This document shows positions 1 to 64,000 of a stretch of 64,000 nucleotides of DNA, one piece after another (position 1 is the stretch's first letter; each line of letters starts with the position of its first letter). The stretch comes from an uncultured Methanosarcinales archaeon (GTDB lineage Archaea; Nanobdellota; Nanobdellia; Woesearchaeales; DSVV01), in the NCBI GenBank assembly GCA_964385055.1, contig CAYLMH010000001.1, positions 30,111-94,110 of the forward strand, read 5' to 3'. A program made the translations under genes and the position numbers. The notes beneath the pieces were generated by a model that was not told the DNA's origin, did not search any database, and worked only from the letters and a program-made list of their open reading frames with translations.

Positions 1-1
1 G

Positions 2-1654
2 ATAGCAGAAGCGCTGCATAAACAAGGGAAAAAGATTGTCACCACAAATGGAAGTTTTGATATGATCCATTATGGTCATGTATATTGTCTAGAAAAAGCA
101 AAAGAACAAGGGGATGTTTTGATTGTTGGCCTCAATAGCGATAAGTCAATTAAACAATACAAAAGCCCAGAACGCCCAATTGTTCCTGAAAAATATCGTG
201 CATTGATGCTTGCATCATTAGAATGTGTTGATTACGTTACTGTATTTGATGAAACAGTACCTATGCCTTTTATAGAGGGAATAAAACCACATATTCATGC
301 AAATAGCGGAGAATACAGTGCAGATTGCATTGAACGTCCAACTGTTGAGAAATATGGGGGAAAGATGTATGTTATCGATAAAATAGATGGCTTATCGACG
401 TCCGCACTCTACAAAAAAATAATTGAGCTAGAAACAAAAGAAAACAAAGGAAAATCGAAAAGAGATCTTGTTCTAGAGACAATAAAGAAACAAAATGGAA
501 TTCTATTTGCAGAACCGGCAATTGTCTATCGATGCCAATATAGCGGAAGAAATATTATTGCAAAGAATAGTAAATTTGCTCCAGAATACGTAGATGATCG
601 AGGGTATGTTCCTGTAGAATGGTGGATTATGTCCAAAACAGCAGCAGGAAACGAAAAGAAAAAAGAAGGAGAAGGTCTTTCTCTTGTCTACATTGAAACG
701 GAAAAAGGAACAGAGAAGATAACGTTCCAGCAGGCAGTAGAAATAGCAACTGCAGATGTGCTGGGAAATTATACAAACCAATGGCCATTGACCAAAATTC
801 TTGATATTGGCGGAGAACTAATAGAACCAAGTTTTTCAAAGGAAAAAGAAGTTCCACCTATTCCGTGCCATGTGCATTCAGGGGACATCGTGGATGGAAA
901 AGCTGCAGGACCAGGTAAATTAGAGGCATATTTCTTCCCGCCTGTAAATATCGAACCGTACAACGCGCAATTTGGAAAAACAATAACAAGACTTGGAGTA
1001 AAATCAAATGTCACAAAAGAAATGTTTGAAGAAAAACTCAAGCATTTTGGAAAGGATGATGCGATGTATGACCTCTGCAATGTGTATGAAATCAACGCAT
1101 ATGATGGATGGACATTATTGCCAGGAGTAGTGCATGCACCTGGTCCATGGACAACGTTTGAAATTCAACGCCCGCAGGATGATTTTAATCTTGCAAGTTG
1201 GCAGCTCGGCCAACGATTCAGAGAAGAAGAGTTGGAAGAAAAAAGACAATCATTACAGTTCCGTGGACTAAAAGATGAAAAAGCATTTGTGGAAGAAGTC
1301 GTCAACTGGGAAGTTTCTGTTGATCAAAAATTTAAAGAAAAGTGGTATAGGCCAAGCAAAGTAGTGGAACAAGGAGAGTGGGGAAGACGACTTCAGATTT
1401 TCTTTGATGCGTTTTATGGAGAAGCATTTGAAATAGAACCAGGAAAATCATGGACAAGAACTGCTGATGAACGACCATTTGCGGGGATTGTATGGAGCGG
1501 AAAAGGAATACTCAACGGAAATGAAATAGACGTTATGAATAATGCAAAGAAAGAGTTTTTAGTGACGCCAAAAACAGCAGTGATGATTAAAAATACAGGA
1601 ACGATTCCTCTGTTAATATATACAGTCTTTCCTATTGATGAAAAAAAGATGTGA
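2..1654 (+). CDS. 5'-truncated HldE domain-II-like nucleotidyltransferase (D-beta-D-heptose-1-P adenylyltransferase-like) fused to a ~400-aa uncharacterized C-terminal domain, possibly a cupin/PMI-like isomerase
   Basis: Frame 2 is open from base 2, so the gene starts upstream of the window. The N-terminus (KIVTTNGSFDMIHYGHVYCLEKAKEQGDVLIVGLNSDKSIK..RP.) aligns closely by eye to E. coli HldE domain II ([41 protein letters not shown]..RP). The C-terminal region (IPCHVHSGD, PGVVHAPGPW) has no clear family; the PMI/cupin assignment is weak. Confidence 0.7.
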   Translation: MAEALHKQGKKIVTTNGSFDMIHYGHVYCLEKAKEQGDVLIVGLNSDKSIKQYKSPERPIVPEKYRALMLASLECVDYVTVFDETVPMPFIEGIKPHIHANSGEYSADCIERPTVEKYGGKMYVIDKIDGLSTSALYKKIIELETKENKGKSKRDLVLETIKKQNGILFAEPAIVYRCQYSGRNIIAKNSKFAPEYVDDRGYVPVEWWIMSKTAAGNEKKKEGEGLSLVYIETEKGTEKITFQQAVEIATADVLGNYTNQWPLTKILDIGGELIEPSFSKEKEVPPIPCHVHSGDIVDGKAAGPGKLEAYFFPPVNIEPYNAQFGKTITRLGVKSNVTKEMFEEKLKHFGKDDAMYDLCNVYEINAYDGWTLLPGVVHAPGPWTTFEIQRPQDDFNLASWQLGQRFREEELEEKRQSLQFRGLKDEKAFVEEVVNWEVSVDQKFKEKWYRPSKVVEQGEWGRRLQIFFDAFYGEAFEIEPGKSWTRTADERPFAGIVWSGKGILNGNEIDVMNNAKKEFLVTPKTAVMIKNTGTIPLLIYTVFPIDEKKM

Positions 1655-1665
1655 TGGAGTAAAAA

Positions 1666-2721
1666 ATGGGAGAAATCAATGCAACAGCATTACGACAAGC
1701 ATTTATTGACACTGCGCTTGCAGCAGATGATGCGTTAGCGCAAACAATTCCCGCAATCGCGCAAGGAATTAGTTACCGCCCACAAGTCTCACAAGCAGTT
1801 GCAGAAGTGCTAGGACCAATGGAACTAGAAACCGCTGCAGATGTAAATTCTCTTCTTGTTTCAATTGCATTGCTTGACCATCGTCTTCACGAACAAGGAA
1901 TAAGATACAACCTTGTAGGTGAAGAAAAGAAAAACAGAGACACAGCACAAAAATTAGCAGAAAGACTTCGTGCGTATGATCCTTCTGGCAATGCACCATT
2001 CGATCTTGTTATTGATCCGCTTGACAGTACGAATAATGGTCTTCACGGATTTCCACATGGATACATGCTTTCGCTATTGGAGGCACAAACAGGAACAAGC
2101 CCAGCAATTCCAAGAGCAGGTCTTGAAGAACGATTAGTAAAACCAATAATGGCGCTTGTTTCCAGCAGAACAGAAGGAGAATTATTTGTTGGAGATGGAA
2201 TAAATAACAGAGCGTATAAGATTTTATTAAATCGCGAAGGGGGAAGATGGTCATATCATGCAGCATGTCCAGAAGCTCCCCTTATTGTGGGAAGACAAAC
2301 AGAAATCGACGGCATTTCTATCAATTTTGATGATCGTGGGCATTATCATGGAACACGCCTTGCAGCATTGCAAGAACGATTTGTGCAAGGAAAACTCCTT
2401 GTTAGAATATTTGGAGCATCAGGATATCAACTTCCAAAGCTGGCAGATGCGCACAATGCAAGAGGACTAGGCGCAGCTGTTGAAGTACTAACAAAACCAC
2501 ATGACGTTATTCCTCCAGGAGTTATTCTGACAATTGCAGGAGGATATGTCAAACGCTGGGGACCAGAAGTTGCAGACTGGGCAGAAGAACAAAGAGCATT
2601 CTTCAGATATAATCCTACACGTGGATTTGAATATCACACCAGCTATGCAAACATGAATGGTGGCCTTATTGCGGGAAATAGAACAATTGTTGACAAGCTT
2701 GCAGCAGTTTTAGAGAAATAA
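1666..2721 (+). CDS. IMPase/FBPase-fold sugar phosphatase (inositol monophosphatase family-like)
   Basis: It has a DPLDSTNN motif (IMPase DP(I/L)DGT) and an upstream GEEK acidic motif (IMPase metal-binding EE). Its position between heptose-pathway genes suggests a sugar-phosphate phosphatase role. Confidence 0.45.
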   Translation: MGEINATALRQAFIDTALAADDALAQTIPAIAQGISYRPQVSQAVAEVLGPMELETAADVNSLLVSIALLDHRLHEQGIRYNLVGEEKKNRDTAQKLAERLRAYDPSGNAPFDLVIDPLDSTNNGLHGFPHGYMLSLLEAQTGTSPAIPRAGLEERLVKPIMALVSSRTEGELFVGDGINNRAYKILLNREGGRWSYHAACPEAPLIVGRQTEIDGISINFDDRGHYHGTRLAALQERFVQGKLLVRIFGASGYQLPKLADAHNARGLGAAVEVLTKPHDVIPPGVILTIAGGYVKRWGPEVADWAEEQRAFFRYNPTRGFEYHTSYANMNGGLIAGNRTIVDKLAAVLEK

Positions 2722-2760
2722 GTTTGATGTATTCTTTTATTTTTTTGTTTTATTTTTTCT
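2722..2760. terminator. T-rich tract between convergent genes (candidate archaeal oligo-T terminator)
   Basis: tttatttttttgttttattttttc lies between the stop at 2721 (+) and the stop at 2750 (-). Confidence 0.35.
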
Positions 2761-3664
2761 TCCCCACACCTAACCATTCCATGTAATCCTTAATCCCAGC
2801 TTCCATGGTCCATTGCGGTTCATAGCCAAGCAATTGCTTTGCAAGCATCAAATCAGCCTGCGTATGTGCTTGAAAGAAATCGTATGGACAATCGAAATAT
2901 TCTGGAGGGAGATTAGTTCCTAACACATCGTTCAGAATTTCAATAATTCGGTTAAAAGAAGTGGCATTCCCTGTCGCTGCGTTCAAAATACAACTATACG
3001 GAGCTTTCATCGCGAGTTGATTCATATAGACAATGTCTTTCACATAGACATGATCTCTGCATTGATCGCCAGGAGTAAACACGCGCGGTCGTTTGCCTGC
3101 GAGCATCTGTTGAGACAACTGATAAATCATGCTGGAAAATTTATCTTTGTGCGCTTCACGAGGACCAAAAACGTTGAAATAGCGTAACCCTACAATTCGA
3201 ATCACACCATTATATTTTTTCATATATTCTTGCGCAACATGATCCATCATTACTTTAGAAAAACCATAGACATTCAGAGGTTCTAAGCTTCCATTTTCAC
3301 GATAGGGAGAAGGAGTGTTACCGTACACTGCAGCAGAGCTTGCGTAAATAATGTGCGCTTTTGTGCGAACAGCATAATCAAGAAGTCGACGAAATGCATC
3401 AACGTTGGTTTTCATCATCAGTTCTTGATCTAAAACACGAGTGTCAGAAATTGCTGCCTGATGAAAAATGTAATCAAATGTTCCAAGACTATCCCAAGCA
3501 AAGTCAAGAATACTGCCTGTATAAAATTGTCCGCGAAATCCAATCAAATTAGAAAATTGAGCGTTCTGAAAGTTATCAAGAGCAACAACATCGTGTTCTT
3601 TATCGAATGCGAGCGCAATGTTGCTTCCAATAAATCCTGCAGCGCCAGTGACTAAGATTCTCAT
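2750..3664 (-). CDS. NAD-dependent epimerase/dehydratase, ADP-L-glycero-D-manno-heptose 6-epimerase (HldD)-like
   Basis: MRILVTGAAGFIGSNIALAF Rossmann N-terminus, a YASSAAVYG motif and an HldD-like overall layout. The start was placed at the internal M24 (ATG at 3664) because the ORF N-extension is hydrophobic junk. Confidence 0.75.
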   Translation of the reverse strand: MRILVTGAAGFIGSNIALAFDKEHDVVALDNFQNAQFSNLIGFRGQFYTGSILDFAWDSLGTFDYIFHQAAISDTRVLDQELMMKTNVDAFRRLLDYAVRTKAHIIYASSAAVYGNTPSPYRENGSLEPLNVYGFSKVMMDHVAQEYMKKYNGVIRIVGLRYFNVFGPREAHKDKFSSMIYQLSQQMLAGKRPRVFTPGDQCRDHVYVKDIVYMNQLAMKAPYSCILNAATGNATSFNRIIEILNDVLGTNLPPEYFDCPYDFFQAHTQADLMLAKQLLGYEPQWTMEAGIKDYMEWLGVGKKK

Positions 3665-3770
3665 GAGAGAAAAGAAAAGAAATGGGCTTTTAAAGCTTGT
3701 GAAAAGGGAAGGGAAAAAGAGCTGGAGTTCCACAAGTTTTATAACACAAACAGCGATTTCTAGAGAGAGA

Positions 3771-4883
3771 ATGAGTCTCTATCAACAACTGAGAATGTGT
3801 GCAAAAAAAGGAATAGATAGTGCCTGTTTTCTCCTTCTTCTTCCATCATATTTACGACCAAAAAAAGAAATACAAAAAGAAAAGATACAAAAAATTCTCC
3901 TCATCAACCTGCAAGGAATTGGTGATGTCATAGAAACAACCCCACTCCTGACAGAACTAAGAAACACCTTCCCAAAAGCGAAGATTGACTATCTTTGTTA
4001 TAAAGAAAACGGCACGTTGTTAGAAAACGATCCCAGAATAAACAACCTCATCAAAAGGCAAAAACAAGGAGTTATGAACAGGGACTTTTTCCAAACAATA
4101 CATACTATTCAAAAAAACGAATACAATCTTGTTATCAATCTCTTTCCAGCACAACACAGTGCTCTTTTGACAATCCTGAGCAATGCAGAATACAAAATTG
4201 GAAATCTGTACAGCACCGCAAGCACAGCAAATAACCTCCAAATAAAGAAAGCAGCAAAAACATGGGATGGGAGAGAAAACTGCAAAAACATTGCTGAACA
4301 ACTACAAATCCAAATCAAAGACCCCTATCAACCAACGATAGCAATACCCGCAGTAAGAGAAAAAGCAAGACAAAAAGAAACAAAATACATTCTTCTTAAT
4401 CCACACACGCAATGGATCGCGAAACAATGGCCTATGGAAAATTGGCAGGAACTCATCAAATTCCTTCTGAAAGAAAAGAAGCAATACAACATAGCAATTA
4501 TCGGAACAAAAGCAGACAACGAGAGAACAGAGCGCATCATCAGGCAGTTTCAAAAAGAAAAGCGAGTAGAAAATTGGTGCGGAAAATATACCCTCCAAGA
4601 ACTCGCCGCAAAAATAAAAGCTGCAAAACTCATGATCACGACAGATACAGGCCCAATGCATATCGCGCTTGCGACAAAAACAAAAACAATCGGCCTGTTT
4701 GGCTGCACAGATCCAAATATCCTGGTGAAAGGGAATAAACACATCGAGACCATAAGCAGCTATGACAACTGTCCAAAACAACTGCAATTCAATCATAATA
4801 ATGAACCAGAAGATTACAACCAAACACAAATGAAAAGAATAACTGTGGAAGAAGTCATAAATGAAATAAAGCAAGTTATTTAA
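3771..4883 (+). CDS. GT9 family glycosyltransferase (ADP-heptose:acceptor heptosyltransferase-like)
   Basis: KILLINLQGIGDVIETTPLL and LCYKENGTLLENDPRIN resemble the GT9 heptosyltransferase N-terminal motifs (IRLSSLGD.. type). The C-terminal TTDTGPMHIA motif matches GT9 TNDSGPMHLA. The start was chosen at the internal ATG 3771. Confidence 0.75.
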   Translation: MSLYQQLRMCAKKGIDSACFLLLLPSYLRPKKEIQKEKIQKILLINLQGIGDVIETTPLLTELRNTFPKAKIDYLCYKENGTLLENDPRINNLIKRQKQGVMNRDFFQTIHTIQKNEYNLVINLFPAQHSALLTILSNAEYKIGNLYSTASTANNLQIKKAAKTWDGRENCKNIAEQLQIQIKDPYQPTIAIPAVREKARQKETKYILLNPHTQWIAKQWPMENWQELIKFLLKEKKQYNIAIIGTKADNERTERIIRQFQKEKRVENWCGKYTLQELAAKIKAAKLMITTDTGPMHIALATKTKTIGLFGCTDPNILVKGNKHIETISSYDNCPKQLQFNHNNEPEDYNQTQMKRITVEEVINEIKQVI

Positions 4884-4913
4884 AAGAACAAGATAATTTA
4901 CAGGAGAGCTTGA

Positions 4914-6908
4914 TCAGACTTCTCTTTTTCTAAACGGAATACTAAATAAAAAGAGCAAGAGAAAGAAGAGAAGATAAATACTATGAAGTTGCTGTGGTTT
5001 GAAGAAGTCAAATGTCTTAGAAGAAGAAGAGCAGGGTTGACCAAGAGAAATTCCATTTCTTAGTTCCAAGACATCAAGAACATTATTACCTACGACTTCA
5101 GAACGAGAACATAACAAATCAATGTTCTGTTTATAATAAGAAATAAAAGAAGGAATAATCTCTTGACAAAGTGAAAGAGGAAGATAAACTTCGACAAAAG
5201 TGTAGGGAGTAGATAAATAATTACCCCATAAGAAAGGAAAATAGCCTAAACATTTAGATTGTGAAAGTGTATTTGTATAAGGTCTTAAGAGAGGGTAAAG
5301 AAATTCATTTTTTGGAGAAAGAATAATTATAGAAGTATTTTCCTGTTGAAAAATGACTTGAGAAAAAGTGGTGGATATTTTGTCGAGATCATACTGCCAA
5401 CGTGCTTCATAGTCTCCAGGAGAACTAATAAGACCCTTAGTAACAAGAACTTGGGCATGGAGTTCATAACCAATAGTGTCATACTCATATAAGCGATAAG
5501 TGTCAACGTTAAGAAAGTCACTCTTATTAAGATGGAGAAAAAGAGGATATGAAGAATACGCAGTATAATCATGACCAACTAAGACAGAGTCAACTTGGGG
5601 AAGGGAATAAAAGGGATAAGAAACTTCTTTCCTAACTTTATCAAGCATCTTTTGGGTATTAAAAAGAGAACCATCAGAAAAGTCTGAAAAAGTAAAGCCT
5701 GAAAAAAAAGGATAAGAAAGAAATAGAAGAAAAGTAAGAATAAGAAAGTAAGAAGTTTTTATAGCTTTAGAGTATAAGGGAAATTCCACTTTAATTTTAT
5801 ATAATAAAATGATATAAAAAGGAAAAAAGAGAAAGAAATATCGCTCTAAAACCACATGTTGCAATCCAAAAGCTATTGCTGCTTTTCCATAAAACAAAGG
5901 AAAAGAGATTCCACAAATAAATGAGTAAACATCGAACGCACCTGAGAAAAGACGAATAATAACAATAAGTAAAGCAAGATACAACAATAAATAAAATGCA
6001 TTAGGATGACTAAAGAGAAAAAAAGAATATAATACCTCAAAGAGTGAAGCAGAAGGAGGAAAATCTGCGAAAATACCATAATAATATGTAAGAAAGTTTG
6101 GATATTTTATAATAACTAGACTGTATAACAAAAAGAGAGGGAGAGAAAGATAAAAGAGGTTTCTAAACGATTCTAGAAAAGATTGCTTTTGTTCTAATTT
6201 ATAACGAAGAAACATAAACAAAAAAGCAGGTCCAACAAGGAAGAGAGTACTTGATTTGGAAAGCAGAGAAAAGGCAAATAAGAAAGATCCAAGAAATTTA
6301 AGATAAGTGCTGTCTGTATAGTAAAAGAGCAAGAAACCTGGGATAAGAAAGAAAAGAGCAACAGTTGTTGCAAAATCAAATTCTTTTAAAGTAACAAAAA
6401 GGAAGAGGAAGAGTAGGAAAAAGAAAGAGGTATCTTTTGTATATGCATATTTTATCTTGTAAAGAAAGAAAGCAACAATAGAAAGTGAAAGAAGAGAGAA
6501 TAATAAAAGTCCTAATGCAAAATTATCATCAGAAAAAACAAAACGAATAAGATAAGCTACTACATAAGTAATCGGTCCCTGAACACAATATGGATTTTCA
6601 GTGTATAATGTCCCTTGTTGCAAATAAGCCAGGCAAAATTCTTGACCAAAAAGTCGTGGGGGGGAATAGGGTTCTAACCAACCTAAAGTTAATAATCCAC
6701 TCAAAATAAGCATAAAAGAAAGAATAGACCAAAAGAAATTACAGGGACTAATTTTTAAATAGTCACGTATGAAAAAGAGAGAAAGAAGAGTAGCAAGGAA
6801 CAGAAGAATAGAAGAGAGAAATGACAATCCTAAGAAACTAAAGACTGGAATACTCAAAAATAAAAAGAATAAAGGGAATAAATAAGAGTAATAAGTAGAC
6901 ATGGGCAA
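4914..6908 (-). CDS. Large polytopic membrane protein, family A paralog (GT-C-like candidate) with a C-terminal soluble domain
   Basis: About 12 predicted TM segments. The conserved motif is RLFGQEFCLAYLQQGTLYTENPYCVQGPITYVVAYL. The C-terminal domain is clearly homologous to that of 47889-49889 (SDGSLFNTQKMLDKVRKEVSYP vs SDGSIFNGQKFLDKVRMEISFP; CSRSEVVGNNV vs CHRSKVVGGII). Confidence 0.6.
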   Translation of the reverse strand: MPMSTYYSYLFPLFFLFLSIPVFSFLGLSFLSSILLFLATLLSLFFIRDYLKISPCNFFWSILSFMLILSGLLTLGWLEPYSPPRLFGQEFCLAYLQQGTLYTENPYCVQGPITYVVAYLIRFVFSDDNFALGLLLFSLLSLSIVAFFLYKIKYAYTKDTSFFFLLFLFLFVTLKEFDFATTVALFFLIPGFLLFYYTDSTYLKFLGSFLFAFSLLSKSSTLFLVGPAFLFMFLRYKLEQKQSFLESFRNLFYLSLPLFLLYSLVIIKYPNFLTYYYGIFADFPPSASLFEVLYSFFLFSHPNAFYLLLYLALLIVIIRLFSGAFDVYSFICGISFPLFYGKAAIAFGLQHVVLERYFFLFFPFYIILLYKIKVEFPLYSKAIKTSYFLILTFLLFLSYPFFSGFTFSDFSDGSLFNTQKMLDKVRKEVSYPFYSLPQVDSVLVGHDYTAYSSYPLFLHLNKSDFLNVDTYRLYEYDTIGYELHAQVLVTKGLISSPGDYEARWQYDLDKISTTFSQVIFQQENTSIIILSPKNEFLYPLLRPYTNTLSQSKCLGYFPFLWGNYLSTPYTFVEVYLPLSLCQEIIPSFISYYKQNIDLLCSRSEVVGNNVLDVLELRNGISLGQPCSSSSKTFDFFKPQQLHSIYLLFFLLLFLFSIPFRKREV

Positions 6909-7002
6909 AAGGAGTAGAAGATAATTTAAATAGTTTAACCTTCGCGACAGACTTCTATGAGGAAGGAGAAATAATCGTAGGCAAAGTCCTAGTAAGAAAG
7001 GA

Positions 7003-7018
7003 ATAAACTTTATAATAA
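7003..7018 (+). promoter_or_regulatory. Archaeal BRE/TATA box (tttataat) ~23-30 nt upstream of the ATG at 7039 (leaderless-type promoter)
   Basis: aaactttataataaaa sits at the canonical distance from the start codon. Confidence 0.45.
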
Positions 7019-7038
7019 AAACACTCCATCTAAGAAAT

Positions 7039-7758
7039 ATGACTGGAAAAGAAGAGAAAGATCATAAGATAAGCGTCATTATTCCTGTGTTTAATGAAGA
7101 AAACTGTATTTTAGAAATATATAATAAAGTAAAAGAAGCAAATATAGGAAACATAAAAAAAGAAATAATTATTGTTGATGATTGTTCTACAGACAAAACA
7201 GCAGAGAGAATAAAAGAAATAAAAGATAAAGAAGTGAAAATACTGTTCCATGAAAAGAATTATGGAAAAGGAAGAGCAATAAGAACAGGATTAAAAGAAG
7301 TCACCGGAGACATCATTATAATACAGGATGCAGACTTGGAATATGACCCAAACGATTTTCAAATACTTATAAAACCAATCCTTGAAGGAAAAGCTGAAGT
7401 GGTTTATGGATCAAGAAGACTAAACAAGGAAAATGAACAATACGCTGGACTCTCGTACTATGTTGGAGGAATAGGGCTGACCAAAATAACAAACATGTTG
7501 TACAATAGCCACCTCACCGATGAAGCAACAGGATATAAAGTATTCAAAACAGAGCTTCTTCAGAGTCTTAACCTTGAATGTGAAAGATTTGAATTTTGCC
7601 CAGAAGTAACTGCAAAAGTGCTGAGAAGAAAGAAGAACATAGTAGAAGTTCCAATTAACTATTATCCGAGAAGCATAAAGGAAGGAAAGAAGATTCGCTT
7701 TAAAGATGGCTTTGAAGCAGTCTGGACGCTACTTAAATGGCGTTGGAAAAAGTTCTAA
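7039..7758 (+). CDS. GT2 glycosyltransferase (dolichyl-phosphate sugar synthase, DPM1/AglJ-like)
   Basis: ISVIIPVFNEE..IIIVDDCSTDKT..IIQDADLEYDP are GT2 signatures (DxD region), with a DPM1-like architecture. Confidence 0.85.
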   Translation: MTGKEEKDHKISVIIPVFNEENCILEIYNKVKEANIGNIKKEIIIVDDCSTDKTAERIKEIKDKEVKILFHEKNYGKGRAIRTGLKEVTGDIIIIQDADLEYDPNDFQILIKPILEGKAEVVYGSRRLNKENEQYAGLSYYVGGIGLTKITNMLYNSHLTDEATGYKVFKTELLQSLNLECERFEFCPEVTAKVLRRKKNIVEVPINYYPRSIKEGKKIRFKDGFEAVWTLLKWRWKKF

Positions 7759-7760
7759 AA

Positions 7761-8339
7761 TTATTTTACTGCAATAGTTACATACGTTGTTGGTCCATTT
7801 CTATCCTTATAATTCCCAACAAAATAAAAGAGTTTGTTAAACAATTTAAGAAAAGGAAGTTTCCAAGTAATCATTTCCCAGAAAAAGAAAAACCTGTTTC
7901 CCACTTCTTTTACATCAACATGGGAAAATTCTTTACACAATTCTTTCAAACCATCTCGAGTATATCGAAAATAATCATTGGGGTCAGGATGATAAGGGTA
8001 AAGAAAAGGAGTAGAAATAATGACTGTTCCTCCTTTTTTGAGGACACGATGAATTTCTTTGAGTACCTGAGTGGGATTATGACAATGTTCGAGAAGTTCT
8101 GTTGCAACAACAGTGTCAAAAGTTCCTTTTTTGATCATAAAAAGATTGTGTGCGTCAGCAACAATATCAGGATTGTTTTCTTTATTGATGTCAACACACA
8201 AATACTCCGTGTATTGCATTTCTTTTTTATAGGGACTTTTTTTGCCGCCAAGATCAAGAACTTTTCCAAGCTTTCTTTCTCCGAGAAGAGAAGCAAGTTC
8301 CTTATCTAAAGCAATTCGTATGAGTTCTTTCATGTTCAA
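7761..8339 (-). CDS. Class I SAM-dependent methyltransferase (Methyltransf_11-like)
   Basis: VLDLGGKKSPY glycine-rich SAM motif, ..HNLFMIKKGTFDTVVATELLEH, VLKKGGTVIIS. Confidence 0.75.
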   Translation of the reverse strand: MNMKELIRIALDKELASLLGERKLGKVLDLGGKKSPYKKEMQYTEYLCVDINKENNPDIVADAHNLFMIKKGTFDTVVATELLEHCHNPTQVLKEIHRVLKKGGTVIISTPFLYPYHPDPNDYFRYTRDGLKELCKEFSHVDVKEVGNRFFFFWEMITWKLPFLKLFNKLFYFVGNYKDRNGPTTYVTIAVK

Positions 8340-8344
8340 AAAAT

Positions 8345-9814
8345 TTATGTACTTTTCGTCATCTGCATTTTAAGCATCATGCGTTGGGCTGAAAGTTTAA
8401 GAAGATCTTTTCCAGCAACAATGTTTCGTTTAAGATCCGCAAAGTTTCTCATTTCTTTGAGTTTTCGGACAATAAATCGGGGCCGTGTGTATAACTCAAA
8501 GTATGCTCGTCCATTCCAATAGGCGATCTCCTCTGCAGTAAGATACTTTGTCCGCACCATAGGCGTTGTCCCATGAGAAATGTGTTTTTCCCAATTCGTT
8601 GCGTCTTCCCCAACAAAAAGATTATTGTCTGCAACTTCCTTAAAGATTGGTGTTTCGAAATAAGGATTGAGAGTGTTAAAGTACGTAATATCAGCGTCAA
8701 TTTTTTTAGCGAATGCGATTGTTTGCTTAATTTCTTTTTCACTTTCCCACGGAAAGCCAATAAGGAAAGAACATTTTACTTGTATACCTACTTTTTTCGT
8801 GAGAACAACTGCGCGCTCAACCTGCTCAAGAGTAATAAATTTTTTGAGGCGATCAATACCTTCTTGATAACCACATTCAACACCAAAAATAATACTTCTA
8901 CAGCCACCTTCATACATTTTCTGTAAGATATCTTCTTTGACATTACTAACACGAGTGAGGCATTCCCAAATGACATCAATATTTCTCGCTTTTATCTCAT
9001 CACATATATCAATAACTCTTTTGTGATTAACAGTGAACTCGTCATCCTGAAAATACATGTGAGAAATACCAAAGGTTTTATTGAGGTACTCAATTTCATC
9101 AACAACAACCTTAGGGCTTCGCTGTCGCCATTTATACTGGTTCATTTGAACACTGGTGCAAAAGCCACATTGCGCAGTACAGCCACGAGAAGTAATCATC
9201 GTGGAAAATTTACGCCCGACATCTAATGCAGCATATGCCTTGTATTTATCCATAGGAAGAAGATGATATGCAGGCATGGGAAGCTCATCAAGATTTTTAA
9301 TAAGTTCCCGGGCTGGAGTTCGAACAGGCTTCTTGTTTTCATCAAGATAACAAATACCTTGTATTTTTCTATAATCCCCTTGTTTTTTTAAAATGTAATG
9401 AACAAGATCACGTGCTGTATATTCTGCTTCACCCATAATAACAAAATCAACACCTTCACGAACAACCGCTGTTTCTGGAAGAATTGTCGCGTGTGGACCA
9501 CCATAAAAGATAGTGACTTCTGGAAGCGCTTTTTTAAAATCTTTAATGAGATCCATCGTTAAAGGAAAGTTTGCAGTAACCCCCGCAGCAGCAATTATTT
9601 TTGGCTGTAATTCAGTTACTTTCTGAACAATCTCCGCATGATTCATGCCAAGAGTAAACGCATCAAGAATCTGAACAGTGTACCCTGCCTGCTCGAGAAC
9701 CGCGGCAATAGAAGCTACACCAAGAGGCGGACTTCTCGAGCTCAAGCTGTCAAGAATACCATAACTAAATGGAGGAGCAACAAAAAGAACGTCTAATTGC
9801 TTTTCTTGAGTCAT
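8345..9814 (-). CDS. Cobalamin-binding (class B) radical SAM protein
   Basis: The N-terminal B12-binding-like domain (DVLFVAPPFSYG..) is followed by SRGCTAQCGFCTS (a CxxxCxxC radical SAM cluster motif). Confidence 0.85.
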   Translation of the reverse strand: MTQEKQLDVLFVAPPFSYGILDSLSSRSPPLGVASIAAVLEQAGYTVQILDAFTLGMNHAEIVQKVTELQPKIIAAAGVTANFPLTMDLIKDFKKALPEVTIFYGGPHATILPETAVVREGVDFVIMGEAEYTARDLVHYILKKQGDYRKIQGICYLDENKKPVRTPARELIKNLDELPMPAYHLLPMDKYKAYAALDVGRKFSTMITSRGCTAQCGFCTSVQMNQYKWRQRSPKVVVDEIEYLNKTFGISHMYFQDDEFTVNHKRVIDICDEIKARNIDVIWECLTRVSNVKEDILQKMYEGGCRSIIFGVECGYQEGIDRLKKFITLEQVERAVVLTKKVGIQVKCSFLIGFPWESEKEIKQTIAFAKKIDADITYFNTLNPYFETPIFKEVADNNLFVGEDATNWEKHISHGTTPMVRTKYLTAEEIAYWNGRAYFELYTRPRFIVRKLKEMRNFADLKRNIVAGKDLLKLSAQRMMLKMQMTKST

Positions 9815-9901
9815 AGAACAAAAAGAAGAAGTTCAGTCAATTTAAACTTTACTATGGTTCTTTGCATAAGCTTTAAATATCGCACTAAACTATCGAAATA
9901 T

Positions 9902-11299
9902 ATGCTCGATGTGTTGTTAATTAATCCACCATATACAAAAAAAGGAGGAAATATTTGGAAAACCGTGGCAAGCTGTATGCCTCCTCGTTCTCTTGCAATT
10001 CTTGCAGCATGCTTTGAAAGAGATGGTAAGACAGTAAAAATTCTTGATACACATGCAGAACGACTTGCAGTGGATGACATGGAAGAATTTTTGCGCACGA
10101 ATTATGATAATCCTCGATTTATTGGTTTAACAGGGACAACAGTAACTATTCATCATGCATATGCTGTTGCACAATTATGCAAAAAACTCTGGCCAGAAAC
10201 AAAAATTGTTTTTGGGGGCTATCATGCATCATCAAAACCAGCAGAATGCATTCAGCAGCCATTCGTTGATTTTGTTGTTCGGGGAGATGGAGAAGAAGCG
10301 TTTTTGGAAATAGTCAATGGAGAGGATCCAACAAAGATAAAGAATCTCACATACCTCGATAAAAATAAGAAAGTAATTCATAATCCAGAAAGGGAAATGC
10401 CAAAGGATCTTGACATTTACCCTATTCCTTCGTATCATCTTCTTCCTCTGGACAAATATTTTCCTGCTGTTGGAGTGTACAAACGCCTTCCCGCAATTAG
10501 TGTAGTCACATCCAGAGGTTGCCCTGGAAAATGCACGTTTTGTTATCAGCCATATGGAACAAACCTACGATGGCATTCTGCAGAAAGAGTGTTTGAAGAG
10601 GTAAAACTATTGGTAACAAAATACGGATACAGAGAAATTTGTTTTTATGATGATAATTTTGCAACAAACAAAGCAAGAACAAGAAAGATCTGTGAACTTT
10701 TCCTTGGATCTGGATTAGATATTGTCTGGAGTTGTTTCTCACGAGTAGATTGGGCGGACGCAGAACTTCTCAAACTTATGAAAAAAGCAGGGTGCCATCA
10801 AGTCATGTTCGGCGCAGAGAGTGGCGATCAAGCAATGCTAGATGGAATGCGAAAACAAGTAACACTAGATAGAATCCGACAAGCAGTGAAGTGGACAAAG
10901 GATGCTGGTTTAGATTGTCGTGCAGCATTCCTCTTTGGAATGCCTGGCGAAACAGAAGAAACAATGAAGAAGACAATAGATTTTGCGCTTGAACTTGATC
11001 CAGATATTGCGCAATTTAATATTGCAACACCAAACCCAGGAACACAACTATACGACTGGGCAGAACAAAATGGGTATCTTGGAACGCAGCAATGGGAAGA
11101 CTATGACTGGGCTTCTCCTGTTTTAGTATTACCAACAGTTGATGCTGAACTCGTTAAAAAATATTACAAGCTTGCATATCGAAAGTTCTATATGCGACCG
11201 AGATACATAATAAAACGACTTGGAAAGCTTCGTTCTGTGGAAGATTTCAAAAATGCTGCACGAGCAATGCGAAGTGTTATTGATGTGACGTCACACTAA
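9902..11299 (+). CDS. Cobalamin-binding (class B) radical SAM protein (paralog)
   Basis: MLDVLLINPPY N-terminus and SRGCPGKCTFCYQ CxxxCxxC motif. The start was moved to the internal ATG at 9902, because the ORF N-extension overlaps the divergent gene. Confidence 0.85.
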   Translation: MLDVLLINPPYTKKGGNIWKTVASCMPPRSLAILAACFERDGKTVKILDTHAERLAVDDMEEFLRTNYDNPRFIGLTGTTVTIHHAYAVAQLCKKLWPETKIVFGGYHASSKPAECIQQPFVDFVVRGDGEEAFLEIVNGEDPTKIKNLTYLDKNKKVIHNPEREMPKDLDIYPIPSYHLLPLDKYFPAVGVYKRLPAISVVTSRGCPGKCTFCYQPYGTNLRWHSAERVFEEVKLLVTKYGYREICFYDDNFATNKARTRKICELFLGSGLDIVWSCFSRVDWADAELLKLMKKAGCHQVMFGAESGDQAMLDGMRKQVTLDRIRQAVKWTKDAGLDCRAAFLFGMPGETEETMKKTIDFALELDPDIAQFNIATPNPGTQLYDWAEQNGYLGTQQWEDYDWASPVLVLPTVDAELVKKYYKLAYRKFYMRPRYIIKRLGKLRSVEDFKNAARAMRSVIDVTSH

Positions 11300-11332
11300 T
11301 GAATAAAGCATAATCAATAACATAATCAGGAA

Positions 11333-13291
11333 TTAATCAATTCTATAAAGTTGAACGCGATTTTCTTCATAAAGCAATGTTGCATGAGTACGGAAAAGCG
11401 CAGAATACAAAGAAGTGATGTGTTGCCCATAGTAGGCATCGTAAAAGCCATAAGTATAATTGTATTGAGGGAAGAGTGTAATACGAATGTGAGTAATATT
11501 TTTTTCTTGAAAGTCCGCATATAACGCATCAGCAGAGTCTAATCCCCTATAATCAATATAGAGCATGTTATTCATCGGTTCTCCCCAAACATATGGTCGT
11601 TGGATATAATACCCACGAAGGTCATTTGCCAGGAGAATAACAGCATCATGAGGAAGGTTATTATTAATGTAATCATCAACAGGTGCGACAGACACACGCT
11701 GGTCACGGTAATAGTCAAGAGGCTCTTGAAATGTAAAGACAGGAAGAGCAGACCGATAAATCACAAAATAAGCAACAGGATTAGAGAGAAGGAGAAAAAA
11801 GAAAAAAACAAGAATAAAAGAACGGAATTTTGAGAAAGAAGAAAAACGAGAAGTAATATGCTGTATGGTTTGGGCAACAATGATAGAGAGAAGAAAAAAA
11901 CCAAAAAAGAGGAGTCTGTAAGAGTGCTGTGTTTTATACCATATCAAAAGGAGAAAGAAAAATGTAAGAAAGTAAAAAGAGAACTGCTTAATTAGAGAGA
12001 GAGAAAATGAATATTTTCTGGAAAGCATGAAATAGATCGCAAGAGGACAAAAGAGTAAAAAAATTGCACCAATCCCATAAATACTGCCAAAATAAGAAGG
12101 AGTGAAGGTCATGTAAAAAGGAAGGAGAAAAAAAGTGAGAGGGTTTGATTTATCAAACGTTGTGTTGACAAAATAATCATTCCAGGCAAGCATGAGCTCT
12201 GGATTTGTTCCAAGAGAATTGGTGAACAGAGAAGTTAAAAAAGGCCAAACGGGATTATGCGTGTAATAAAAATTTTTGAGATACTGAGGAAGAAAGAAGA
12301 GAGAAGAGAGACAAAGACCAACAAAAACAAGAAATAAAAAAGAGGAAGTACTTTTCTTCTCAGTTTTATTTAAGAAAAAGTAAAGAAGGAGAACAAGAAG
12401 CGTAAAGAAGACAGTAAATAAACCAGTGTATTTTATACCTGCAGTAATCCCACTAAAAATAAATGCAAGAAGGATAAAAGATGATGTGGACTTTCTTTGA
12501 GGGGGAGTAAAGAAGAGAAGAAAGACAAAGAAAAAAGCAAAGAACTGATATGCCATAGTAATAATATCAATGTTAGGGTTAGTGATAAAAATGCTTATTT
12601 CTGGGAGTGTGTAAAGAATAATGAGAGAGTAAAGTGCAACAAGAGAGCCATAAAAGTATCGAACAAAGGAATAAAGTCCGAGAAACAAGGCATGGTGAAA
12701 CGAAAAAAGAATGAACGAAACAAAAAAGGATCCTAACGTAAAATCAAAGAGAAAACCAATTCCAAAGAGAACTTCTGCTAATTGAGGAAACTGCGCATGA
12801 AAGATGAAAGATGGTGGCGCTGTTGAATGTGTTGTTGCGTACCATTGCGCAAGAGGAAGGTGATACGCAAGCGCGTCCCATTCACTAAACGGGAAGAAAG
12901 TTAGAATTGTATTAAAGAAAAAAAAGAGTGCAAAAAGCAGCCAAATAAGAAGAGAATAACGAAAAGGAGTAAAAGAAGGAAAGTGAAAAGAGCGGGCGAA
13001 AGACATGAAGAAGGAAATCAATGAAAACATATCATGATATGATAGAACTAAAAAAAGAAGCAGAAGAAGGAAAAGAGCATATAAAGAGAAGAAAGAGAAA
13101 AGGCCTAAAAGAAATAAGAAAAGCATGAAGAAAGCATAACCTAAAAAGAATGAAGTGATAAAAAAGAATAAAGGAGAGAAGAGAGAAACACGGAATTGTC
13201 GCAGAATGAAGGATCCAAAAGAAGTAACAATAAGACTAATAATAAAGAAGAGAAGAAAAGCAAAAATAAAAGAGAGAACACCGGGCATCAT
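11333..13291 (-). CDS. Large polytopic membrane protein with a C-terminal soluble domain (GT-C-like candidate, family B)
   Basis: Extremely hydrophobic N-terminal ~450 aa with an FSEWDALAYHLPLAQWY loop motif. The C-terminal domain resembles that of 16904-18685 (YRGLDSADALY..ITHIRITL vs YGLDEISSNLT..FRWVVLY). Confidence 0.5.
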   Translation of the reverse strand: MMPGVLSFIFAFLLFFIISLIVTSFGSFILRQFRVSLFSPLFFFITSFFLGYAFFMLFLFLLGLFSFFSLYALFLLLLLFLVLSYHDMFSLISFFMSFARSFHFPSFTPFRYSLLIWLLFALFFFFNTILTFFPFSEWDALAYHLPLAQWYATTHSTAPPSFIFHAQFPQLAEVLFGIGFLFDFTLGSFFVSFILFSFHHALFLGLYSFVRYFYGSLVALYSLIILYTLPEISIFITNPNIDIITMAYQFFAFFFVFLLFFTPPQRKSTSSFILLAFIFSGITAGIKYTGLFTVFFTLLVLLLYFFLNKTEKKSTSSFLFLVFVGLCLSSLFFLPQYLKNFYYTHNPVWPFLTSLFTNSLGTNPELMLAWNDYFVNTTFDKSNPLTFFLLPFYMTFTPSYFGSIYGIGAIFLLFCPLAIYFMLSRKYSFSLSLIKQFSFYFLTFFFLLLIWYKTQHSYRLLFFGFFLLSIIVAQTIQHITSRFSSFSKFRSFILVFFFFLLLSNPVAYFVIYRSALPVFTFQEPLDYYRDQRVSVAPVDDYINNNLPHDAVILLANDLRGYYIQRPYVWGEPMNNMLYIDYRGLDSADALYADFQEKNITHIRITLFPQYNYTYGFYDAYYGQHITSLYSALFRTHATLLYEENRVQLYRID

Positions 13292-13486
13292 AAAACATAC
13301 CCTTTAATCTGAATAAAGAGAGAAAAATAATAACAAATAGTGATCACAAGAAGCCAAAGAGTAATGAGCACTAAAAGCCATTTCATAAGAGGAAAGAAAG
13401 GAAGAACCATTTATATTGTTTACGACGACAGTATAAGTGGAAGAACGTAAAGAGCGTAATGCTTCACAAGCTATTTAAAAGAAACA

Positions 13487-14527
13487 ATGCTTTTTCAAGA
13501 AATGCAAGAGATTGGTTTCATTTACAAAAACAAATGCCATCCTGTGACACAAACCTATGCAAACGCAATAAATGCAATACCATACAGAATAACAGGACCA
13601 ATAAACGCAATCTGGCAAGGACTCACCACCCCAACACACAAGTGGTATTTTGTTGAATCAGTGATGTCCATGCTTCTTCCCATCACAAAAAGAATACTGG
13701 GGAACAAGATCACGATCATTTTCAGAGGTAATGATGGATTGTTTGGAGAAACAGAAACAACAGCATATCTTGCGACAAAAAATCCAATAAAAAAACACAT
13801 CCTCCTCTTTCTCATAAAACACATGAATGGAGTGAGTGTCGAGGCAGAACCGCAAAAAGCAGAAGTCGCGCAATGGACAAAAGTGCCCGTGGAAGTTTGT
13901 GAATCCTACATAGAGAACAAATGCATGCTTGAAAAAATAAAGCCAAATCTCAAAACAAACACTTTTCTGTTTATTGGTGCGTACAGACCTCCATATGATC
14001 ACAAAGGAATAGAACAGCTTATCAAGCTCTTCAACAACGAAGAAATACAAAAATACAACCTCATCATCATTGGCAAAGGCACACAAAAACTCAAAGCACG
14101 AGCAAAAGAAAACATCCAAATTCTTGATTTCGTAGAAAACAAAGATGAATATTACAAACAAGCAACATATTACATCCATCTCCCAAAGTATGAAGCAGGA
14201 CCAATCACGCTTTTAGAAGCAATGACTGCAGGACTTATAATTATAACAAATAGAAATGCAGGACACCATAATATTGTAGAAAAAGTAAAGAAAAAACTGG
14301 TTTTAAGAAAGGATGCATCACAAGAGGAGAGAATAGAAGGAATAAAAGAAATAGTGAGCATACCTATAAAAGAGAAGCAGAAAATGACTGAAACATTTAA
14401 AAAGTGCGGAGCGTCCCATTATAACAAAGCAGAAATGACAGAGAAGTTTGTTCAAACATGGAAGAGTATAGTGAAAAAGAGTGAAGAGAAAGGGGAAACA
14501 AATGACAACAGAAAAACAACGAATTAG
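13487..14527 (+). CDS. GT4 (GT-B fold, glycosyl transferase group 1) glycosyltransferase
   Basis: The C-terminal domain has an E-x7-E motif (YEAGPITLLEAMTAG), LIIIGKG and FLFIGAYRPPYDHKGIEQL. The start is uncertain, and the 3' end overlaps the next gene by ~25 nt. Confidence 0.6.
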   Translation: MLFQEMQEIGFIYKNKCHPVTQTYANAINAIPYRITGPINAIWQGLTTPTHKWYFVESVMSMLLPITKRILGNKITIIFRGNDGLFGETETTAYLATKNPIKKHILLFLIKHMNGVSVEAEPQKAEVAQWTKVPVEVCESYIENKCMLEKIKPNLKTNTFLFIGAYRPPYDHKGIEQLIKLFNNEEIQKYNLIIIGKGTQKLKARAKENIQILDFVENKDEYYKQATYYIHLPKYEAGPITLLEAMTAGLIIITNRNAGHHNIVEKVKKKLVLRKDASQEERIEGIKEIVSIPIKEKQKMTETFKKCGASHYNKAEMTEKFVQTWKSIVKKSEEKGETNDNRKTTN

Positions 14528-15779
14528 TGTTATAGGTATTGGAAGAGTAGGACTTCCATTAGCGCTCGCATTTGCAGAAAAAGACTTTTTTGTTCATGGC
14601 GTTGATGTGGATAAAAACAAAGTCTTGTTTGTCAACAGCGGAAAAATGCCCTTTATTGAAGAAGGAGCAGATGCGCTTTTAACAAAGCATATAGGTGTTA
14701 ATTTTATCGCGACAACAGATTTCCAGTTCGCGACAGAGAATTCTGACATCATTGTATTAACATTAGGAACACCAGTGGATGAACACTTAAACCCGATCTT
14801 CACGCAGATTGAAGCAGTGATCCGAAATATTGTCCATAGCTTGCATGAAGGGCAGATGATTGTGTTGCGAAGTACTGTTTCCCCTGGAACAACAGAATAT
14901 ATTAAACGATATATCGAGGCGAATACAAACCTCAAAGTAGGAGTAAACATCTTCTTAGGATTTTGTCCAGAAAGAATTGCAGAAGGAAAATCATTGGAAG
15001 AAATTCCACTAATCCCGCAGATAATCGGAACGCTGGACAGAGAAAGCGCAGAACGAGCAGAACAACTATTCAAGAAACTCACCCCACAAGTGATGCACAC
15101 CGATGCGCGATCCGCTGAGCTTGCAAAGTTATACTGCAATATGTACCGCTACATCAATTTCGCGATTGCGAATGAATTTATGATGATCGCAGAGCAGCAT
15201 GGCAGAGATGTGTATGAAATAATTAACCTCGTCAACAAAGATTACAAGCGAGGAGGACTGAAAAGCCCAGGATTTACTGCTGGTCCATGCCTCTATAAAG
15301 ACGGATTTTTCTTAGTGAGTAAAACACCGTTTGCAGAATTGATTACTACAGCATGGAAAATAAATGAGAGTGTTCCATCCTATTTGATTGAAGAGATCAA
15401 GAAACAAACAAATCTCATCAACAAAAAAGTAGCGATTCTTGGACTTGCGTTCAAGAAAAACATTGATGACAATAGAAATTCATTATCGTATAAAGCAAAG
15501 AAGATTTTCCTCGCAGAAGGAGCAAAAGTTGCGATGCACGATCCGTTTATTGAACCAGGAGATTTGAATAAAGTCTTGAAAGACGCAGATATTGTGATGA
15601 TCGCGATGGATCATGACGTGTACAAGAAGCTCACGTTGGAAAAGATTGGCGAACAAACCAATAAAGAAACAATGGTCTGCGATATCTGGAACATCTTTGG
15701 CACAGGAAAAGTCTTCAATAAGTTGAAGAAACCAAGCGCAGAAGAGTTGTTGGAAGAGAGTAATAATAATGAGATATAA
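14502..15779 (+). CDS. Nucleotide-sugar dehydrogenase (UDP-glucose/GDP-mannose dehydrogenase family; UDP-ManNAcA/WecC-like)
   Basis: ISVIGIGRVGLPLALAFA N-terminal NAD-binding domain, a catalytic-Cys region (GFTAGPCLYKD) and a C-terminal UDP-binding domain. ATG at 14502. Confidence 0.85.
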   Translation: MTTEKQRISVIGIGRVGLPLALAFAEKDFFVHGVDVDKNKVLFVNSGKMPFIEEGADALLTKHIGVNFIATTDFQFATENSDIIVLTLGTPVDEHLNPIFTQIEAVIRNIVHSLHEGQMIVLRSTVSPGTTEYIKRYIEANTNLKVGVNIFLGFCPERIAEGKSLEEIPLIPQIIGTLDRESAERAEQLFKKLTPQVMHTDARSAELAKLYCNMYRYINFAIANEFMMIAEQHGRDVYEIINLVNKDYKRGGLKSPGFTAGPCLYKDGFFLVSKTPFAELITTAWKINESVPSYLIEEIKKQTNLINKKVAILGLAFKKNIDDNRNSLSYKAKKIFLAEGAKVAMHDPFIEPGDLNKVLKDADIVMIAMDHDVYKKLTLEKIGEQTNKETMVCDIWNIFGTGKVFNKLKKPSAEELLEESNNNEI

Positions 15780-15814
15780 TTACTTTTATTTTAGTGAATA
15801 TGAAACCTATCTAT

Positions 15815-16198
15815 TCACAAAAGACCATCTTGAATAAGTTTTGGAATAAGGGAAAGACGAATACCTGTAGTAAGTTCCGGTAATTCTTTTTGAGAAAACC
15901 AACCTAACTTTGTAATTTCTTGTGAGGGTATTGGATTACCAGTATACTCAACAAAATAACAATGAACATGCTGTTTCTTGTGAAGGAAGTCATGAAGGAT
16001 GACATAAGAAAAATAAGGAGAAAAAGAAGTCAAAGAAAGATTTAACTCCTCTTGTAATTCCCTTTTCATCGTCTCTTGATGCGATTCTCCGTTCTCAACT
16101 TTTCCACCAGGAGTCCAAAATAAAGAATGCTTCTCATTACCCACTAAAAGAATTTTTTTATTGTGAGTAATTACAGCAGCCACTCGGTCAGGAAGCAT
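15815..16198 (-). CDS. NUDIX hydrolase
   Basis: Nudix box GGKVENGESHQETMKRELQEELNL (GX5EX7REUXEEXGU). Confidence 0.8.
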   Translation of the reverse strand: MLPDRVAAVITHNKKILLVGNEKHSLFWTPGGKVENGESHQETMKRELQEELNLSLTSFSPYFSYVILHDFLHKKQHVHCYFVEYTGNPIPSQEITKLGWFSQKELPELTTGIRLSLIPKLIQDGLL

Positions 16199-16202
16199 AG
16201 CA

Positions 16203-16904
16203 TCAGAGCCTCCATCTCAATCTGAGGACATACGGCAGCATCTTCAATTCTCGCCGAAAATTAAAACTGCTCTGTTTGCCAAAGTTCCATGCGACAGAAA
16301 ACTCATCTATTGTATAACCCAATTTCTGCGCGCGAACAAGTAATTCCACATCCCAGAACCAGCCGCGAACAAACGTCTCATCATACCCCATCGCATAAAG
16401 AAGAACAAGCAATTTCTCTTTGCGAAATGCCTTAAATCCGCATTGATGATCCGCAAGAGTAGAACCAAAATACACGCGCATAAACCAGTTATAGACAACG
16501 CTGATAATCTTGCGACCAAACTCCCGTTTTGCGCGAACTCCCTTATACCTGCTGCCAATCGCAATGTCGTTTCCTTGTTCAATGCTAGAAATAAGACGAG
16601 GTAATGCAGCAAGATCAGCAGAAAGATCAAGATCCATGAACGCAATAATGTCTCCTTTTGCGCTATAAAATGCCTTACCCAAATTCTCTCGCCTACTTGG
16701 TCCATTAGAAAAGTACAAATGTTTTATTTCTTTATGTTTCTCTATGAGTTTTTTTGCAATTACGGCAGTTGCGTCTGTGCTTCCATCATCCACAATAACA
16801 AGTTCAAACGGTTTTTTCAACAAAAGAAGCGCGTGATAAATGAGCAGAATATTTTTCTCAAGGCGTTGTTCTTCGTTGTAGCAGGGAATAAAAACAGAGA
16901 GCAT
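16203..16904 (-). CDS. GT2 glycosyltransferase
   Basis: MLSVFIPCYNEEQRLEKNI..LVIVDDGSTD..DLDLS are GT2 signatures. Confidence 0.85.
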   Translation of the reverse strand: MLSVFIPCYNEEQRLEKNILLIYHALLLLKKPFELVIVDDGSTDATAVIAKKLIEKHKEIKHLYFSNGPSRRENLGKAFYSAKGDIIAFMDLDLSADLAALPRLISSIEQGNDIAIGSRYKGVRAKREFGRKIISVVYNWFMRVYFGSTLADHQCGFKAFRKEKLLVLLYAMGYDETFVRGWFWDVELLVRAQKLGYTIDEFSVAWNFGKQSSFNFRRELKMLPYVLRLRWRL

Positions 16905-18685
16905 TATGAAGTCCCCCCATCAAGTGCGTAAAATTCAACAATACCTGCGCTGTTCGTATACGTCGTTGCGAGATAAGGAGTTTTATTAACTAAGAATGCA
17001 TCAACATCAAAAACACCGCCTTTTTCCAAAACAAAGTAATATGGAGCAAGCTGATCTCCTTCAGGGATGAGACCAATTTGTTGAATCTCATAATTCTGCT
17101 GAATATATTCCCAGACATCTGGTTTAGACTGCACTGTTCCAATACCTGGTCCATACAAAACAACCCAGCGGAATTGAAGTGTATTCTCCATTTCCTGAAC
17201 CCATGTAAGATTCGAAGAAATTTCATCTAAGCCATAGCGATGCGCGTGCCAGAGAAGACCACTGGATTGAGCAAAAACACCGTCAATAAAGACACGATCT
17301 TCAGGATCGCTATTTCTATAAATATAATCTCCTGCAACATCTTGACCATAGTAAATGACATCAAAAACTCGTCCAGTTGCTTCAGTAAGATCTGCAAAAG
17401 AGAGGAAAAGTAGCACTGCAAACAAAACAAAAACAACCTTTCCACGAACAAGTTTTTCATGAAAGGAATATTTTTTTGTGTATGATTCTAAAATATGTGC
17501 GAGAACAAAAAGAGCATACGCGCTTCCAAGGCAAACAAACGGAAGAAAAACCATTTGGTAATATGCGTGACCACGGAATTTATCCGCAAAAAAGAGGATA
17601 TAAAGAAGCAAGGAGAAAAAACTTCCAATAAGAAATAAACCCGTGGTTGTTTTATGTTTTAAAAGACCAAAGACAACAGCAAGAACAGTAAGCCAGAAGA
17701 ACCATACAGTAAAATTGTCAAGAACAAAAGAACGAATGCCTGAATAATGCTCGTTCCAGTAAGAGAAAGTAAATGTTCGTATAATATTGTCACGAACTTC
17801 AGCAAAACTTTCACTGAATCCGCCAGTTCCCACTGTTGTGGCTCCAGGCATTGTCCATTGAGAAAATTTCACCCAGATTGGAAAAATAGCCATAAGCAAA
17901 AAGAAGAGCAATGCAAGCATGCAAAGATATTTTTTTCGCAGAAGAAGATTTTTGTAAGGAACTAAAAAAAGGAGAGGAACTAAGCCGATCCCGTTAGGAA
18001 TTTTAAGAAGGATCGCGATAAGAAAACTCAGAGAAAAATAAAAGAATTTTGTATAATAATACACAGAAGCAAGCACATCATCACGCCAGCATAAAAACCA
18101 GTATGTGCCAAGAAGAATAAAGAAAACAGCGGGCGCTTCTGGCTGGACGTTTCTTCCAAAGAAAACACTAATAGGCATAATAGTGAAAAAAAAACACGCG
18201 ATGAGTGCCAAAGAATGATTATCTGTAAGTTTTTTGCCAACAAGGTAAAGCAGCGGAATACATGCAAGAGAGAAAAGAATGATGACAAACCGTGCTGCCC
18301 AGAGTTTTACGCCAAAAACCCACCATAATGGTAAAATGATCCAAGAAAGCAAAGGAAACTCATACTGCGTAAAATACCCTCGTTGTTGACTTCCAGCAAG
18401 ATACGTCTCAGTCCTAAAATAATCAAGAACTTCATCTGCGTTATACATAAATTCAGTGTAAGGAATATACTGCGCCTCTTTCATATTATGGTATCCGATA
18501 ACAGGAAAATCCATGTGGTAGGAACGAAGATAAAAACCAAAGAGCATGAAAGCGAGTAAAAGAACAACATGTGGTTTCGCTTTGCAAAAAGTAAGAATTT
18601 TAGAGAGATCAAAGGTGATTTCTTGTGCTTTTGAGTTGCTTTCTACTTGACTCTGCTGCGCTTCTACCATAAAGGAAGAGGGCAC
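16904..18685 (-). CDS. GT-C glycosyltransferase, ArnT/PMT (GT39/GT83)-like polytopic membrane protein
   Basis: ACIPLLYLVGKKLTDNHSLALIACFFFTIMPISVFFGRNVQPEAPAVFFILLGTYWF matches the PMT_2/ArnT conserved loop-TM region (..PLLYLIGKRLFG..ALSP..V.YSR....E.P...F..L..Y.F). An N-terminal acidic DEVLDYF loop is also present. Confidence 0.6.
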   Translation of the reverse strand: MPSSFMVEAQQSQVESNSKAQEITFDLSKILTFCKAKPHVVLLLAFMLFGFYLRSYHMDFPVIGYHNMKEAQYIPYTEFMYNADEVLDYFRTETYLAGSQQRGYFTQYEFPLLSWIILPLWWVFGVKLWAARFVIILFSLACIPLLYLVGKKLTDNHSLALIACFFFTIMPISVFFGRNVQPEAPAVFFILLGTYWFLCWRDDVLASVYYYTKFFYFSLSFLIAILLKIPNGIGLVPLLFLVPYKNLLLRKKYLCMLALLFFLLMAIFPIWVKFSQWTMPGATTVGTGGFSESFAEVRDNIIRTFTFSYWNEHYSGIRSFVLDNFTVWFFWLTVLAVVFGLLKHKTTTGLFLIGSFFSLLLYILFFADKFRGHAYYQMVFLPFVCLGSAYALFVLAHILESYTKKYSFHEKLVRGKVVFVLFAVLLFLSFADLTEATGRVFDVIYYGQDVAGDYIYRNSDPEDRVFIDGVFAQSSGLLWHAHRYGLDEISSNLTWVQEMENTLQFRWVVLYGPGIGTVQSKPDVWEYIQQNYEIQQIGLIPEGDQLAPYYFVLEKGGVFDVDAFLVNKTPYLATTYTNSAGIVEFYALDGGTS

Positions 18686-18703
18686 GGACTTTGTTTTTAT
18701 ATC

Positions 18704-20527
18704 TTATGGATGAAACGAAGAGTTTCCGAAGAAGTCCAAACTAAAAGAAGAGATATCCTGACAGGCAGGAAAATTCATTCCATTCTCTTGAAGCACAACG
18801 CGAGCAGTTTCTGCTTGCTCCCAACTCAAGAGACAGAGTTCATCATAATGAGTAAAATAATAGAGAGAAAGTTCTTCCTTGAAAGCTGCGCACTGATCAG
18901 GATCACTGAAAAAGATATACAAAACAGGTTTGTCCCTGTTTTCCAAGAAGGGAACAGCAACAGAGCAGTGAGAGATACCAGATGCTTGAGAGAAGTTGAA
19001 AAGATCATAGAGATTAGAATAGGGGAAAGAATTGTCAGATGCATCAAAGGGGAAAAAACGAACAAGAGCAACATCATATTGTTTTGTGTTAATAACATCA
19101 TAAAAAAGAGCAGCATGTTCAGGTAAGGGAACATAATGATATTTAAAATACGAATCTAAAAGAAGAGGGTTTGCAAAGTCATTGGTTACAACAGTGATTT
19201 CATAATCAGAGAGAGAATCTTTGTAAAATGTTGTCGACACGTTAAGACCAATAGTATAAACTATCCGTGGGCTAGAAGTAGTATCCCATTCCAAAAAGAT
19301 AGGATTAAGAAGATAAAATATCTTATCATCAAGAGAAAAATAGGGAAAGTCATGCTGTAAGCTCAGACTATTAGGTTTTCGTTCTAGAAGAAACACGCCA
19401 TCCACAGAAGAAAGATAATCAGCACCTGCACGAAGAGTAATTCGCGATGAAGCAACAGAAAGTTGATCTTGGTAAAAGTGAAGAAGGAAAGGCGTTATGA
19501 AAAGAAGACCAATAAAGAGCAGAGCAACTCGATGTTTTCGTGGCAGAGAAAAATAATAAAGAAAGATGCATATCAGGAACAAAAAGTAAAAGGGAAGAAA
19601 ATAAACTGCGAGAGATAGTTCCTCTCTACCTGTTTGGCGTAAAAAGACAAGAACAAGAATAAGAAAAGGAAAAGAGAGAAGAAAAGAAAAGAGATTTCTG
19701 GATTTATAAAAGAAAAAGAAACCAAAAGCGATCATGAAGACAAGCATGAAAAAGAAGAGGTTATGATGAGAAAAAATGTTAAATCCTGAAAAAAAAGTAA
19801 ACAATGCTTGAGAAGTTGTTCCTTTAGGATAGATCGTATGAGCAAGAGAAACATAAACAAAGAATTTTGGAAATAAGATGTAGAGAAAAGCAACAGAAGA
19901 GAAAGAAACAAGAAAAATAGTTTTTACATTCGAAACAAGCTGCTCTCTGTTCATAAAAAGATAATAAAATAAGAGAAACACTGCAGGAACAAGGAGAAGA
20001 TATTTAGTAAAAACCGCGAGAAAAAGAAGGAAAGAAGAGAGAGCAATTTTATACCTATGCGAGGTATAAACTAGAAGATAAAGTGCAAGGAAAAAAAAGA
20101 AACACGCAAGAGTAATATCAAAAACAGGTAAGAAAGGATAGTAAATAAAAAACATATAGACAAAAAGCAAACGAAAGAAAGTCTTTACATCCGTTTCTCT
20201 AAAAATAAATGTACGTATCAAAAAGAATAAAGCGGTGTGAAGAAAAACTGCGAAGAGCGTAAGACCTGAATAAAGAGAATTACCCAGAAAAGAGTAAAAA
20301 ACATACACGATATAGAAAAGAACTGGCCCTTGTTCGCAATAAGGCTGTCCTTCATAAAGAGTTCCTTGAGAAATGTAATCCATACAAACAAACCAACGAT
20401 CGCGAAATAACTCTCCTTGAAGATTTGGAAAATGAAGTGCTGCAAGAATAAAGAAAACAAGAAAACAGAAAGAAAAGAGAAAGAAAGGACGTTTCTGAAA
20501 TAAGAGAAGGGTTTCCCGTAATTGCAT
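18704..20527 (-). CDS. Large polytopic membrane protein, family A paralog (GT-C-like candidate)
   Basis: Motif FVCMDYISQGTLYEGQPYCEQGPVLFYIVYV, at least 10 TM segments and a ~250-aa C-terminal soluble domain. Confidence 0.6.
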   Translation of the reverse strand: MQLRETLLLFQKRPFFLFSFCFLVFFILAALHFPNLQGELFRDRWFVCMDYISQGTLYEGQPYCEQGPVLFYIVYVFYSFLGNSLYSGLTLFAVFLHTALFFLIRTFIFRETDVKTFFRLLFVYMFFIYYPFLPVFDITLACFFFFLALYLLVYTSHRYKIALSSFLLFLAVFTKYLLLVPAVFLLFYYLFMNREQLVSNVKTIFLVSFSSVAFLYILFPKFFVYVSLAHTIYPKGTTSQALFTFFSGFNIFSHHNLFFFMLVFMIAFGFFFFYKSRNLFSFLLSFPFLILVLVFLRQTGREELSLAVYFLPFYFLFLICIFLYYFSLPRKHRVALLFIGLLFITPFLLHFYQDQLSVASSRITLRAGADYLSSVDGVFLLERKPNSLSLQHDFPYFSLDDKIFYLLNPIFLEWDTTSSPRIVYTIGLNVSTTFYKDSLSDYEITVVTNDFANPLLLDSYFKYHYVPLPEHAALFYDVINTKQYDVALVRFFPFDASDNSFPYSNLYDLFNFSQASGISHCSVAVPFLENRDKPVLYIFFSDPDQCAAFKEELSLYYFTHYDELCLLSWEQAETARVVLQENGMNFPACQDISSFSLDFFGNSSFHP

Positions 20528-20623
20528 AAAAATGAGAGTTGAGCGGGATAAATATAGTTTTCGATCAAAACAGATGAAAAAGCTTTATAAACCAGACGAG
20601 AATTACTGACAAAGAGGATAAAA

Positions 20624-21583
20624 ATGCGAATACTCGTCACAGGGGGATGCGGTTTTATTGGCAGTGAAGTAGTCAAACAACTGCTCCAAAAAGGACATCA
20701 TGTCATAGTTCTAGACAATCTCAGCAAACCAGAAAGCTCGATCAAAGAAGGATATGAATTCCGAAAAGTGGATCTCAACGATAAGCTTGCAACAGAAAAA
20801 GCGTTTGCAGGAGCAGATATCTGCATTCATCTTGCTGCAAAGATTGGAGGCATTGGCTATTTTCATAAATATCCTGCAACAATTCTGAGTGAAAATAACA
20901 AAATGTATTCTTCTGTGTTTGAAGCAGCAGTAAAAAACAAGCTCAAGCGCATGGTCTATGTTTCCTCGTCAATGGTCTTTGAATCCGCAACACAATTTCC
21001 AAGCAAAGAAGAAGACACAAAACTCATTCCACCGCCAGTTTCAGCGTATGGCTTTTCCAAGCTCATTGGTGAATGGTATTGCTACTCCTTTTGGGATGAG
21101 TACAAACTTCCCTACTCGATTTGCCGACCATTTAATGCGTATGGTATTAATGAATTTCCTGGTCAAGAAATTGGCTACGCACATGTTATTCCTGATCTAG
21201 TAAAAAAGATCCTCAACGGCCAACATCCATTGGAAATGCTTGGTGATGGTCAGCAGACACGCTGCTTTACGCACGTGAGCGACATCGCAAATGGAATTAT
21301 TACAGTCGCGCTTTCTCCAAAAGCAGAAAATCAGGATTTTAACGTCGCAAGCCCAGAAGAAACAAAGATGATTGAACTTGCAGAAAAGATATGGAGAATC
21401 TGCGGGAGAAAAGAACCATTCCAAGTCAAACATGTGGAGGGATTCAAATACGACATTAAGCGCAGAGTTCCTGATACAACAAAGATAGCGAAAGTGCTCA
21501 ACTGGAAACCACAAGTGGAATTCGAAGACGGATTGCGTGAAGTGGTAACGTGGTTAAAAAAAGAACTCGAAAAAAAGAAGTAA
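20624..21583 (+). CDS. NAD-dependent nucleotide-sugar epimerase/dehydratase (SDR, GalE/WbpP-like)
   Basis: MRILVTGGCGFIGSEVVKQL and catalytic YGFSKLIGE (YxxxK). Confidence 0.85.
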   Translation: MRILVTGGCGFIGSEVVKQLLQKGHHVIVLDNLSKPESSIKEGYEFRKVDLNDKLATEKAFAGADICIHLAAKIGGIGYFHKYPATILSENNKMYSSVFEAAVKNKLKRMVYVSSSMVFESATQFPSKEEDTKLIPPPVSAYGFSKLIGEWYCYSFWDEYKLPYSICRPFNAYGINEFPGQEIGYAHVIPDLVKKILNGQHPLEMLGDGQQTRCFTHVSDIANGIITVALSPKAENQDFNVASPEETKMIELAEKIWRICGRKEPFQVKHVEGFKYDIKRRVPDTTKIAKVLNWKPQVEFEDGLREVVTWLKKELEKKK

Positions 21584-21614
21584 GGAAAGAGCGGGAAAAG
21601 AAGGAAAAGTAAAA

Positions 21615-22358
21615 ATGAAAGAAGAAAAAAACAAGCAAAAAACAGAACAAGAAACAAAAATGCTTCCAGAAATCAGTGTTATCATCGCGTCATTCAATGA
21701 AGAAAGAAACATTAGAGAAACAATTCAGCGTGTGTACAAGACAATGCCAAACTGTGAACTGATTCTTGTCGAAGGCGGTACAGACAAAACAATAGAAATT
21801 GCAGAAGAAGAAAAGAAAAAACATCCAAGCATGATTATTATTCACAATAAAGAAGACAAAGGAAAAGGACAAGCAATTAGAGTGGGAATTGCTGCAGCGA
21901 CAAAACCAATCATGGCACAAGTGGATGCGGACTCACAGTTTCCTCCTGAAGAACTCCCTGGACTCATAAAACCAATTCTCGAGAAAAAAGCAGATATTGT
22001 TTTCGCGTCACGATTTGTCAAAGGATCAACGATCGAAGACGGATCACTCACCAGAATGCGAAGACTTGCAAACTATGTGGTTTCAGGATTCACTTCCCTA
22101 CTCTGCGGAACGCGATTGACAGACGTAAATGCAGGATTTAAGGCGTGGAAAAGCGACGTCATCAGAGATATTGACATGCAGTGCAATCATTTTGGCTATG
22201 AACCAGAAATTGCAATTATGGCTGCAAAAAAAGGCTATACAATCATCGAAACACCGGTAAATTACAAAGGAAGACAGCGGGGAATCTCCAACGTCAAATT
22301 ATTGAGAGATGGAATCATTATTCCCATCTTCCTCCTCAAAACAAAATTCTTCAGGTAA
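21615..22358 (+). CDS. GT2 glycosyltransferase (DPM1-like)
   Basis: ISVIIASFNEERNI..LILVEGGTDKT..VDADSQF are GT2 signatures. The true start may be the internal M at 21660. Confidence 0.85.
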   Translation: MKEEKNKQKTEQETKMLPEISVIIASFNEERNIRETIQRVYKTMPNCELILVEGGTDKTIEIAEEEKKKHPSMIIIHNKEDKGKGQAIRVGIAAATKPIMAQVDADSQFPPEELPGLIKPILEKKADIVFASRFVKGSTIEDGSLTRMRRLANYVVSGFTSLLCGTRLTDVNAGFKAWKSDVIRDIDMQCNHFGYEPEIAIMAAKKGYTIIETPVNYKGRQRGISNVKLLRDGIIIPIFLLKTKFFR

Positions 22359-22370
22359 TGTTTAGAGAAC

Positions 22371-23123
22371 ATGGAAAAGAAAACACAGAACAAAGAAGCT
22401 GAGAAAGAGTTCTTTGATAATGCGCTCAGCGAATCGCCATGGACAACGTTTAACGCAAACGGACAAAAACAGATATTCAAATTGTTTGAAGAAAACGTCA
22501 AGCCAAGAAAAGGAGAAATAGCGCTGGACATGGGTTGTGGCACAGGAGAATTTTCTGAACGACTAGAAGAGTATGGTTTGCAAGTCACAGGAATGGATAT
22601 TTCAAAGAAAGCAATAGAACTATGCAAAGAAAAGTACAAAGAAAAAAAGAATATGCATTTTGAAGTGCAGGATATTGAAAAAACAACGTGGAAAGATGAA
22701 TCTGCGGACATTATCTTTTTCGGAGGAGTCCTCCATCACTTTCCGCACAGAGAAAAAGTCTTCAAAGAGGCATTTCGCATTCTAAAAAAAGGGGGAAGAA
22801 TATTCGCCTTTGACCCGCATTATTATAACCTTATCATCTGGACATATCGAGAATTGCTGGGAGTAAAAACACAAAAGACAGAGAACGAAGTCCTCATAAA
22901 ACCAGAAGAAATAAGGAAGGAACTCACCAGTGCAGGGTTTACGCAGATTAATGCAAAAGGAACAGCGAATATCACATTTGATATGCGCTACTTCAAGAAG
23001 CTTGTTCCATTCCCCTTATATTACGGAGCGTACATCTACAATGGCATTGAACGAGGAATACACAGCATCAAACCACTAGAAGAAAAGTATGGCTCATTTG
23101 CAATAACGTATGCAAGAAAATAG
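22371..23123 (+). CDS. Class I SAM-dependent methyltransferase
   Basis: ALDMGCGTGEFSERL motif I, ILKKGGRIFAF. Confidence 0.85.
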   Translation: MEKKTQNKEAEKEFFDNALSESPWTTFNANGQKQIFKLFEENVKPRKGEIALDMGCGTGEFSERLEEYGLQVTGMDISKKAIELCKEKYKEKKNMHFEVQDIEKTTWKDESADIIFFGGVLHHFPHREKVFKEAFRILKKGGRIFAFDPHYYNLIIWTYRELLGVKTQKTENEVLIKPEEIRKELTSAGFTQINAKGTANITFDMRYFKKLVPFPLYYGAYIYNGIERGIHSIKPLEEKYGSFAITYARK

Positions 23124-23134
23124 AGACAATAAAG

Positions 23135-25141
23135 ATGGAGAAGAAACAAAAAATATGGTTAAAAATAATCTTCATACTAGTTTTACTCACGTTTGTTTTG
23201 TATAGAACAGAAGAGTATTTTGGCTGGATAGGATATAGAGAAACATGGACAACATGTATTGATTATATTCAAGAAGGAACCTTATGGAGTGGTCAACCGC
23301 ATTGCGAAGGTGCGCTAGTTCCTTTTTATGTGATTTATGAATTAGATAACATTTTCGGCAGGGAATATGTCCAAAAAGCAACAATCGTATTATCGACAAT
23401 GATTGCATTGTTATTTTTCTGGGTTTTTTGGAAAACAGCAAAGAAAGAAGGGCTTGAAAATGATTTTTTTCTCCCTGCAGTGTTGTTTGGCTTGCTTTTT
23501 TATATAAACACGATCACAAATGTTGAAGCAGTTCTAAACAGCTTCTTTTTTTTCTCCGCATACTATATATTATTTTTTACAGAACATCGCTGGAAATATT
23601 ATGAAACAGGAGTGCTTTTGTTACTTGCTCTTTTGTCAAAAATAAATGTCATTATTCAAATAGTATTTTTACTCTTTTGGTACGGATATGAAAAGAAGCT
23701 TTGGCATTTTGAAGAGGGAAAACTAAAGATACAGTTAAAGAGAGAAATTCTCTGGGGATATGCGCAGATTTTCACCCCAATATTTATAGGGTTTTTGCTT
23801 GCGATGAGAATGTATAAATATTTCTGGATATATGCATGGCAGGTCTTTACAAAGCAAAATATTGCATTATCGTTTCTCCAAACAACAAAAGAAATGTTTT
23901 TGTTTGACATAACAAAAACAGATATTATATATATTGTCGTGTTAATGACCGCACTCATCTGCACATATTTATTTTGGAAAGAGAAGAAGTTTTATACATT
24001 GATGAGTGGCCCTGTATTTCTGCTTGCAATCTTTCTCATTATCCGCGCGTTTGGCATTCAATTTGCAACAGGAGTAAGATATTGGTCTGTTATATTCCCC
24101 TTCGCGATTTTAAGTATTTTAAAGGTAAAAGAAACATGGACAAAAGCACCGCTAAAACAAGTGATGTATGGATTTCTCATAATAATTATAGTATTCCCTG
24201 GACTCTATGAAGGTCCATTTTTATTGAAAGATGACTTGAGTTATGTGGATAGTATAAACATTATTGACAAAGCAACAGAAGGATGGAAAGAAAAGGATGC
24301 CCTCATCAAAGAGATCCATTATGGATATAGTATTGTCCCAGAGCAAGAGGAGAGAATTTTATTAGAAGATGATCCTGCTGGATTTAAAAGAAAGATCATT
24401 TCTTTTGGATCAAATATCCCTTATGAAAAAGTGGATTTTCTTACAAAAAAATATATGGAGTCACATCCGGATATATGGGGTTTTCCACGATACCAAGAGT
24501 TACTCGGAGAAAATCTGATATATGAACCAACATCAGAAAATCTTAATGAAAGAGAGCAGGACGTAATCAAAAAGATTGAGAATGGAACGTATAGTTTAAT
24601 CATTTTAGGACCACCAGAATGGGCAATTTCTGAAAAAATACTGGCAAATGTGAAGAATGAAACATTAAGCGAGTATTGTCAAGTCCTTGTCCCAAATAAT
24701 GTGTGGTTAACAGAAGGAGGTTGGCATTTTAGTTATTTCTTTTTTAAAGATCAAAACCATTGTGGTGAGATGCTGGAGAAAATGACGATTTATTTCAGCA
24801 CGCATTTTCAAGAGATCTGTACAAAAGATAAGACAACAGCAAATATGATTACACAAGTAATGCTGCAAAACGAAATGAATTTTAACATGGCATGCAGTGA
24901 TGGAGGAAGTGCGTTAGAAGCGCTCAAAACAGGAAAAGCGATAAAGAAAGTTGAAATTCTTTTGATGCTGATACTATTTGCGTTGCCAAGTATATATGGA
25001 GCGTATAAAGAAGAAGATAAAGAAAGAAGAAGAAAATTATGTATAATTTTGTTTATCTTATTGATTATATTTATACTTGTTATATCACTCATGAATGCAG
25101 AAATATCATTTAAGAGCGGAATTGTACAAGCAATTCAATAA
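23135..25141 (+). CDS. Large polytopic membrane protein, family A paralog (GT-C-like candidate)
   Basis: Motif TCIDYIQEGTLWSGQPHCEGALVPFYVIYE, many TM segments, a central and C-terminal soluble region, and a final TM helix. Confidence 0.55.
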   Translation: MEKKQKIWLKIIFILVLLTFVLYRTEEYFGWIGYRETWTTCIDYIQEGTLWSGQPHCEGALVPFYVIYELDNIFGREYVQKATIVLSTMIALLFFWVFWKTAKKEGLENDFFLPAVLFGLLFYINTITNVEAVLNSFFFFSAYYILFFTEHRWKYYETGVLLLLALLSKINVIIQIVFLLFWYGYEKKLWHFEEGKLKIQLKREILWGYAQIFTPIFIGFLLAMRMYKYFWIYAWQVFTKQNIALSFLQTTKEMFLFDITKTDIIYIVVLMTALICTYLFWKEKKFYTLMSGPVFLLAIFLIIRAFGIQFATGVRYWSVIFPFAILSILKVKETWTKAPLKQVMYGFLIIIIVFPGLYEGPFLLKDDLSYVDSINIIDKATEGWKEKDALIKEIHYGYSIVPEQEERILLEDDPAGFKRKIISFGSNIPYEKVDFLTKKYMESHPDIWGFPRYQELLGENLIYEPTSENLNEREQDVIKKIENGTYSLIILGPPEWAISEKILANVKNETLSEYCQVLVPNNVWLTEGGWHFSYFFFKDQNHCGEMLEKMTIYFSTHFQEICTKDKTTANMITQVMLQNEMNFNMACSDGGSALEALKTGKAIKKVEILLMLILFALPSIYGAYKEEDKERRRKLCIILFILLIIFILVISLMNAEISFKSGIVQAIQ

Positions 25142-25211
25142 ACAAAAGGAATGGGAAGAGTAAAGAACACATTTTCATAAGCTTTAAGAAAGAAAAAGGA
25201 GAAACAAGAAT

Positions 25212-26012
25212 ATGGAGGAAAAAATTTCTGCGTTTGTCATCACAAAAAATGAAGAAGAGAAGATAGAAAACTGTTTGAACCACCTCCTTTGGGCAGATGA
25301 AATTATTATTCTTGACAGTAAAAGCACAGATAATACAGTCAAAAAAGCAAGAAAATATACAAAGAAAGTGTTTAGTAGGGAATTTGATGGGTATGGTGCA
25401 CAGAAACAAGCAGCAATTGACAAATGCACAAACAACTGGATTCTAGAAGTTGACGCTGATGAAATAGTAACAAAAGAATTACAAGAAGAAATAATAAAAT
25501 TGAAACAGAGTCAAGAAATAAATAAGTATGCAGGATACACAATACAAAGACAAGAATATTTTTTAAACAAAAAACTAATGGTATCAAAAATACCACGATT
25601 ATATAAGAAAGAAAATGTAAGATACAAAGGATACATTCACGAGAAGCTGGATATTAAAGGAAGTATTGGACACCTAAAAAAGAAGATAGAACATGAATCA
25701 GATAAGTATGAATCAATTGCAAAAAGAGTGGAAAAAATAAATGAATACACAAAAAAAGAAGCAGAGCATAAAATAAAAGAACAACAATGGACAACAGCAA
25801 AAGTGCTCCTAAACATGATAATAATCCCTGAATGCTATTTTCTATGGTTTTACTTGCGAAAGGCATTAATTTTAAAAGGATATAGGGGACTTATTTGGTC
25901 ATTACTTACAGCATACTACCATTTCTTAATCTACGCAAAGTTATATGAGTATATTTATAAAGCAAAAGAAGCATCCAACTCGAGGAAATACAATGAAAAA
26001 AATCAAAATTGA
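25212..26012 (+). CDS. GT2 glycosyltransferase, WaaE/KdtX-like
   Basis: ISAFVITKNEEEKIENCLNHLLWADEIIILDSKSTDNT is the pattern of LPS-core-type GT2 (WaaE-like). Confidence 0.75.
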   Translation: MEEKISAFVITKNEEEKIENCLNHLLWADEIIILDSKSTDNTVKKARKYTKKVFSREFDGYGAQKQAAIDKCTNNWILEVDADEIVTKELQEEIIKLKQSQEINKYAGYTIQRQEYFLNKKLMVSKIPRLYKKENVRYKGYIHEKLDIKGSIGHLKKKIEHESDKYESIAKRVEKINEYTKKEAEHKIKEQQWTTAKVLLNMIIIPECYFLWFYLRKALILKGYRGLIWSLLTAYYHFLIYAKLYEYIYKAKEASNSRKYNEKNQN

Positions 26013-26598
26013 ATATCATAAAGGAAAGTGTATTGGCGCGTTTAATTGCACAAATATTGCTCCTGCGTTCTTCAAAGAACAAGGCACGAAAGCGGATCTT
26101 CTTGGCGCAATAACAGAGAAAGGCTATCAAACATTGGATGTGGAATGTGATAACGAAACTGCTGCGCAGATTATAGAGGCTGCGGAAAAATGCCCTGCAA
26201 ATGTCATTAATGTGATTGACAAAACAGCAAACCAAAAAGTAGTGGATACCACAATAAAAATAAAAGAAGATATAAGAGAAATTAAAGCAGAATATGATGA
26301 CAGAAAAGAATTTGTGCTCGATGAAAAAGGATATTTTTTAATTCGAATTGTTCCTGAAAAAAAGATGATAGAAATTGGGTTCTGTGGAAAAAGAAACACG
26401 ATAGAAGTAAAAGTGCATGGAAAAACACCTATTGAAATATACCAAACAGTACTGAAGGAAAAAATAATTGACAGAGCAGATCACGCAGCATATTTAGGGA
26501 GAGAATTGCAAAAAGCGTATACAGCACTTCAATTAGGAATACCTTATGTACAAGATGATGAGCTCGATCTCGAGCACCTAAAGAAAAAAGGGACATAA
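25993..26598 (+). CDS. Ferredoxin-like (divergent Cys-motif) domain fused to an uncharacterized alpha/beta domain
   Basis: MKKIKIEYHKGKCIGAFNCTNIAPAFF....ECDNETAAQIIEAAEKCPANVI has a mono-cluster ferredoxin layout (C-x5-C...C...CP). The start was placed at the ATG 25993, overlapping the upstream GT2 by ~20 nt. The stop lies 2 nt before the radical SAM start. Confidence 0.55.
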   Translation: MKKIKIEYHKGKCIGAFNCTNIAPAFFKEQGTKADLLGAITEKGYQTLDVECDNETAAQIIEAAEKCPANVINVIDKTANQKVVDTTIKIKEDIREIKAEYDDRKEFVLDEKGYFLIRIVPEKKMIEIGFCGKRNTIEVKVHGKTPIEIYQTVLKEKIIDRADHAAYLGRELQKAYTALQLGIPYVQDDELDLEHLKKKGT

Positions 26599-26600
26599 TA

Positions 26601-27977
26601 ATGAAAGTTCTCTTAATATTTCCACCACAAAATCTCGAAGCGAGATACAGCCATAACATGGGTAATGTTGGCGGTTTTCTTCCGCCTTTAGGCCTCTGTT
26701 ATATGGCAGCAGTGCTCGAAAAAGAAAACCATGAAGTCCGCATCATGGATTGTCCAGTGAATGATTACAGAATCAACCATATTCTTGATGAAGTGCGATC
26801 GTTTAAGCCAGATGTTGTGGGAACAGCAGCAATTACCTCGCTTGCAGAAGTCACCAAAGGAATATGCGCTGCGATAAAAAAAGAAGCGCCAGGCACCACA
26901 ATTATGGTAGGTGGTCCACATGCGTCCATCATGCCAAAGGAAGTTGCAGAAACAATGGACGTGGATATTGTTCTTGTTGAAGAAGCAGATGGAAGAATTG
27001 CAGAAATTGTTGCAGATCTTCCAAAATATAAAGAAATGAAAATAGTGCAGTGCGGAAAAGTAAAAGACCTCAATACATTGCCATATCCCGCGCGCCATTT
27101 AGTGGATATGAGCAAATATACAAGCTTGCCAAATACCTACAAAACATCACCAAACGTATTCCAGATGGTCACCTCACGAGGCTGTCCATATACCTGCACA
27201 TTTTGTTTTGACGCAAAAGGCACGTTCAGACAGCGATCAGTAGAAAATGTGATTGGAGAACTCAAATTGCTCCAAAAAGAGTATGGCATCAAAGAAGTCG
27301 CGTTTTGGGATGACATCATGACCTTAAACAAAAAATGGATGCATGATTTCTGTGATGCAGTGGAAAAAGAATTACCAGGACTAGTCTGGAGCTGTTACAC
27401 ACGATTAAATCTCGTGGATAAACCATTGCTTGTGCACATGAAAAAAGCAGGATGTTGGAATATTTTCTTTGGTATTGAAGCAGGAGATCAAGAACTCCTT
27501 GACAATATGAAAAAGCTCATGACTCTCGATCAAATGCGACAAGCAGTCAAGTGGGTACAAGAAGCTGGCATTGAAATTAGAGGCTCGTTTATGATTGGTC
27601 TTCCTGGAGAAACACCAGAAAAAGCGAGAAAAACAATTGACTTTGCGATTGAATTAGAACCAGATTATGCACAATTTTCTATTACCACTCCGTATCCAGG
27701 AACAGAACTTTGGAATACCTATGAAAAATGGGGAACACTGGACAAATCATTCAAGGATTATCATGGCTGGTCCCCAGTCTTCGTTCCGAATGGGTATAAA
27801 GACAGAAAAGAATTAATGGATATTCACAAAGAAGCGTTTCGAAGATTCTACATGCGTCCCAAGTATGTTGCAAGAAGAATTGCAAAAATCAGAACATGGG
27901 ATGACATCAAACGCTATGCAATTGGCGCGCGCGTTGTTTTCGGAATGTTAGGCAGAGAGAAAACGAGTGGACACTAA
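26601..27977 (+). CDS. Cobalamin-binding (class B) radical SAM protein (third paralog)
   Basis: MKVLLIFPPQ B12-domain N-terminus and SRGCPYTCTFCFD CxxxCxxC motif. Confidence 0.85.
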   Translation: MKVLLIFPPQNLEARYSHNMGNVGGFLPPLGLCYMAAVLEKENHEVRIMDCPVNDYRINHILDEVRSFKPDVVGTAAITSLAEVTKGICAAIKKEAPGTTIMVGGPHASIMPKEVAETMDVDIVLVEEADGRIAEIVADLPKYKEMKIVQCGKVKDLNTLPYPARHLVDMSKYTSLPNTYKTSPNVFQMVTSRGCPYTCTFCFDAKGTFRQRSVENVIGELKLLQKEYGIKEVAFWDDIMTLNKKWMHDFCDAVEKELPGLVWSCYTRLNLVDKPLLVHMKKAGCWNIFFGIEAGDQELLDNMKKLMTLDQMRQAVKWVQEAGIEIRGSFMIGLPGETPEKARKTIDFAIELEPDYAQFSITTPYPGTELWNTYEKWGTLDKSFKDYHGWSPVFVPNGYKDRKELMDIHKEAFRRFYMRPKYVARRIAKIRTWDDIKRYAIGARVVFGMLGREKTSGH

Positions 27978-28017
27978 GTCCACAAGATTTTTAAACCAAA
28001 AGCCGCTTTCTCCGACT

Positions 28018-28974
28018 ATGAAAGAGAAAAAGGCAATTGCAGAATTAACGTTGTTTTTTCCTGCATATAATGAAGAAGAAAATATTAGTGTATGCATTGA
28101 AAAAGCAAAAAATGCTGCAGAGAAGTATACAGAAAAGTGGGAAATTCTTGTAGTAGTATATGAAGGATCCATAGATAAAACAAAAGAAATTGTCAAAGAA
28201 TATGGGGAAAAAGACAAAAGAATAAAGCTTGTTATTCAACCAAAAGAAAGAAAAGGCGTTGGAGCAGCCTATCAAATTGGATTTGAAAAAGCAAGATATA
28301 ATACGATCTTCTACTGTGATTCAGACAACCAGTTTGATCCTGATGAAATAAAGAGATTTCTTCCATATATAGAAGAGTATGATATTATCGCAGGGTATAG
28401 GATAAATAGGCAAGATCCAAAAGGAAGAATTTGGACATCAAGAATTTACAATTTTTTTTTGAGACAGATATTTCCCATCAAAGAAAAGGATGTGGATTGT
28501 GCGTTTAGATTGGTTAAAAAAGAAATATTTGAAAAAATAAAGATAGTATCAACAACAGGACTTATGACCGCAGAAATGCTCACGAAGGCAAGAATTGCAG
28601 GATATAAAATTACGCAAGTAGGTGTTTCTCATTATCCTCGAGTTGCAGGAGAAGCACGATTTGAGATGCCTGCTGGTTTAAATGTTCCTAAACCAAAAGT
28701 AGTGTGGGAGATTCTTAAAGAGATTCTTGCATTACGAGAAGAAATAAAAGCGTTTAAAGCAATGTATGCGTATAAAGTAGTATCAAGAAAAAGAAAAGGA
28801 ATAACTGCACTATATTACACATTCAGAAACACACTTCTTATCTTTTGGAATGCAGTGTTATGGAGAAGATGCCCTGTTTGTCATGCGGCAATTCAAGAAA
28901 AAGATCATCCAGAAGACCTTACACAATATGGAATTTGCACAAACCAAACATGTGCATGGGGAAAAGGAAAATGA
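28018..28974 (+). CDS. GT2 glycosyltransferase (DPM1-like) with a C-terminal Cys-rich zinc-ribbon-like tail
   Basis: LTLFFPAYNEEENI..VVVYEGSIDKT..CDSDNQFDP are GT2 signatures. The tail is WRRCPVCHAAIQEKDHPEDLTQYGICTNQTCAWGKGK. ATG at 28018. Confidence 0.8.
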   Translation: MKEKKAIAELTLFFPAYNEEENISVCIEKAKNAAEKYTEKWEILVVVYEGSIDKTKEIVKEYGEKDKRIKLVIQPKERKGVGAAYQIGFEKARYNTIFYCDSDNQFDPDEIKRFLPYIEEYDIIAGYRINRQDPKGRIWTSRIYNFFLRQIFPIKEKDVDCAFRLVKKEIFEKIKIVSTTGLMTAEMLTKARIAGYKITQVGVSHYPRVAGEARFEMPAGLNVPKPKVVWEILKEILALREEIKAFKAMYAYKVVSRKRKGITALYYTFRNTLLIFWNAVLWRRCPVCHAAIQEKDHPEDLTQYGICTNQTCAWGKGK

Positions 28975-29660
28975 GTTCTAATATTAAAAAGACAAAAGAA
29001 TATTTTGATGCAAACCCAACCCATTTCAAGAATGCAGTGGAAGAATATCCTATTATGTATAGGGAAGCAGCTGAACGAATTAACAAATATATCAGAGGAA
29101 TAGTCTTAGACATAGGGAGTGGCGGAATTATTAATTATGATGTGAAAAAAGCAAAAATAGTGATATTAGCAGATATAACAAGCGCAAATAGAGATCGTGC
29201 GAGAAAAAATATTGTTTTCATTAATAGTGATATAAGACGACTAGGAATAGAGAGAGAAAAGATGGATATAGTTGTCATGCAACATCTTTTACATCATCTT
29301 GCGGATAATACACTAAAGAAAACACTCTATAATTTAAAACAAGGAATGAAAGAAACAAATAGAGTAGTAAAAAAAGGAGGGAAGATAATCATTATAGAAG
29401 GATGTGTTCCTCCCTTTTTCGATTACCTGCAACGCATATTGTTTCCCATAAACAGAAAATTGTATAAGTGGATATTCTCATTCCCAATGGTTCTTCAATA
29501 TTCACGAGAGAAGATTGTGAAAGAACTCAAAAAAGCAGGGTTTGCAATAGAATCTGTTGAAGTAATAAAAGATGGAGATGTGCTTCCGATATTTGGATTG
29601 AATCTTCCTCGAAAGTATATTCCGTTAAAGCATTATTGTATTATCGCAAGAAAAAGCTAG
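28971..29660 (+). CDS. Class I SAM-dependent methyltransferase
   Basis: VLDIGSGGIINYD motif I and VKKGGKIIIIEG. The start ATG at 28971 overlaps the upstream stop (ATGA). Confidence 0.7.
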   Translation: MSSNIKKTKEYFDANPTHFKNAVEEYPIMYREAAERINKYIRGIVLDIGSGGIINYDVKKAKIVILADITSANRDRARKNIVFINSDIRRLGIEREKMDIVVMQHLLHHLADNTLKKTLYNLKQGMKETNRVVKKGGKIIIIEGCVPPFFDYLQRILFPINRKLYKWIFSFPMVLQYSREKIVKELKKAGFAIESVEVIKDGDVLPIFGLNLPRKYIPLKHYCIIARKS

Positions 29661-29665
29661 AGAAG

Positions 29666-31378
29666 AGTATGGAAAAAAAAGAAATACTGTTTTTAAGTGT
29701 GATGATAGTGGCTGTCTTTTTTGGACAACTCTATATCGCAGACCGTGTTCTGTTTGGAGATGATTATATTTTTGCAGAATTAGCAAAAAACAATGAATTC
29801 TTCTTTACAGAAAATGCGCATCCACCACTTCCTGTGTGGTCTGATATCACCATAACAGATATTTTTCAATTAACCAACAGAACAATGCGCTTGACATCAA
29901 TTATTTTTGCGACACTAACCATCCCTTTGGTCTATCTATTAGCAAAAAAGACAATTGGACAGAAAGCTGCATGGATTGCAGCACTGATTGTAGGATTTTC
30001 TGCGTGGCATATTCGTGCGTCGCAGATGAATAGTGGCTCTGATGGAGGCATGTTTACATTCTTTTTTTATTGTACTATTTACTTTTTCATAACGTCCTTA
30101 GAAACAAACCAGATAAAAGACAAAGTAGCAACAGGAATTGTGTTTGGCTTAACTATGTTGAGTAAAGAAACAGGAGTATTGCTGATTCCCATATGTGGAT
30201 TATATTATTGCTATTCTATTTGGAAAAAGAAAGAAACAACTACCTCCATAAAGGCAAAAATAACAAAGGGAGCAAAAGATGCAACAATAATACTTTTTAT
30301 TGGGCTGCTGGTTTGGAGTATTTTCCCTGTTCTAGACATGATTTATAATGAAAGCCAGAGTGTCAATGCAATTGTAAGCAGAATAAACACAGCAGTAATA
30401 GAAAAAGAAGCAGGAACCCATAATTATTGGTTTATGACAGTATTTTCCATATTCAAGCTTCTTCTTTGGACAGGACCACTGTTGCTGATGTTTTCATTGT
30501 TGTCTGTTATAACAAAAAGAGAATGGAAGCAAGAGGGAATTTTCATATTTGTTACTATAGTGAGCATGTTATTTTATTTTATTATCACTCCTCCAAATCT
30601 TGATAGAACACGATATTTAATGATCACAATTCCTGCACTTGCAATACTAAGTGCGAAGTATATGGTGATAAAGACAGAGGAATGGGAATTTAGGAAAAAA
30701 GAATGGATAACAGTTGCAGTGTTAAGTGTCATTTTTTTCAGTGCATTCTTGTTTATGAATCAAAATAAAGTAATTGCTTCTTATGAAAGTCAAGAAAATC
30801 CCATTGCATTATTGAAGCAGAGAAATCTTGATTTTTCTATCCCCATATTCACAGAAACAGATAATTCTGGATTTTTATTGCATTTTGGTATTTTCGCTGC
30901 GGCATATGTAATAACTGCACTTGCCTGTGTTCTTTTGCTGCTGAAAAATAAGACAATGGGAAAGATGGTGTTCATTATTGTTCTCAGTATGGGTATTGGA
31001 TATAATTTTGTTGTTGCAGAGGAGTATAGCCTGCACTGGACAAGTCCTAATTATAGTGATGGCATTAAAGAAGTAATCCAATACACAGAGGAAAATCAAC
31101 TTGCAGAACCGTTGTATCTTCTCAAAAACTACGAATTGCAATGGTATTTAGAAGATAAATATACAATGTTCATAAGCGATTATGGCATTTCTGAAACAAA
31201 TGAAGAAAAGATAAAGGAGTTTGAACAGAAGCTACAGAGTGGTGGAACAGTAATTTTCTCAGATATGCCACCGATGGATAAGAATGGGTTATTGTGGAAA
31301 ACAATAAATCAACAGTGTGTTGCAGAGTATACTGTTGTTGATAAGGGAATTGAGATTGGGTGGGTTTGGAGTTGTTGA
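29666..31378 (+). CDS. GT-C glycosyltransferase, ArnT/PMT (GT39/GT83)-like polytopic membrane protein
   Basis: TIPLVYLLAKKTIGQKAAWIAALIVGFSAWHIRASQ is a PMT_2-like region. It has at least 11 TM segments and a C-terminal soluble domain. Confidence 0.55.
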   Translation, partial: SMEKKEILFLSVMIVAVFFGQLYIADRVLFGDDYIFAELAKNNEFFFTENAHPPLPVWSDITITDIFQLTNRTMRLTSIIFATLTIPLVYLLAKKTIGQKAAWIAALIVGFSAWHIRASQMNSGSDGGMFTFFFYCTIYFFITSLETNQIKDKVATGIVFGLTMLSKETGVLLIPICGLYYCYSIWKKKETTTSIKAKITKGAKDATIILFIGLLVWSIFPVLDMIYNESQSVNAIVSRINTAVIEKEAGTHNYWFMTVFSIFKLLLWTGPLLLMFSLLSVITKREWKQEGIFIFVTIVSMLFYFIITPPNLDRTRYLMITIPALAILSAKYMVIKTEEWEFRKKEWITVAVLSVIFFSAFLFMNQNKVIASYESQENPIALLKQRNLDFSIPIFTETDNSGFLLHFGIFAAAYVITALACVLLLLKNKTMGKMVFIIVLSMGIGYNFVVAEEYSLHWTSPNYSDGIKEVIQYTEENQLAEPLYLLKNYELQWYLEDKYTMFISDYGISETNEEKIKEFEQKLQSGGTVIFSDMPPMDKNGLLWKTINQQCVAEYTVVDKGIEIGWVWSC

Positions 31379-31435
31379 AGCACAAGTCCATTTCAAAAAA
31401 ATAAACGAAAATTTAAATATCTCCATTCCTTTGTT

Positions 31436-31969
31436 TTGATTATGGTTATAAAAAAAGTAAACTATTCTAATATCATATCTCCTAAAAACTTTATCCTTTT
31501 GTCTGTCCTTTCTTTTGGTGTCTATCAGTATTTATGGTTTTATAGAAATTGGACTTATTTTGAAGAGAAAGAAAAAATGGACATTTATCCTCTATTTAGG
31601 GTATTGTTAGCTATTTTCTTTGCATATCAATTTTTTAAAAAAGTATTAATCTCTGCTAAGAAGAAAGGATACAAACAATATTACTCCCCTGTATTGATTG
31701 CTGTCCTTTGGATTTTATTTGTTTTAATAGGAAGATTTAATTTTAGATCCAATGATAATACAAACACTTATTTTATAATTTTTTTTATAGCATTGTTTCA
31801 GATTGCCTTTCTTTTACCGGTATTACGTGCACTTAATTTTTATTATAGTAAAGTTGAGAAACATTGTGTAAAACGATCATTAGAATGGTGGCATATCTTG
31901 TTCATTATCTTCTTTCTCCTTCTTTGGGTTGTACTATTATTAAGTTTATTTTTAGTATATGTCTTATGA
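31436..31969 (+). CDS. Small integral membrane protein, hypothetical
   Basis: Four to five hydrophobic helices and no recognizable family. Confidence 0.4.
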   Translation: MIMVIKKVNYSNIISPKNFILLSVLSFGVYQYLWFYRNWTYFEEKEKMDIYPLFRVLLAIFFAYQFFKKVLISAKKKGYKQYYSPVLIAVLWILFVLIGRFNFRSNDNTNTYFIIFFIALFQIAFLLPVLRALNFYYSKVEKHCVKRSLEWWHILFIIFFLLLWVVLLLSLFLVYVL

Positions 31970-32010
31970 ATACAACTAAGCTGATAAAAGAGTGAAGATT
32001 GGATGGGCAT

Positions 32011-32763
32011 TTAGTTGTTAGGGATCGGACCACAATAATTATACTGAAAGCGTGAAAGTTTTCTGAATGCTGCTTCATCATCATATCTTTTTGTTTCATG
32101 ATAAAGGTGGACTAAGCGATTCCCCCCAACCCAAACAGGAAAAGCACTATTTGAGAAACGATCTGGGCTGAAAAGAGAAATAAATGCTTCAGGTTTCACA
32201 TCAGAAGCGCTGAGAAGATCTGCCAAATACTGATAGGCTAAGAGACGAGGAGTATCCTGACGATCAGCAGAGAAAAGACCTGGAATAAGTCTATAGTTGT
32301 CTGAGAGTCCAGCAAGGGTACGCTCAAGCATTCCAACATCAAAATGAGTAACGTGGTGAGGAAGAGCATCAATACGAAGGCCGTCCTCAAGAAGAGTATC
32401 AAGATTTTCAGGAAGAGTTTCAGTCTGTACAAAGGAATCAAGATGTTCTAAGTAGTGTGCAATGAAAGCAGCGTTTCGATGCTTTAAAGCAGTGATATAT
32501 CGTGGACCAAAAACAGTGTGTCCTAGAATTGCTGATGCTGCCATTCCAGATAACGCAACAAGAGCCCCATATACAATTCCATGAAAAAAATCATCTCCTG
32601 GGGGTTCTAATCCTGCAAGACATCCACCGATCCCACCAAAAATAAAAATTCCTGGAACATAAAAATAAGATGCAGTGTTCTCTATAAGAGTATTTTTTCG
32701 TAAATGAAAAACTTCTCGTAAACCATAGGGTAAACCATCTTTATAGCGAATATTCAGTTGCAT
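32011..32763 (-). CDS. Hypothetical protein (GC-richer than neighbours; weak patatin-like glycine motif FGGIGGCLAG)
   Basis: Long ORF with a coding-like composition and no confident family. Confidence 0.4.
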   Translation of the reverse strand: MQLNIRYKDGLPYGLREVFHLRKNTLIENTASYFYVPGIFIFGGIGGCLAGLEPPGDDFFHGIVYGALVALSGMAASAILGHTVFGPRYITALKHRNAAFIAHYLEHLDSFVQTETLPENLDTLLEDGLRIDALPHHVTHFDVGMLERTLAGLSDNYRLIPGLFSADRQDTPRLLAYQYLADLLSASDVKPEAFISLFSPDRFSNSAFPVWVGGNRLVHLYHETKRYDDEAAFRKLSRFQYNYCGPIPNN

Positions 32764-32852
32764 ACAATAGAGAGAAAAACAAGTCTTAATATTCTTACCC
32801 TAAGAAAAAAGTAAGGCAAAAACCTTAAAAAGAGCCATGAATTCTTTTCTGC

Positions 32853-33659
32853 ATGGCGTTATCTTTTTTCTTACCAAACGTAAAGAAGAAATCAACAAAA
32901 GATTATATAATAGAGATTCTTGCAGAAGAAAAAGCGTTAACAAATCAAAAGATCTACAACGTATTAAGAAAAAAGTACGGAGTTGCAAAAAGTTATCAGA
33001 CAATACGTCAAGCGTTAGTAGAGTTAACAGAAATAGGAGTTCTTGAGAAAAAAAAGAAAGAATATTCTATTTCTATTCAATGGATAAAAACAAGCGAGGA
33101 ATTCATTATCTTTCTGAGAAAGAAGTACATTGAGAAGAAAGAAGTCAAGATTATTGATAAAGATACAAAAGAGTTAACGCTGAAATCACTATATGAATTA
33201 GGACATTTTGTGTTATATGGTTTTAAAGAGCATTTTTTTGATATGGAGCAAGAAAATGATCTGTACATGTTTGTCCACCATCTCTGGTTCCCATTCCTTG
33301 ACAAACAAAAGCGAGACCTCTTGAGAAATTTTTTTTCAAGAAACAAGAATACAATATACGTAAAGAACTCATATTTCCTTGACAAAATTCTCGCAATGTT
33401 CTATAAAGAATATGGAAAAGTACTCCTTAACGTAAAATATGATGAATTTTTCGACATTATTATTCAAGGAAATTGTATTGCAAAAATATACCTTCCAAAA
33501 GAGTTACGAGAAAGAATGGATAAGTTGTATCGTTTTAGAAATTTGAATTTTGCAGTTATAGATGAATTAAGTGATATGACATTCGCTAATTACAACATAC
33601 GAGTTCTTATAACAAGAGACAAAGAGATGGTCGAAGAAATAAAAGAGAAATTAAAGTGA
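32853..33659 (+). CDS. Putative winged-helix DNA-binding protein (wHTH N-terminus) with an uncharacterized C-terminal domain
   Basis: N-terminal YIIEILAEEKALTNQKIYNVLRKKYGVAKSYQTIRQALVELTEIGVLEK is typical of archaeal wHTH regulators. Confidence 0.45.
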   Translation: MALSFFLPNVKKKSTKDYIIEILAEEKALTNQKIYNVLRKKYGVAKSYQTIRQALVELTEIGVLEKKKKEYSISIQWIKTSEEFIIFLRKKYIEKKEVKIIDKDTKELTLKSLYELGHFVLYGFKEHFFDMEQENDLYMFVHHLWFPFLDKQKRDLLRNFFSRNKNTIYVKNSYFLDKILAMFYKEYGKVLLNVKYDEFFDIIIQGNCIAKIYLPKELRERMDKLYRFRNLNFAVIDELSDMTFANYNIRVLITRDKEMVEEIKEKLK

Positions 33660-33682
33660 AAAAAACAAAGAAGCAATAACTG

Positions 33683-34627
33683 TTAATGAATCCTCTGTTT
33701 CCCTACGACAAACCCCTTCCACATAACTAAGAGCGTCGCAAACCAAACAAAAGTATAGACAAACGGAACAAAAACCAATCGCACATCACAAACATGACGA
33801 ACAACATTCACGTGAGTAATATTCGCAAGTAAAAAGATAATGCCAAATATCCCCAAACTCACAGACATATTGAAAAACAAAAACACAAAGAAGAACAACA
33901 CAAGTACTGTCTTCAACAAATCATAAAATAACTGAAACCCCATTTTAAAGAAATACTTCCGATGGAGAACACCCATTGCTTCATGACAGCGTAAGAATGT
34001 TTTAATAAACTTCCAGAGAGAATCATTATGCGGCGCGTGCACATGAGAAACAACTGCGGAAGAAACAACAAATTTGCCATACGCCCGCATCTTCATAAAA
34101 AGATCAGAATCCTCGCCAGCAGTCAAATACGTTTTGTTGTCAAACAATCCACATTCTTCCACAACAGAGGTCTTATACGCAGTTGCGCGTTCATGAATCG
34201 TTTTCTGCAGCTGTAATTCAGGAACAGCGAACACTTTGTGCCAGAAAGAAAACTGCTGCCAAATTTCTCGAGGCAATTGCTGCTGGGACGCGGACAACAC
34301 CACGTGAGGATCGTTAAACGGCTGCATAAGAGCAGACAACCAACCAGCGTCCGCAGGAACACAGTCCTGATGAAGCGTAATAACATACTCTGTCTTCGCT
34401 AATAGAATCCCTTTATTTAATGAACCAGCAAGTCCAAGATTCGTTTCATTTTTAATATAAGTAATACCGCGAGGCATTTCATTCTTCCTATCGCGATCTC
34501 CATTATCAAGAGCAATAATAGTGACTTTTCCAGTATATTTCTGTTTCTTCAACGCACGAACAACAGTATCAATAGGGGCAGAGTGTGTCGGAATGACTAT
34601 GGTCACATGTGGTTCTTTTTGTTTCAT
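33683..34627 (-). CDS. GT2 glycosyltransferase with C-terminal TM helices
   Basis: HVTIVIPTHSAPIDTVVRALKKQ..TIIALDNGD and a DxD-like region, with a hydrophobic C-terminus. Confidence 0.7.
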   Translation of the reverse strand: MKQKEPHVTIVIPTHSAPIDTVVRALKKQKYTGKVTIIALDNGDRDRKNEMPRGITYIKNETNLGLAGSLNKGILLAKTEYVITLHQDCVPADAGWLSALMQPFNDPHVVLSASQQQLPREIWQQFSFWHKVFAVPELQLQKTIHERATAYKTSVVEECGLFDNKTYLTAGEDSDLFMKMRAYGKFVVSSAVVSHVHAPHNDSLWKFIKTFLRCHEAMGVLHRKYFFKMGFQLFYDLLKTVLVLFFFVFLFFNMSVSLGIFGIIFLLANITHVNVVRHVCDVRLVFVPFVYTFVWFATLLVMWKGFVVGKQRIH

Positions 34628-36810
34628 TTCAATCCCTTCTCCTTAAAAAACGAATCAACAGTCTCATTCACAAAAGCCAATTGTTCAGCAGTTAATCCTG
34701 GATACACACCAATAAAAAACGTGTGCGTCATAATAAAATCAGTATTCTTTAAATCACCAACAACACGACAAGTAATCGCTTTATACGCAGGTTGTCTTAA
34801 AAGATTTCCACCAAACAATTCTCTAGTCGCGATCTTACGTCCTTCCAAATACGCGACAAACTCCTTTTTTGTAAATGGCGCATCATGTCGAACAGTAATC
34901 AAATACCCAAACCAGGAAGGATCAGCAGCAGAATGCCTAGAGGGCAATAACAACCATTGATCATACTTCCTAAAATTCGCATCAAGCACAGAAAAATGTT
35001 TCTTGCGAGCAGCAACAAAAGAATCTAATTTATCAAGCTGCGCGACACCAATCGCTGCTTGAATATCAAGAGGCTTCAAATTATAGCCAATATGCGAATA
35101 AATATATTTGTGATCATAGCCCTCAGGAAGATCGCCCAGTTTCCAGCAAAAGCGTTTACCGCAGGTATTCGCAACACCTGGCGCGCACCAGCAATCTCTG
35201 CCCCAATCACGAAGAGATTCCATAATCTTCTTCAAAATAGGGTTATTCGTAAACACAGCGCCACCTTCACCCATCGTAATGTGATGCGCAGGATAAAAAC
35301 TCAACGTGCCAATGTCACCAAACGTACCGACATGTTGACCATTGTATGTACTTCCAAGAGCGTCGCAGCAATCTTCAATCAAAAATAAACCATGGTCGCG
35401 AGCAAACGCGCTAATCGCATCCAGCGCGTATGGCATCCCTAAGGTGTGCGCAACAACAATTGCTTTTGTTTTTGGACTCATTGCCTGCTTAATCTTTTCC
35501 AAAGAAATATCATACGTTCCAAGTTCAATGTCAACAAACACAGGAACTAAATTATTCATAATAATCGGATTCACCGTCGTGGGAAAGCCCGCGGCAAGCG
35601 TGATCACTTCATCGCCTGGTTTTAATTGCCTCTCTCCTAAAAGCGGAGAACAAAGCGCGGAAACAGCGAGTAAGTTCGCAGAAGAGCCAGAGTTTGCCAA
35701 TAAAGCAAATTTTGCCCCAACTTTTTCTCCTAATTTTTTACAAAATTTCTGATCCCACGGACCAAGTGTTAACCAGAAATCAAGAGACGCGTCCACTGCG
35801 TTTTGAATCTCAGCGCTATCAAAAACTCTACCTGCGTATGGAACAGCGGATTTCCCAGGAACAAAAGGATCCGCAGCAAACGCTTTTTCCCAATACTGTT
35901 TGACAGAAGAAACGATGTTCTTTTTCAACGCAGTTCCTTTCTGCGATCGAGTTGCTTTCATTTCCTGCAACGCAGTAAACGGCGTTTTGAACACCATACC
36001 TAGTTCTGCTTCAATCTTTGTGCAAACAAGTCCGCCTTTTCGTGGTCTATTCGCAGGTTGCTTCAATGCTTCTGTGCTAATAGATTTGATCAAATTTTTA
36101 TCTAATCCAAAAACAAGTGCAATCTTTTCCGCAAACGCAAGCCTAGACATATATTCTGGACCAGCAGTATGATACAAACCAGTCTTCTTTGCTTCTGTTA
36201 ACAGAACAAGCGCGCGAGCAAGATCAGAAACAAACGTAGGAGTCGCGTATTGATCACAAACAACAGGACTTTCTTTTCCTTCTTCGAGTGTTTTGATAAA
36301 TTTCGCAACAAAATTCTTTCCAGCAGCTTCCCAGCCATACACGGTCGTTGTTCGCGCAATGCAACCAAGAGTTGGTAATTTCGCAAGAACGTCCTGCTCA
36401 ACCTGCAGTTTGTGTTGACCATACACATTTAATGGATGAACAGAAGCGTCTTCTGTATACGGACCATCTTGTCCATCAAAAACATAATCTGTCGAAACAA
36501 AAAGATAATATTTCTGCTGTTTCGCACACCAATCAATAATGTGCTGCGACCCAAGAAGATTAATCTTTTCAGATTCCTGTGGCTGTTGTTCACAAAAATC
36601 AACCCACGGCTGCGCAGCAGGCTGAATCACTGCGTCAGGAAGAAGCGTGTTCAGTACTCTCTCCACTTCTTCTTTATTAGTAATGTCAAGTTTAATCATC
36701 CCTGGAAGAGGAGTTTTACAATACGTTCCAAACACCTCGTGATTCTCGTGAAACGCAGTATAGGTTTCATTGCCCACAAATCCGCTTGCGCCAATAACAA
36801 GGATTCTCAT
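34624..36810 (-). CDS. Fusion of an RmlD-like SDR reductase (N-terminus) and a DegT/DnrJ/EryC1/StrS-family PLP/PMP-dependent sugar aminotransferase/dehydrase (C-terminus)
   Basis: N-terminal MRILVIGASGFVGNE plus YHTAGPEYMSRLAFAEKI resemble dTDP-4-dehydrorhamnose reductase. The C-terminal ~430 aa (ALLANSGSSANLLAVSAL, ..FYPAHHITMGEGGAV..) are DegT-family. It is one continuous 741-aa ORF, and its ATG abuts the upstream gene's stop. Confidence 0.75.
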   Translation of the reverse strand: MRILVIGASGFVGNETYTAFHENHEVFGTYCKTPLPGMIKLDITNKEEVERVLNTLLPDAVIQPAAQPWVDFCEQQPQESEKINLLGSQHIIDWCAKQQKYYLFVSTDYVFDGQDGPYTEDASVHPLNVYGQHKLQVEQDVLAKLPTLGCIARTTTVYGWEAAGKNFVAKFIKTLEEGKESPVVCDQYATPTFVSDLARALVLLTEAKKTGLYHTAGPEYMSRLAFAEKIALVFGLDKNLIKSISTEALKQPANRPRKGGLVCTKIEAELGMVFKTPFTALQEMKATRSQKGTALKKNIVSSVKQYWEKAFAADPFVPGKSAVPYAGRVFDSAEIQNAVDASLDFWLTLGPWDQKFCKKLGEKVGAKFALLANSGSSANLLAVSALCSPLLGERQLKPGDEVITLAAGFPTTVNPIIMNNLVPVFVDIELGTYDISLEKIKQAMSPKTKAIVVAHTLGMPYALDAISAFARDHGLFLIEDCCDALGSTYNGQHVGTFGDIGTLSFYPAHHITMGEGGAVFTNNPILKKIMESLRDWGRDCWCAPGVANTCGKRFCWKLGDLPEGYDHKYIYSHIGYNLKPLDIQAAIGVAQLDKLDSFVAARKKHFSVLDANFRKYDQWLLLPSRHSAADPSWFGYLITVRHDAPFTKKEFVAYLEGRKIATRELFGGNLLRQPAYKAITCRVVGDLKNTDFIMTHTFFIGVYPGLTAEQLAFVNETVDSFFKEKGLK

Positions 36811-36811
36811 G

Positions 36812-37822
36812 TTAGAAATACTCCGCTTCTCGACCTTTATAGAACGCATGCGTTTGTTTCAATCCTTCTTGTAAAGAGGTCTTTGGCCACCAACCAAGCA
36901 TTCGATGGATTTTTGCAGGATTGACCACAAAATCGCCGATCTCAATTGCTTTGCGGCTAGTGTCCCACTCTTTTTTCTCAATAACCATAGAAGAGCCAAC
37001 AACAGAAAGAATAGTGTTGCACATATCAATGAATTTCGTCTCGTGATTGCTGCCTAAGAAAAACATTTCACCAATCGCTTCTTGTTTTTGCGCAACAAGC
37101 AGCAATGCATCCACAACATCCTGCACATAATTATAATCACGAGTTTGCAGTCCTTCACCATTAATACTGATTTGTTCATTGCACATTGCTTTACGCAAAA
37201 AGAAATTGACAATCCCATAATCCCCATGCTTCATGTCTGCGCGTTCACCATACGTATTGTTAATGCGCACAACGCAGGTATTCATCCCATGCATGCGATG
37301 ATAGAGTAAATAGTATTTTTCAACAGCAAGTTTGTTGATCCCATTAATATCCATTGGACTTGTAGGATGTTCTTCAGTAATAGGTTTGTGCACCATCTTG
37401 CCCACAGCGCCGCGAGTGCCTGCATAAATTAAAATAGCGTTTTTGTTGAACTGCCGCACAGTCTCAAGAACGTTCATGCCGCCGCGTAAGGTAATGTCAA
37501 TATCGAGCTGCGGATCTTTAACAGAAATAAGATGACTGACTTGCGCGGCGCAGTCGTAAATAACATCCTGCCCTACAACTGCCAATTGCAATGCAGCGAC
37601 ATCGCGGGTATCTCCTTTGATAAATGTAATATGATCACGAATTTCTTTGATGTTTGCAAAATTCCAGCCATACGGATCAAGACATGCGTCGTAAATAGTC
37701 ACAGATGCCCCTAAACCAACGCAGCGCTGTGCGATGTTGCTTCCAATAAAGCCAAGTCCTCCAATAACTAAAACGTTCTTGCCATCCATTCTTTCAAGAG
37801 TGTAATTTTCGTTCATGTTCAT
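36812..37822 (-). CDS. NAD-dependent nucleotide-sugar epimerase/dehydratase (SDR)
   Basis: VLVIGGLGFIGSNIAQRCV Rossmann motif and YAGTRGAVG. Confidence 0.8.
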   Translation of the reverse strand: MNMNENYTLERMDGKNVLVIGGLGFIGSNIAQRCVGLGASVTIYDACLDPYGWNFANIKEIRDHITFIKGDTRDVAALQLAVVGQDVIYDCAAQVSHLISVKDPQLDIDITLRGGMNVLETVRQFNKNAILIYAGTRGAVGKMVHKPITEEHPTSPMDINGINKLAVEKYYLLYHRMHGMNTCVVRINNTYGERADMKHGDYGIVNFFLRKAMCNEQISINGEGLQTRDYNYVQDVVDALLLVAQKQEAIGEMFFLGSNHETKFIDMCNTILSVVGSSMVIEKKEWDTSRKAIEIGDFVVNPAKIHRMLGWWPKTSLQEGLKQTHAFYKGREAEYF

Positions 37823-37923
37823 TTACCTTATTTTTTTATTACTCGTTGCTTTTGAATCGCTCAATCATTCAGATTCGCCATGCAGGCTTTTGAATCACCA
37901 TGCTTTTTTGTATTTTTTTAATG

Positions 37924-38931
37924 TCAGTCATCATCAGATGCAGGTGAATTTTTCTTCTTATCAAAATAATCATGATACCACGCAATCGTTTCCCGCAACC
38001 CTTCTTCAATGCCGTGTCGTGCTTTCCAGCTAAGAACACGCAATGCTTTATCGCTGGACAAATATTGCGCAGGAATTTCTGCCTTTGCAGTGTTTTGAAC
38101 GTCTGGAGTGAGAGTGCTCTTCATCTGCTGCTGAAGAACCTCAACAACATCAAGGACTTTCATTCGGTTATTCGTGCTAAAATTAAATGCCTGTCCGCGC
38201 ACATCAGCTCGATGCAAATTTTCCGCAAGAAGAATATATGCGTCAATCACATCTTTGATGTAAATGTAATCGCGAATATATTGTCCATCGCTGCGGATAA
38301 TTGGTCGCTCGTTAAAGAGGAACGAACGAATAGTACCAGGAATAATTCTATTAAAATTCAAGTCTCCACCACCATAAATATTGCCACAACGAGTAACAGC
38401 AACAGGTAAGCCATACGTCGCGTAATACGCATGAGCGATCATATCTGCGCATGCTTTAGAAACATCATACGGGTGTTCAGCAAGCAACGGCATTTCTTCA
38501 GAATAGGGAAGAACAGGTTGCGTGCCATACGCTTTATCCGTTGACGCGACAACAATGCGCTGCACAGTACCAACATGTCTGCACGCTTCTAACAAAACCC
38601 ATGTTCCTTTAATGTTTGATTCAAAAGAAGAAAGTGGAGAACGTGTTGCAGTCTGCACAATCGTTTGCGCGCCGAGATGAAACACAGTATCAATTTCATA
38701 TTCATTCAAAATGCGTTCAACAACTTCAATATCAACAAGATCCCCGCGCACAACAATAATTTTTTCAAACACAGGAGAGGAAACAAGCAGCGAATCAGGC
38801 ACCCAATCGCGAATAAGGACAACAACAGTTGCTCCTTTTTGCACAAGTGCATTAGTAAGCCAGCTGCCCAGTAAGCCAGTTGCTCCTGTCACAAAAACGC
38901 GTTTATTTTTCCAGTCAAACATAGTCATCAC
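37924..38931 (-). CDS. CDP-glucose 4,6-dehydratase (RfbG/DdhB-like)
   Basis: KRVFVTGATGLLGSWLTNALVQKGATVVVL and YDVSKACADMIAHAY (YxxxK) follow the RfbG-like layout. Confidence 0.8.
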   Translation of the reverse strand: MMTMFDWKNKRVFVTGATGLLGSWLTNALVQKGATVVVLIRDWVPDSLLVSSPVFEKIIVVRGDLVDIEVVERILNEYEIDTVFHLGAQTIVQTATRSPLSSFESNIKGTWVLLEACRHVGTVQRIVVASTDKAYGTQPVLPYSEEMPLLAEHPYDVSKACADMIAHAYYATYGLPVAVTRCGNIYGGGDLNFNRIIPGTIRSFLFNERPIIRSDGQYIRDYIYIKDVIDAYILLAENLHRADVRGQAFNFSTNNRMKVLDVVEVLQQQMKSTLTPDVQNTAKAEIPAQYLSSDKALRVLSWKARHGIEEGLRETIAWYHDYFDKKKNSPASDDD

Positions 38932-38935
38932 AAAA

Positions 38936-39700
38936 TTATTTCCAGATTTTCCAAGGCTTTTCTGTTTGCCAGAGTTTATTCAAATGCAAATAATCTCTGT
39001 ATGTATCCATGCATTGCCAGAACCCATCGTGTTGGTACATCGCAAGTTGCTGTTGTTCAGCAAGCTTGGGAAGCGTGGTAAATTCAAACATATTATCGTC
39101 AAGATGAGAAAAGATTTGCGGAGTAAAAACAAAAAAACCACCGTTAATGCGATCATTTAAGACAGGTTTCTCGACAAATGCGTTGATGATACTCTCTTCG
39201 TTTGTTTTCAATGAACCGTATTTAGAAAGCGGGCGAATACCAGTAATTGTTCCCAACTTTCCTTTTGCTTTGTGGAATTGAAACAAATCTCTAATATTGA
39301 CATCACTAACGCCATCGCCATACGTCACAAAGAAATCATCCTCTCCGATAAAGGGTTGAATAAGTTTAAGTCGTTTTCCCGTAAGCGATTCTTCGCCAGT
39401 ATCAACGCAAGTCACATGCCAATCTTCTGTCGCAGACTCATGAAGCGTGACTGCGCCTGATTTTAAAGAAATAGTGACGTTATTAGTTTGCGTTTTGTAA
39501 TTCAGGAAATAATTTTTGATCATTTCTCCTTTGTAGCCAAGGCAAAGAATAAATTCATTGAACCCATAGTGTGCGTAATGATTCATAATGTGCCAAAGAA
39601 TAGGTTTTCCGCCGATTTCGACAAGGGGTTTTGGCTTGTATTCTGTTTCCTCGCGAAGCCGTGTTCCCATTCCGCCGCATAAAATTACTACTTTTGTCAT
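38936..39700 (-). CDS. rfbF: Glucose-1-phosphate cytidylyltransferase (RfbF/DdhA)
   Basis: MTKVVILCGGMGTRLREETEYKPKPLVEIGGKPILWHIMNHYAHYGFNEFILCLGYKGEMIKNYF matches RfbF almost motif-for-motif. Confidence 0.9.
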   Translation of the reverse strand: MTKVVILCGGMGTRLREETEYKPKPLVEIGGKPILWHIMNHYAHYGFNEFILCLGYKGEMIKNYFLNYKTQTNNVTISLKSGAVTLHESATEDWHVTCVDTGEESLTGKRLKLIQPFIGEDDFFVTYGDGVSDVNIRDLFQFHKAKGKLGTITGIRPLSKYGSLKTNEESIINAFVEKPVLNDRINGGFFVFTPQIFSHLDDNMFEFTTLPKLAEQQQLAMYQHDGFWQCMDTYRDYLHLNKLWQTEKPWKIWK

Positions 39701-39792
39701 AGCTGTTCCCTATCGAGAGAAAAACAAAGAGGCTTTTATAAAGCTTATTGAACAATAATCGAGTGGTTTTCCAAAAAAGAGGAACAAAAACA

Positions 39793-41277
39793 CTATGCGG
39801 ATTTTCTAAAGAAGTGAGCAAGTTCCTGAAAAGTAAGGACACGGAAAGAAAACAAAAAAGAAAAATAAAGAACAGAAAAGAGAAACGCAGAACAAACAAA
39901 CGCAACAAAGCCATAAGGAAGATAATTTTTTGCAAAGAACACAACAGCAGCGCTCAAAATGCCAAAAAGAAACGTAAGAAACCATGTTCGAAGAGGAAAT
40001 GTAAAGGCAAGAAAACGCCGAAGCAGAAATGTTGAGAAGAAAAACAAGAGAAGATACGACGCCATCGTAGAAAATGCAGCGCCGATCATGCCATACAGAG
40101 GAACAAAAAGAAAATTAAGAAGTGCATTAAAAAGAGCAACACCTGCAACAAGAAGCGCCATATGTTTGACTTTTCCTAAACCTGTAAAAATAATGCCATT
40201 AAAGAGAGAGAACGCATAAAAAAATGTACCAAAGGTGAGAAGCTGAAGCGCTGGTGCAGCAGCAATATACGCGCGGTCAAACAAAAAAGAAATCAAAAAA
40301 TCAGGAAAAAGGAGGAACGCAGCAGCGCAGGGAAGGAGAAGAATAAAGAGGTAGATGTAGGAATGCGTGATCGCGCCGGACAACGCCTCATGTTTTTTTT
40401 CAGAAACAAGTTCTGTTGCAAGCGGAGAAAAAACAATAGTCACAGGCCGCATGAAAAAAAGCAGCAAAAGAGAAAGGGGAAGCGCAACATTATACAATCC
40501 AACAGTCTCAAGAGAGGTAAAGTACGTCAAAAACAACGTGTCTGTTTGCGTCAATAAGATCCAGCCAAAATTCGTGAATGCAATGAAGATGCCATAGGAA
40601 AATGCAGAGCGAAGAAGCGCGGGATCAAAGAAAGACGAAATGGAGAGCGAAGAAGGAACAATCTGCGGAAAGAAGCGATAGACATACGAAAAATAACAAA
40701 AAAAGAGAACCAACTGAACAAGCGCATACGCGAGGATCGGGCTCATAAGTCCATTGCCAAGAGAGAGAAGAAGTCCAGAAACAAGAACCACAAATCCCAT
40801 CCTGAAAAAATCAAGTGCAGTATACCATGTTGTTCGCTGAAAGCCGAGGAGCAAGGAAGCAAGGAACAAAATGAGAGGAGTAGTCACAAACCAAATACCG
40901 AGGAGCTGCAATACAGAAACTGCGGCAGGGGTGTGAAAATACGAAAGCGCGATGGTATCCGCAAACAAGAGAACAAGAATATACAAAAGAGCAGAGAGAG
41001 AAAGCTGAAAAAAGAGAATGGAAAAACTGAGTGCGCGAATCTTATCGTATTGTTTTTGAAGGCGAAATTCAACAATGTGTTTTGTTGCAGCTTGTTCCAG
41101 TCCAAGATCAATAAAGAGCATGAAAAAACTGTAAAAAGAAACAACGCTAAAAAATAATCCATAATCCGCGACAGAGAGTGTCGAAGTCAAAAGCTTCCTA
41201 AAAAGATATCCAAGCAAACTTCCTAAAATAATGAAAACAAAAGAAAGGCTTACTCCACGAACAATCCGTTGGTACAT
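39793..41277 (-). CDS. Polysaccharide biosynthesis protein, Wzx-like flippase (MOP superfamily)
   Basis: About 14 TM helices, with an N-terminal YGLFFSVVSFYSF Wzx-like region. Start at ATG 41277. Confidence 0.7.
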   Translation of the reverse strand: MYQRIVRGVSLSFVFIILGSLLGYLFRKLLTSTLSVADYGLFFSVVSFYSFFMLFIDLGLEQAATKHIVEFRLQKQYDKIRALSFSILFFQLSLSALLYILVLLFADTIALSYFHTPAAVSVLQLLGIWFVTTPLILFLASLLLGFQRTTWYTALDFFRMGFVVLVSGLLLSLGNGLMSPILAYALVQLVLFFCYFSYVYRFFPQIVPSSLSISSFFDPALLRSAFSYGIFIAFTNFGWILLTQTDTLFLTYFTSLETVGLYNVALPLSLLLLFFMRPVTIVFSPLATELVSEKKHEALSGAITHSYIYLFILLLPCAAAFLLFPDFLISFLFDRAYIAAAPALQLLTFGTFFYAFSLFNGIIFTGLGKVKHMALLVAGVALFNALLNFLFVPLYGMIGAAFSTMASYLLLFFFSTFLLRRFLAFTFPLRTWFLTFLFGILSAAVVFFAKNYLPYGFVAFVCSAFLFSVLYFSFLFSFRVLTFQELAHFFRKSA

Positions 41278-41742
41278 AAAACAAAAGAACAAAAGTCGCT
41301 ATAAAAAACTTGTGCATGAAAGGATTTTCTATGAAAGAATGCCAACAACAACAATGGCATAGGGAAAAACACGCACCAGAATCGAAAAAGAATCGCTCAG
41401 CAAAGACCTACTACACAATTTATCTATTTTTTATTAAGAGAATGAAAAAAGACAAAGAAAGTAAGTGGAAAGATTTGATGAGAATAATGAAAAAGAAGGA
41501 ACAGCTATCCATGGTTCCCACACAACAGTGCAGTACAACATGGAACGTGGGTGTTCTTGACGGCTGTGTTCGAAATGGGAACAGGTAGAGCCACACCACT
41601 ATGGCCGTTCACGAATATGTGGATAACGGGTTTATTTATAAAGGTTTTGTAAAATCAAAGAAAACGCACCTAAAAAAGAACAAGACAACCCATAGAATCA
41701 AACATCATAACCTATATAAATGCTCCAAAGCCTCTCCGTCTG

Positions 41743-43062
41743 ATGAACATAGCTATTTTTGGGTCAGGATATGTTGGTCTTGTCACAGGAACCTGCCTCG
41801 CAAATTTGGGAAACACCATCACGTGTGTGGACATTGACCAACAGCGAATTGCAAACCTCCAAAAGAATATTCTTCCCATCTACGAACCAGGATTGCAAGA
41901 ATTAGTAACAAAGAACGTACAAGAGAAACGCCTTTCTTTCACCACAGACGCAGCAGCAGCAATCCAGCAATCAGATGTTATTTTCATTACTGTAGGAACT
42001 CCTTCTGATGAATTTGGAAAAGCAAACCTCACTTATGTCTTCCAAGTTGCGGCAACCATTGGAAAACACATGAATAACTACAAAGTAATTGTAGATAAAA
42101 GCACAGTGCCCGTAGGAACAGCAGATCAAGTCCGCGCAATCATCCAGCAAGAACAAAAAGAAAAACATCCCTTTGATCTTGTTTCAAATCCAGAATTCCT
42201 GCGAGAAGGAGAAGCAATTCATGATTTCATGAATCCAGATCGAATTGTCATTGGAGTAGAAGCTGACAGAGCAAAAGAAATCATGACTCGCTTGTACAAA
42301 GGAGTAGAGCGAACAGGAAAACCAATTTTCATTACAGATATAAAAAGTTCTGAAATCATCAAGTACGCAGCAAACGCGTTTCTTGCAACAAAAATCTCTT
42401 TCATGAATCAAATCGCGCAACTTTGTGAGAAAGTAGGGGGAGATGTGAAAGAAGTGGCAAAGGGCATTGGACTTGATCAAAGAATAGGATCCAGATTCTT
42501 GCAAGCAGGAGTTGGATACGGCGGTTCTTGTTTTCCAAAAGACGTTCAGGCATTGACACAAACAGCGCAAGAAGCAGGAATCAGCTTTCCATTACTGCAA
42601 GCAGTGCATGAAGTGAACAACAAACAAAAACAATCACTCCTTCCAAAAATACAAACACTAGTAGGAGATATCAAAGGAAAAACAATTGCCGTGCTAGGAT
42701 TGTCATTCAAACCAAAGACAGATGATATTCGCGATGCGCCATCAGTAACAATTATACAACAACTGCTCAATGCAGGAGCAAAAGTCAATGCGTATGATCC
42801 TATTGCAATGCAACCAATGAAAAAATATTTTCCAACAATAGAGTATACAGAATCAGCGTATGATGCTGCAAAAGATGCAGAATGTATTGTCATCGCTACA
42901 GAATGGGATGAATTCCGCTATCTCGATCTCAGTAAAATAAAACAAAGTATGAAGACTCCTGTAATTGTGGATGGCAGAAATATTTATGATGAAGAGGAAG
43001 TAAAGAGAATGGGTTTCAAGTATGTGGGTGTAGGAAGAGGAAACAGTGAGGACGCACAATGA
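41743..43062 (+). CDS. ugd: UDP-glucose 6-dehydrogenase
   Basis: MNIAIFGSGYVGLVTGTCLA, catalytic GGSCFPKD and a C-terminal UDP-binding domain. Confidence 0.9.
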   Translation: MNIAIFGSGYVGLVTGTCLANLGNTITCVDIDQQRIANLQKNILPIYEPGLQELVTKNVQEKRLSFTTDAAAAIQQSDVIFITVGTPSDEFGKANLTYVFQVAATIGKHMNNYKVIVDKSTVPVGTADQVRAIIQQEQKEKHPFDLVSNPEFLREGEAIHDFMNPDRIVIGVEADRAKEIMTRLYKGVERTGKPIFITDIKSSEIIKYAANAFLATKISFMNQIAQLCEKVGGDVKEVAKGIGLDQRIGSRFLQAGVGYGGSCFPKDVQALTQTAQEAGISFPLLQAVHEVNNKQKQSLLPKIQTLVGDIKGKTIAVLGLSFKPKTDDIRDAPSVTIIQQLLNAGAKVNAYDPIAMQPMKKYFPTIEYTESAYDAAKDAECIVIATEWDEFRYLDLSKIKQSMKTPVIVDGRNIYDEEEVKRMGFKYVGVGRGNSEDAQ

Positions 43063-43988
43063 AAATTCTCGTGACAGGTGGTGCAGGATTTATTGGAAGC
43101 CAGGTCGTTGATAAATACATCGAAGAAGGTCACACAGTCGTTGTGGTAGATTCTTTAGTAACAGGACAGGAAAAAAATCTCCATCCAAAAGCAATATTTT
43201 ACAAATGTGATATCACCTCGCCAGAATTAAAAAATATTTTTGAAAAAGAAAAGCCAGATGTCGTGAATCATCATGCAGCGCAAATGAATGTACGAAAATC
43301 AATTGAAGAGCCGGTGTATGACGCGCAGACAAACGTCCTTGGATTAATTAATGTCCTTTCTTGCGCAGCAGAAGCGAAAGTGAAAAAGTTTATCTTCATC
43401 TCATCAGGCGGAGCAATGTATGGCGACGCGCCAGTGCTTCCCACTCCTGAAGAAACACATCCAACACCGCTGTCTCCGTATGGGCTCGCAAAACACATCG
43501 GAGAGCAGTATGTGCAGCTCTTCCATCGCCTGTATGGAATGTCCTATGTCATTCTTCGATATGCAAATGTCTATGGTCCAAGACAAAATCCACAGGGAGA
43601 AGCAGGAGTTATTGCAATATTCATCGACAATATGCTCAACGGAAAAAAAGCAACAATATTTGGAGACGGACAGCAAACTCGTGATTATGTTTATGTTGCA
43701 GATGTTGTTGCTGCGAATAGTAAGGCACTCACCACAGGAGAAAATAAAATTCTAAATCTCGGAACAGGGAAAGAAGTGTCCGTGCTTGAACTGCACACGA
43801 TTGTGCAGGAAGTTCTGACAACCAATGAAGAACCTCAATTTGCAGAAAAAAGACATGGAGAAGTATTTCGTGGCGCATTGCATTGTAGTGCTGCAGAGAA
43901 TATTTTAGGATGGAAAGCAACCATTGATCTCAAAGAAGGAATTCAGAAAACAGCGCAATGGTTTAAGGAACAGCGAGGCACACCATGA
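43059..43988 (+). CDS. NAD-dependent nucleotide-sugar epimerase (GalE/UDP-GlcA 4-epimerase-like)
   Basis: [20 protein letters not shown] and [11 protein letters not shown]. The start overlaps the ugd stop (ATGA). Confidence 0.85.
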
Positions 43989-44923
43989 AAACATGCCTTG
44001 TCACAGGAGGAGCAGGATTTCTCGGAAGCCATTTGTGTACATTTCTGCTCGAAAAAGGACACCGTGTCATAGCAGTTGACAATTGTATTACTGGAAATAC
44101 TGAAAATATTGCGCATCTGAAAAATAACACAAACTTCACATTCATAAATCACGACTGTACAAAACCAATAATAATCGATGAATCTATCCACTACGTTCTG
44201 AATTTTGCAAGTCCTGCGTCACCTATTGATTATCAGAAGATTCCAATAGAAACATTGTTTGTGGGTGCATATGGAACCCAGCATGCATTAGATTGTGCAA
44301 AAGAAAAAGGTGCGGTCTTTTTGCAGGCATCAACATCGGAAGTGTATGGGGATCCAGCAATAACGCCGCAACCAGAAACATACTGGGGAAATGTAAGTTC
44401 TACAGGACCAAGAAGCTGCTATGACGAAGCAAAGCGCTATGCAGAAGCGTTAGTCATGGCATATCATAGGAAATACAAAATGGATACAAAAATAGTGCGA
44501 ATTTTTAATACCTATGGACCACGAATGCGAATAAACGACGGCAGAGTTATCCCTACATTTATCAGTGAAGCACTCGAAGGAAAACCATTAACAGTGTTTG
44601 GCGATGGCACGCAAACACGAAGTTTCTGTTATGTGGATGATCTCATCGCAGGAATTTACGCCCTCCTGATTTCAACAATAAATGAACCAGTGAATATAGG
44701 AAATTCTGAAGAGTTCACCATGATTGATGCTGCAAAGAAAATAATCGCGTGTACAGGAAGCAGAAGTACAATCACATTTCTCCCATTGCCAGAAGATGAT
44801 CCAAAGCAGCGATGCCCAGACAGTACAAAAGCAAAAACAATGTTGCATTGGCAACCAAAAATTTCTTTGGATGAAGGATTAAAAAGAACAATCCCTTGGT
44901 TTCAGCAACAGTTAAAAAAGTAA
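43985..44923 (+). CDS. UDP-glucuronate decarboxylase (UDP-xylose synthase, UXS/ArnA-decarboxylase-like)
   Basis: [26 protein letters not shown].. and [11 protein letters not shown] are UXS signatures. The start overlaps the upstream stop. Confidence 0.85.
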
Positions 44924-44996
44924 TAGTAAACTATTTCTGACGAGAAAGAGAAAAAACACAATAAAATTTAAAAAGATCAAGACGTAAAAAGAGAAA

Positions 44997-45200
44997 ATGC
45001 CTGTAAAAAAATGTCTGATCTGTGAAGAAGAAGCAAAATTTGCTATCAAAAACACAAAAGACTATTACTGTGAAGAATGCGCGCAAGATCAGTTTGGAGA
45101 CATTTCTTATTTAGTCAAAATTGAAGAAGCAGTCGAACAACAGGAAAAGAATAGAATAGAACAGCTTGAAGAAGAGCAGGAAGTTCTGAAAGAAGAATAG
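44997..45200 (+). CDS. Small zinc-ribbon protein (CxxC..CxxC) with an acidic coiled C-terminus
   Basis: CLICEEE....YCEEC. Confidence 0.4.
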   Translation: MPVKKCLICEEEAKFAIKNTKDYYCEECAQDQFGDISYLVKIEEAVEQQEKNRIEQLEEEQEVLKEE

Positions 45201-45350
45201 TTACTGTTGAACAATCTGTTCTCGAACGTTGAAATTTTTACCGCAATAGACACATTTTTTCTTTTTGCCGAAAAGAGTCCCATCTTTGAGAGGAAGATAT
45301 TTCATACGATGTTTACAGTTGGGGCATTGAAGAAGAAATGTTTGAGGCAT
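45201..45350 (-). CDS. Small C4 zinc-ribbon protein, 49 aa (not in the supplied ORF track)
   Basis: My own translation of the minus strand gives MPQTFLLQCPNCKHRMKYLPLKDGTLFGKKKKCVYCGKNFNVREQIVQQ*. It is convergent with 44997-45200, and its stop abuts that gene's stop. Confidence 0.35.
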   Translation of the reverse strand: MPQTFLLQCPNCKHRMKYLPLKDGTLFGKKKKCVYCGKNFNVREQIVQQ

Positions 45351-45352
45351 AA

Positions 45353-46195
45353 TTATTCCAACGAATGTTTTTTCTTGTGTTTGTGCTGAGGATCTTTTTC
45401 CTGCATTTTCTCTGCGTCTTTTTCATAGCTTGCAACAAAAGAAGCTTCTTCTGGTTTGACTTCATCATCGTCAACCATTTCTTCACGATCAACAGCAGAA
45501 TCTAAGTCTTGTTCCTCTGCACCCTGCGCAACAGCTTCTTGATGAAGCTCACCTGCGTTTAGTTGCGCCTGTTCACTAACTTCAGGAACAAGATCTTCTG
45601 GACTTTTTTCAGGAGAAACAACTTCAGGAAGCTGTGCTTCAGCTGCGCCAGCGTCTGCCGCAGCGCGTGCTTCTTCCAGCTTCCGTTGTGTTTCTTCAGA
45701 TTCCTTAACGTGCGCAAACATTTCGCGCGCAGCTTGTGCGTCACGAAGATCAAAATAATCAAAAAATTTTTGTGTTAATTTGAGCATAAATGTTCTGCCA
45801 TACTTTTCCTTAACAAGAAAACCCATTTTTTCAAGTTCACCAATGTGTTCATACGCTTTATTGGTACGAATCGCAATGACTTCGCTTTGCGTAATTGGCT
45901 GTTTCCATGCAATCACTGCAAGCGTTTCCATCATTGTTTTAGTAAGTTCAGTGTTCGGGTTAATTTTACGAACAATAGAAAGGTATTTTTCTCTGGTCGT
46001 GAGTTTCCAAGAATCTCCTTCTTGGACAATCATGACAGGACTTTCACGATCAGTGTACTCTTTTTGGAGTTCCGCAGTTGCCTCTTTGATTGCGGCTGTT
46101 GAAGCAGGAAGATGAAGTTTTAATTCATCAAGCGTCATCTTTCTTCCGCAAGCAAATAAGAGTGCTTCTATTTGATTTTTGAGCTCATTGACCAT
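45353..46195 (-). CDS. scpB: Segregation and condensation protein B (ScpB)-like with an acidic C-terminal tail
   Basis: N-terminal IEALLFACGRKMTLDELK is a ScpB signature, with tandem wHTH-like repeats. Confidence 0.7.
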   Translation of the reverse strand: MVNELKNQIEALLFACGRKMTLDELKLHLPASTAAIKEATAELQKEYTDRESPVMIVQEGDSWKLTTREKYLSIVRKINPNTELTKTMMETLAVIAWKQPITQSEVIAIRTNKAYEHIGELEKMGFLVKEKYGRTFMLKLTQKFFDYFDLRDAQAAREMFAHVKESEETQRKLEEARAAADAGAAEAQLPEVVSPEKSPEDLVPEVSEQAQLNAGELHQEAVAQGAEEQDLDSAVDREEMVDDDEVKPEEASFVASYEKDAEKMQEKDPQHKHKKKHSLE

Positions 46196-46257
46196 GGGAA
46201 AAGTTAGCTAAAACGAGGTTTATATGTTTTTCGAAGTAAAAAAAGAAAATAAAAAAA

Positions 46258-47343
46258 TTAAACATCCTGCAATCCGCCTTCAGTGACATAGAACGCAACT
46301 TCTGCTTCTGGCAAGTTAGGGCTATCAACCAGTTTTGCAACTCTGCTACCTTTCTTGCCTTTGCGCAAGTAAATTCTAAACGTGCTTGCATGTCCCACAA
46401 TGTGACCACCAATTGCCTGCGTTGGATCTCCAAAGAACTGATCTGGCTTTGACATGACTTGATTCGTCACATAAACACAGATGTTGTAGGTGTCAGCAAG
46501 CTTCAAGAGTGCGTGCATGTGTTTGTTGATTTTCTGCTGTCGGTCAGCAAGTGTTCCTCGCCCAACAAATTCTGCTCGAAAGTGCGCAGTTAAGGAATCA
46601 ACCACAATCAGTTTAACATTCAAATGTTGTTGGGTGATCATCTCTTCGATTTTATCGACAAGCAGCATCTGATGGTCAGAGTTGTATGCGCGACCTACTT
46701 TGATGTTCTTGAGCACTGCATCAACATCCATACCTTTTGCAGCAGCGAGCTGTTTGATTCGCTCTGGTCTAAAAGTATTTTCAGTGTCGATATAAAACAC
46801 AGCAGGATTCTCTTCTCCTTCAACTGCGAGCGCATTGACTGCGAGCATATGCCCAATTTGCGTTTTTCCCGCGCCAAATTCAGCATACACTTCTGTGATT
46901 GCGCCAGTTTCAAAGCCACCTGCCATCATTGCATCAAATCCTTTATGACCCGTAGAGATCTTAACAACGCGTTCTCGTTTCTGCATCACTTGGTCGCCGC
47001 TTTCAAAACCCATGTCCAAATTATCGCGTGCAGCGTTGATGATTTTGCGTGCGCCAGCTTCAGAAATGCCTGTTGCTTCAACAATTTCTCCGGGCGTCGC
47101 AACAGCAATAGCCATCACAGTGCCAAAACCAACTGCGGTTAGTTTTTCAGCAGTTGCTGGTCCAATGCCGGGAAGATCATTGATCGTAATCTGCTTGCCT
47201 GTTTTTTTGATAGGCGCAGCATCCTCAATGTCTCGCTTTTCTTGCTGAAATTGTTCTTCATCGAATCGTTCTTCCATTGTTTCCTCAAATACTTGTTCTT
47301 GTTTACGCATAGGTATCTCCTCCAAATTTATATGTTCTTTCAT
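46258..47343 (-). CDS. radA: DNA repair and recombination protein RadA (archaeal Rad51/RecA homolog)
   Basis: N-terminal HhH (DLPGIGPATAEKL), Walker A (EFGAGKTQ), and ATPase core LLVVDSLTAHFRAEF. Confidence 0.95.
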   Translation of the reverse strand: MKEHINLEEIPMRKQEQVFEETMEERFDEEQFQQEKRDIEDAAPIKKTGKQITINDLPGIGPATAEKLTAVGFGTVMAIAVATPGEIVEATGISEAGARKIINAARDNLDMGFESGDQVMQKRERVVKISTGHKGFDAMMAGGFETGAITEVYAEFGAGKTQIGHMLAVNALAVEGEENPAVFYIDTENTFRPERIKQLAAAKGMDVDAVLKNIKVGRAYNSDHQMLLVDKIEEMITQQHLNVKLIVVDSLTAHFRAEFVGRGTLADRQQKINKHMHALLKLADTYNICVYVTNQVMSKPDQFFGDPTQAIGGHIVGHASTFRIYLRKGKKGSRVAKLVDSPNLPEAEVAFYVTEGGLQDV

Positions 47344-47372
47344 CTAATGTAAAATAAAAAATAAAAAAAGAT

Positions 47373-47645
47373 TTATGCAGCTTCTCCTTCTTCAGCGCTG
47401 TCTTTGTTGAGCACAAGGAACTCATACGCTTTGTTGACAACGACCGCGACTTTTGGCAGGTCATTTAAGCGAAGCGAGCTTGTTGTTTTCCAGGAGCCAT
47501 CTTTATCTTTGTAGCTTCTTTCCAAAGAAATAGTGCTGTACGTTGTTGGTTCTTTCCCTTCAAACTCTTTGCCTGGATTGTTCCAGACAGTTGCAGAGAC
47601 TGCTCCTGCTCTAAATTTCTTTACTGGTCCTTTTTTTGTTTCCAT
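47373..47645 (-). CDS. Small putative ssDNA-binding protein, PC4/YdbC-like fold
   Basis: A 90-aa protein (KFRAGAVSATVWNN...TISLERSYKDKDGSWKTTSSLRLNDLPKVAVVVNKAYEFL) resembling bacterial PC4-like domains. A GGTGG-type SD lies 6 nt upstream, and the gene sits 29 nt upstream of radA on the same strand. Confidence 0.4.
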   Translation of the reverse strand: METKKGPVKKFRAGAVSATVWNNPGKEFEGKEPTTYSTISLERSYKDKDGSWKTTSSLRLNDLPKVAVVVNKAYEFLVLNKDSAEEGEAA

Positions 47646-47888
47646 AGTTCCACCTTCCTTTCGGGTTTTTTTTCAGCAGTGCAAAGTTTGGTGCATTACT
47701 GCACTGGTCTGTCAAACTTCTGCCTGTGGTGTAAGGATATCTATGATCGAAGTTCCTTATATACCTCACAACAGCGTGTCCAGTGGAGGATGTGGGCACC
47801 GTTTACCGAGAATAAAAGCACTGGACAAAGTGATTTGTCGAGTGGAAGAAGAGAGTCCTATAACATCTTCTAAAAAAGCTATACTTAT

Positions 47889-49889
47889 TTACCAATCAAA
47901 AACGATCCAGTCTCGAGAGACGACAATGAATAAGAATAAGAAGACAAACAAGCAAAAATAAATGGATTGTATCTGAATAGGAACATCATAAAGGAGAGTT
48001 GTTGCAGAAGAATGACATTCTTCATTAAATTCTGGAGGATTGCTGGCCATAACAGAAGCGATTATTCCACCAACAACTTTTGAACGATGACATAAACGCT
48101 GAAAGTGCTCTTGATAGTAATCTACAACCGAAGAAGGAAACGAACAATTTGTTTTTTCGATATAAACATAAACAAAATGCTGATGTCCTTCTTTGTATTG
48201 CCCAGTAATAAAAGGAACAAAAACCTGGCAGGTATCTTGATATAATAGAGCATCATAAGGAAATATATATAATGGAAGAAATTCATCCTGCGGTCGCAAA
48301 ATAATTGCAGAGTAATTGTTGTTTGAGATGGTAGTATTAAGGAAAGAATTAAGTGTTTCAAAACGTATATATTTTATTGGGGGTTCCAATGTTTCTACAA
48401 GACCTAATTGAACAAGGTATGGAGCATACAACTCTAAATCTAAAGCGCTAAGCTCAGAGTATGTAAATGAATTAACATCAATAAAGTCTGTTTTATTAAG
48501 ATAGGAAAAGGGATTTTCTTGAAACATTGCTATATAATCTGACCCTGTAATTATTGGCTTTTCAACATTGAGTTGGAATAAGGGGAAAGAGATTTCCATT
48601 CTGACTTTATCTAAGAATTTCTGACCATTGAAAATACTTCCATCAGAAACATCTTCTAAAGTAAATCCTGAAAAGAATAAATAAAGAGGAATAAAAAGCA
48701 GAAATAAGCAAAAGAGAACAAGAATTTTTTCAATGATTGAAAAAGATAGGAATTCCTTCTTGAATTTGTAGAGAGAGATAAGAAAAAAAGGAATAACTGG
48801 CTGAAAATATCTTGTAATGCCAATAATCTCTTCATTACCAAATGTTTGAAAAGTTTTCAAGAATAAAAGGACAAAGCCAACACCAAGGAGACCAGAAAAA
48901 ACATCAAATTGTTTGCCCAATAATCGCGCAAACACAATAAATAGACAAAAATACAGAAAGAGAATGGAAGAATTGTGTATATAATTAACATTTGTAATTA
49001 TCTTGATAGTTTGTTCAAAAGTGTATGCTGTTGGATATATTTGTGTCCAAGAAAAATAAAAATTAATAAAATGAGGATAGAGAAAAACAAAAAAGACACA
49101 GACTAATAATGAGCATCCTAAGGGAATTGCTGTTTTGTTAATGGTTTGCATGAAAGTACTTATTTTTGACACCTTTACTTCCAAATAACCTTTTTTGTAG
49201 AAATAAAAACAAAAGATTACTCCCACGAAGAAAATAGAGTTTACTTTTGATAACAATGCAAATCCTAACAATATCCCCGCAATTTTTTTATGAGGAGTAT
49301 ATTCTAAGAAGTAGAAACCAAGCAGAAGGAAAAAAAGAAGAGAGATTGTTGCAAAGTCAAAATCTTTAATAAATAAAAAAAGGACAGAGAATGCAATAAA
49401 AAAGAAAGAATGATCTCCTGTTTCCAGTACTTTTATTTTATAAGTAAGATAAATAATGAGAAAAACAGTAAGTAATGAAAAAAGAGTTATGCTAAGATCC
49501 AGATCTACGGGGATGAGAGATAAGAAATAGCCAAGGATATACACTGTTGGTCCCTGAACACAATAAGGACTATCTGAATACAAAGTCCCTTGTCCAACAT
49601 AAGTCAGACAAAATTCTCGTGCAAAAATTCGTGGAACTGAGATCAAGTCAATATTATTTATCAATATAAGCCCTACAAAAATCCCTAAACACAATAATAT
49701 TTTCGAATAATCTGGTTGAATGTTTTTCAAAGCACAAAATAAGTAGATGAAGGAAAGGGAAAATAATAATAACAAGAGTGATCCAAAAAGAGAAAGATGA
49801 AGAAGCTGAAGCAATGGAATAGCAAGCAAACAAAAAAAGAGAGGGAATATAATCTCTTTCTTCTCTTCAAAGTAATTTTGTAAAGACAT
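47889..49889 (-). CDS. Large polytopic membrane protein, family A paralog (GT-C-like candidate); closest paralog of 4914-6908
   Basis: Motif RIFAREFCLTYVGQGTLYSDSPYCVQGPTVYILGYF, and a C-terminal domain homologous to that of 4914-6908. Confidence 0.6.
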   Translation of the reverse strand: MSLQNYFEEKKEIIFPLFFCLLAIPLLQLLHLSLFGSLLLLLFSLSFIYLFCALKNIQPDYSKILLCLGIFVGLILINNIDLISVPRIFAREFCLTYVGQGTLYSDSPYCVQGPTVYILGYFLSLIPVDLDLSITLFSLLTVFLIIYLTYKIKVLETGDHSFFFIAFSVLFLFIKDFDFATISLLFFLLLGFYFLEYTPHKKIAGILLGFALLSKVNSIFFVGVIFCFYFYKKGYLEVKVSKISTFMQTINKTAIPLGCSLLVCVFFVFLYPHFINFYFSWTQIYPTAYTFEQTIKIITNVNYIHNSSILFLYFCLFIVFARLLGKQFDVFSGLLGVGFVLLFLKTFQTFGNEEIIGITRYFQPVIPFFLISLYKFKKEFLSFSIIEKILVLFCLFLLFIPLYLFFSGFTLEDVSDGSIFNGQKFLDKVRMEISFPLFQLNVEKPIITGSDYIAMFQENPFSYLNKTDFIDVNSFTYSELSALDLELYAPYLVQLGLVETLEPPIKYIRFETLNSFLNTTISNNNYSAIILRPQDEFLPLYIFPYDALLYQDTCQVFVPFITGQYKEGHQHFVYVYIEKTNCSFPSSVVDYYQEHFQRLCHRSKVVGGIIASVMASNPPEFNEECHSSATTLLYDVPIQIQSIYFCLFVFLFLFIVVSRDWIVFDW

Positions 49890-50019
49890 GAAAAAGAGAG
49901 AAAAGGAGCAGATTAATAAAATGATTGTCCATAGAATGGTATTGAAAATAGTTGCTTTTTCTTGTTTTCAAGTTCAGAAGGATAATTCATATATATGAAA
50001 AAAGCAAACAACAAAACAA

Positions 50020-50592
50020 ATGAAACAAACCAACGAACACCAATCAATCACCACCTTCCATTGCAACGACTTTCGAAAGTGGTTAGAAAAAAACCATACA
50101 AAAGAAAAAAAAGTAGCGACTATTCTTCATAAAAGACATACAGGAAAGCCTGCGCCAACACATCGAGAGTTAATGGAAGAAGCGATTTGTTTTGGCTGGA
50201 TTGACACCACAATAAAACGACTGGATGAAAACACCTATCTGAGATATTTCGCAAGACGAAATGAAAAGAGCAAATGGAGCGACAATACATTAAGCTACGC
50301 GAAAGACCTCATCAAGCGAGGAAAAATGGCAGAAGAAGGCTTGAAATTCTACAAACTTGGTTTGCAGCGACCAACGCATGATCATGGCATTCCAAAAAAT
50401 CCAGACATGCCACAAGAATTAAAGAAAGCGTTAAACAAAAACAAAATCGCGAAAAAGAATTTTGACGCGTTTCCTCCATCTGCCAAAAAGATGACGTACA
50501 GATGGATTTTGCATGCAAAATTACCTGAAACGAGAATGAAGAGAGTAAATATAACAGTGAAGAATGCAGAAATGAAGAAGAAGGTTATGTGA
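50020..50592 (+). CDS. YdeI/OmpD-associated family-like protein (uncertain)
   Basis: AICFGWIDTTIKRLDENTYLRYF and KRVNITV resemble PF13376-type proteins; the call is weak. Confidence 0.35.
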   Translation: MKQTNEHQSITTFHCNDFRKWLEKNHTKEKKVATILHKRHTGKPAPTHRELMEEAICFGWIDTTIKRLDENTYLRYFARRNEKSKWSDNTLSYAKDLIKRGKMAEEGLKFYKLGLQRPTHDHGIPKNPDMPQELKKALNKNKIAKKNFDAFPPSAKKMTYRWILHAKLPETRMKRVNITVKNAEMKKKVM

Positions 50593-50613
50593 GGTAAGAA
50601 GAAATTTTTAATT

Positions 50614-51324
50614 CTATGGAGAAATAGTATAAACATCACTAGCATCTTCCAAAGGAATACCTTCTTCAAATTGTATCGAATTTATTATGTCATAAAAAGG
50701 TCCATCATCATCTTGATAACCAGTCTGGCTTATATGAAAATCAAAGCAATAACCATCATAATATCGATAATGATTAAATTGTTTGATTTTGCCTTTTAAG
50801 GAAGGAAAGTTAATATCAGCTACCCATGTCAATATAAAGTTATTTTCTTGTTCAACATCAGATACTATAAAGTCAGTGCCCATAGTAGATAGTATAAGTT
50901 CAGATTTATCTCGAGACTCTTGAATAGTTGGAAGGTAATAACGCAAGCAAGAAGCTGAATCATCTACTCCTTCGACCTTCTCTGCAAAAATACTAATGGT
51001 CATGTTAGAAGCACTTTTTTGTATAAGAAATCGAGAAGAGAAATCTGTGTATGGGCCATCTAAACCTGATTCATAAGAAAAGCCTGACAAATCAATAAGA
51101 GTAACCCAGTCTTCACCTTGGATGTATAACGTAGATTTATCAATATCCCCAGCTTCAATTTTTGTTTCTTCTATTTGAGCAATAATCTCTAAAGAGTCAT
51201 TTTGAATTTCAAGAGATTCATTTTCAGTTTCATTAGTAAGCTGTAATGAAGAATCCTCTGAAGAGAATGTGCAACTACTTAGAAATAAGATGGTGATGAG
51301 AAAAATGAAAAGAGGCAACTTCAT
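50614..51324 (-). CDS. Secreted protein / putative lipoprotein, hypothetical
   Basis: N-terminal signal peptide MKLPLFIFLITILFLSSC (lipobox-like), followed by an acidic S/E-rich linker. Confidence 0.5.
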   Translation of the reverse strand: MKLPLFIFLITILFLSSCTFSSEDSSLQLTNETENESLEIQNDSLEIIAQIEETKIEAGDIDKSTLYIQGEDWVTLIDLSGFSYESGLDGPYTDFSSRFLIQKSASNMTISIFAEKVEGVDDSASCLRYYLPTIQESRDKSELILSTMGTDFIVSDVEQENNFILTWVADINFPSLKGKIKQFNHYRYYDGYCFDFHISQTGYQDDDGPFYDIINSIQFEEGIPLEDASDVYTISP

Positions 51325-51376
51325 TTTAAGAAGAATATGTTTAAGATTTAAATATCCTCCTAAAAAACCCCATAAA

Positions 51377-51388
51377 ACTATATAAAAC
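51377..51388 (+). promoter_or_regulatory. Archaeal TATA box (ctatataaaa) ~22 nt upstream of the taw1 ATG
   Basis: aaactatataaaacc lies upstream of the start at 51410. Confidence 0.45.
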
Positions 51389-51409
51389 CCACATCCATTC
51401 TCAACAACA

Positions 51410-52495
51410 ATGAATCCCGCCTACAAAAAGCTCATGGAGAAGCAGCAGTACCTCTTTGTTGGAGAACATTCTGCAGTCAAAATCTGCGGCTGGACAAAGA
51501 AAGCATTGCAAGATGAAGGCATGTGCTACAAAGGAGTCTTTTATGGCATCAACAGCCACCGCTGCATCCAGATGTCTCCTGCGATTAACTTCTGTGATAT
51601 GGATTGCGTCTACTGCTGGAGAGATCGAAACAATTCCAGCTTCGGCAAAATAGACAAGCCAAAAGACGTTATGGAAGCAGCAATCAGAGCGCAACGAAAA
51701 CTCCTCACAGGTTTCAAAGGCAACCCAAAAACAAATCAACAACGCATGACAGAGTCAAAAGAACCAATGCACGTCGCGATTTCATTAAACGGCGAAGCAA
51801 CATATTATCCACATCTCTCCGAGCTCATCCGCGACATCAAGAGAAGAGGATGGAGCAGTTATTTAGTAACAAACGGTATGTTGCCGCAAGTCCTCGAAAA
51901 TCTAGAACTTCCCACACAGCTCTACATCTCTTTAGACGCAGCAAATGAAGAATTGCAAACAAAAATCACACGATCCATGCATAAAGACAGCTGGCAGAGA
52001 TTAATGAAAAGTCTGGACATCATGCGAAACCTGAAAGGAAAAAATCGAACAACACTAAGACTCACTGTGGTCAAAGGACTCAACGATATTGAACCAGAAA
52101 AATACGCAGAACTGTTCATGCGAGCAAATCCTGATTTTATTGAAGTGAAAGCATACATGTTTGTCGGCGCGAGTAGAGAACGATTGGAAATGCAAAACAT
52201 GCCGTACCATGAAGAAGTCAAGGCATTTGCAGAAAAGATCGCGCAGCATTGTCCATACAAAATCAGCGCAGAACAAGAAGCGTCAAGAGTAGTCTTGATG
52301 ACAAAAGAAGATTCAGCTCCTAGATTTATTGATTTTGAAAAACTCAAGCAGGAATATATTGCACAGTTTGCGAAAGAAGCAGAAATACCCGCAAATCCAG
52401 AGTTAGATAAGTTAGTCACAGAATATAGTGAGCAAGAAGAAGTTTCTCAAGAAGAAAAGTTTATTCCAATTAGTGCAATCAAAGTGAATACGTAA
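51410..52495 (+). CDS. taw1: tRNA 4-demethylwyosine synthase (Taw1/TYW1), radical SAM
   Basis: CDMDCVYCWR radical SAM motif, CQMSPAINF.., and the TYW1 domain organization. Confidence 0.85.
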   Translation: MNPAYKKLMEKQQYLFVGEHSAVKICGWTKKALQDEGMCYKGVFYGINSHRCIQMSPAINFCDMDCVYCWRDRNNSSFGKIDKPKDVMEAAIRAQRKLLTGFKGNPKTNQQRMTESKEPMHVAISLNGEATYYPHLSELIRDIKRRGWSSYLVTNGMLPQVLENLELPTQLYISLDAANEELQTKITRSMHKDSWQRLMKSLDIMRNLKGKNRTTLRLTVVKGLNDIEPEKYAELFMRANPDFIEVKAYMFVGASRERLEMQNMPYHEEVKAFAEKIAQHCPYKISAEQEASRVVLMTKEDSAPRFIDFEKLKQEYIAQFAKEAEIPANPELDKLVTEYSEQEEVSQEEKFIPISAIKVNT

Positions 52496-53128
52496 CTACA
52501 TTTCAAGCAAAACACCAAACGGTCCTGGATTTATCAAAGTCGTATTCTTAATATGTTCAACAGCGCCAGCAGATTCATGAATGTGGCCAGAAAACACATA
52601 ATCAATTTTGTGTTTCAAATAAAAGTCACGAAAACTTTTATTGCCGCAATGTTGGTCACCAATCGCGTCAACTTTCGAACCATAGGGTGGTCCATGTAAT
52701 AACAAGATGGTCTTCGGATCTTTCTTTCCTTCCTTCAGAATAATGTCCTTATATTTTTTCAGACCCTGCAAAAAGCGCGGAGCGTAAATATTCTCAAAAT
52801 CTTTGTCACGTAAAGAAAATCCATCTCCCCCATACCCCATAAAAATCAAGTGCCCCACGCGCAATACTTTTTTGTGAACAAAAAGAACGTTTTTTAACTT
52901 CAATTTCTGACAATCTGCAGTAACCTCAGCAGAAGATTCATGATTGCCATGAATCACGAGACAAAGTGTTCCAAGATCATCAAGTTTTTTCAATATTTTC
53001 TGTTGCCGTTGTCCAAAAATAGTAAAATCGCCTAAACAAACAAGCAAGCCCGCGGACTTTGCTTTAGTTTCTATCTTCTTGAATGCGGTGTCACTGCCAT
53101 GAAGATCAGCGAAAATAAGGACTTTCAT
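52496..53128 (-). CDS. Metallophosphoesterase (calcineurin-like phosphoesterase)
   Basis: MKVLIFADLHGS, GDFTIFG and GNHES motifs. Start at the internal ATG 53128. Confidence 0.8.
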   Translation of the reverse strand: MKVLIFADLHGSDTAFKKIETKAKSAGLLVCLGDFTIFGQRQQKILKKLDDLGTLCLVIHGNHESSAEVTADCQKLKLKNVLFVHKKVLRVGHLIFMGYGGDGFSLRDKDFENIYAPRFLQGLKKYKDIILKEGKKDPKTILLLHGPPYGSKVDAIGDQHCGNKSFRDFYLKHKIDYVFSGHIHESAGAVEHIKNTTLINPGPFGVLLEM

Positions 53129-53292
53129 GAAACAAAAACAGCAGAACTGGTTTATATAACCTGTGAAGAAAAAAGAGCCACATCCTGACATATTTAAGAG
53201 AACAACGCAATAAAAACAGAAAAAATGCCATAAGGTTTTTAAACGAAAAAACGCTTCTTTAAGAGAATATTATATAAAATTTAAGGTACAAA

Positions 53293-54636
53293 ATGGTTGC
53301 AAACACAGTTGATGATTTACTCGCTGGCCCAACAGAAATAAGTTGGATGCTGTTCGGAGATATTGTAAGGCCAATAATAACAGAATATCTAAGAACAGGA
53401 CGAGTAGTGTCAATAGATGATGTGTTTAAGAGAAAAGAAGAAGGGTCAAGAAGAAGCAGTACAGAAGCGAATGCTGCAAGACAGGAAGTAGAAGAAGGAA
53501 TTCTAAGAAGAGCAAACGCATGGATTGAAGAAGGACTTGAAGATTTGTATGCAACACAAGCATTTTTCGATAGAGAAATGAGAAAAGCAGAGGAACCAAA
53601 ACCAACAGACACGCACATGTTTACCACATATGGTGCATTTCATGAAGGGTTTACAACACATGCGCGAAAATTTGTCAGAGCAAGCAGTCTTCCCACAGGG
53701 ACAGTAGAGACATTAACAAGAATTATTGATTTTCAGCCAAAAGCAACAGGAATAACATTAGACAGATCAGTTTATTTAGGAATGAGGCATGGGACACACA
53801 AAATCAGCGATATGCCTTCGTATCCAATTATTTTTCAAGTAAGTAGAATAAAAGACCCTGGACGGATGGGAAGAAAATTCGCACGATATATTTGTGAAGG
53901 AATACAAGAATGGAGAATTATCCAAGCATGTCTCGATGGGTATGAAAATAGAGAGGAAAGAGACAGGAAAATTGCTGAAGGGTTAGGAGAGCTCCAAAGA
54001 GGAACAAGGGAGGAAAGAAAAGCAGCAGAGAAAATTGTTGAAAATTTTGGAGCAATGCATGCACACGGATTACGAACACCATTTGCAGAACAAGAAGGAC
54101 TTCATATAAAACGAGAAGGAGTTGATCCTCTTGAATATGTTCTCATGCGCTGCCGAGTAAGTGATGTCCTTGGAGTCATGGATGTCGTAAGAACAGAGAG
54201 TGAAGTGAGAGAGCTTATCGAACGCACAAAGAATGGAAAGTTTTATGGTGAGGGTAACTATAAAGCACTCTTCGGAAAGCGATTGCGAAAAGAAGGAAAA
54301 ACATGGGGTTATGAGAATGATTACATTGTTGATGATCAAGGAAGAAGAATTTTTACGTACATTGTACCAGGAAGACCATTAAGAAGAAATAACATCCGAA
54401 TTGATTTTGGTGTTGAGGCATTAAAAAACTATGCTGACGATGCAGTTGGTGGAGAGAGAAGTCATATGCTCCACGAAGCACGGCAAGAAGCAAGAGTAAG
54501 AGAATGGCGTAGGGACGTACAAAAATTATATTATGCGTTATGTAATGCAATAAATAACCCTTTAGAAAGACTTGATGTCAAACAATATGAAGTGTATAAA
54601 GGATTTCCTTTTGGGACAGAAGCACAAGGAAAATAA
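53293..54636 (+). CDS. Hypothetical protein, 447 aa, with no recognizable domain and Arg/Glu-rich composition
   Basis: Long uninterrupted ORF with a TATA-like ttatataaaat upstream. Its amino-acid composition differs from that of its neighbours. Confidence 0.55.
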   Translation: MVANTVDDLLAGPTEISWMLFGDIVRPIITEYLRTGRVVSIDDVFKRKEEGSRRSSTEANAARQEVEEGILRRANAWIEEGLEDLYATQAFFDREMRKAEEPKPTDTHMFTTYGAFHEGFTTHARKFVRASSLPTGTVETLTRIIDFQPKATGITLDRSVYLGMRHGTHKISDMPSYPIIFQVSRIKDPGRMGRKFARYICEGIQEWRIIQACLDGYENREERDRKIAEGLGELQRGTREERKAAEKIVENFGAMHAHGLRTPFAEQEGLHIKREGVDPLEYVLMRCRVSDVLGVMDVVRTESEVRELIERTKNGKFYGEGNYKALFGKRLRKEGKTWGYENDYIVDDQGRRIFTYIVPGRPLRRNNIRIDFGVEALKNYADDAVGGERSHMLHEARQEARVREWRRDVQKLYYALCNAINNPLERLDVKQYEVYKGFPFGTEAQGK

Positions 54637-54644
54637 GAACTACA

Positions 54645-54851
54645 ATGACCCTCACCCTCGCAACACAATACGAATTTAGGGGAACATACGCGCTCAAAGT
54701 AGATCCAAGAGGAAGAGAAATAGTTCTTTTAGGCATGCAAGATATGCTTGTTCTTATAACACCTGCGCAACGAGAAGCACTACAGAAAAAAGAGCTTATG
54801 TTTTCTCCAGAAGGAGAACTGATCCATCTCGTGAGAACTCAGCACCCATAA
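54645..54851 (+). CDS. Small hypothetical protein (68 aa)
   Basis: It follows the 447-aa gene closely and has no family. Confidence 0.3.
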   Translation: MTLTLATQYEFRGTYALKVDPRGREIVLLGMQDMLVLITPAQREALQKKELMFSPEGELIHLVRTQHP

Positions 54852-56047
54852 TAATCCATCAAAACAATCTTATCCAAATCTTCTAAATTTTCCACAAGAT
54901 AAAATCGTCCATTCCCCAGCGCGACAAGTTTCTCTGCAAACTGTTTTCCTGCTGCATCAAGCTGAATCCCAATAAGCGAAACAGTAACACCACCAGCGAC
55001 AGCCTTCTCAACAGCGTCAAAGGTCGCCTGCATCGGATCAGAGCCAACAGTGGGCACAGCGTCAGTCAAAAGAAGCAAATGCTTTGTTCCATTATGAGGA
55101 GGAAATAATGTCAAAGAATGCATGATGCATCCTGCAAGATCTGTTTCCTTGGAAGGCATGATTTTAATCATTTCCTTAAGCAACAAGCCAAAATCAGAAC
55201 ACGGCGCAATAGACGCCTGAATATTCTGTCCAAAAACAATTAAGCCAACATCGTCTTTTTCCTGTAATGCTTTGAACGCAAGCGCGACACCAGCTTTTTT
55301 GCAGGTAGCGATTTTTGCTCCTTTCATGCTGCCAGAAGAATCAAGCCCATAAATCAAAGAAATTTTTCCTTTTTCTTGGCGAGTAAACATTTTCAAATCT
55401 TCCATGGAAAGCGTTGCGTGTTTGCGACGAATCGCCGTTTTAATAGTCCTGCGAAGCGCAATATCTTTATAGCGATCACCTTTGTGAAAATCACGAACAT
55501 CAAGTGGTGCGCCATAATGCGCTTGTTTCTCAAGGGGTTTCTCTCCCAATAATCCATACGCTTCCAAACGATCAATCTCTTCAACATACAACTGGAGCGC
55601 GGCAAGTTCAATCCCTTTCTCAGTAAACATTCCTTTTTTATCCACAAAATCTTGTTCTTGCATTTCTTCAAATTGTTCTTGAATATTTTGTTTCATCTGT
55701 CGTTGGAATTCTGGAATGCGAACATTTTGCTCCATATATTTCTCATCATACCCAGTCATCTGGCGAATGAGTTTTTCCCCATAAATTTGTTTTGCAGTTT
55801 TGTAATTCTTAACAAGTTTTTCAAACATGAGATCTGGTGTAAAAGAAAAAAGCGATTGATTCATAGAATCCTTAATTATTTTTGCTTTGTCAATAATAGA
55901 TTGGTCATTTTCCATGACAGAATGCATGAGTTTATCTTCAACGTTTTGAAACGCAAGTTTACCACCAAGCTCTTCTGCTTCATCAAAATCTTTAACAGTG
56001 TTTTTTTCTTGTTTTCTGTCAGGGAGAATCATTCTTTTCTTCATCAA
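54839..56047 (-). CDS. von Willebrand factor A (vWA) domain protein with an N-terminal uncharacterized region
   Basis: MIDAS motif GLDSSGSM (DxSxS) and C-terminal TDAVPT/GG motifs. It overlaps the upstream moxR-like gene. Confidence 0.8.
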   Translation of the reverse strand: MMKKRMILPDRKQEKNTVKDFDEAEELGGKLAFQNVEDKLMHSVMENDQSIIDKAKIIKDSMNQSLFSFTPDLMFEKLVKNYKTAKQIYGEKLIRQMTGYDEKYMEQNVRIPEFQRQMKQNIQEQFEEMQEQDFVDKKGMFTEKGIELAALQLYVEEIDRLEAYGLLGEKPLEKQAHYGAPLDVRDFHKGDRYKDIALRRTIKTAIRRKHATLSMEDLKMFTRQEKGKISLIYGLDSSGSMKGAKIATCKKAGVALAFKALQEKDDVGLIVFGQNIQASIAPCSDFGLLLKEMIKIMPSKETDLAGCIMHSLTLFPPHNGTKHLLLLTDAVPTVGSDPMQATFDAVEKAVAGGVTVSLIGIQLDAAGKQFAEKLVALGNGRFYLVENLEDLDKIVLMDYYGC

Positions 56048-57077
56048 AAGAACGCTGCTCTAATGCTTGTTTTCCCAAACCATGATCAGTAAATTCTTCT
56101 AATTCCTTTTCAAGAAAAGTCTCAGTTGTCTGGAGATAACGAATGCTTGGTTTTAATTTAATCCTGTGGCTCAGAACAGAAGGAATGACACTTTTCACAT
56201 CATCAAAAGAAACCTCCTGCCGATGATGCAAAAGAGCAGTGCTTTGTGCGCGTTCATAAATACCAATCGTCGCGCGAACGCTCGGCACTTTTTCGAGATT
56301 TTTATTGTCACGAAGCTCACGAACAAAAAGCACAAGATAGTTGAGAAGTGGCGTCGGAAATGTGACGATCATTTTGTGCGCTTTTTCAAGAACAATCTGC
56401 TCTTCTAAGACAGTGGTTTCAGGGTATGTCATGGTAAGCATATCCATACGATCAAGCAAGACATCACTGAGTCGTTCTGTGTTGGTATCCTGTGGGTTCA
56501 TTGTTGCGATGAAAATAAATTGCGCAGGAAAATCAATATCATACGTCCCAATAGTGACGATGCGTTCCTGAAGCACTTGCAATAACGCGTTCTGTAATTT
56601 CTCAGGACAACGATTAAGCTCATCAAAGAATAAAACACCGTTATTTGCTTTGAAAATTTTGCCTGGCGTAAATGCCTGCAAACTCATGGGTCCAAATTCC
56701 AATGCTTTGAGAGGATCAATATCGCCGAAAAGATCTTCAACAGTAAGATCTGGGCTTCCTTGAATACGAATAAAGCGTTCGCTTCCTTTAACGATTTTTG
56801 TCTTTACTTTTTTGCCTTCCTGACATGCAGGACAGAGCGGCTGTTTAGGAAGACAATGATACAAGCAATCGTTCACTTCAAGATCAGGCAGAACATCCGC
56901 AACATTCTTCGCGAGCGTGGTTTTTCCAATGCCTGGTGGTCCAAGTATGACAATGTTTCTGCCCATAAGAAGCGCAGATTTCAGTTCTTCTTTGACATGC
57001 TGCTGCCCAAGGATAGCGGGAAAGAGCTCTTTTTCAGTGAGAAAGACTTTTTGAAGTGTGGATAACGTCATGAGCAT
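56019..57077 (-). CDS. MoxR-like AAA+ ATPase
   Basis: Walker A ILGPPGIGKTTLAKNVA, a sensor region FFDELNRCPEKLQNALLQVLQE and the MoxR architecture. Confidence 0.85.
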   Translation of the reverse strand: MLMTLSTLQKVFLTEKELFPAILGQQHVKEELKSALLMGRNIVILGPPGIGKTTLAKNVADVLPDLEVNDCLYHCLPKQPLCPACQEGKKVKTKIVKGSERFIRIQGSPDLTVEDLFGDIDPLKALEFGPMSLQAFTPGKIFKANNGVLFFDELNRCPEKLQNALLQVLQERIVTIGTYDIDFPAQFIFIATMNPQDTNTERLSDVLLDRMDMLTMTYPETTVLEEQIVLEKAHKMIVTFPTPLLNYLVLFVRELRDNKNLEKVPSVRATIGIYERAQSTALLHHRQEVSFDDVKSVIPSVLSHRIKLKPSIRYLQTTETFLEKELEEFTDHGLGKQALEQRSFDEEKNDSP

Positions 57078-57252
57078 GAGAAAATGCAGCAGTGATATAT
57101 AAGAGTTTTGTGAGAGAGAAAGTGAAAAAAGCACAAATGGGGGAACTATGACTTTTTTGTCCTAAAATACGCATAAAATTTAAATGAAACTACTGCTTTA
57201 TAGGAGTAAATAAGAGAATATTGTCATAGAAAGAAGGATATCATATAGAAAG

Positions 57253-57262
57253 ATATATAAAA
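57253..57262 (+). promoter_or_regulatory. Archaeal TATA box (atatataaaa) ~22 nt upstream of the ATG at 57279
   Basis: agatatataaaaaacaaacgtgagaaaaATGG. Confidence 0.45.
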
Positions 57263-57278
57263 AACAAACGTGAGAAAA

Positions 57279-58049
57279 ATGGTAGCAAACTTAGAATCAA
57301 GAATAGGTGAACAAATGTCAGGCGGACACGGAGCAGCGCATGGGGATCATGGTGGCCATGGCGCTAAAAAAGGCGGTAAAAGAAAGACGCACGAAGTAGA
57401 GAAAGAACACCAAGAATTTTATGACAATATTCTTGAAGAAGCGTTTGACTGGGATTGGCATAGAAACACAACACATAAACATAATGATGCATACATCACT
57501 GCGCTCCAAGAAGTAAAAGGAAAGAAAGACATAGTCGATCGGTTTTCTGCTGAGGAAGCACTTGTTGATGCCATTATCAAATATAGAACAGAAGCAGGGC
57601 TTCCGGTGAGTAAAGATGCAGAGCATCGACATCATATATACCAAGAAGCGAGAGAATTGCTAGAAGCATATGAAAAAGAAAACAAAACGTCTGTTGATAA
57701 TTTAATAAAAGAAGGAAATCTCTATAAGCTGCTTGATGCATTCCATGAAAAGGAAAAAGGAGAAAATATAGGGAAAAAAGTGAATTATGAATTAAATAAA
57801 AGATTACCACATGGTAAAGATCCTGATTTTTATCAAGGTGTCCTTAAAGCACATGGAAACTACACAGGACAACACTTAAGCAAAGGAAAACTTGCAAAAT
57901 TCGGAACAAGAGAAGGACTAATTAATGCATTCTCCACACTGTATGGGTCAGAAATGAACAGAATGCTTGAAGAATATGTCAAAGCAGAAGAAGGGCATGC
58001 AGATCACGGACACAGCGGTGGTCATGGTGGCGGTCACGGCGGACATTAA
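57279..58049 (+). CDS. Hypothetical protein with His/Gly-rich N- and C-terminal tails (putative metal-binding)
   Basis: N-terminus SGGHGAAHGDHGGHGAKKGG and C-terminus EGHADHGHSGGHGGGHGGH, with a central helical domain and no family. Confidence 0.5.
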   Translation: MVANLESRIGEQMSGGHGAAHGDHGGHGAKKGGKRKTHEVEKEHQEFYDNILEEAFDWDWHRNTTHKHNDAYITALQEVKGKKDIVDRFSAEEALVDAIIKYRTEAGLPVSKDAEHRHHIYQEARELLEAYEKENKTSVDNLIKEGNLYKLLDAFHEKEKGENIGKKVNYELNKRLPHGKDPDFYQGVLKAHGNYTGQHLSKGKLAKFGTREGLINAFSTLYGSEMNRMLEEYVKAEEGHADHGHSGGHGGGHGGH

Positions 58050-58080
58050 CAATTAATTTTCTCTTCTTTAATTTTATTTC
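58050..58080. terminator. T-rich tract between convergent genes (candidate oligo-T terminator)
   Basis: ttttctcttctttaattttatttcttcctttt after the stop at 58049. Confidence 0.3.
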
Positions 58081-58655
58081 TTCCTTTTCACCACTTTTCC
58101 ATTCTGATCAGAAACAAAATCAACAAGTGTCGAAGGATGTGCTTTCTTGAGCCCTTCATAAAGAATAAATCCTACTTTCTTGAGCATATGATGAGGGACA
58201 TCATGAAGAGAAGTCATAAACGGCGCACCGCTGATATTCACGCTCGTCGTGACAATGGGCTTACCATACGCAGCAACAACAGAAGCAAACCAATGCTTCG
58301 GAAGACGCACACCAATCGTATAATCCCCAAGATGCACAGAGCGGGAAACTGCTTTTTTATTCTTGAGATGCAAAATAAATGTATATTTCCCTGGCAATCT
58401 GCCCAACCATTTCTTCGCTCGAGCATGAACAACGCAATTTTTCAAAATCCATTGTTTGGAAGGAGCAATAACAGAAAAGGGTTTGTGTTCCCGCTGTTTC
58501 AAGATACGAATATGTTTGACTGCGCGAGTATTGGTCGCGTCACAGCCAATGCCATAAATAGTGTCTGTCGGATAAATGAATGCGCGACCTTTCCTGATGA
58601 GAGCAAGATATTTCTTCTGATGTTCCAGAAATGGTTTTTTATGAACAAGTGTCAT
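58074..58655 (-). CDS. tsaC: L-threonylcarbamoyladenylate synthase (TsaC/Sua5/YrdC family)
   Basis: YrdC-domain signature FIYPTDTIYGIGCDA and SVIAPS. Confidence 0.8.
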   Translation of the reverse strand: MTLVHKKPFLEHQKKYLALIRKGRAFIYPTDTIYGIGCDATNTRAVKHIRILKQREHKPFSVIAPSKQWILKNCVVHARAKKWLGRLPGKYTFILHLKNKKAVSRSVHLGDYTIGVRLPKHWFASVVAAYGKPIVTTSVNISGAPFMTSLHDVPHHMLKKVGFILYEGLKKAHPSTLVDFVSDQNGKVVKRKK

Positions 58656-58827
58656 GATAATCCAAAAGAAATACATCTATATTAACCTTTGCCAGAACTT
58701 CTCTTAGCAATCACCTTTCACCCTTAATTCGCTCAGCTGCTTTTGAATCCCCAATCTTTTTTATTCTTTGAATAAGAAATCAAAGAAAGAAAAGGAATCA
58801 AGATAGAGAGAACGCCAAGTATTCCTA

Positions 58828-58841
58828 AATCTTTATATATC
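58828..58841 (+). promoter_or_regulatory. Archaeal TATA box (tttatatat) ~22 nt upstream of the serS ATG
   Basis: aaatctttatatatcctg lies upstream of 58862. Confidence 0.45.
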
Positions 58842-58861
58842 CTGAACTTTTCTAAACATCT

Positions 58862-60139
58862 ATGCTGAGCATTCAACTAATCCGAAAAAATCCAGAAATT
58901 GTAAGGGCAGACCTTGAAAAAAGAAATGACAAAGAAAAACTTCAATTCTTAGAAAAGATTATTGCATTGGACAATACATACAGAGAAAATCTTTTGGGAA
59001 TAGAAGCGCTCCGTGCAAAAAGAAATGAAATCTCAAGAGAAGTAGGCAAAATCAAGAAAGCAGGAGGAGATGCAGCCGCACTGTTGGCAGAAGCAGCAAA
59101 AATCCCCCTCCAAATTGAAACAAAAGAAGTAGAACAACAACATATCAAAGATGAAGTAGATTATTATCTTAAACGTTTGCCAAATATCCTGCATGAATCT
59201 GTTCCCGTCGGCGCAGACGACACAAAGAATGTCGTAGTAGGAGAGTTTGGAAAAAAACAAACAAGCGCATTTCCACTGAAAAGCCATGTAGATTTACTAA
59301 CAGAAAACAATTGGGCAGATCTCGAACGAGGAGCGAAAATCGCAGGAGCAAGACAGTACTTCCTCAAAGGAGACCTTGTTCTTTTAGATATGGCAATTCA
59401 GCGATATGCAATGGATTTTATGGACAAAAAAGGATTCCTTCTCCTTTACCCTCCGTTTATGATGCATCGAGATGTCTATGAAGGAGTAACAGATATTGCG
59501 GATTTTGAACATGTGATGTACAAAATTCAAGGAGAAGATCTCTATCTCATTGCAACGTCGGAGCATCCGATGATTGGGATGTTCCAAAATGAAATCTTTG
59601 AACCAACACAGTTACCAATGAAACATGTTGGCATAAGCGCGTGTTTTCGAAAAGAAGCAGGAGCGCATGGAAAAGATCAGAAAGGAATCTTCCGCGTCCA
59701 TCAGTTTAACAAAATTGAGCAAATAGTAATCTGCCAACCAGAAGAAAGCTGGAAATTGCATGAAGAACTTCTAGAAAATGCAAAAGAATTTTTCCAATCA
59801 TTAGGATTCCATTTCCGCATTGTCAACATTTGTACAGGAGATATTGGAACAGTTGCGGCAAAAAAATATGATATTGAAGTATGGTATCCAGTGCAAAATG
59901 CATATAGAGAAGTAGTTTCTGCAAGCAACTGCACGGATTATCAGGCACGACGATTAGGCATGCGTGTCAGAGGAAAAGAAGAAAATTATCCTCCTCATAC
60001 ATTAAATTCAACCTGCGTTGCAACAAGCAGAGCAATAGTTGCAATCCTAGAAAACTTCCAGCAAAAAGATGGATCAGTAAAGATTCCTGATGTGCTTGTA
60101 CCGTATATGAATGGAAAGAGAACTCTAGAGAAAAAATAA
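58862..60139 (+). CDS. serS: Seryl-tRNA synthetase
   Basis: N-terminal coiled coil, class II motifs (..FRKEAGAHGKDQKGIFRVHQF.., GDIG) and the SerRS architecture. Confidence 0.95.
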   Translation: MLSIQLIRKNPEIVRADLEKRNDKEKLQFLEKIIALDNTYRENLLGIEALRAKRNEISREVGKIKKAGGDAAALLAEAAKIPLQIETKEVEQQHIKDEVDYYLKRLPNILHESVPVGADDTKNVVVGEFGKKQTSAFPLKSHVDLLTENNWADLERGAKIAGARQYFLKGDLVLLDMAIQRYAMDFMDKKGFLLLYPPFMMHRDVYEGVTDIADFEHVMYKIQGEDLYLIATSEHPMIGMFQNEIFEPTQLPMKHVGISACFRKEAGAHGKDQKGIFRVHQFNKIEQIVICQPEESWKLHEELLENAKEFFQSLGFHFRIVNICTGDIGTVAAKKYDIEVWYPVQNAYREVVSASNCTDYQARRLGMRVRGKEENYPPHTLNSTCVATSRAIVAILENFQQKDGSVKIPDVLVPYMNGKRTLEKK

Positions 60140-60171
60140 GAAACTCTTTAAAAAAGAAAACGCGGGAAAGA

Positions 60172-60180
60172 CTTATATAT
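60172..60180 (+). promoter_or_regulatory. Archaeal TATA box (cttatatat) ~24 nt upstream of the ATG at 60204
   Basis: gacttatatatctg. Confidence 0.4.
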
Positions 60181-60203
60181 CTGTATTTCTAGAATAAACA
60201 GCA

Positions 60204-60719
60204 ATGGCAAAGAAATCAATTGGAGACATTAATGGCTGGGTCTTTATCGGTGTTGGTTTTGTCGTCATGGCAGTTTCTATATTTTTCTATGACACATTAA
60301 AGATATTTATTGCGCTTGGAGGCCTTATGACACTCTATGGCCTTGGTAAATTATCGTATGATAATCTAAAAGCAAAAATATTTCCGAAAGATGAAGAAGA
60401 AGGCCCTGTTGATTTAAATAAAGCGCAAAATCCGTATTTGCAGCAAAAAGCTGCGCAAAGACCGCAACAAGCAGCACAGCAAATACAACAGCATCAAGCT
60501 GCGCATCCAACACAGCAACAAAGAGCGCAGCATCAAGTCCATCCTCAACATCGGCAAAGTCAACAAGTACAATATGCACATCCACAACGAACACAGGTGC
60601 AACACAGAGCTGTGCATCCACAACAACATCAAAATCAAGGAAGATACTGTCATAGCTGCGGTGCAGCAAAGCAACCACATCACAGGTTCTGTGCGAATTG
60701 TGGGACGAGACTTGGATAA
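60204..60719 (+). CDS. Membrane-anchored protein with a Gln/His-rich low-complexity region and a C-terminal zinc ribbon
   Basis: Two N-terminal TM helices, a Q/H-rich repeat tract (QQAAQQIQQHQAAHPTQQQRAQHQVHPQHRQ..), and C-terminal CHSCGAAKQPHHRFCANCGTRL. Confidence 0.5.
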   Translation: MAKKSIGDINGWVFIGVGFVVMAVSIFFYDTLKIFIALGGLMTLYGLGKLSYDNLKAKIFPKDEEEGPVDLNKAQNPYLQQKAAQRPQQAAQQIQQHQAAHPTQQQRAQHQVHPQHRQSQQVQYAHPQRTQVQHRAVHPQQHQNQGRYCHSCGAAKQPHHRFCANCGTRLG

Positions 60720-60933
60720 AGAAGTACGAATTTCTTAAATAAGCATAATGCAAAAAATAACAACAGTGGCGCCGACGCGACGGGGGTTGTCCCTTACGGG
60801 GTGTCGCGTAGGACATGGAACAAAGTGACATGTCCGTAGGCCGCCAATGTTGTTGTTATTTTTTGCTTATGAAATAAAAAATGAATAGTAAACGAACATA
60901 ATCCATATAAAGCACAAAAATCTTCTTTTTTTC
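60720..60933. promoter_or_regulatory. Candidate replication-origin (oriC) region and orc1/cdc6 promoter
   Basis: This intergenic region lies immediately upstream of orc1/cdc6. It has AT-rich flanks and a large dyad element. Archaeal origins usually abut orc1/cdc6. Confidence 0.3.
60751..60864. other. GC-rich structured ~114-bp element with ~15-nt AT-rich terminal inverted repeats (MITE-like insertion, candidate sRNA, or origin-associated hairpin)
   Basis: The 5' arm aaaaaataacaacag..ggcg pairs with the 3' arm cgcc..attgttgttgttatttttt (about 14 bp plus 4 GC bp). The 80-nt core (60766-60845) holds two internal hairpins: cgcgac/gtcgcg (6 bp), and ggacatg/catgtcc (7 bp, 11-nt loop). The local GC is far above the flanking DNA. 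Confidence 0.5.
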
Positions 60934-62001
60934 ATGGGTTTATTCGATACAATGTTGAAATCAGGAGAGAGTATTTTCCTCAATGAGCTTGCGTTAGATT
61001 TCTCCTTCCAGCCAAAACTCCTCCTCCATCGGGAAAATGAGCAATTCACCATCGCAAATTCGATTAGACCATTATTCAGCGAGCGAACAGGGAAAAATAT
61101 TATGCTTCATGGCAAGCCAGGAATTGGAAAAACACTCGCAGTGCTCCATGTATTTAGAGAACTTGAAGAGCAGCATGAAGAAATTCTTCCAGTCTATGTC
61201 AATTGCTGGCAAAATAACAGCACCTACAAAATCGCAATCGCCCTGTGCGAAGCAGTGAACTACAAATTCTATCAAAATAAAAAAACGCATGAAATTTTCA
61301 AAGATCTCGAAAACACCTTTAACAAAAACTGTGTCGCGTTTTGTTTTGATGAAGTGGATAAATTGGAAGATTTTGATTTTCTTTACACGCTTTTAGAAAA
61401 TGTGTTCAAAAAAACAGTAATTCTCATCTCTAATTACAAGGAATGGTTTACAGGACTAGACGAACGAATTCGTTCAAGACTCAGACCAGAATTGTTAGAG
61501 TTCAAAGAGTATAACACGCAAGAAATAAAAGATATTCTCGAACAGCGAAAAGGATTTGCATTCAAACCAGGAGTTCTGCAAGATGACGCATTTGAAGTCA
61601 TTTTACAACACACCATTCAGCAAAAAGATATTCGTGCGGGTTTGCATTTAATGCGCCAGAGCGCAGAAGCTGCAGAAGAAGCAAGCTCACGAATCATTAC
61701 CGCAAACCACGTCACCGCAGTCTTAGATAAAGGTGCAGAGGGATACAACAAAGAACCACTCGAATTAGATGAAGATTGCAGAGCAGTTCTTGAACTTGTG
61801 AAAGCAAACAGTGGCATAAAAATCGGCGATCTCTTCAAGAAGTATGAAGAGACAGGAGGAAAACAATCTTACAAAACATTTGTCAGAAAAGTGCAAACCC
61901 TCGGATTTGGAGGCTTTGTTTCCTTAAAGAGAGTCGTTGGTGCTGGTGGAAATAGTACACTCGTGTATCATCAGAATATAAAGAGATTAGATGAGTTCTA
62001 A
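60934..62001 (+). CDS. cdc6: Orc1/Cdc6 replication initiator (AAA+ with a C-terminal winged helix)
   Basis: Walker A LHGKPGIGKTLAV and Walker B CFDEVD, with a C-terminal wH domain. Confidence 0.9.
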   Translation: MGLFDTMLKSGESIFLNELALDFSFQPKLLLHRENEQFTIANSIRPLFSERTGKNIMLHGKPGIGKTLAVLHVFRELEEQHEEILPVYVNCWQNNSTYKIAIALCEAVNYKFYQNKKTHEIFKDLENTFNKNCVAFCFDEVDKLEDFDFLYTLLENVFKKTVILISNYKEWFTGLDERIRSRLRPELLEFKEYNTQEIKDILEQRKGFAFKPGVLQDDAFEVILQHTIQQKDIRAGLHLMRQSAEAAEEASSRIITANHVTAVLDKGAEGYNKEPLELDEDCRAVLELVKANSGIKIGDLFKKYEETGGKQSYKTFVRKVQTLGFGGFVSLKRVVGAGGNSTLVYHQNIKRLDEF

Positions 62002-62005
62002 AAAC

Positions 62006-62617
62006 CTACTTCTTAATCCGCTTCATCCTAAACACATTCTCTCGATCCATTTCATCAAGGCGCATCTGAATAAACTTTCGCTGGACATCAAGTCGAGGAA
62101 TAATTTCAAACTCCAGTGCATTAACCCGTCGTTTGGTTTTCTCAATTTCAGTCAACAATTTTTTAATTCCTGTTTCCACTTCAGCAGCTTCAATAATTTT
62201 ACGAACAACTTTTTCAAAAGATTGAGACGCTTCATCAATAACTGCAGAGCTTGCGATCGTTCCATACCCTCTATCCGCACCTTTTTCTTTGTGCGAAGTA
62301 GTTATTTTCGGAACAACAACCCCCATGATGTTGCGAGAATGCATAGTGATTGAAGGTGCGTCGCGAACAGCAAGCGCAAGAGAACTCACTTGAACATCGC
62401 CCTCAATGGTTCGCGCAATATTCACCGTATAAAGTGCTTTCTTATATTCTTCAGTCAATTCTTGCCGAACAGTTTTCGCGCGCTTCAAGATTTCAAAAAA
62501 CTCTAAAATAAGACCGTCTCTTTTTTTCTTCAAAAGATTGTAGCCTGATTTCGCGAGTTTAATGCGATTCTTGAGCTTCATCAGCTCGCTTCGGGTTGGT
62601 TTAATGTTCTCTGCCAT
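62006..62617 (-). CDS. atpD: A/V-type ATP synthase subunit D
   Basis: MAENIKPTRSELMKLKNRIKLAKSGYNLLKKKRDGL is the classic subunit D N-terminus. Confidence 0.9.
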   Translation of the reverse strand: MAENIKPTRSELMKLKNRIKLAKSGYNLLKKKRDGLILEFFEILKRAKTVRQELTEEYKKALYTVNIARTIEGDVQVSSLALAVRDAPSITMHSRNIMGVVVPKITTSHKEKGADRGYGTIASSAVIDEASQSFEKVVRKIIEAAEVETGIKKLLTEIEKTKRRVNALEFEIIPRLDVQRKFIQMRLDEMDRENVFRMKRIKK

Positions 62618-62633
62618 GAATTTTCACATCAAT

Positions 62634-64000
62634 TTATTCTTTTTTTGCTTTGTAAAATTTTTCTTTTAACTTACCACTCAAGCGAGTAAGCTCATTTGAT
62701 GGAATCGCTCCAAAGAGTTGCCACCCTAAGTCAAGTGTCTCTGAAATGCTTCGATCTTCATCACGGCGTTGTCGGACAAATTGATCCTCAAAAGCTGCTG
62801 CAAATTTCAACAAGCGCAGATCGCGTTGGCTAAGTGCTTCTTCACCAACAATCGCGACAAGCCCGCGAAGGTCTCGTCCTTCTGCGTAACATGCATACAA
62901 CTGATCAGAAACTCCTTTGTGATCATCGCGAGTCTTTCCTTCTCCTACACCCAAATTCATAAGGCGAGACAAACTTGGCAACACGTCAACTGGAGGATAC
63001 ACTCCTTTTCGATGCAATTCTCGAGAAAGAACAATCTGTCCTTCTGTAATGTAGCCAGTCAAATCTGGAATTGGATGCGTAATGTCGTCTCCAACCATGG
63101 TTAAGATAGGGATTTGCGTGACAGATCCTTTTTTCCCTTTGATCATACCAGCGCGCTCGTAAATCGTTGCAAGGTCTGTGTACATGTATCCTGGATATCC
63201 TCGTCGTCCTGGAACTTCTTCACGTGCTGCCCCAATTTCTCGTAAGCTCTCGCAGTAGTTCGTCATGTCTGTTAAGATAACAAGAACGTGCATGTCTTTT
63301 TCAAACGCGAGATATTCTGCAGTCGTCAATGCCATTCGTGGAGTAACAAGACGTTCAACTGCAGGATCGTCTGCAAGATTCAAAAACACAACGCTTCTAT
63401 CGAGAGCGCCAGTTTCTTCAAATCCTTTCATGAAGTATTGTGCTTCTTCGTTGGTGATACCCATTGCTGCAAACACAACAACGAAGTTTTCCTTTTGTCC
63501 AACAACCTTTGCCTGACGTGCGATCTGCAATGCAATTTCGCTGTGTGGCAATCCGCTTCCGGAAAAGATAGGAAGTTTTTGTCCACGAACAAGCGTGTTT
63601 GTTGCGTCAATAGTACTTACTCCCGTCTGAATAAAATCACTTGGCTGTTCTCTGCTGTACGGATTGATTGCTGCGCCAATGATGTTCAATTTCTTTTCTG
63701 GAATAATGCCTGGACCGCCATCAATAGGTTTTCCCGCGCCATTGAGAATACGACCAAGCATTTCCTCAGAAACATTAACTTTCAGCGATTGTCCTAAGAA
63801 CGTCACGCTGGCTTCTTTATCAAGTCCAGATGTTCCTTCAAACACTTGAACAACAACAAGATCATCGCTCGTGTCAAGGACTTGACCATTTTTTATTGAG
63901 CCATCAGAGAGTCGTAAGGTGACAATCTCCCCGTATCCAACAGGTTCTGTTTTTTCAACAAAAACAAGTGGTCCTGCAATTCGATTAATTGTTTTATATT
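62634..64000 (-). CDS. atpB: A/V-type ATP synthase subunit B (5' end beyond the window)
   Basis: The listed ORF begins at an internal Met. Translating the minus strand beyond 63845 continues in frame (..[60 protein letters not shown]..), matching the subunit B N-terminal region. The true start lies past position 64000. Confidence 0.9.

Follow-up and report, generated by a model that had tools for sequence, protein, structure and literature searches.

MITEs, the Correia elements of Neisseria and the REP and ERIC sequences of enterobacteria are short, non-coding, intergenic sequences bounded by inverted repeats and able to form a long hairpin, which are present or absent among close relatives, are related to insertion sequence (IS) families and may carry terminator-like signals. 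Moreover, non-coding RNAs are encoded in IS ends, namely the omega/reRNA of IS200/IS605-TnpB and the bridge RNA of IS110. Genomes of DPANN archaea are tiny and tightly packed, and to our knowledge almost no non-coding RNAs besides the universal ones have been described in them. The element analysed here, from a 64,000-nt stretch of archaeal DNA (the window), is like the MITE, Correia and REP/ERIC sequences in all the respects listed. With the omega/reRNA and the bridge RNA its family shares an RNA-like module in a non-coding IS end, co-oriented with the transposase gene, which persists in derivatives without the gene. In addition, a long GC-containing helix followed by a T5–T7 run, 30–50 nt past a co-oriented stop codon both here and in the IS, recalls intrinsic terminators and archaeal oligo-T signals. 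The place beside orc1 and the dyad symmetry are as in the origin recognition boxes of archaeal oriC, and on the opposite strand the closing helix with two hairpins in the same order, the GNAR-type loop and an AGCA/ACAA-like segment are similar to the S domain of SRP RNA (helices 5, 6 and 8). We consider it roughly 60% probable that the element is a solitary, recent copy of a three-way-junction module of DPANN archaea, presumably acting as a plus-strand RNA, with an incidental position beside orc1.

The element occupies positions 60745–60870 and lies 67 nt upstream of orc1/cdc6, the gene beside which the sequence-only reading had placed it; this ORF starts at 60934 and its product is 95% identical to P0001, which contains the Pfam domains AAA_16 and Cdc6_lid. 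The GC-rich core in an AT-rich setting, also described there, is real, since 60766–60845 is the only 70-nt stretch with at least 62% GC in the window (mean 37.7%). Its GC content of 63%, above the 51% of the 5S rRNA gene of the window, is high relative to this genome alone. The bracketing AT-rich inverted repeats, GCAAAAAATAACAACA (60750–60765) and TGTTGTTATTTTTTGC (60851–60866), are 100% complementary over 16 bp; no other inverted repeat in the window is perfect over 14 nt or more when arms up to 400 nt apart are considered. This repeat grows to about 21 bp (60745–60870) with one bulge and can form the long closing stem expected from it; both internal hairpins noticed earlier, GCGAC..GUCGC (60777–60807) and GGACAUG..CAUGUCC (60811–60835), are present as well. 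The unit of 117–126 bp is non-coding (its sole internal ORF, of 20 amino acids, shows no conservation) and is contained in a 173-nt insertion. The minimum free energy (MFE) of the plus strand is −50.8 kcal/mol (z = −5.78; 0 of 200 shuffled sequences equally stable) and that of the minus strand −43.6 kcal/mol (z = −5.0). The plus strand folds into a three-way junction made of a basal helix P0, a closing stem P1, a hairpin P2, the junction GUAGG and a further hairpin, P3, which varies, with the following parts and neighbouring signals.

60720–60892, plus strand: insertion segment, missing in the relative with 95% identical Orc1 (L012/L013) in the alignment; its bounds are the stop codon of the Zn-ribbon gene and the conserved CGAACA..ATATAAA block of the orc1 promoter
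60734–60743, plus strand: putative TATA-like sequence CTTAAATAAG, 22 nt before G60766 and outside the strict local TATA consensus
60745–60765, plus strand: A-rich 5' arm of P0, perfect over 60750–60765 and reaching 60745 with one bulged T
60767–60776, plus strand: 5' strand of the closing stem P1 (U-GGCGCCGAC), with GGC invariant across the family
60777–60781, plus strand: 5' strand of P2, GCGAC, with compensatory changes in 4 of 5 pairs (GGGGC/GCCCC in L076)
60782–60802, plus strand: apical motif of P2, GGGGGUUGUCCCUUACGGGG plus U, present as an exact 20-mer in at least 120 metagenome contigs; its 5' purine-rich internal loop GGGGGUUG is followed by the 4-bp hairpin UCCC-UUAC-GGGG and then a single unpaired U
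60803–60807, plus strand: 3' strand of P2, GUCGC, covarying in the family
60808–60810, plus strand: junction GUA within the conserved GUAGG, in nearly invariant columns
60811–60835, plus strand: P3 hairpin with GGACAUG, tandem G·A, AC/GU and an AAA loop, from the fold and the family alignment
60836–60846, plus strand: 3' strand of P1 (GUAGGCCGCC-A), in which C60841 is bulged; one bulged base at this position is conserved family-wide
60847–60849, plus strand: AUG, a 3-nt bulge of the 3' strand between P1 and P0 in the fold
60850–60870, plus strand: U-rich 3' arm of P0, holding a T6 run (60859–60864), an archaeal terminator-like signal
60905–60911, plus strand: native TATA box of orc1, ATATAAA, separated by 22 nt from the ATG at 60934 and conserved in 5 of 5 relatives

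The T6 run is comparable to the T5 run in which the 5S rRNA gene of the window ends. The TATA-like sequence at 60734–60743 was compared with the orc1 and 5S promoters, in which 22 nt separate ATATAAA or TTATAAA from the start.

The site next to orc1 is empty in relatives. The order of a gene for a Zn-ribbon protein followed by orc1 is common to L012/L013, L014, L001 and L002, whose Orc1 proteins are 95%, 83%, 78% and 78% identical to that of the window, respectively; the spacers between the two genes are 41–65 nt long in the five relatives and none contains the element. From this comparison, the element is best described as a recently acquired insertion whose position beside orc1 appears incidental. 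Moreover, the TATA box of orc1 was kept downstream of the insertion, which places the element outside the (leaderless) orc1 transcript. The earlier suggestion of an origin-associated dyad is rejected, because relatives with 95% identical Orc1 have a spacer of just 41 nt without the element. In a broader form, this reading takes the element for an origin of replication or for a dyad that regulates orc1, for example an orc1 leader or an Orc1-binding site of the ORB type. The closeness to orc1/cdc6 does speak for such a dyad, as do the symmetry and the G-run, which we take to be loosely like those of ORB elements. However, no repeated ORB-like boxes were found within 3 kb and no second copy nearby, the element stands upstream of the conserved TATA box, and quite unrelated genes adjoin the other members of the family. 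Unlike the boxes of archaeal oriC, which are repeated around an unwinding element, it is single and not conserved in relatives. An origin or regulatory role for the element is thus extremely improbable, and annotators should be aware that GC-rich dyads beside orc1 need not be replication origins.

Copies of the element were looked for in metagenomes and are present there. At least 120 metagenome contigs contain the 20-mer of hairpin 1 (P2), GGGGGTTGTCCCTTACGGGG, compared with about 2 matches expected by chance, a rough estimate from an assumed collection size; this 20-mer has no match in 2.9 million viral contigs. Among the contigs listed, about 30 members share the whole architecture of the window element, that is, an AT-rich basal helix, a GGCG..GCC stem with a one-base bulge, the motif hairpin, a UAGG junction and a variable hairpin, and from these the class 1 three-way-junction family was defined. 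Since the members were gathered by the exact 20-mer, the apparent invariance of this motif arises in part from the way of collection. In the window copy, 60745–60765 pairs with 60850–60870 as the complementary basal helix P0. The closing stem GGCG-NNN-GAC .. GUC-NNN-(bulged base)-GCC of class 1 is represented by GGCGCCGAC / GUAGG-C-CGCC with bulged C60841, in a G·A mismatch variant that the window has in common with L076 and L044. The P2 hairpin, which in class 1 encloses GGGGGUUGUCCCUUACGGGG-U or an RRGGGWYG variant together with a capped 4-bp hairpin, does so here at 60782–60802, and the GUAGG junction is followed by a P3 with a GG/CC base. Across the family, P3 varies in sequence and length with the GG/CC base conserved, variants of the P2 apex show UNCG loops and covariation from C-G to U-A, and the 3–4-nt asymmetry where the 3' strand passes from P1 to P0 is seen again in other members. 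A covariance model (R1), whose seed included the window sequence, scores 104.7 bits at 60756–60861 on the plus strand; independent members score 60–110 bits against it.

The members occur as solitary copies, as divergent (1a/1b) pairs and as components of IS. Their archaeal neighbours include genes for L15e, S3Ae, S27e, L44e, eIF2-alpha and the archaeal RNase P RNA, and the hosts of the family are archaea of the DPANN group (Woesearchaeota/Nanoarchaeota). No protein neighbour is conserved except GluRS in 5–6 class 2 loci. The window itself has one copy, and BLAST, pattern search and covariance model find no further one there; in the window and the loci of the relatives taken together (153,883 bases) the only other match is a weak one of a different class in L014. 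An earlier metagenome pattern built on the loop of hairpin 2 with a degenerate stem gave no match because P3 is variable. The family is uncatalogued. In Rfam 15 the window matches 5S rRNA only and the element has no match (noise from the AT flanks only at E ≤ 10), and 48 family loci give only unrelated matches (tRNA, group II intron, RNase P); in the literature, no paper with the motif sequence and none describing MITEs in DPANN was found. A viral, phage or plasmid origin was considered separately and dropped, as five scans of viral contigs and BLAST against phages and plasmids matched AT-rich flanks only.

The paired positions covary. In an alignment of 20 members, 81% of cells are paired in the proposed structure compared with 30–56% when the partners are slid, cells changed on both sides number 105 compared with 14–50, and the covariation score is 0.384 compared with at most 0.142, with 0 of 500 shuffles as high. 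Compensatory changes are found in 19 of 29 pairs, including 9 of 9 scored pairs of the AT-rich P0. Furthermore, two pairs of P2 differ between L076 and the window, both by compensatory changes, and none of the P2 pairs is disrupted, which indicates continued selection on pairing since the split from that IS-borne copy. Judged by this alignment, the structure is under selection. Because the arms of P0 differ between copies and covary, the AT-rich flanks are a conserved structural helix rather than ends bound by a transposase. The same covariation would also be expected from a structure used as single-stranded DNA.

For the strand, other features are informative. Among the non-canonical cells, G·A/A·G outnumber C·U by 45 to 10 overall and by 33 to 1 in the core helices, and one pair has six G·U in the family alignment. 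P3 often has tandem G·A pairs with a GNRA or GAA loop and some P2 apices have UNCG, all on the plus strand only, and the MFE of the plus strand is below that of the minus strand in 25 of 27 members. In the outer helix, G·U and A·C are about equally frequent (21:18 and 14:13), and the T-run counts around class 2 elements are likewise close (6 and 5). Taken together, the G·A and G·U pairs and the GNRA loops speak for an RNA on the plus strand, whose transcription and ends, like the strand itself, are predicted. Covariation and strand-specific features thus argue for the small structured RNA that had been one of the options of the sequence-only reading.

An alternative is an RNA on the minus strand that would be similar to the SRP RNA S domain. 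The minus-strand motif CCCC-GUAA-GGG-ACAA-CCCCC and its paralogue CCCGGAUGGAGCAACCCC are near CCCGGAAGGGAGCAAC, which we take to be the consensus of archaeal helix 8, the order of the hairpins (plain, then motif) is that of helix 6 then helix 8, the minus strand has a GNAR tetraloop, and L014 has a canonical ATATAAAT box on that strand 19 nt before its related class-2 RNA. However, none of the members gives a match to an SRP model of Rfam, even when short stretches are searched at E ≤ 10; the symmetric loop of helix 8 lacks its 5' half (2 instead of 9–10 unpaired bases), and the loop is asymmetric; and G·A, GNRA, UNCG and the folding energies favour the plus strand. Moreover, an RNA that is essential and single-copy should be present at the syntenic site of sister genomes and should not reside in an IS, whereas the sites here are mobile and multi-copy. 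This reading is very doubtful. Still less credence is due to an aberrant, split, permuted or intron-containing tRNA gene. A GC-rich stretch of about 79 nt with 5' GGCGCC and 3' GGCCGCCA does invite this idea, as does the failure of ARAGORN to find any tRNA in the 64 kb. Yet ARAGORN is negative with default, intron, low-threshold and circular settings, as is the Rfam tRNA model at E ≤ 10, in agreement with the previous failure to draw a cloverleaf. There is no consensus of a T-loop or D-loop, only two arms and no bulge-helix-bulge motif, and from the family consensus GCCAUU the tRNA-like 'CCA' is simply part of a stem. A bulge-helix-bulge site or circular RNA was also discarded, both bulges lying on one strand 1–6 bp apart; so were H/ACA, C/D and K-turn RNAs, the hammerhead and other ribozymes, whose necessary boxes and bulges are absent on reading the sequence.

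The nearest relative of the window copy is found in an IS. L076 is 80% identical, with a match confined to window positions 60751–60867 and unrelated flanks, and its copy is within a multi-copy DDE insertion sequence of Woesearchaeota/Nanoarchaeota. In L076 and L147–L152, in several different flanks, the order is the target-site duplication GGATGAACC, the terminal inverted repeat (TIR) GGCTCCATCCAAAAATT, a 315-amino-acid DDE_Tnp_1 gene, the module and the second TIR. The module is a fixed component of the IS, where it follows the stop codon of the transposase gene and precedes the right terminal repeat, and is so placed in L076, L147–L152, L135–L144 and L153; the IS subfamilies of P0176 and P0124 carry it with other P2 apices. 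The IS relatives L145 and L146 have no module and many copies are outside any IS, which differs from the omega/reRNA and bridge RNA systems, as do the DDE transposase (Pfam DDE_Tnp_1) as the enzyme and the lack of evident guide-like loops matching IS ends or targets. In addition, MITEs with the identical TIR of the IS carry the motif hairpin and have direct repeats of 8–10 bp (class 2b). The idea that the MITE ends are IS6/IS26-like was given up, the parent-type IS being DDE_Tnp_1 with TIR GGCTYCATCCAAAAA.

No transposase gene or IS end is near the window copy. The IS end GGCTYCATCCAAA has no match beyond chance in the window, and in the 120 nt after 31 other non-IS-borne copies it has one weak match with 2 mismatches only. 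The window copy is therefore homologous to the IS-borne module but is not itself IS-borne. Nor was a consistent target-site duplication found in about 25 solitary copies of class 1; the sole direct-repeat candidate in the window, AAATAAG / AAATAAA beside the extended repeat, is weak in such AT-rich DNA.

These data decide how much of the MITE-like insertion proposed before can stand. The insertion is upheld by the empty site in five syntenic relatives, by the nearest homologue inside an IS and by the motif in MITEs, and like a MITE the element is small, non-coding and missing at the orthologous site (five empty sites). The MITE part does not hold as well, since the window copy has neither a target-site duplication nor terminal repeats of conserved sequence that match a parent IS. 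A purely DNA-level MITE or relic, in which repeats and hairpins would serve transposition as single-stranded DNA or a cruciform with no RNA function, would account for the presence/absence polymorphism at the orc1 site, the same module in unrelated contexts, the link to the DDE IS and to MITEs with 8–10-bp duplications, and the group II intron inserted in one family copy, as happens in repeated non-essential DNA; AAATAAG / AAATAAA could then be an imperfect 6-bp duplication. However, the ends vary and covary while the interior is conserved, which is the opposite of transposase-recognised ends and separates the family from MITEs, Correia and REP/ERIC sequences, as do the missing duplications, the lack of likeness to the associated IS ends and the RNA-type tertiary motifs within a three-way junction. 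Also difficult for a DNA-level element are the strand-asymmetric features (tandem G·A, GNRA, UNCG, G·U) and the compensatory changes since divergence from the IS-borne copy. We consider it unlikely.

In the preferred reading, a plus-strand RNA module of about 105–117 nt bounded by inverted repeats, the module would be transcribed either as a 3' extension of the co-oriented upstream gene, that is, the transposase gene, which it follows by about 50 nt in the IS, or the Zn-ribbon gene, which it follows by about 30 nt here, or under the control of a promoter of its own. The transcript would stop at the oligo-U tract in the 3' arm, which together with P0 would make its end terminator-like and resistant to nucleases. 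A protein or another RNA would bind to the surface of the conserved P2 loop. Such a terminator-like, protein-binding small RNA module is our conjecture. In a more tentative extension of this reading, the purine loop GGGGGUUG, which is Shine-Dalgarno-like, might bind the ribosome or a conserved protein; it is echoed by a GG(A/G)GGUG box right after the transposase stop codon. Possible roles would then include control of transposase expression or another benefit to the element or the host, and the solitary and paired chromosomal copies may be domesticated or independently mobile derivatives. A simple role at 3' ends fits poorly, because the module is upstream of a co-oriented gene in a ratio of 18:5 and behind one in a ratio of 11:11. 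In contrast to known terminators, it is far more elaborate and often has divergent genes on its two sides or a co-oriented gene downstream; moreover, GC-rich members of the family have no T-run.

A somewhat different gene is also conceivable, namely a trans-acting small RNA gene of the host with its own promoter, mobile and secondarily captured by the IS, with its promoter and terminator in the AT-rich arms. In several copies, that of the window among them, a TATA-like box stands about 22 nt ahead of GGCG and a T-run comes after the module, as in the geometry of the 5S and orc1 promoters; the divergent 1a/1b pairs resemble paired genes sharing an AT-rich control region, the motif is missing from the viral contigs, and the P2 loop is strongly conserved. 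Nevertheless, compensatory changes that keep the two arms complementary are not expected of a promoter and a terminator, and few copies have a box of the strict local TATA consensus at the right distance, although the data are sparse. A start set by the TATA-like boxes would omit the 5' arm of P0 from the RNA and conflict with an RNA role for P0. Close relatives do not have the element at this site, nor any further copy in the bases searched besides the weak L014 match. Such a host gene is possible without being probable. A riboswitch or T-box-like leader was set aside, since the downstream genes are functionally unrelated and GluRS recurs near some class 2 copies only.

The family straddles mobile DNA and structured RNA, being found in intergenic DNA, divergent pairs, MITEs and the 3' end of an abundant IS. 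That it forms a new functional class of non-coding RNA, carried and spread by DDE-type IS in DPANN archaea, is a tentative proposal. We know of no structured RNA partner for a DDE-type transposon, and this family would be the first. If the RNA is functional, the conserved purine loop in a three-way junction would be a new motif and might reflect a new use of RNA by DDE transposons; if it is not, the element is still a marker of recent genome change in uncultivated archaea. As a minor point, the large apparent non-coding gaps in a quick ORF map of the window are in fact coding.

The GC-rich hairpin unit upstream of orc1/cdc6 is a new structured module that is widespread in DPANN archaea and associated with mobile elements. 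In the window, a compact archaeal genome segment with a GC content of 37.7%, it is bounded by a perfect 16-bp inverted repeat, GCAAAAAATAACAACA (60750-60765) and TGTTGTTATTTTTTGC (60851-60866), which grows to about 21 bp if one bulge is allowed and is the sole one in the 64 kb that is perfect over at least 14 nt with arms no more than 400 nt apart. The 85 nt between the arms hold the window's only 70-nt stretch with a GC content of at least 62% (60766-60845, 63%). The plus strand is predicted to fold at -50.8 kcal/mol (z = -5.78, with 0 of 200 shuffles equally stable) and the minus strand at -43.6 kcal/mol (z = -5.0). This agrees with the sequence-only reading, which had described a GC-rich structured element bracketed by inverted repeats and containing two internal hairpins; both hairpins (P2 and P3) are present in the predicted fold, a three-way junction:

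P0, plus strand: basal helix formed by the AT-rich arms of the inverted repeat
P1, plus strand: closing stem, GGCGCCGAC / GUAGG-C-CGCC, with one bulged C
P2, plus strand: hairpin 1, GCGAC..GUCGC around 21 nt
P3, plus strand: hairpin 2, GGACAUG-GA-AC-AAA-GU-GA-CAUGUCC, with tandem G·A pairs

The neighbouring genes, with Pfam assignments taken from homologous loci, are as follows:

58862-60139: seryl-tRNA synthetase, about 600 nt upstream of the element
60204-60719 (+): Gln-rich membrane and Zn-ribbon protein, directly upstream of the element
60934-62001: orc1/cdc6, downstream of the element
Opposite strand: V-type ATPase subunits D and B

The spacer holding the element (214 nt) is among the largest truly non-coding stretches in the window, where other spacers are tiny. 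A 20-codon ORF inside the element and its trailer (60815-60877, plus strand, ATG at 60815, MEQSDMSVGRQCCCYFLLMK) is probably meaningless, as it sits in the variable P3 and the trailer and shows no conservation among other members. The product of the gene directly upstream is a small membrane protein whose C-terminal part is a CxxC..CxxC zinc ribbon and whose linker, of low complexity and rich in Gln and His, differs strongly in length and sequence among close relatives (loci L012, L014, L001 and L002). At 57270-58049 (+) the window encodes a 259-aa protein that carries a Gly/His-rich tail at either end (GGHGAAHGDHGGHG.. and ..HADHGHSGGHGGGHGGH), and the start of its gene is straddled by a 17-nt 94% inverted repeat (57215-57231 / 57417-57433).

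ARAGORN found no tRNA at the element or in the whole 64 kb, nor did it when introns were allowed, thresholds relaxed or cores circularised; the tRNA reading was rejected on these negatives, in line with the cloverleaf that could not be drawn earlier. Rfam 15 matched only the 5S rRNA gene (41496-41612) in the whole window, at the gathering score and at E ≤ 0.5, and a search with the element alone at E ≤ 10 returned AT-flank noise only, so that the Rfam check proposed in the sequence-only reading yielded no family. Neither pattern search nor BLAST nor the covariance model found a second copy of the element in the window. The 5S rRNA gene lies on the minus strand (64.9 bits) and stands alone, no 16S or 23S rRNA gene being near.

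The Orc1 protein search placed the lineage in the Woesearchaeota (DPANN). The gene order Zn-ribbon to orc1 is kept in five loci, L012 and L013 (95% Orc1 identity to the window), L014 (83%), and L001 and L002 (78%), where the spacer is only 41-65 nt and the element is absent from all five. In the alignment of these loci (A1), the window has 173 extra bases (60720-60892), located between the Zn-ribbon stop codon and a conserved CGAACA..ATATAAA-22 nt-ATG block, the orc1 promoter. Since the insertion lies 5' of this block, the element precedes the orc1 TATA box and is not part of a leaderless orc1 transcript. The short, empty spacers contradict the origin-associated dyad suggested earlier, and a conserved origin or orc1-regulatory element was rejected on the same five empty sites and on this position. 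The window element is a recent solitary insertion, with no orc1 link demonstrated.

No match came from viral-contig scans or from an initial search of metagenomes with hairpin 2. The apical 20-mer of hairpin 1, GGGGGTTGTCCCTTACGGGG, matched no viral contig and at least 120 metagenome contigs, where about 2 matches would be expected by chance on a rough estimate; the extra copies sought for a mobile insertion were thus found outside the window. By their flanks, the matches fall into two classes. Class 1, about 30 loci including the window element, has one common architecture: an A-rich leader complementary to a U-rich trailer, (A/U)UGGCG-NNN-GAC, the P2 motif followed by U, GUAGG, a variable P3, and CCGUC-NNN-GCC. 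Class 2 carries the same motif hairpin within a larger scaffold of 120-170 nt. Across 48 loci neither class had an Rfam match, and a literature search found no paper with the motif and no description of MITEs (miniature inverted-repeat elements) or of RNAs of this kind from DPANN. Eight contigs have two class 1 copies back to back, on opposite strands with adjacent 5' ends, the second copy having a variant motif:

L039 2366-2576
L085 2122-2450
L107 109-332
L111 1175-1379
L054 1492-1730
L071 2483-2701
L068 1539-1718
L081 10237-10440

The 5' ends of these paralogous modules are 5-75 nt apart or overlapping, one module having GGGGGUUGUCCCUUACGGGG and its partner variants such as GGGGUUGCUCCAUCCGGG. 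In L071 (2280-2700, minus strand) the P3 hairpin of one family member is interrupted by a group II intron, with Rfam D1-D4 and domain V/VI matches around a 439-aa ORF and a GUGUG start right after ..AAGUGAG.

The genes adjoining family members have unrelated functions (L15e, S3Ae, RFC, phosphofructokinase, dehydrogenases and deacetylase). The downstream neighbour is co-oriented with the module in 18 of 23 cases (two-sided binomial p ~0.01) and the upstream neighbour in 11 of 22, and several copies, including the window and IS-borne ones (IS, insertion sequence), start 6-50 nt past a co-oriented stop codon. The only recurrent protein neighbour is a glutamyl-tRNA synthetase gene (Pfam tRNA-synt_1c, E = 8e-72) at class 2 loci L032/L129, L069, L104, L080 and L035, beginning 110-150 nt past the motif in two of them; this adjacency, and that of seryl-tRNA synthetase to the window element, is probably a coincidence. 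Moreover, L014 contains two class-2-like elements (7297-7401, plus, and 2540-2650, minus): one has the motif GGGGGCUGUCCCUUACGGGG and immediately precedes a gene pair for archease and RtcB; the other is flanked by a GTPase gene and a 201-aa ORF and has a canonical ATATAAAT box on the strand not favoured for the family.

Covariation was scored against our three-way-junction structure on a 20-sequence alignment (A2), whose members were chosen by us and gathered with the exact 20-mer, the window sequence itself lying within the seed of the class 1 covariance model R1. Standard pairs occupied 81% of the cells, against 30-56% for slid partners; 105 cells were changed on both sides, against 14-50; and the covariation score was 0.384, against at most 0.142, with 0 of 500 shuffles reaching the observed values. 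Compensatory changes occur in 19 of 29 pairs, including all nine scored P0 pairs, whose arms read for example AAAAACCACC/GGUGGUUUUU, AAAUCCAGCC/GGCUGGAUUU and, in the window element, AAUAACAAC/GUUGUUAUU. Because the P0 pairs covary, the AT-rich arms are a conserved helix with drifting sequence and not a conserved transposase-binding end. Two irregularities also recur across members: P1 has a single bulged base, and where P0 meets P1 there is an asymmetry of 3-4 nt on the 3' strand. The structure, 'terminal inverted repeats' included, is judged from these substitutions to be under selection.

As for the strand, non-canonical cells in the core helices are G·A or A·G in 33 cases and C·U in 1 (45 and 10 overall), and one pair switches between A-U and G·U in six sequences. 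The P3 apices, GA-RC-(AAA/GAA/GAAA/GUAA)-GY-GA, combine tandem sheared G·A pairs with GNRA-type loops on the plus strand only. Variant P2 apices have UNCG loops (CUCC-UUCG-GGAG, CUCC-UGCG-GGAG) with C-G to U-A covariation, which supports a 4-bp capped hairpin behind an 8-nt purine loop with the consensus RRGGGWYG. The minimum free energy is lower for the plus strand in 25 of 27 class 1 members, about 2-3 kcal/mol of the gap coming from the motif itself; G·U and A·C counts in the outer helix are even. We conclude that the plus strand, which in the window is that of the flanking genes, would be the functional one, as RNA or, less likely, as single-stranded DNA. The motif on the opposite strand resembles SRP helix 8; this candidate was rejected, as SRP covariance models were negative, half of the symmetric loop is absent and the strand evidence is opposed.

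The nearest relative, L076, matches the window only over 60751-60867 (80% identity), the homology stopping at the inverted-repeat ends, with two compensatory pair changes in P2 and a replaced P3. Its module is located inside an IS consisting of a 9-bp duplication (GGATGAACC), a terminal inverted repeat (TIR, GGCTCCATCCAAAAATT), a 315-aa DDE transposase (Pfam DDE_Tnp_1, E = 4e-20), a 50-nt spacer, the module co-oriented with the transposase gene, a 21-nt spacer, and the TIR and duplication again. The identical IS with its module was found in several contigs with differing flanks, and the transposase family is abundant, with 506 proteins at E < 1e-20, of which some carry a Woesearchaeota or Nanoarchaeota label. 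In the P0176 IS subfamily (at least 24 contigs, beside archaeal ribosomal protein genes) the module shares P0, P1 and P3, whereas its P2 is plain; the P0124 IS (L153), which comes from the run series that also gave the 95% relatives, has the P2 apex GAGCGAUGGCUCCUGCGGAGU; and the IS of L145 and L146 are without the module. In addition, class 2b elements (162-172 nt; L019, L023, L031, L035, L049, L052, L091, L104, L120 and L133, with ends like GGCTTCATCCAAA or GGCTCTGTAGAAAAT) have the same TIR (GGCTTCATCCAAAAAAT in L091), 8-10-bp flanking direct repeats and near-identical copies at different sites, and are thus MITEs of the DDE_Tnp_1 IS family carrying the motif hairpin. In L023, roughly 80 nt separate the element from a downstream archaeal RNase P RNA gene, which scores 61 bits (E = 3e-15) and is truncated by the contig end.

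Around the window copy and some 30 further solitary members of class 1, there was no IS end within 120 nt and no consistent duplication, nor was there any IS end in the window beyond chance. Two of the readings suggested earlier are each half right: 'MITE-like' fits the five empty relatives and the IS-borne homologue in L076 but not the covarying arms and the missing IS ends and duplications, and 'small structured RNA' fits the covariation and the RNA-type features of the plus strand.

We infer that the module forms a self-contained structured unit that is copied from locus to locus, insertion sequences providing at least one means of transport. It would be transcribed from the plus strand, the IS-borne module as the 3' end of the transposase transcript and the window module probably as a 3' extension of the Zn-ribbon gene transcript. 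Transcription would terminate within the U tract of that module's 3' arm, P0 would lock the transcript ends together, and the invariant purine-rich P2 loop could be presented as a putative binding site. This loop is Shine-Dalgarno-like, and a similar GG(A/G)GGTG box is found past the transposase stop in IS copies. TATA-like boxes lie about 22 nt ahead of GGCG (in the window CTTAAATAAG, 60734-60743); as promoters they would start transcription past the 5' arm of P0, a conflicting hint. The 5S rRNA gene served as the local reference for how the promoter and terminator of a stable RNA are placed: a TTTATAAA box lies 22 nt ahead of its first base and a T5 run directly past its 3' end.

In the IS copies of L076 (600-640, minus), L137 (1108-1150) and L153 (999-1040), the box, GG(A/G)GGTG(G), lies 15-20 nt past the transposase stop and just ahead of the module, resembles the P2 purine loop and is followed by a small palindrome, TAGCTTTAGCTA. 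Furthermore, tandem DDE IS copies lie 9 nt apart in L142 (1-80), and a DDE IS adjoins rve/IS240-type transposase genes in L141 (91-954) and L145 (397-1131); this clustering suggests insertion hot spots in these DPANN genomes.
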